Virus record (IMG/VR): IMGVR_UViG_3300046820_002883
From: an uncultured virus (IMG/VR IMGVR_UViG_3300046820_002883)
Lineage: Duplodnaviria > Heunggongvirae > Uroviricota > Caudoviricetes
Length of the DNA stretch: 20,000 nt
Direction: 5' to 3' (one strand)
A program made the position numbers and the translations under genes. Shown here piece by piece: positions 1 to 20,000 of the stretch. The stretch's first letter is position 1. Each line of letters begins with the position of its first letter. The notes beneath the pieces were generated by a model. The model saw only the letters and a list, made by a program, of their open reading frames with translations, did no database searches and was not told the origin of the DNA.

Positions 1-534
1 GTTTATACCCGTTGGAATTGGGTGTCTGTTGTCTTTTTCAAGTGCAGCATCGATATCGTGAAATACGTCCATAGACTCTTCAGGTGGAATACCAACCTGC
101 ATTGCCTTTTGAATAATACCTTCAATTGTGTGGTACGATTGGAACGCTCCTTTATCGATGATTTCTTGAACTTTTTTAAGTTCTTTTTTTAGATTCTGTT
201 GTTTACAGAAATTAAGTGCTTCATCTTTTACTAAAGATGAGTCGGTTGTGTTATCTTTAATGTTCTCAATTGTGTCAAGGTGAATTCTTGCACTTTCTTG
301 AGAACCCAATTCAAGAATGATTTTTTGTGACAGACTATCGTAATTTGGAATCTTGTTGTACTTCATATAGAACTCCTTAATGTTCTCTGTGATGAACTTA
401 AAAGAGTTGTTATCAAAGTATTTGCTTTCAATAACGTCAATAATAGTTTCCCCGTATTTCTTGTCCTCGATAATTGACTTTATTAATGATTGTTGGAACG
501 ATGTTCCTAAAAATCCAAAATTCTTTTCTGTCAT
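1..534 (-). CDS. Replicative DNA helicase (DnaB/T4 gp41-like), N-terminal part; runs off the window edge
   Basis: Not in the ORF track. ATG at 534-532, open to position 1 (178 codons): MTEKNFGFLGTSFQQSLIKSIIEDKKYGETIIDVIESKYFDN...ALNFCKQQNLKKEL...DNRHPIPTGIN. The 'FCKQQ' helix and the 'IPTG' motif that precedes the DnaB ATPase domain are recognisable. Lies downstream of ssb/recA/exonuclease. Confidence 0.85.
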   Translation of the reverse strand, partial: MTEKNFGFLGTSFQQSLIKSIIEDKKYGETIIDVIESKYFDNNSFKFITENIKEFYMKYNKIPNYDSLSQKIILELGSQESARIHLDTIENIKDNTTDSSLVKDEALNFCKQQNLKKELKKVQEIIDKGAFQSYHTIEGIIQKAMQVGIPPEESMDVFHDIDAALEKDNRHPIPTGIN

Positions 535-549
535 AATTTTTTTTTGTTT

Positions 550-993
550 TTATAATTGATAGTTTAAATATGTTGTTTCCAATTCTTCAGATGATAAAAT
601 GTCAGTCAATTCTGACAGGTATCTCTTTAAATGTGGACGAATGTCGACCGTGTACCTTACCTTTGGGTGGAAGATACTTGCGTCAAACATCCTTTGAATA
701 AATACATCATCACCCATCTTAATTACCAACAAAAAGTTTTCTTTTTGTTCGTCATCTTTACTTTCTGCAGGTGATAAACCGAAGAAATATTCACGATTCT
801 CATGTAAATAATCCAATGTTTTTGTTTTTAAATCTTCACTAATTTCTTCACAAATATTTTGAATATAGTAGTGTAAATCTAGTGAACGTCTAGCTTGTGA
901 ATTATGCTCTCTTACGTTAAAAAAACGTTGGCAAATAATGTTTCCTTCAAGTGTCAAAAGGAATTCGAATTTAGTTACATCTTGATTACTCAT
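550..993 (-). CDS. Hypothetical phage protein (147 aa) in the replication operon
   Basis: Clean ORF with A-rich leader, packed between exonuclease and helicase; no motif recognised. Confidence 0.8.
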   Translation of the reverse strand: MSNQDVTKFEFLLTLEGNIICQRFFNVREHNSQARRSLDLHYYIQNICEEISEDLKTKTLDYLHENREYFFGLSPAESKDDEQKENFLLVIKMGDDVFIQRMFDASIFHPKVRYTVDIRPHLKRYLSELTDILSSEELETTYLNYQL

Positions 994-1061
994 TTGTTTT
1001 AATTTTTATTATTTTTTTATTTTTTTCTTTTCTTGTTAGTCTTAGAAATGGATTTAAAAAG

Positions 1062-1991
1062 TTAATCCGATTTTGGTAAAAGAAGAAAAATCCCATCCTC
1101 CATCATCATCTTCATAGTATTCTTATATGAACGACCTTCCGGGTCCATTACGTCAGTCATAAGAGACTTTATTGATTCTACCGCCTCTTCGGTTAGAAAT
1201 GGTTCATCGAGACTCACAATTCGTTTATTTACGTTGTAAAACTCTTCTCCCAATACTCCGTGTTTTGTAACTCCGGTCATTAGATTCTTTATTAGGTTAT
1301 TATGACCATCCTGTTCAAATAGAATGTTGAATTTTTCTAATAAGTCCTCTATTGTTAGTGGTTCAGTTTTAATTTCAGGTACAAGGGCAATTAATCTCCT
1401 AACACCTAAATTTTTAATACCGGCAATGTTGTCTGAAGGGTCACCACACATAATCTTTACGAGTTTAATATTTTGAATTAATATTTCTTCGTGGTCGTAA
1501 ACGAACTTATCGTTCAATTGATAAATTCTATTGTGTGATGGGTTTAATAAATGTGTTTTCTCAGAAACAAGTTGGGTTAAATCTCCATCCGATGAATAGA
1601 TTAAAATCTCTTCGTTAGAATGTTGAGTGTAGTAAGCAATACAGTCATCTGTTTCACAAAATTCAAACTCTCCTTGTCTAACAAATAATTCTTCAAGATA
1701 TTGTTTAACCCTGTTTCTTTGATTTGTGTAGGAACCCATTTCTTCTTCGGTCCTAATTCTACTTTTTCTATTTTCTTTATAGTGGTGATAGAATTTTTTC
1801 CTTGACGCAGAACCTTGTTCTCCGTCCCAAAAAACTACGATTTTGTCTAATCGGTGATTGTCAATTAATCTTCTAAGTGTATTGATGAAATGATATAACC
1901 CTCCTATATGTTCTCCTTTATAGAAGTAGTTTTTCATTCCATAAAAACCAATAGTTAATAAATTATCACCGTCAACAAGTAAAATGGGCAT
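1062..1991 (-). CDS. 5'-3' exonuclease / flap endonuclease (T4 RNase H / Pol I N-terminal-like); C-terminus probably frameshifted
   Basis: FEN/PIN acidic motifs LLVDGDN, VVFWDG, YKENR, ETDD, SSDGDLTQL and the H3TH motif GDPSDNIAGIKNLG. A probable native C-terminus continues in another frame to TAA at 988-986. Confidence 0.9.
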   Translation of the reverse strand: MPILLVDGDNLLTIGFYGMKNYFYKGEHIGGLYHFINTLRRLIDNHRLDKIVVFWDGEQGSASRKKFYHHYKENRKSRIRTEEEMGSYTNQRNRVKQYLEELFVRQGEFEFCETDDCIAYYTQHSNEEILIYSSDGDLTQLVSEKTHLLNPSHNRIYQLNDKFVYDHEEILIQNIKLVKIMCGDPSDNIAGIKNLGVRRLIALVPEIKTEPLTIEDLLEKFNILFEQDGHNNLIKNLMTGVTKHGVLGEEFYNVNKRIVSLDEPFLTEEAVESIKSLMTDVMDPEGRSYKNTMKMMMEDGIFLLLPKSD

Positions 1992-2006
1992 TAGTCTTTT
2001 ATTTTA

Positions 2007-2990
2007 TTATTCTTCAATATAGTTGTCAATTTCCTCTTCCAATACAATTTCACCTGTTCCCGAAAGAATAGCGTTCCAATATTGTGAATAATCTTTTTTG
2101 TACACTTCCAATGCCTCTTTAGTGTCATCAATGTAACCTTGTGGTACCGCAATTATTTTACCATCTTTAAATTGAATACCATTTACGTGGTTCTTCAAAA
2201 TTGAGATTTTTGTTCTGATTGCGTAAGATACGGTTCTTCCGTTTTTAGTTGCAGTGATATGATTGATTCCCGCTTTCTTTTGGTTACCAAATAAGAAAAC
2301 CAATGAAGACGCTAACCACAATGCTTCACCACCTTTTGCTTTAATCTCAGGTTGACCGAATGGATTATCAGGTAAATCTACCCATGGTTGATTAATAACC
2401 ACCATTGTGTTGTAGTATGGATAATCTTCTTTTTTAGATTTAGAAATTCGTGAATGGATGCCCATACCGATTTTATCTGCCAAAGTCGATGCGTTATGCA
2501 TTTTACCACCTTTACCTTCAAATGTCATTTTACAAGGGATTGAACCCACACTATCCCAAAGGAATAATAATGAATGAGGAATCTCTCCTTTTTCTTGTGC
2601 ATCTAAGATGTCGTTAATAAAATCAGTTGCCTGTTCGATGTAATCAAAACTGTCGTTGAAAATGAAGTCTCCCTCCCATTCACCGTCAGAATTTTTTGTT
2701 GCCTGTAATCCTAACTCAACCGCATGTTCCCAATTCCATTTTTTCTCTGTAATAATGAATACCGGAATATGTCCTTTCTTTTGAGCATCCGCCGCAGCTA
2801 AGATTAATGCCGTAGTTTTTGATGAGTTACTATGTCCTAAAAACATACTAATCCCACCCATCACAGGACCCGGTAAACCGCAAGCTCTTAAAAACGAATC
2901 TCCACAGAAGTAGAAATTGGTTTCTTTATATTTTGTTTTCGTGGAGAACTTCTCTTTGAAGTTGAACTCCTTCTTTGCTATTTTTGCCAT
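2007..2990 (-). CDS. RecA/UvsX-like recombinase
   Basis: Walker A-like GHSNSSKTT, catalytic 'TE', Walker B LFLWDSVGS, INQ, GGEAL and ILKNH motifs in RecA order; adjacent to the SSB gene. Confidence 0.9.
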   Translation of the reverse strand: MAKIAKKEFNFKEKFSTKTKYKETNFYFCGDSFLRACGLPGPVMGGISMFLGHSNSSKTTALILAAADAQKKGHIPVFIITEKKWNWEHAVELGLQATKNSDGEWEGDFIFNDSFDYIEQATDFINDILDAQEKGEIPHSLLFLWDSVGSIPCKMTFEGKGGKMHNASTLADKIGMGIHSRISKSKKEDYPYYNTMVVINQPWVDLPDNPFGQPEIKAKGGEALWLASSLVFLFGNQKKAGINHITATKNGRTVSYAIRTKISILKNHVNGIQFKDGKIIAVPQGYIDDTKEALEVYKKDYSQYWNAILSGTGEIVLEEEIDNYIEE

Positions 2991-3016
2991 TGTCTATGTT
3001 GTAGTGTTTTTTTTTG

Positions 3017-3065
3017 AAAAAAAATATGAGCATGGACATATTGTCCAAGTAAATGTCCATGCTCA
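3017..3065 (-). terminator. Intrinsic terminator-like hairpin after ssb
   Basis: Perfect 13-bp inverted repeat TGAGCATGGACAT (3027-3039) / ATGTCCATGCTCA (3053-3065) with a 13-nt loop, followed on the minus strand by UA-U8. Confidence 0.7.
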
Positions 3066-3071
3066 ATTAAA

Positions 3072-3932
3072 TTAGAATGGTAAATCGTCTTCTCCCTCAG
3101 TGTCTTCTTGTGGGTCGTAAACAGGTGCTTTCGCTTCTGATTTAGACGGTGATGATGGTGAACCAATTACGGTTTCTTCTGATGAATTTGATACCCATTT
3201 TTTAGTTTCAGAATCCCATCTTGGGACTTCTCCTTTTGCTACCATCTCAAGATAGTCTTCGGATTTTTTAGAATAAACGTCTGACCAAGTCAATTCGTCA
3301 TTAATCCAAGAATTTACGATTTCTGAATCTGTATGTAGTGGTGATGCGTCTTCAGGGATGATTGAAGTGATTGCTGTGTAATCTTTACCGTTACCAGCTT
3401 TAGTAAGACCGAGAGTGATAATTAAATCACGTCCTTTTTGAGGGTCGGTGATGTCACCTTTGTTTTTGAATAATGGGAAGATTTTATCTAATACACCTTC
3501 ACTTTTAGTGTTGTGTTTAAATCTCCAAAATTTAACTCCGTCTTGTTCGTTTTCTCTGTCGATAACTTTAACGACATAAAATTTACGTGCTCTATAACTA
3601 CGAGCAAGTACTTTATCTGCTTCCAATCCGGTCATCATTAACCCTTCATAAACTTCGTTTAATGGGGAACGTTTACCTTCTTGTTTTGGGTCATAAAGTT
3701 TTACCCAATTTCCGTCTACTTGTACTTCATGGAAGTAAACTTCAACGAATGGTGAACTACCGTCTGAGGTTGGTAGGATTCGGATACGTTTTTCACCACT
3801 TCTTGCACCTTTCGGTAACAATGTAGTAAAATACTTTTTTAATCTGTCTTCTTGAGACACCTTGTTTGAGTTGCCGCCCGCGGCTTGTTTGTTTTTCTCG
3901 TACTGAGCCAGTACTGCTTCGAATGATGACAT
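3072..3932 (-). CDS. Single-stranded DNA-binding protein, T4 gp32-like
   Basis: RIRILP, FH, YVVKVIDR, GVKFWRF, GDITDPQKGRDLII and Y motifs typical of gp32-like SSBs; acidic tail ending DDLPF. Confidence 0.85.
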   Translation of the reverse strand: MSSFEAVLAQYEKNKQAAGGNSNKVSQEDRLKKYFTTLLPKGARSGEKRIRILPTSDGSSPFVEVYFHEVQVDGNWVKLYDPKQEGKRSPLNEVYEGLMMTGLEADKVLARSYRARKFYVVKVIDRENEQDGVKFWRFKHNTKSEGVLDKIFPLFKNKGDITDPQKGRDLIITLGLTKAGNGKDYTAITSIIPEDASPLHTDSEIVNSWINDELTWSDVYSKKSEDYLEMVAKGEVPRWDSETKKWVSNSSEETVIGSPSSPSKSEAKAPVYDPQEDTEGEDDLPF

Positions 3933-3969
3933 AAAATTTAAATTTAAGTGTTAAAAAATGTTTGTATGT

Positions 3970-4001
3970 AAAATATAGACAAAAAAAGTCGAATTACCAA
4001 A
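3970..4001 (-). promoter_or_regulatory. Bacteroidota-type housekeeping promoter candidate for ssb
   Basis: Minus strand TTTG (4001-3998) - 20 nt - TATATTTT (3977-3970). Matches the -33 TTTG / -7 TAnnTTTG consensus with one mismatch, 37 nt upstream of the ssb ATG. Confidence 0.55.
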
Positions 4002-4021
4002 TCCGACTCTCTTTTTTTTTT
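3981..4021. terminator. Intrinsic terminator, potentially bidirectional, between the structural and replication modules
   Basis: Minus-strand RNA AGUCGGAU-UUGGUA-AUUCGACU-UUUUUU (8-bp stem with one G-U pair). Flanked by an A-tract at 3981-3987 and a T-tract at 4012-4021. Confidence 0.7.
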
Positions 4022-4040
4022 AAAATAGTTAAGAAGGAGT

Positions 4041-4427
4041 TTACTCCAATGTTAAAAGATACTTTAATTTTTGGAATAAACCTAACATTTCGTCACGAAT
4101 ATTCAATAAATTTGTATCTACCGGGTCTAAATCATTTGTAAATTCAATAAAGGATTGACAAATTGTTTCCACCATTTCTACTGGTTTTACGTCAGTTAAG
4201 TTGAATAATTCGATTGTTTTGGTTTCTTCATCTAATGTGAATCTACCGTATTTTCCCATCGCCTCTTCTACAAAACTATCCATCAAATTTTCCAAATCAT
4301 CTCTAGTTTGTGCAAATGCATTATGTCTTGCGTATCCTTTGGTTTGCCAATGGAATATTTTTAATTGTGCGTGTACACCTAATAATAGGTTAACTTTAGA
4401 ATTTAAGGTCATTGTCTGTTTCTCCAT
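4041..4427 (-). CDS. Ferritin/Dps-like four-helix protein (DUF5856-like); true start may be the ATG at 4412
   Basis: HW...H...D-x3-E pattern (FHWQTKGYARH...MDSFVE...GKYGR) and C-terminal LLNIRDEMLG..KLKYLLTL. Overlaps the end of the upstream gene. Confidence 0.75.
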   Translation of the reverse strand: MEKQTMTLNSKVNLLLGVHAQLKIFHWQTKGYARHNAFAQTRDDLENLMDSFVEEAMGKYGRFTLDEETKTIELFNLTDVKPVEMVETICQSFIEFTNDLDPVDTNLLNIRDEMLGLFQKLKYLLTLE

Positions 4428-5043
4428 CTGGATTAAAGCTATTTCTTATGACATCTGTTGAATAGTCGTCGACATCTTGTTTGGTTAAAACATATTCGTT
4501 TTTACCGGTTTTTTCCATTTCTCCTTGTTTTTGTGCAAAGAATTCTTGTGGATTTTGATTAAATGGATAAGAGTCAAAAGAACGTAACTCAAGTTTTTCT
4601 TCAGGAGTCTTAGGTCTCATCGTTTCAATTTTTGTTCCAAGTTGGTCAATTTTACTGATAACGTTATCCATTTGTGATAATTTTTGTTCTAAGTCGTTTA
4701 ACTTAGTAAATACAGTTTCCATTTTACCAACTACCCCTGAATTTTCAGATTTAGTATCATCCATATCTTTTTTGATTGATTTAGTCATATTAACTAAATC
4801 TGTGATATCGATTTCTTCAGTGTCTCCACCTTCAGGTGCCCCTGTTTCAGGTGCTGGTGGTAATTCTCCTGCAGGTGATGGAGGTGCTCCCGCGTCAGCT
4901 GGTGCTCCCGCATCGGGTAATGGAGGTAATTCTCCTTCAGGTGCAGGTATTTCCTGTTCACTCATTAATTTTACTGTATACTTATTAATTGCTCTGAAAC
5001 GAGCAACTTCTTCTAGTAATTGTTTTTCTAATTTGTTTGCCAT
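4396..5043 (-). CDS. Hypothetical protein (215 aa) with Pro/Ala/Gly-rich linker and coiled coil; possibly virion or prohead associated
   Basis: Long ORF with repeated GELPP and DAGAP motifs and a heptad region (FTKLNDLEQKLSQMDNVISKIDQLGTKIE). Confidence 0.75.
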   Translation of the reverse strand: MANKLEKQLLEEVARFRAINKYTVKLMSEQEIPAPEGELPPLPDAGAPADAGAPPSPAGELPPAPETGAPEGGDTEEIDITDLVNMTKSIKKDMDDTKSENSGVVGKMETVFTKLNDLEQKLSQMDNVISKIDQLGTKIETMRPKTPEEKLELRSFDSYPFNQNPQEFFAQKQGEMEKTGKNEYVLTKQDVDDYSTDVIRNSFNPDGETDNDLKF

Positions 5044-5047
5044 GTTC

Positions 5048-5251
5048 TTAATCTTGTAAAAGTTGTCTACCGTCTTCGGTAATGAATTTTTTATTTATTC
5101 TCTCAACAATACCATCTTTAGACCTAATAACGTAACATTCTCCCGTTTTTAAGTCACACTCTTCTCTTTCCATTCCATCATTTGAAATAGATTTAACATT
5201 TTTTGGATTCATAAAATTATCCAAACTGTTATTTATTTTTTCGTTGTTCAT
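5048..5251 (-). CDS. Small hypothetical protein (67 aa, C-x6-C)
   Basis: Fills the gap exactly; preceded by the TATTTATA motif and an A-rich leader; 4 nt from the next start. Confidence 0.75.
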   Translation of the reverse strand: MNNEKINNSLDNFMNPKNVKSISNDGMEREECDLKTGECYVIRSKDGIVERINKKFITEDGRQLLQD

Positions 5252-5267
5252 AATAGTATTTTTCTTT

Positions 5268-5275
5268 TATAAATA
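5268..5275 (-). promoter_or_regulatory. TATTTATA late-promoter candidate
   Basis: Exact motif 16 nt upstream of ATG 5251; recurs upstream of three other genes. Confidence 0.6.
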
Positions 5276-5302
5276 TCCCAAAAAACCAAAAACATTCAGT
5301 TT

Positions 5303-8300
5303 TTACATTTTAAAATAAACAACATCCCCATCATATAACCCCAATTCAGTCATGAGTTGGTTTGACATACCCATACCGTATTCGGTTGAGTTTGGACCAA
5401 CGCTAACGGGACCATTTGCAACTATGGTTCCTAATGAACTATCCAATTGATAACTCGGGTTGAGTACTGTCGTTTTACCGTTTTTAGGATTTTTAAATGT
5501 AGTAACCGCAGTTCTAATTTTCGCCTCATTAACGATTCTAGATAGTTGGAAGGTTGATGTGTAGAATTTATATGTCGAATCTTTGATTGTTGACCATTTG
5601 ATTCCATTCGCTAAATTCATTGTAGTTTCATCATTAAGAGTGTATCCTGAACTACCCATTCTAACAACAACCGTTCTTAACCAAGTTTCTCCGTTATTTT
5701 CAACTTTTTGAATTAATCGTTTTTCGTTATATCCATTATATGGTATTCCATACTCGTTTATTCCAACATCATTTAATATGTTTTCTCCCGATATTTTTTT
5801 GTTTTGTCTATCAGTTACATATGAAACTTTGTTATAAATAATAACTTCATCTGTTGTTGTATCGGTAGATGCTCGTTGTTTCAATATCGCACGTGCTTTA
5901 GATGAAATCTTATCAAACAATATACGATAACTTGATAAGAATGAATCTCTTGGGTCAGGTAATGAAGTATATGGTAATCTCGTACCGGTGAATGTGGTAC
6001 TAATTGTATTTCCTTTAATATTATGATTTACCTCAGTAATCCAATATGAACCTCTGAACATTGGTATGTTTTTTAAATAGAAGAACATTGTTGGTTGAAT
6101 CATCACATTCCCCATACATGAAACCTCACATTTATATGATGCCTGTTTATAATAATCAAATAAACCAACGTCCACGTTATGTGCACCCGCTCCTGATTGT
6201 GACCTATTTAAGTCTTCCAAAACTTGGAATGATTCAGATGTGTTCTTAATTGAACTTTGGTCTAATTGGACTCCTTTGAAGATTCCTTGATTTTGGTCAC
6301 CGAAACTAACTTCAAATGCAACCACCTTGTTTGATTTACTTAAATCATTTGTGGTAAAACCCTGTAGTGATGTTACAACTAATGGGTTATTATTCACCGA
6401 ACCAAGATGAAAACTATCGTCCGTAAACTTATACGGTTTACTGTTTGACATATCGGGTCTTTTTGATGAATTACCAACCAATTGAATGATAACTTTTGGT
6501 GACGACTCTTGGTAATCGACCTCTAAGAAGGTGCCAAATAAATTTTTAGCAACATTTTTAGATGGTGTTATTTTAGATTTAGTACCAACATTAGTTCCAT
6601 AAAAGTTAACATATGCTGGTAACGCTCTCATATCAAGACCGGTACCTTGTATTAACATCGATATCGCAGTATATAAACTAACATTTGCGTTTCTCGGGTC
6701 AACCAATGGTAGAATCCTATCTAAATTCAAATAAAATTTGTCTCCAATGTCCCTGTTTGCTTTATCTAAGAATAAAAATTCTTCTAAAAGTAATCTTTGT
6801 CCTATTGAATTACCCGAAGTCCATTTGTCATTAAATGACTTGAAGGTATTGTACATCTCAAGTTTAAGGTCATTAGTGTTATAACCACCGTATTGACGTA
6901 TTCTATTTGACGTATTATTTTTTGGTATAGCATCGTATGCACTAAGTCTATTTAAAAGTTGTGTTAAGAAAATAGTTAGTCTGTTGTTTGCACCCCCGGC
7001 AACATCTTTAGATGCCGGTTTTCTGTTTATAATAGACGTATTTAAATAATCACTAAATGCGGTTGAGGTGTTGATTCCTCCATCAGTAATATAACCACCG
7101 TATATCTGTACCATTGGTCGATATCTGATAATATTATCTTCAGTTAGTTTGATGTCATTTACAACAAAGAAATTAAAATAATGGGTATCAATATCCTCAC
7201 CAATGTACAATCTAATTAATTTTTGATTTGCAACCGTATTGTCTAAAACATCGAATGGTTGAACCGCGTAATTAATTAATTGGTCCGCACCCTCCGAACT
7301 ATTCGCCATACCAAAAAGTATGTATGGGTCAATTTCTTTTGGGTTCGCCATTGAAAATTTTATTAGATTTTCATTTGATAATAACCCTCTTGTTATAAAC
7401 TCAGCGTTTTTAGTTTGTCTTTCGGTTAATGATGTTATTAATTCATCAATATTTGTTGTTTCGGTACTTTGTTTATTAATAACCGATAAACCTTTTAATA
7501 TATTTTGAAATTTAGAATAATTTATATTTTGAAATGGTTCGTATGGTAATTCAGTATTTTGAGTTTCGGTTGCAAATTCTAAAAATAAATCTTCAAACTG
7601 TTCTAAAATTTTAGGACTAAAAGTTGCAATTAAATCAATTACTTTTTTCTGATTAGTTTGTATTGAAAATGTATTTCCTGTACTTCTAATGTATTCAGAA
7701 TATGAAGGGAATGTTTTACCAGATAAATCACCGTTTATTGAATCTTGTGAAAACCAAATTGTTCTAAAGTTTTTTTGTTCTGTTGGAATAAAAAACTGAC
7801 CGTTTGGTATTGTTTTCATATTACCATTTGATGGTAATAAAGTAAAACTTTTATTATTTTGTTGTTCCAATGAACCATTTGTAAAATACAACTCATTATT
7901 AACAACAATATCCCAATTATTTAAATTATCTCGTTTACTGTTTCTATGTAGAATGTATCCATCACTAGTTTTTCCACTATAGTCTGATGTTGTTCCATCG
8001 TATTGTACAAACCCGTTTACAATCTGATTGTAAATTGACTGATAGAACGGAGAAACTCCCACGTTGTTATAGTTTGCATGGTTTACATTTACTGTTGAAC
8101 CTGTTGTACTTCCAACAATTGGAGATATATCAAACGTTAAATTTGAATTATTATCAAAAAATTCACCACCGTCTATTGGTTGAGTTAAATTACTTACGTT
8201 TATACATCCACCAAGAATGTCGGTACCGTCATTAAGATATGTTTTATATCTATGATAAATTGACCCCCATTTTAATAGTAAATGATATGGAACAAAATGT

Positions 8301-11179
8301 GTTGCGGAAACTTCTCTAAACAATGACGACATTAAAATAGATTTAGATGCAAATGGTGCTCCTTTACTATATGATATATGGTCATCCAAATCTAAAAATG
8401 GTAATGAATTTAATAAAAGATATGCAGAACCTTTATATTTCGCATATTTTGTTGAATTACTAAAATCACTTAATAGTTGATTATGGAAGTAAGGAGTATT
8501 CAACATATTAACGGTTGTTGTACTTGCGGGAATAAACGGCACAAAACCAACCGCAGGTATTGCGGGATTCGTAATCCTCAATTGTTGGTTAAACATATTT
8601 TCGGTATAGTCCGGTTTAACCCACGATTTTGAATTTACAAAAGAGGTGATAAAACCTTGAGAACTATCGACATTTAATAAACCGTCAAATTTTAAATTTT
8701 CTCTTTTAAATGTACTTTGACCTAAATAACCCAAATATGTACTTGAATTAAATGGGTAGATATTGTAACGATAGTCTTCCGCTTCGTAATTTATTAATTC
8801 AGTGTTTAATGCGGTTTGATTTAAATCACCTTGTTGTGGTGAATTAACATTATAACTCTCCAATTTAAATGGTTGGTCAAATGTGTTTATAATATAGTCC
8901 GTTGTTGGTAAGTGGTCTTTAAAGTAATTAAACTTATCGTATGGTGACAAACCCGGAAGGTATCCACCAAAACTATTTGATTGTCTTTGTTTTCCGTTTC
9001 CATCTAAAACAGGAACACCTTTTTCATCCGTTAATGGTACCGATTTTTGAAAACTAATTAAGTCGGTGATACTTCTTAATTTTTTTACAAAATCAATTAA
9101 ATCAATATCTTGATTAATAGTTTCTTTAATATTATTAAATTCCTCGTCCGCTAAAATATCTAAGAATTTTTGATTAAATGAATCTAATAATGTGATATAT
9201 TTTGCTCTCTCATATAATTCGTAAACAAATGATGAGTATGAGGTATCGTTATAGGGTAATGTACCGTTAATTACATCAATACCACATATATCCTCAATTT
9301 TAGTCTCATCGGCATCCGTTTCGAACAAGTATCTTGTATTGTTTCTCGTTGGTTCATTTTTAACGTTTGATTCATCCTTACCCGTAACAATAGTTATATA
9401 ATCTTCAATAAATGCAACCTCGGGCCACAATGTACTGTCATTTGATTTTAATTTATTAATAAGTTCAGGGTCTCCCGGATATGCTATAACATTCTGTTGT
9501 GTTCCTGCGGTTGGTTTTTTAATTTCAGGCCATGGGTAAATTGTTTTATCTCCCTTTGTTTCTTTTGATAAATTACCAATTAGTTTATATCTGTTATCCG
9601 CCGATTCAAATGCTTTATTGTGAATTTCTTTCATTAAACGAATGTATACTTCCGCATTTGCTAAAACCACAGCAAAAATATTTCTTATCGTTGGTTCGAA
9701 TCCAAGAAGTTCAGGTTTTTTAATAACCTCATTCATTAATCTTTCAACATCATCCTCAACCTTTTTTCTTTGTTCTTCGTATGATTTTCTTAATTCAAAT
9801 ATATCTTCAAATAATTTATCGACACCTACAATTACAAAACCGTTTGCGTCTTTTTGATAATAAGAATTAATGTCTTTTACACTTTTTAATGATATTTTTT
9901 GAAAATTACCTCTTGTTTTGTTTGTTAAATTTTGTGAAAATAAAACAGATTCAGATAGTCTTTTACTGTAAGCAGAAATGTTTACTTCTAAAGTACCTGA
10001 TTTAGTGTTACCTGTAATCCATTCTGTGGATGTCCTATCTTTATTCTTTGTTGGAGATAAATAAAACCAATTTTGTGTGGTTTCAGTACCATTTGCGGAT
10101 TTAATTGTTTTAACAAAAATCTCATCAGATAAGTTAATTTGGGACCAAGCTTTAATTGAACTTTCAAAGTTATCAATAAGTTCCTCAACTTCTTTAAGTC
10201 CTTGGAATATATCCATACTAACTTGACTAAAGACTTGTTCTTCTAATACTTTATCTAACGATTCAGCAACATACCCTAAATCTTTTAAGGTTTTAACTGG
10301 AAATCCTTTTGGGACTAATCCCTTTTTTTCGTATTGTTTGTAAATTGATTTTAAAATGGCGTAACCTCTTGACCCTCTTGTTACTTTTTTCTCGTAAACA
10401 TTTAAATTTGTGTTCAATGTAACCGGAGTATTATTTTCGGTCATGAACATATAGGGACAGTTGATTATTGATGAAAGAGAAATATCATTTAAGTAAGCAA
10501 ATGTTGAACCAACGAATGTTGTTGATACTTCAAAATTACCATTCGTTTCATTAAATTTTGAGGTGAATTTGGTCATATGTAAACGATATCTAATCGCCTT
10601 ACCATAATAACCTTTAACAGTTAAATAAAATATTGGCCACGGTAAATGAAAAAATGCGTTGTATGGTGAGTTTTCAGAATTATCAAAAAGAGTTTTACCT
10701 CTCACATCAATAAAACTAATATTAACTTGGGGTACAAAGTTTGCTCCCTTAACAGAAATGGTAATTGAATCAATACCAAATGTTTGTCCTGACGGGTCTT
10801 TAAATTGTGAATCCGTAAATGCGAAATCTTTACCGTTTCTGTAGTTTGATTCCTGACCTTCAATCGGTTTTGGTAAAAAGGTATCGGTCCAACTTGCATC
10901 GAAATTACCGTCACCCGTTTGATTTCTAAGGAAATTTAAATTACCCTTCGCAATACTAAGTAAAGTATTTCCCTGATTATTATCAGCAATAAGAGTTGTT
11001 CTCGGGACAATATCTGCCTCCAAGTTAGCATACATTACTAAGTTTTCCTGTTTAACCCCTCTTTCTTGTATTTCCCCACTAGAATTAATTACACTATTTG
11101 GGTCTACGTAAATAAGGTTATTTTGGTCTACTTTTACAAGTATATTCTCACTATTTGATAAATCGTTATTGCTGGCCAT
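5303..11179 (-). CDS. Giant baseplate hub-like protein (gp27/gpD/VgrG-like termini, 1958 aa)
   Basis: N-terminal beta pattern FGIDSITIS...VNISFIDVRG...FYLTVKGYYG and hub C-terminal signature CEVSCMGNVMIQPTMFFYL...GSYWITEVNHNI..NTISTTFTGTR. Sits after the LysM gene, as in contractile-tail gene order. Confidence 0.65.
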   Translation of the reverse strand: MASNNDLSNSENILVKVDQNNLIYVDPNSVINSSGEIQERGVKQENLVMYANLEADIVPRTTLIADNNQGNTLLSIAKGNLNFLRNQTGDGNFDASWTDTFLPKPIEGQESNYRNGKDFAFTDSQFKDPSGQTFGIDSITISVKGANFVPQVNISFIDVRGKTLFDNSENSPYNAFFHLPWPIFYLTVKGYYGKAIRYRLHMTKFTSKFNETNGNFEVSTTFVGSTFAYLNDISLSSIINCPYMFMTENNTPVTLNTNLNVYEKKVTRGSRGYAILKSIYKQYEKKGLVPKGFPVKTLKDLGYVAESLDKVLEEQVFSQVSMDIFQGLKEVEELIDNFESSIKAWSQINLSDEIFVKTIKSANGTETTQNWFYLSPTKNKDRTSTEWITGNTKSGTLEVNISAYSKRLSESVLFSQNLTNKTRGNFQKISLKSVKDINSYYQKDANGFVIVGVDKLFEDIFELRKSYEEQRKKVEDDVERLMNEVIKKPELLGFEPTIRNIFAVVLANAEVYIRLMKEIHNKAFESADNRYKLIGNLSKETKGDKTIYPWPEIKKPTAGTQQNVIAYPGDPELINKLKSNDSTLWPEVAFIEDYITIVTGKDESNVKNEPTRNNTRYLFETDADETKIEDICGIDVINGTLPYNDTSYSSFVYELYERAKYITLLDSFNQKFLDILADEEFNNIKETINQDIDLIDFVKKLRSITDLISFQKSVPLTDEKGVPVLDGNGKQRQSNSFGGYLPGLSPYDKFNYFKDHLPTTDYIINTFDQPFKLESYNVNSPQQGDLNQTALNTELINYEAEDYRYNIYPFNSSTYLGYLGQSTFKRENLKFDGLLNVDSSQGFITSFVNSKSWVKPDYTENMFNQQLRITNPAIPAVGFVPFIPASTTTVNMLNTPYFHNQLLSDFSNSTKYAKYKGSAYLLLNSLPFLDLDDHISYSKGAPFASKSILMSSLFREVSATHFVPYHLLLKWGSIYHRYKTYLNDGTDILGGCINVSNLTQPIDGGEFFDNNSNLTFDISPIVGSTTGSTVNVNHANYNNVGVSPFYQSIYNQIVNGFVQYDGTTSDYSGKTSDGYILHRNSKRDNLNNWDIVVNNELYFTNGSLEQQNNKSFTLLPSNGNMKTIPNGQFFIPTEQKNFRTIWFSQDSINGDLSGKTFPSYSEYIRSTGNTFSIQTNQKKVIDLIATFSPKILEQFEDLFLEFATETQNTELPYEPFQNINYSKFQNILKGLSVINKQSTETTNIDELITSLTERQTKNAEFITRGLLSNENLIKFSMANPKEIDPYILFGMANSSEGADQLINYAVQPFDVLDNTVANQKLIRLYIGEDIDTHYFNFFVVNDIKLTEDNIIRYRPMVQIYGGYITDGGINTSTAFSDYLNTSIINRKPASKDVAGGANNRLTIFLTQLLNRLSAYDAIPKNNTSNRIRQYGGYNTNDLKLEMYNTFKSFNDKWTSGNSIGQRLLLEEFLFLDKANRDIGDKFYLNLDRILPLVDPRNANVSLYTAISMLIQGTGLDMRALPAYVNFYGTNVGTKSKITPSKNVAKNLFGTFLEVDYQESSPKVIIQLVGNSSKRPDMSNSKPYKFTDDSFHLGSVNNNPLVVTSLQGFTTNDLSKSNKVVAFEVSFGDQNQGIFKGVQLDQSSIKNTSESFQVLEDLNRSQSGAGAHNVDVGLFDYYKQASYKCEVSCMGNVMIQPTMFFYLKNIPMFRGSYWITEVNHNIKGNTISTTFTGTRLPYTSLPDPRDSFLSSYRILFDKISSKARAILKQRASTDTTTDEVIIYNKVSYVTDRQNKKISGENILNDVGINEYGIPYNGYNEKRLIQKVENNGETWLRTVVVRMGSSGYTLNDETTMNLANGIKWSTIKDSTYKFYTSTFQLSRIVNEAKIRTAVTTFKNPKNGKTTVLNPSYQLDSSLGTIVANGPVSVGPNSTEYGMGMSNQLMTELGLYDGDVVYFKM

Positions 11180-11492
11180 AATATAGGTTATACAATTCTA
11201 CATTTCTTTTGTAATCTTGTAAAGAGGTAGTCAAAGGAAATGGTACCCTTAATATAAAATTATCAGGTATATTAAACTCTAAACTACCGGCCAATGGATT
11301 TGCTTGTAATATTAACCAACCAAAAACAGGGGAACCATAATATTGTTCAGATAGTTTATCTAATCTATCTTTTCCTCTTTTAAAATATGCGTACTTGTCG
11401 GTAGATTTAATTGGTATTTCAATACCCGGAACGATTCTAAAACTAGAATCTTCTATAAAAAATTGATACCTGTCAAAATATTGTCTACTCAT
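11166..11492 (-). CDS. LysM-fold baseplate wedge protein (T4 gp53 / P2 gpX-like)
   Basis: KRGKDRLDKLSEQYYGSPVFGWLILQANP...IPDNFILRVP is the LysM/tail-X pattern. TAATG stop-start overlap with the upstream gene. Confidence 0.8.
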   Translation of the reverse strand: MSRQYFDRYQFFIEDSSFRIVPGIEIPIKSTDKYAYFKRGKDRLDKLSEQYYGSPVFGWLILQANPLAGSLEFNIPDNFILRVPFPLTTSLQDYKRNVELYNLYYGQQ

Positions 11493-14400
11493 TACTTCTT
11501 AACAACTGGTGTTCTGTAAAAATTTAATTTATCTGTAACCGATGTATTATCTGAATTAACTTTATTTAGTTCATCAGTTATTGCTGCATTGGTTTCTTCT
11601 ATTGGTGCGTCTTTACCAAATTTAATATCTTTATCACTTTTTCTTGATTTGAATTTAGTGAATTTAAAATTCTTTTTTTCTGGTTTTATAACAAAATCAT
11701 TTACTCTTTTAGTTAACTTTTTAGTTAAACTACTTGGGTATAAAACGGTATCGGTAAAACTATCCATCATCGCTTTTACTATTGAATCTTCTGCAAAGAA
11801 TTCTTTACTGAACGATTGGAATTGAGTGTCGTCTATTACAGGGAAATTAAAATTAATTCCACTTGTAAGACTTTCATACATTTTTGTGGTATTGGTTTCA
11901 ATATAATCAACGTTAGAACTATATTCCTTGTAAATCATGTCAGCAGTAAAACCTGTTAAGGTTGACGTGATTGCCTTTTGGTCTTTTATTTGACCATCTT
12001 TACCATTTTTAACAATGAAATTAACTTTATCAAGACTCTTAATTAATTCGTTTCTTGCGTTATCAATTTCTTTGATTGAATCGTTTGATGTTATACTATT
12101 AACTTTATCTTCAATTGTTTTAATAAAAAATGGTTTTAATATTTTCTCATTTGTGTCAATTAACTTAGAACCCGTCATTTCTTTGTTGAACTTCAACATA
12201 TTCACCAAATATGTGTCTGATGATGAATTAATAAAATCAACCAAAGCTGTTTTCAGTGCAATTGTTAATTTTTCAAGTTCATTACCTTGCTTAGATATTC
12301 CATGTAGTGTTAACGTTTTACCCGGTGTTGGTGATGTTACATTGTAAACATCATATTTGTTTATCTCCAAATAAGTGGGTGACAACATCATTGTGGTAAC
12401 ATCTTTACCGTATTTGGTGTAGATAGTGTTATATTTTGCTTCAAAAGATTTAAAGTAACTTTCTGTAGTTTTAAAAACATCTTCAACTATAGTTTTATAA
12501 CTTAAATCTTGTTCAACAGGAGTACCAATGTACACGGAGTCTTGAATCTTGTTAGTGTTTTTATTTGGGTCTTCGGTTGGTTTTTTTGGTGTTCTTTCCA
12601 TAAGTTTTTGTAAAAACTCTTTAGTGAACACATCCGCTTTCTTTCCACCAATTGTTTCATTTGTTGCAATTGACCTTTCATCGTACATTTCAGTATTAGC
12701 GAAGAAGTTTGAAGACAATGCGTTTTGTAATCTCTCTACCGGTTTCGATAAACCTTGTCCACCAATAAATGAAATTTGCATTGTTACGTTTGCAATCATT
12801 GGTTGTACACCAATACCTTCGGGATTTAAATCCCAAATACCTTCATCATAGGTAATGTTAACATCTCTAATAATAATTTTTGAGTGATAAAAATCTCCGA
12901 TTCTTAATACACAAACCGGAGGTGGACCAAATGACGTGTTTCTCGCATTTAAATCAGTATCATCCGCAATACCTTTAATTGGAATGGTGTCTCCCGGTCT
13001 AATACATTGTAATAGGAAGGTTAAACGAGCGTTTAGTCCCTCAGGTGTCATTGAGTGAAAACCTGGATGAAAATACTTTAATTTTTCTTTTAAAGATTTA
13101 AATTGAACGGGAGAATCCTCCTCTAACTTTTTGAAATAAAAACATTCAGAAAGTGTTCTCATGATAATTCTTTTTAACGGGTCTATTTGAACCTTTCTAG
13201 TTGGTGGATTAATTGTAATCTTACCATCAGGGTCAATAGTTGTGGGTATTTTTGGTGTAGGTGTAGGTGCTGGTGGTTCTTGTGTTGTTTTTGAATAATC
13301 TAATTCAAAAGTTGTTTGTCTACAATATGCAGCAATCGGGGTGTAAATTTTTAAATCTACATCTGATTGGAATTCTTTTCCAACACAATCTTTATCGGGA
13401 CCTGAACCTGTAAAGTTTTCACCCCAGTTGTTTGACCAAATAATAACTTTACCTTCATAATCCCATCCTAAGTCTTTAAAACTATATTCCTTAATGATTG
13501 TAATTGGTTGTCCTTTAGTAATCTGAACAACATCCGTTGGTGATAAATTACTAACCGTAGGTACAATCTTATCAATCCATTTTACTGTGGGTGATGTTGC
13601 TGTCGGATTTTTAATTTTATCAAAAATATCTTGAATCACCGAATAACTTCTTCTTAATGACAAACTTTCATTGTAAAACTCAGTTGCAACCGAAGAACAT
13701 GAAGATTGTATTTTAATTTTAATATCTTGTGCGGTTTTTCCCGAAAGACTAATTTTTAGTTTTTCTAATTCACTATTATATGTTGTATAATTTTTTTCTA
13801 AATCAGTAAAATATGTTTGCGTTTTACCTGTTTGACCTTCAATTGCCGCACTATCAATGGTAACATCGGCAGAACCAAAAATATAACCAATCTCTTTTTT
13901 GATTTGTTCGGTTTTTGGTTTGGTCGATAAAGTTACTAAAGCATCTTTTAATTTATTTACATATAAATTAGTTTTACCTGAATATTCTGAATATAAATCA
14001 GTGTATTTTCTTGGTGTTTTTGTCTCATTTTTTGGGTCGGGAATATCATTTTCATATTTTAATTCCGCCTTAACCGTTGGTTCCGCTTTTAAATTGTTTC
14101 CCGAATTACCATTATTTTGTCCGGCATTTGGGTCGGGAATAACCGCTGGTGGTATGTTATATTTGTAATTTTGAATAACATCAGGGTCTTTTCCTTTTTC
14201 TAAATAAGATTGAATTAATTTAATATCATCCGCTCCTAAGTTCGCAAATCTTAAAATTAATCCGTAAAAATCTAATTCCTCACAACCGGCGAAGAACGCG
14301 TTGATGTAATTGTCCGATTCTTCATCGGTCATTCCTTTAAAGTATTCTCTAACTAAAAGGTTTAAAATACTTGGGTGGTCAACAATTACTTTAAATGATA

Positions 14401-16315
14401 ATTGTCCACTTCTTGATGTATCTTGGTATGTATAAATTGGTTCGGGTCTACCTAAGAAGGTATTGTCTTGCCATCTTGCTGAGTTAGTTTCACTAATTTT
14501 TAAATCGTATGGAGGGAACCACATAACACGACCACCATTATTTCCTCTTTCACAATATGGTAAATCATTATAAGTGAAACCCGGAGTATTCGATGTTCTC
14601 CAAGCTAAGTTCTCAATTGAGAACATATATTTTTTTGCATAGAATCCGTCCCCTTGTTCAAATATGTTTGTTGAATTTTTCGCCCCAAATGAGTTTTTAC
14701 CTGTTGGGTCATAACTACCGCTTGACATAGGTGCGTAGTTAATATTCCATGGTCTACTGTCTCCACCCATAACACTATCATCAAACTTACGAATATTCGC
14801 AGTTCTTTTCATCGTGTCTGAATAGTTCATGTAAGACCTATCTTTAGTCCATACTCTACAGAATTCAGCACCGGTTTCTCCGCCGTATGCGTCAACATAT
14901 TTAATTGCGGAACCTCTCGATAACATCGAATCTCCTTCTCTGAAAATTCTACTTGTTTGGTCTATCACGTTACCAACGTGGGTACGAGATGAAAGACCAT
15001 CTTTTGGCATCGAGTCTAAGAGCTCTTGTGTTCTACCTAAAATAGAATCGTCTCTGAAACCATATTTTGTTGAAAGTGATTGACTGTATTGGTTGGCTTC
15101 GCTTTGATATTCTTTGTTGTGTAAACCAAGTTTATTTCGTGAGTTAGAACTAATCCATGTTAGTTTACCACCGATTTGTCCACCTTCACCAATATTTTTC
15201 TTTCTTTCAAATAACGACGCTTGTACTTCATCAAACATCAAACTTAAATAGTAACTACTTTTTACCATGTTACCATTAAAATCTGACATTGTATATTTTA
15301 CATCTGTAGACCTATCATCACCAATGTATGCAACACCTTTTGGTGCTTCTACACCTAATACATTTTTAACACCTTGGGCAACGTTGTTTACAAAATTAAA
15401 TAACTTAGATGATTGTTGAGACCTCGCGGTTGTTGTGTAGTTTGGTGCATAAGTTGAATATGATAGTTGGTCAAATAAAATTTGTTTTTGACCCGCCCCC
15501 ATATATTCAATCATTAAATCTGAAGGTTTTCTACCAAGTTTTGGTCTTCTTTGGATTCCAATTAAAGAACCTAACACTCCACTTATATCTTGTAGAATTG
15601 CACCTGCTTGTGTATTTGCGGCAGGTCTTGGGTTTTGTATTGGATTTCTTGGGTTTGATAAGTAATCACCGGGAATCTCACTAAATGGAAATTCAACACC
15701 AGCAACTGTTTGTAAGAAATCAACACCTTTACCTAATAAAGTTTTTGCTACTGTAATTTTATAATTTTTTTCAATTAAAGGTTCTCTACCTGTAACTAAA
15801 TTAATTGCGGTCGCGGTGTTACCACCCAACGCATCAAATAATCTAACTCGACCTAATGTATTCGACGTTAAATTTTGTTCAACTCTCGCGAAAACAGGAC
15901 CTAATCTATTTTCTCTAATGTTTTTGGTTGCAAATTGCATCAACTTTGAATCCGTATCAAAGTTTTGTCCGGTCATTATACTAACTAAATTGGTCTCACT
16001 TTTAACAAATGAATCAATATAACCCGCAAATAAAATACCACTATATAATGTTTGTAACGCAGGTAAAGATGTGTCTGTGTATTCCTCTATTGTACTGTTT
16101 GGTGGTAAGTATAAATTATTACCAGCAGAATTACCGTAATAATTCGCGAAATTTGTTTTTACGTCACCCGGGTCAATGTTTGGAAAATTACTTAAATTTT
16201 GTAAAACATAGTTTGAACTCGTAAAGGTTTGAGGACCATTAGGTCTATTCAGGGTACGAGCAATCATCATGTCCCTGAATCCTTTAGTACTATTAAAATC
16301 TAAATAACTTGGCAT
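11492..16315 (-). CDS. Large baseplate / tail-tube-initiator-like protein (gp48/gp54-like domain) with inserted OmpA-like domain (1607 aa)
   Basis: Tube-initiator-like motifs ISETNSARWQ..FLGRPEPIYTYQDTSRSGQLSF and PPVCVLRIGDFY....IRDVNITYD...W...PMIANVTMQISFI. OmpA-like YNESLSLRRSYSV lies between them. Position is directly after the tape measure gene. Confidence 0.65.
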   Translation of the reverse strand: MPSYLDFNSTKGFRDMMIARTLNRPNGPQTFTSSNYVLQNLSNFPNIDPGDVKTNFANYYGNSAGNNLYLPPNSTIEEYTDTSLPALQTLYSGILFAGYIDSFVKSETNLVSIMTGQNFDTDSKLMQFATKNIRENRLGPVFARVEQNLTSNTLGRVRLFDALGGNTATAINLVTGREPLIEKNYKITVAKTLLGKGVDFLQTVAGVEFPFSEIPGDYLSNPRNPIQNPRPAANTQAGAILQDISGVLGSLIGIQRRPKLGRKPSDLMIEYMGAGQKQILFDQLSYSTYAPNYTTTARSQQSSKLFNFVNNVAQGVKNVLGVEAPKGVAYIGDDRSTDVKYTMSDFNGNMVKSSYYLSLMFDEVQASLFERKKNIGEGGQIGGKLTWISSNSRNKLGLHNKEYQSEANQYSQSLSTKYGFRDDSILGRTQELLDSMPKDGLSSRTHVGNVIDQTSRIFREGDSMLSRGSAIKYVDAYGGETGAEFCRVWTKDRSYMNYSDTMKRTANIRKFDDSVMGGDSRPWNINYAPMSSGSYDPTGKNSFGAKNSTNIFEQGDGFYAKKYMFSIENLAWRTSNTPGFTYNDLPYCERGNNGGRVMWFPPYDLKISETNSARWQDNTFLGRPEPIYTYQDTSRSGQLSFKVIVDHPSILNLLVREYFKGMTDEESDNYINAFFAGCEELDFYGLILRFANLGADDIKLIQSYLEKGKDPDVIQNYKYNIPPAVIPDPNAGQNNGNSGNNLKAEPTVKAELKYENDIPDPKNETKTPRKYTDLYSEYSGKTNLYVNKLKDALVTLSTKPKTEQIKKEIGYIFGSADVTIDSAAIEGQTGKTQTYFTDLEKNYTTYNSELEKLKISLSGKTAQDIKIKIQSSCSSVATEFYNESLSLRRSYSVIQDIFDKIKNPTATSPTVKWIDKIVPTVSNLSPTDVVQITKGQPITIIKEYSFKDLGWDYEGKVIIWSNNWGENFTGSGPDKDCVGKEFQSDVDLKIYTPIAAYCRQTTFELDYSKTTQEPPAPTPTPKIPTTIDPDGKITINPPTRKVQIDPLKRIIMRTLSECFYFKKLEEDSPVQFKSLKEKLKYFHPGFHSMTPEGLNARLTFLLQCIRPGDTIPIKGIADDTDLNARNTSFGPPPVCVLRIGDFYHSKIIIRDVNITYDEGIWDLNPEGIGVQPMIANVTMQISFIGGQGLSKPVERLQNALSSNFFANTEMYDERSIATNETIGGKKADVFTKEFLQKLMERTPKKPTEDPNKNTNKIQDSVYIGTPVEQDLSYKTIVEDVFKTTESYFKSFEAKYNTIYTKYGKDVTTMMLSPTYLEINKYDVYNVTSPTPGKTLTLHGISKQGNELEKLTIALKTALVDFINSSSDTYLVNMLKFNKEMTGSKLIDTNEKILKPFFIKTIEDKVNSITSNDSIKEIDNARNELIKSLDKVNFIVKNGKDGQIKDQKAITSTLTGFTADMIYKEYSSNVDYIETNTTKMYESLTSGINFNFPVIDDTQFQSFSKEFFAEDSIVKAMMDSFTDTVLYPSSLTKKLTKRVNDFVIKPEKKNFKFTKFKSRKSDKDIKFGKDAPIEETNAAITDELNKVNSDNTSVTDKLNFYRTPVVKK

Positions 16316-16327
16316 TTATTTTTATTA

Positions 16328-16335
16328 TATAAATA
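16328..16335 (-). promoter_or_regulatory. TATTTATA late-promoter candidate
   Basis: Exact motif 12 nt upstream of ATG 16315. Confidence 0.6.
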
Positions 16336-16352
16336 GGTGTTTTTTAATTTTT

Positions 16353-18299
16353 TTATTTAGTTGTTGGGACAGATAGATTTGTATCGGACGCGTAGTCTCT
16401 TGGGTTAGTTTTCGCCATTTGTTCATCCCACGTTCTTCTTGTGTAATCAGTAACGACATCACTACCCGTAAGTGAATGTTTGTGTAAAACAGTAGTAGTT
16501 GTTCCGTTGTTTGTTCCACTATTATTAGTACCAGTATTTTGTGTTGTATTATCGACTTTAACTCCTGTAAGTGCAACTCCTTTTGCAATTAATTTACTAG
16601 CCTCTTCACCGGCACTTTTAACAAATTCAGCAACCACATTAGTTTCTTGTCCTTTAACCGCAGCGGTTGATGTTTCTTTTAATTTATCTCCAGCCTTTTC
16701 TTCCAATAATTTATCTACCGCATCTAAACCACCTCTAAAACCTTTAGCCGCGTTTACTTTCGCGAGTGTTAACATTGCAGATAAATCTTTTTGAATATTT
16801 TGTGTTACGGTATATTGGTCTCTTGCAATTTCCTCGGGAGACATTTTTTCAAACGCCTCTTGATTTTTCAACAACACATTTTTTTGTGTTTCGGTAAGTT
16901 CGTCTAATGCAATTTGTTGCGCTCCACCAAATTCTTTTGATATTGATGAAACGTCGACAACCATCTTACCACCTTCCATCCTTGAGATGTTGGTTAAAAA
17001 TTCTTTTTCTTTGTCACTTAATGCAAATCCTTTAGACATTAATTCAGCCGAAGCACTTGTTCTTTCTTGTGACTTAATCGCTGTGTTGGTCAAGTCTTCC
17101 ATACTCATACCCAACTGCTTACTTAATTCTTTTGCCTTTCTTAGGTTTGCACCTGTAATTTCAAATTTACCCAATTCTTGGTTGTATGTTGCTAATGAAC
17201 CCGCAACACCAATCATCGCATCTTGTAATCCACCCGCATCGTTAGTTGCCATGTACATCAACTTCAATGGGTCATTAAAGTCACCAATGGTACCACCAAT
17301 TGCCTGTAATTCGGCAGATAAAGCGATTGCTTTATCGGGGTCAAATAAATCATCAGCCAATCTAAAAACAGAATCCATGTTCATTCTAAATTCGATAGAC
17401 TTTTGTGTCATTTTAGTTAAACCTTCAACACCGTCTTTAAACCCATATTGATTCATTTTATTTAAATTCGAACTAAGACTCTCAACAACTTTTCTTGCAT
17501 TTAAACCTAATTCTAATGATGATTTACCCGCTTTATCAATTTGTGTAATCGCAGCCTGTGCTCCTGTACCAATTTTTTCAAAACTATCTAAAGCCGAGCC
17601 AAGTGAACGTAAATCACCATAAAACGCTCTCGCTGTTTTTTGTGCATCAACCAATGTGTCCTTATTGAAGGCCACCATTCTACCTGTGTTTTTAGATAAA
17701 TCTACCGCAAAATTTGATAATTCTTCAAAACTAAACGCCATTTGGGTTGCCGCAGGTGCAGCTTCTAAAATGTTGTCTCTAAAACCTTTTGACAATTCCC
17801 CTGTCATTCCCAATTCGGAATTGACTTTATTTCTTAATTGAATCTCTTTACCTAATTGGTCATTGATTTGGTCACCTACAGTCATTAGTAAACTACCTAA
17901 TAAGTTTTTCATGACACTAACAGCACCTTCCCCTTTCTTAACTGACTGTTCAATACTATCGTACACTGAACTAAAATCAATTGCTTCTGATTGTGGAAGA
18001 CTTGACATACTATACCCCATATTTTGTTGTAAAATACTTTGGTTTGTTAACGTCCCTTTAAAAATATCACTAGCACCTTGGGTAACACTTTTCGCGGTTT
18101 CTTTAAATCCACTACCCTTGTCATCATTTCCCGTAGTTGGAGCAACTGAACTATAACTCACGTAAGCATTATCAATTTCTCGTTTTACGTTAGAATCATT
18201 AAGACTAACCCTATTATCGTTAGCCACCATAGTTGAAAACTCTTGGTACCTTTTAGATTGAGCTAAACTTTTTGCCTGATTAGATATGTTAAGTGCCAT
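16353..18299 (-). CDS. Tail tape measure protein (648 aa)
   Basis: Ala/Gly/Leu/Met/Gln-rich helical composition; located after the tube and chaperone genes and before the baseplate genes. Confidence 0.75.
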   Translation of the reverse strand: MALNISNQAKSLAQSKRYQEFSTMVANDNRVSLNDSNVKREIDNAYVSYSSVAPTTGNDDKGSGFKETAKSVTQGASDIFKGTLTNQSILQQNMGYSMSSLPQSEAIDFSSVYDSIEQSVKKGEGAVSVMKNLLGSLLMTVGDQINDQLGKEIQLRNKVNSELGMTGELSKGFRDNILEAAPAATQMAFSFEELSNFAVDLSKNTGRMVAFNKDTLVDAQKTARAFYGDLRSLGSALDSFEKIGTGAQAAITQIDKAGKSSLELGLNARKVVESLSSNLNKMNQYGFKDGVEGLTKMTQKSIEFRMNMDSVFRLADDLFDPDKAIALSAELQAIGGTIGDFNDPLKLMYMATNDAGGLQDAMIGVAGSLATYNQELGKFEITGANLRKAKELSKQLGMSMEDLTNTAIKSQERTSASAELMSKGFALSDKEKEFLTNISRMEGGKMVVDVSSISKEFGGAQQIALDELTETQKNVLLKNQEAFEKMSPEEIARDQYTVTQNIQKDLSAMLTLAKVNAAKGFRGGLDAVDKLLEEKAGDKLKETSTAAVKGQETNVVAEFVKSAGEEASKLIAKGVALTGVKVDNTTQNTGTNNSGTNNGTTTTVLHKHSLTGSDVVTDYTRRTWDEQMAKTNPRDYASDTNLSVPTTK

Positions 18300-18302
18300 A
18301 CT

Positions 18303-18310
18303 TATAAATA
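18303..18310 (-). promoter_or_regulatory. TATTTATA late-promoter candidate
   Basis: Exact motif only 3 nt upstream of the tape measure ATG, directly abutting the TAG of the upstream small ORF. Confidence 0.55.
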
Positions 18311-18466
18311 CTATTTAGTAGTGTTTTCTAATTCAATAATGTAGTTTACATAGTATCTTCTCAAATAAATGGGCATAGTAAGGATATCACCATAAGCGAA
18401 TCCCCTTTTGACTAAATATAAAATTTCGTCTAATTGATTTTTCTTATAGTCCGTAGAAAGGGCGAA
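18311..18466 (-). CDS. Unannotated 51-codon reading frame: C-terminal 'T'-like segment of the tail assembly chaperone, probably reached by frameshift
   Basis: +1 frame relative to 18444..19193: FALSTDYKKNQLDEILYLVKRGFAYGDILTMPIYLRRYYVNYIIELENTTK-TAG. Fills the gap to the tape measure gene; no ATG until codon 31; the 'GF.Y.DI..MP...R' pattern resembles chaperone T segments. Confidence 0.75.
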   Translation of the reverse strand, partial: FALSTDYKKNQLDEILYLVKRGFAYGDILTMPIYLRRYYVNYIIELENTTK

Positions 18467-19193
18467 AAAACTCCACCCCAAAACCAACTTCTACATTGAC
18501 TTCTTCTCCTGACGGGGCGATTACTTTTCTTGTTAAATTAATTCCGGGTTTGTTTTCTTTGACGAATTTTCTAAAATCTTGAGAATCTTTGATTGGTAAC
18601 TTTTCAATGAAATTTCTAATATTCATTGGGTCTTTATTACCTGAAACACTTTTAATCATCATCTCTAACTGTTTGGTTACCACGGGAGCAACACCAATTC
18701 CATTCCAACTTTTTTCAATCTCATCGATTTCTTTTAGTTGTTTTGGTGTCAAAAATTTAAATGTTATATCAACATTTGATTTATCCATGTGATATTGGAA
18801 TTCATTATTAACATCGGGTGTTAAATTAAACTCTTTAAATTGTAATTCACTTAAATCAACTGTTGAGGTAAATTCTTTTTGGCTTTTTGGGTCCGTTAAA
18901 TAAAATGTGTATTCAGCACCAAATGCGGTATTTCTTAAAAAGATTAAGATTGCTTGTTTATCTTCTTCGGTTATTTCTTCCGGTGTGATTTCTCTATCTA
19001 AAACTTTTCTTCTCAATAATTCATCAACAACCCCATTGGTTGCAATTAAATTTTGTGCAGATAAAATGTTTTCATCAACCGCGGTAAGGTAAGCAACCCT
19101 AACCGATTTCTTTTTACTTTGATAATGTATACCTCTTGATGGTAATTCCACGACATCGTACGCAATCGTGGGGTCAATTCTGTATTCTTCCAT
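18444..19193 (-). CDS. T4 gp26-like baseplate/tail assembly chaperone (249 aa)
   Basis: VELPSRG..Y...VAYLTAVDENIL...DKQAILIFLRNTAFGAEY...VDLSEL and terminal EFF motifs; lies between the tube and tape measure genes. Confidence 0.75.
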   Translation of the reverse strand: MEEYRIDPTIAYDVVELPSRGIHYQSKKKSVRVAYLTAVDENILSAQNLIATNGVVDELLRRKVLDREITPEEITEEDKQAILIFLRNTAFGAEYTFYLTDPKSQKEFTSTVDLSELQFKEFNLTPDVNNEFQYHMDKSNVDITFKFLTPKQLKEIDEIEKSWNGIGVAPVVTKQLEMMIKSVSGNKDPMNIRNFIEKLPIKDSQDFRKFVKENKPGINLTRKVIAPSGEEVNVEVGFGVEFFRPFYGL

Positions 19194-19234
19194 AATTTAT
19201 TTTGTTATAACTATAACAATCTACAGAATTTAAA

Positions 19235-19269
19235 TAAAAAAGTAAAGGTCTCCTTTTGAGAGACCTTTA
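19235..19269 (-). terminator. Intrinsic terminator after the tail tube gene
   Basis: Perfect 10-bp stem TAAAGGTCTC (19243-19252) / GAGACCTTTA (19260-19269) with a 7-nt loop, followed by CUUUUUUAUUU on the minus strand. Confidence 0.8.
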
Positions 19270-19298
19270 TATTGACAGATTTTATTTTTATAATAATA

Positions 19299-19787
19299 TT
19301 AGTAAACTTGGATACATCTATCCATACGTAAAGACGCGGTGATATTTGCGATGTCATCTCTTGAATAATCCAATTCACCAAAGTTCAAATCTGTGATAAA
19401 TGTACCTTGAAGAATCCATTTTTCAACCACAACTCCCGTTGGGTCTAACATTTCTAATTCAATATCTTTCTTATAACCTGCCGCATAACCCATACGACCT
19501 GTTACAGATTCCGCATGTAAACGGAACCATTCCATTAACGCTTGGGATGCTGAAGGACCTATTGGGTCTTTGAAGGTTACTCTAAGTTCATTCCATTCAA
19601 AACGACCAGCAACATAAGTTGAAGTGTTAATAAAAGGGATTGCAACTGAGTTAATTTTTGCACTTGGTCTAGCTGCGGATGCAACATACCATTCGTTGAT
19701 ACCCAATGAAGAAGGGAATCTAACGATGAATCGGTTGACTCTTTTCGGTTCGTAAGGAACCGGCATTTTCATTAATAAATCTGCCAT
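19299..19787 (-). CDS. Tail tube protein (T4 gp19-like)
   Basis: YEPKRVNRF, ARPS, YVAGRFEWNELRVTFKDP, EWF, YKKDIELEMLDPTGVVVEKWILQGTF..LNFGELDY: the contractile tail tube signature. Confidence 0.92.
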   Translation of the reverse strand: MADLLMKMPVPYEPKRVNRFIVRFPSSLGINEWYVASAARPSAKINSVAIPFINTSTYVAGRFEWNELRVTFKDPIGPSASQALMEWFRLHAESVTGRMGYAAGYKKDIELEMLDPTGVVVEKWILQGTFITDLNFGELDYSRDDIANITASLRMDRCIQVY

Positions 19788-19830
19788 GTCTATTGTTTGT
19801 TTTTAATTTTTTTTTATTTACTTTGTTACC

Positions 19831-19838
19831 TATAAATA
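19831..19838 (-). promoter_or_regulatory. TATTTATA late-promoter candidate for the tail tube gene
   Basis: Exact motif 43 nt upstream of ATG 19787, followed by an A-rich leader. Confidence 0.6.
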
Positions 19839-19913
19839 TGTCGTTGTTAAAAAAATAAAAATTTCTTTCCAAATACTTGATTATGTCAAAAAAATTTCGT
19901 ATTTTTTCTCTAT

Positions 19914-19989
19914 ACTAGTACTAGATACTAGAAGTAAATTAACTAGATTAATAAAACTAGATAATAAAAAACTAGAACTAGAATACTGG
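19914..19989. repeat. Array of short ACTAG(A) direct repeats in non-coding DNA
   Basis: ACTAG starts at 19914, 19920, 19927, 19942, 19956, 19971 and 19977, plus the variant ACTGG at 19985. Confidence 0.9.
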
Positions 19990-20000
19990 AGCATATATAC

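Follow-up and report, generated by a model that had tools for sequence, protein, structure and literature searches.

Does the gp26-like gene that precedes the presumed tape measure gene of this phage encode one protein, or two that share most of their length? The window, by which we mean the whole stretch of 20,000 nucleotides analysed here (IMG/VR record IMGVR_UViG_3300046820_002883, an uncultured member of the Caudoviricetes), carries a 249-aa gp26-like open reading frame and, overlapping its 3' end in the +1 frame, a short second frame, which an earlier note made from the letters had read as a G/GT-type tail chaperone pair produced by +1 frameshifting. We consider it very likely that a programmed +1 ribosomal frameshift takes place near the end of this gp26-family gene, which is flanked by the tube gene and what is probably the tape measure gene, and, judged from comparison of sequences, the locus appears to hold a previously unannotated G/GT-type +1 recoding site.

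The gp26-like gene and its neighbours

The locus is encoded on the minus strand, as are all features described below, and its gene order in the window is tube, gp26-like gene and a 648-aa ORF. The T4 gp19-like tail tube gene (19299..19787) was recognized by phrog_4542 (tail tube, E 2e-25), with PF06841 reaching 25.6 bits, under its cut-off of 28.2, and in related loci, too, the gp26-like gene is preceded by this tube gene. On the other side, the 648-aa ORF (16353..18299) starts at 18299, 11 nt past the stop of the +1 frame. The earlier note had this frame ending just before the tape measure gene; the adjacency holds, with the 11-nt gap, and the ORF is a putative tape measure gene by its position, its length and a weak ESM Atlas lead (PF10145, rank 24, score 0.92). 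Searches of the 648-aa ORF gave zero Pfam or PHROG matches, and BLASTP showed no significant similarity between it and the tape measure protein of immuto. A tape measure gene is annotated at the equivalent position in immuto, HSE3 and LIS04, and the order tube, gp26-like gene and tape measure gene is kept in the annotated relatives. The gp26-like gene lies between tube and tape measure genes in the window, where the latter is named by position, and in six GenBank relatives.

The 249-aa product (18444..19193), which is the proposed 'G' form, matches PF12322 over residues 25-235 (E 1.6e-8, 35 bits against a curated cut-off of 24.5) and phrog_150, a baseplate hub family, at 1.8e-9, and the gene is therefore gp26-like, as it had been called at first reading. 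The PF12322 matches of relatives reach 81 bits in HSE3, 100 bits in SP-15 and 48.8 bits in the protein P0243, while the proteins of immuto and Mel-JY01 have no Pfam match at E <= 0.01. The family of gp26-like proteins comprised 1683 representatives at E <= 0.001. The AF2 model of the 249-aa protein has a pLDDT of 89.3, with residues 246-249 disordered. Its top three matches among 48,161 PDB representatives, all below the caution line of 8, were 3FGX (Z 5.5, 89 aligned), 3KLU (Z 5.4, 83 aligned) and 2OB9 (Z 4.9, 92 aligned); they span model residues of about 62-224, the part in common being residues of about 125-224 in the C-terminal half, and excerpts of PMC9603447 call all three structures tail assembly chaperones. 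A Foldseek search of the model against the PDB returned zero matches at E <= 0.001, and the best E of the family profile against PDB sequences was 0.17. The structural matches are modest, and the predicted fold lends the chaperone reading a correspondingly modest degree of support.

The +1-frame extension and the candidate shift site

The gp26-like gene ends with GAG TTT TTT CGC CCT TTC TAC GGA CTA TAA, its 0-frame stop lying at 18446-18444, and the candidate shift site U_UUU_UUC occupies 18464..18470 (TTTTTT at 18470-18465, C at 18464); the 3'-end sequence and the slip run had been given in the earlier note and agree with the letters and coordinates in every detail. The in-frame tetranucleotide TTTC occurs a single time within the gene. 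In the +1 frame the sequence reads TTC GCC CTT TCT and so on, open to a TAG at 18313-18311, which leaves 50 codons plus TAG after the slip; the 51 open codons with a sole ATG at codon 31 that had been counted before are recovered when TTC is included, and the only Met is then residue 30 of the extension itself. This extension, ALSTDYKKNQLDEILYLVKRGFAYGDILTMPIYLRRYYVNYIIELENTTK (18311..18463), is the proposed 'T'-like part. With TTTC read as one step, translation gives a predicted product of 293 aa (...GFGVEFFALSTDYKK...) beside the 249-aa protein, in line with the lengths of 249 and about 293 aa expected earlier. The stretch 18444..18463 is dual-coding, with near-invariant nucleotides that encode RPFYGL* in the 0 frame and ALSTDYK in the +1 frame. 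AF2 predicts the extension to be a three-helix unit (pLDDT 93.7); it has zero family matches in Pfam and PHROG. An origin of the extension as a repeat of body residues of about 173-215 was considered and rejected (hhalign probability 0.26%).

The frame relation between the two parts is constant across relatives. A profile of the extension found matches in the +1 frame in all 159 complete related loci (30-98% identity), and none in either the 0 frame or the +2 frame. The +1 relation is also present in six of six GenBank phages (Mel-JY01, immuto, LR756508, HSE3, LIS04 and SP-15), whose hosts are Flavobacterium, Microcystis, Bacillus and Listeria; such constancy among homologues had been proposed as a check in the earlier note, along with conservation of the nucleotides at the site, and both are borne out by these loci and by the alignments described below. 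Homology of the extension starts right after the Phe-Phe pair, as in FF|ALSTDY, FF|GLSNEY, FL|GLTPEY, F.|SLPSDY and FF|VPSLDS, and distant relatives retain the [DE]Y of the +1 frame. The extension is already conserved within the overlap, ahead of the 0-frame stop, and codon periodicity changes to the +1 frame past the slip site. Among the best 150 representatives listed, matches of the fusion end at or before residue 243 in 132 and run 1-4 residues further in 12, with four two-stretch rows in which the match end is unreadable. P0243 (304 aa, from contig L166) is a natural relative that carries the extension in frame and aligns without gaps across the junction, and with the fusion as query the phrog_150 match, which otherwise covers profile positions 17-233, reaches over 17-264. 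The fusion is annotated in none of five annotated GenBank phages, each represented by a single record out of the 7 found with annotation, as the earlier note had anticipated of gene callers. Gene callers and databases miss it because the extension is entered as a separate small ORF, with starts that differ between records, or is not called at all.

The slip codons themselves are strongly conserved. Among 84 distinct close sequences, five positions of the six-T run show no variation (entropy 0) and the third, the wobble position of the first Phe codon, shows 0.09 bit because L111 has TTC, whereas other Phe codons in the same sequences show about 1 bit at the third position; within the window's clade, TTTTTTCG is invariant at the nucleotide level. 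The 159 complete loci yield 105 distinct junctions, which were used to count site types: 72 are UUU_C, 23 UUU_U and 4 CUU_U, so that 99 are UUU_C or YUU_U, and L003 (TTT CTA TTC) also reads UUU_C. A run of U6 or U7 is found at 98 of the 105 (71 TTT TTT C.., 21 TTT TTT TGG, 2 TTT TTT TAT and others). A TAG in the +1 frame bounds the site on its 5' side in many relatives, 9 nt before the first extension codon. LIS04 is an exception, for its UUU UUU AGU places no pyrimidine after the second Phe codon and a slip there would need the first UUU, and the site could not be placed in five distant loci (L134, L135, L139, L144 and L164), where the extension matches are weak (E 0.005-0.25). Because it is conserved among relatives, the slip site is more than a chance run of letters.

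The codon in the A site at the time of the slip would be CGC (Arg; 18462..18464 in the 0 frame). It had been described as uncommon in this AT-rich genome (33% G+C), and it occurs once among the 6144 codons of the window's 12 long ORFs, namely at the slip site, which makes it the rarest sense codon present (CGG: 0); the same ORFs use AGA for 150 of 214 Arg codons and CGT for 29. At the 72 UUU_C junctions this codon is CGC in 43, CGT in 23, CGA in 3, CGG in 2 and CTC in 1, and never AGR, and over all relatives CGT (as in HSE3), CGA, CGG, TGG, TAT and CTA are found besides CGC. A 'hungry' rare CGC is therefore not a general explanation, since relatives use CGT, of which the window's ORFs contain 29, CGA and CGG. 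Upstream, the segment GGGGUGGAG is predicted to form a small hairpin (18459..18479 together) by pairing with UCGCCCU, and its role is uncertain: RNAalifold gives 8 pairs with 0 compensatory changes, and the single-sequence fold has a z of -1.76. The window has a GGAG 3 nt 5' of the shift codon (the GGGGTGGAG element), but relatives differ at two of its Gs, that of GTN and the final one of GAG (GTN, GAR). No conserved stimulator was found in the alignment of relatives, the SD-like GGAG being unconserved and the hairpin lacking covariation.

Possible routes to a predicted extended product

In the mechanism that we propose, the majority of ribosomes would read GAG UUU UUU CGC CCU and onwards to UAA and release the 249-aa protein. 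In a minority, the peptidyl-tRNA-Phe on the second UUU (18467-18465) would slip +1 onto UUC (18466-18464) while the A site awaits CGC, and translation would resume in the +1 frame at GCC to yield a 293-aa fusion (...GFGVEFF-ALSTDYKK...) that ends in the 50-aa three-helix extension. The tape measure protein would be the partner of the body shared by both products, while the extension would bring in another tail component. We infer these binding partners, as well as the ribosomal nature of the slippage and its +1 rather than -2 direction.

A -2 slip on the U run would reach the same frame, with UUU moving back to UUU and one extra Phe (...EFFFALS...), so that its junction peptide would be GVEFFFALSTDYK in place of the GVEFFALSTDYK of the +1 product; this is the direction of the case in phage Mu that the earlier note mentions. 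The U6 or U7 runs of 98 junctions are compatible with such a slip, and the LIS04 site would suit -2 at its second UUU equally with +1 at its first. However, HSE3 (TTC TTT CGT) and L111 (TTC TTT CGC) keep the frame relation although a cognate -2 re-pairing is barred there, and in L003 and at the four junctions with TTT CTT TGG, which keep it too, a -2 re-pairing would involve a wobble or mismatch, whereas TTC TTT CGN, TTT CTT TGG and TTT CTA T all allow +1 re-pairing at UUU_C/UUU_Y or CUU_U. P0243, moreover, aligns without gaps to the +1 product. We regard -2 slippage as improbable, and the variant sites favour the order of preference given in the earlier note, with +1 ahead and -2 possible. 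The same runs, T6 or T7 at most junctions, could instead cause the polymerase to drop one U or add two, so that the fusion would be translated from an edited mRNA, and bacteria are known to show slippage on runs of A or T according to excerpts of Atkins et al. 2016 (PMC5009743). Yet a length of 6-7 is short, the arrangement is kept even where the run is only T3 (the lineages of HSE3, L111, L003 and the immuto type TTT CTT T), and the base after the run is constrained to the C of CGN or the T of TGG, which transcriptional slippage would not require. Contigs from sequencing runs have zero indels at the run, although contigs drop rare variants; two of the sequencing runs, from RNA libraries, cover small parts of the locus (X19 18456-18815 in pieces, X20 18279-18443 and others), in contigs that cannot prove transcription. 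Taken together, this makes an edited transcript a very unlikely source of the fusion.

The remaining explanations dispense with a fusion altogether. The small ORF could be a separate gene, started at an upstream TTG or coupled to the stop of the gp26-like gene, and small ORFs are indeed annotated in GenBank for Mel-JY01, immuto, HSE3 and SP-15; the earlier note had pointed out two in-frame TTG codons just upstream of the site, and in the window's +1 frame they stand at distances of 18 and 24 nt. These TTGs, however, are by-products of 0-frame GTT/ATT-GGN (Val/Ile-Gly) and vanish with synonymous changes, the annotated starts are not the same in different phages and leave out conserved residues, and an ATG is present in merely 12 of the 105 distinct junctions. 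In 26 of the 159 loci, equal to 23 of the 105 distinct junctions, the open +1 frame contains no ATG, GTG or TTG at all, so that the conserved independent start which would have spoken against a frameshift is not found. Conservation that begins before the 0-frame stop and the natural in-frame fusion P0243 likewise speak against separate initiation, which we hold to be highly improbable. The other explanation, that the +1 frame is open by chance or is a decayed remnant and that the 249-aa protein alone is made, has next to no likelihood. It is, on the sequences compared, already contradicted by the conservation data, since the extension is a 50-aa protein conserved across relatives of 30%-98% identity with third-position variation in its own frame, and its high pLDDT points the same way; in AT-rich DNA, moreover, stop-free stretches are less likely, not more. 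A programmed +1 ribosomal shift thus stays our preferred reading of the locus.

Relation to known recoding systems and to T4 gp26

The proposed slip resembles that of influenza A PA-X, which reportedly arises by a +1 frameshift at UCC_UUU_CGU. Both sites have UUU in the P site followed by the C of CGN, a tRNA-Phe that moves (here: would move) from UUU to UUC and no evident stimulator; they differ in that PA-X is made by eukaryotic ribosomes from an RNA virus and the argument from CGU rarity is specific to that host. In E. coli, Schwartz and Curran are said to have shown in 1997 that UUU-pyrimidine sites are prone to +1 shifts, and these sites and the CUU_UGA_C of prfB share with the junctions examined here the UUU_Y and CUU_U types of re-pairing (72 UUU_C and 27 YUU_U of 105). 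The prfB site has an SD-like element 3 nt before the shift codon, which the window's GGAG matches in spacing. Unlike prfB, however, the A site here holds a sense codon and not a stop, the SD-like element is unconserved and there is no autoregulatory logic; the combination of an A-site stop and a conserved SD-like element that characterizes prfB-type sites is absent. With roughly 100 distinct junctions, nature offers a large series of candidate +1 sites of the UUU_Y and CUU_U types on sense codons, in which forward shifting by bacterial ribosomes in the absence of a stop codon could be studied. The result from Yersinia yopN, where the hybrid protein was still made after mutation of the proposed UUU-UGG +1 site (excerpts of PMC3789692), calls for caution over the UUU_UGG class of junctions.

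Among phages, +1 recoding that yields C-terminally extended tail proteins has precedents. The excerpted parts of PMC5009743 describe +1 shifts at CCC_UGA in structural genes of the Listeria phages PSA, A118 and A500, and a tail chaperone shift in the haloarchaeal myovirus HSTV-2 that is 'very likely +1', so there is a precedent for a +1 shift in a tail chaperone gene. These cases differ from the present one in their shift codon (CCC), in the genes concerned (tail shaft and capsid in PSA) and in belonging to unrelated protein families. No described gp26 frameshift was found among the literature matches listed, in a coverage outside of which lie subscription journals.

Long-tailed phages share a conserved frameshift (Levin 1993; Xu, Hendrix, Duda 2004; both as cited in excerpts of PMC5009743), that of the tail assembly chaperones. 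As with lambda gpG/gpGT, the gene lies between the tube and tape measure genes and the second ORF lacks an independent start, and the body may have a chaperone-like fold; by position, predicted fold and two-product logic, the pair may be the counterpart of gpG/gpGT. The differences are that the proposed shift is +1 at a UUU_Y site, where lambda uses -1 at a site of the G_GGA_AAG type, and that the 'G' part, at 243 aa, has roughly double the length because of an additional N-terminal half and belongs to the T4 gp26 family PF12322.

T4 gp26, a baseplate hub subunit listed as a hub assembly chaperone (PMC3004832), is in the same Pfam family, and in HSE3 and SP-15 the Phe-Phe falls on positions 217-218 of the Pfam profile, where T4 gp26 has F204-F205, at the end of the model. 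T4 gene 26 differs in ending KEFFELL* with no extension, its +1 frame closing after 7 codons, in adjoining gene 25 away from the tape measure gene 29, a context that the window gene does not share, and in encoding a CxxC...CxxC pair that is absent from the window protein. Aligned by hhalign to the family profile, the single T4 gp26 sequence reached a probability of 1.1%, so the T4 link rests on Pfam and PHROGs. With these likenesses and differences in view, we lean slightly towards the idea that the gp26 family is the long-missing tail assembly chaperone, or gpG/gpGT counterpart, of T4-type and related large myoviruses. Phages that infect Firmicutes, Bacteroidota, Cyanobacteria and abundant freshwater bacteria would then still rely on an ancestral +1 shift at Phe-Phe (UUU_Y), whereas in T4, once the gene had moved away from the tape measure gene, nothing but the 'G' body up to that Phe-Phe would have been retained. 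If true, the site would be among the most widespread bacterial +1 recoding sites that need no stop codon. By position, fold and two-product design the locus would tie T4 gp26 to the lambda-type chaperone system, and because of this link the unclear role of gp26 in hub and tail assembly becomes directly testable.

The gp26-like gene and its neighbours

This stretch of the window has its genes on the minus strand, where a T4 gp19-like tail tube gene (19299-19787; phrog_4542, E 2e-25) is followed by a gp26-like ORF of 249 aa (18444-19193), a short +1-frame ORF ending at 18311, hereafter the extension, and a 648-aa ORF (16353-18299) that starts 11 nt past the end of the extension. The 249-aa protein matches PF12322 (T4_baseplate, gp26 family; 35 bits, cut-off 24.5) and phrog_150 ('baseplate hub'), and further T4-type genes (gp32-like, UvsX/RecA-like and a 5'-3' exonuclease) lie elsewhere in the window. 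The 648-aa ORF, a putative tape measure gene, had no match in Pfam and PHROG family searches and no similarity to the tape measure protein of Flavobacterium phage immuto; its one family indication came from the Atlas, where PF10145 stood at rank 24 (score 0.92), a weak lead. Downstream of it lie two very long ORFs of 1607 and 1958 aa (11492-16315 and 5303-11179, minus), for which Pfam and PHROG gave nothing at E <= 0.01; a shorter ORF of 108 aa between the two has a weak match to a baseplate wedge PHROG. The spacer between the extension stop and the ATG of the gene after it measures 11-14 nt in type A loci (18300-18310, minus, in the window) and contains a conserved TATTTAT, e.g. TAG TATTTATAAGT ATG; reverse-complemented, TATTTAT gives the core of T4 late promoters.

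Frame relation in relatives and the predicted fusion product

Judged by sequence comparison, the junction between the gp26-like gene and the extension is a genuine recoding site of the G/GT kind; its conservation runs deep, and annotations have so far missed it. No earlier description of a gp26 frameshift was found among the matches listed for open-access papers and bioRxiv. The gene end read in the earlier note, GAG TTT TTT CGC CCT TTC TAC GGA CTA TAA, was confirmed exactly. Past the site the +1 frame runs for 50 codons (ALSTDYKK...ELENTTK), and when TTTC, which occurs in frame only once within the gp26-like gene, is taken as one step, the product has 293 aa, the length that had been estimated.

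The gp26-like protein matched seven GenBank phage records (tblastn), and the extension alone, as tblastn query against GenBank phages, retrieved Microcystis phage Mel-JY01 (junction AAC TTT TTT TGG CCT). Mel-JY01, immuto (AGC TTT CTT TGG CCT) and the uncultured phage LR756508 (AAC TTT CTA TTC CCT) share 27-33% identity with the window protein and carry a homologous +1-frame extension, its homology starting immediately past F-F or F-L. Bacillus phages HSE3 (GAG TTC TTT CGT CCC) and SP-15 (GAA TTT TTT CAC GCC) and Listeria phage LIS04 (GAG TTT TTT AGT ACC) were retrieved from GenBank via the HSE3 extension. Scanning IMG/VR in two rounds yielded 160 loci with identities of 30-98%, some contigs being present twice. 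A complete gp26-like ORF was found in 159 of 164 loci, and only those were scored for frame, using a profile of 50 distinct extensions. The best profile match lay in the +1 frame in 159/159 and in frame 0 or +2 in none, five of the matches being weak (L134, L139, L144, L156 and L164; E 0.027-0.25). The frame relation, which the earlier note had wanted compared across homologous loci, thus holds in all of these and in 6/6 GenBank phages examined, which also share the order sheath, tube, gp26-like gene, extension, long tail gene.

A conserved independent start for the extension, for which two upstream in-frame TTG codons had been pointed out, is very unlikely: these TTGs stem from 0-frame GTT/ATT-GGN codons and vanish under synonymous changes among relatives. 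The open +1 frame is devoid of ATG, GTG and TTG in 26 of 159 loci (23 of 105 distinct junctions), and only 12 of the 105 have an ATG. No joined CDS was present in the five annotated phages examined, with one record each of the seven annotated records found (PP395634, MW353176, MF418016, KT624200 and OQ999172; loci L001, L002, L165, L169 and L168). Four of these records give the extension as a separate hypothetical protein with differing TTG or internal ATG starts, and in the LIS04 record the stretch is without annotation. Extensions of the immuto type (L002, L136, L143, L147, L150, L158, L162) are longer, 80-120 aa, with a conserved tail, P-x-Y-[ST]-T-K-A-[SLR]-[RK]-K, that is absent from the window's 50-aa extension and may be a second binding motif.

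The 293-aa fusion, used as a query, had 1683 matches at E <= 0.001 among 1.84 billion representatives. Within the best 150 of these, 132 do not run past query residue 243, where the full-length ones stop, a few residues short of their own C-terminus; 12 extend 1-4 residues beyond 243, and four are two-stretch rows whose match end is not readable from the table. The two that cross the junction are P0126, a fragment with the frames joined eight codons earlier, probably by an indel or assembly error, and P0243 (304 aa, 31% identity), which carries the extension in a frame confirmed as uninterrupted on its contig. The phrog_150 match grows from profile positions 17-233 (38.4 bits) for the 249-aa protein to 17-264 (41.1 bits) for the fusion. 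By itself the extension is a predicted three-helix unit (pLDDT 93.7) and has no Pfam or PHROG family match. On the metagenome contig bearing P0243 (1943 bp), small ORFs of 120 and 126 aa, and no long tail gene, follow the in-frame gene, which in this lineage may stand outside the tube-tape measure context, as in T4. Many other gp26-like representatives (P0134-P0137, P0142 and others) have 340-585 aa, with 100-290 extra residues N-terminal to the gp26-like part and often a mid-protein insertion (two matched stretches).

Slip site and likely direction of the shift

The most likely mechanism is that tRNA-Phe slips on the ribosome by +1 at UUU_UUU_C, within this T4 gp26-family gene. Among 105 distinct 90-nt junctions, 72 read TTY TTT C.. 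(CGC 43, CGT 23, CGA 3, CGG 2, CTC 1), a further 27 read TTT TTT TGG (21), TTT CTT TGG (4) or TTT TTT TAT (2), and six are unclassed, namely five distant loci and LR756508, which also reads UUU_C. In the window's clade (84 distinct sequences), third-position entropy is 0.09 and 0.00 bit at the slip-site Phe codons and 0.95-1.06 bit at four upstream Phe codons, and the Arg after Phe-Phe is always CGN, even though AGA accounts for 150 of 214 Arg codons there. Variation sits at third positions of frame 0 ahead of the site and at third positions of frame +1 past it. Many relatives have a 0-frame GTA GAR that puts a TAG into the +1 frame 9 nt ahead of the extension's first codon, so that entry into the +1 frame is restricted there to 26 nt, an interval in which TTT TTT C is the sole slippery stretch. 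Window positions 18440-18487 form an island of nucleotide conservation, the only place where short pieces from diverged relatives match, and the depth of one public sequencing run (X2) rises about six-fold over the slip region only (public contigs placed at 88% likeness).

A -2 ribosomal slip would, as had been pointed out, end in the same frame. However, pairing two bases back is poor at TTC TTT CGN (HSE3, L111), TTT CTA TTC (LR756508) and TTT CTT TGG, sites at which re-pairing one base forward (UUU>UUC or CUU>UUU) is possible, and P0243 aligns gap-free over the junction (35-row alignment), which fits +1. The exception is LIS04, where UUU UUU AGU could slip either at the first UUU or by -2. 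Polymerase slippage in the T run would also join the frames, but HSE3, L111, LR756508 and the four TTT CTT TGG junctions have no homopolymer run for it.

For the +1 ribosomal slip, the proposal of an uncommon CGC in the A site stands for the window, where the single CGC among 6144 codons is consistent with a waiting A site; it is not general, since relatives use commoner CGN codons. No conserved stimulator was found among the relatives: the window's GGAG, located 3 nt 5' of the shift codon, varies, and a small hairpin at 18459-18479 shows no compensatory changes. The PA-X shift takes place at UUU_CGU, and UUU-pyrimidine sites were reportedly found shift-prone in E. coli by Schwartz and Curran in 1997. 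In Yersinia yopN, mutating a UUU-UGG site that had been proposed did not have the expected effect (PMC3789692).

Proposed chaperone identity and comparison with T4 gp26

The 249-aa protein has a confident AF2 model (pLDDT 89.3, pTM 0.83), disordered in its last four residues. Foldseek gave no PDB match at E <= 0.001 and 63 BFVD matches at that threshold, predicted models named 'baseplate hub subunit' or 'baseplate hub assembly protein' from many myoviruses. With an exhaustive aligner, the three best of 48,161 chains were 3FGX (Z 5.5), 3KLU (5.4) and 2OB9 (4.9; the HK97 tail assembly chaperone), covering model residues about 62-224. All three are described as phage tail assembly chaperones, with similar mutual Z values, in PMC9603447. 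Because the Z values are modest, the predicted chaperone fold is counted as supportive, not decisive.

Two CxxC pairs, likely a zinc ribbon, occur in T4 gp26, P0243, LR756508 and HSE3; in the alignment the window protein has TDPKSQ and APSGEE at these places, its clade having lost the cysteines.

The end of the Pfam model (position 219) is reached by HSE3 residues 10-240 and SP-15 residues 1-241, which puts their slip-site Phe-Phe at model positions 217-218. T4 gp26 (residues 1-206 on 1-219) has F204-F205 at the same two positions; its last residues are KEFFELL*, the +1 frame meets a stop after 7 codons, and the gene that follows is gene 25. In reviews, gp26 is listed as a hub assembly chaperone (Leiman et al., 2010; PMC3004832) and G-T frameshifting is called conserved in long-tailed phages 'except T4' (Atkins et al., 2016; PMC5009743). 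Read most simply, the gp26 family would provide the chaperone of the T4 lineage, and T4 would have lost the extension.
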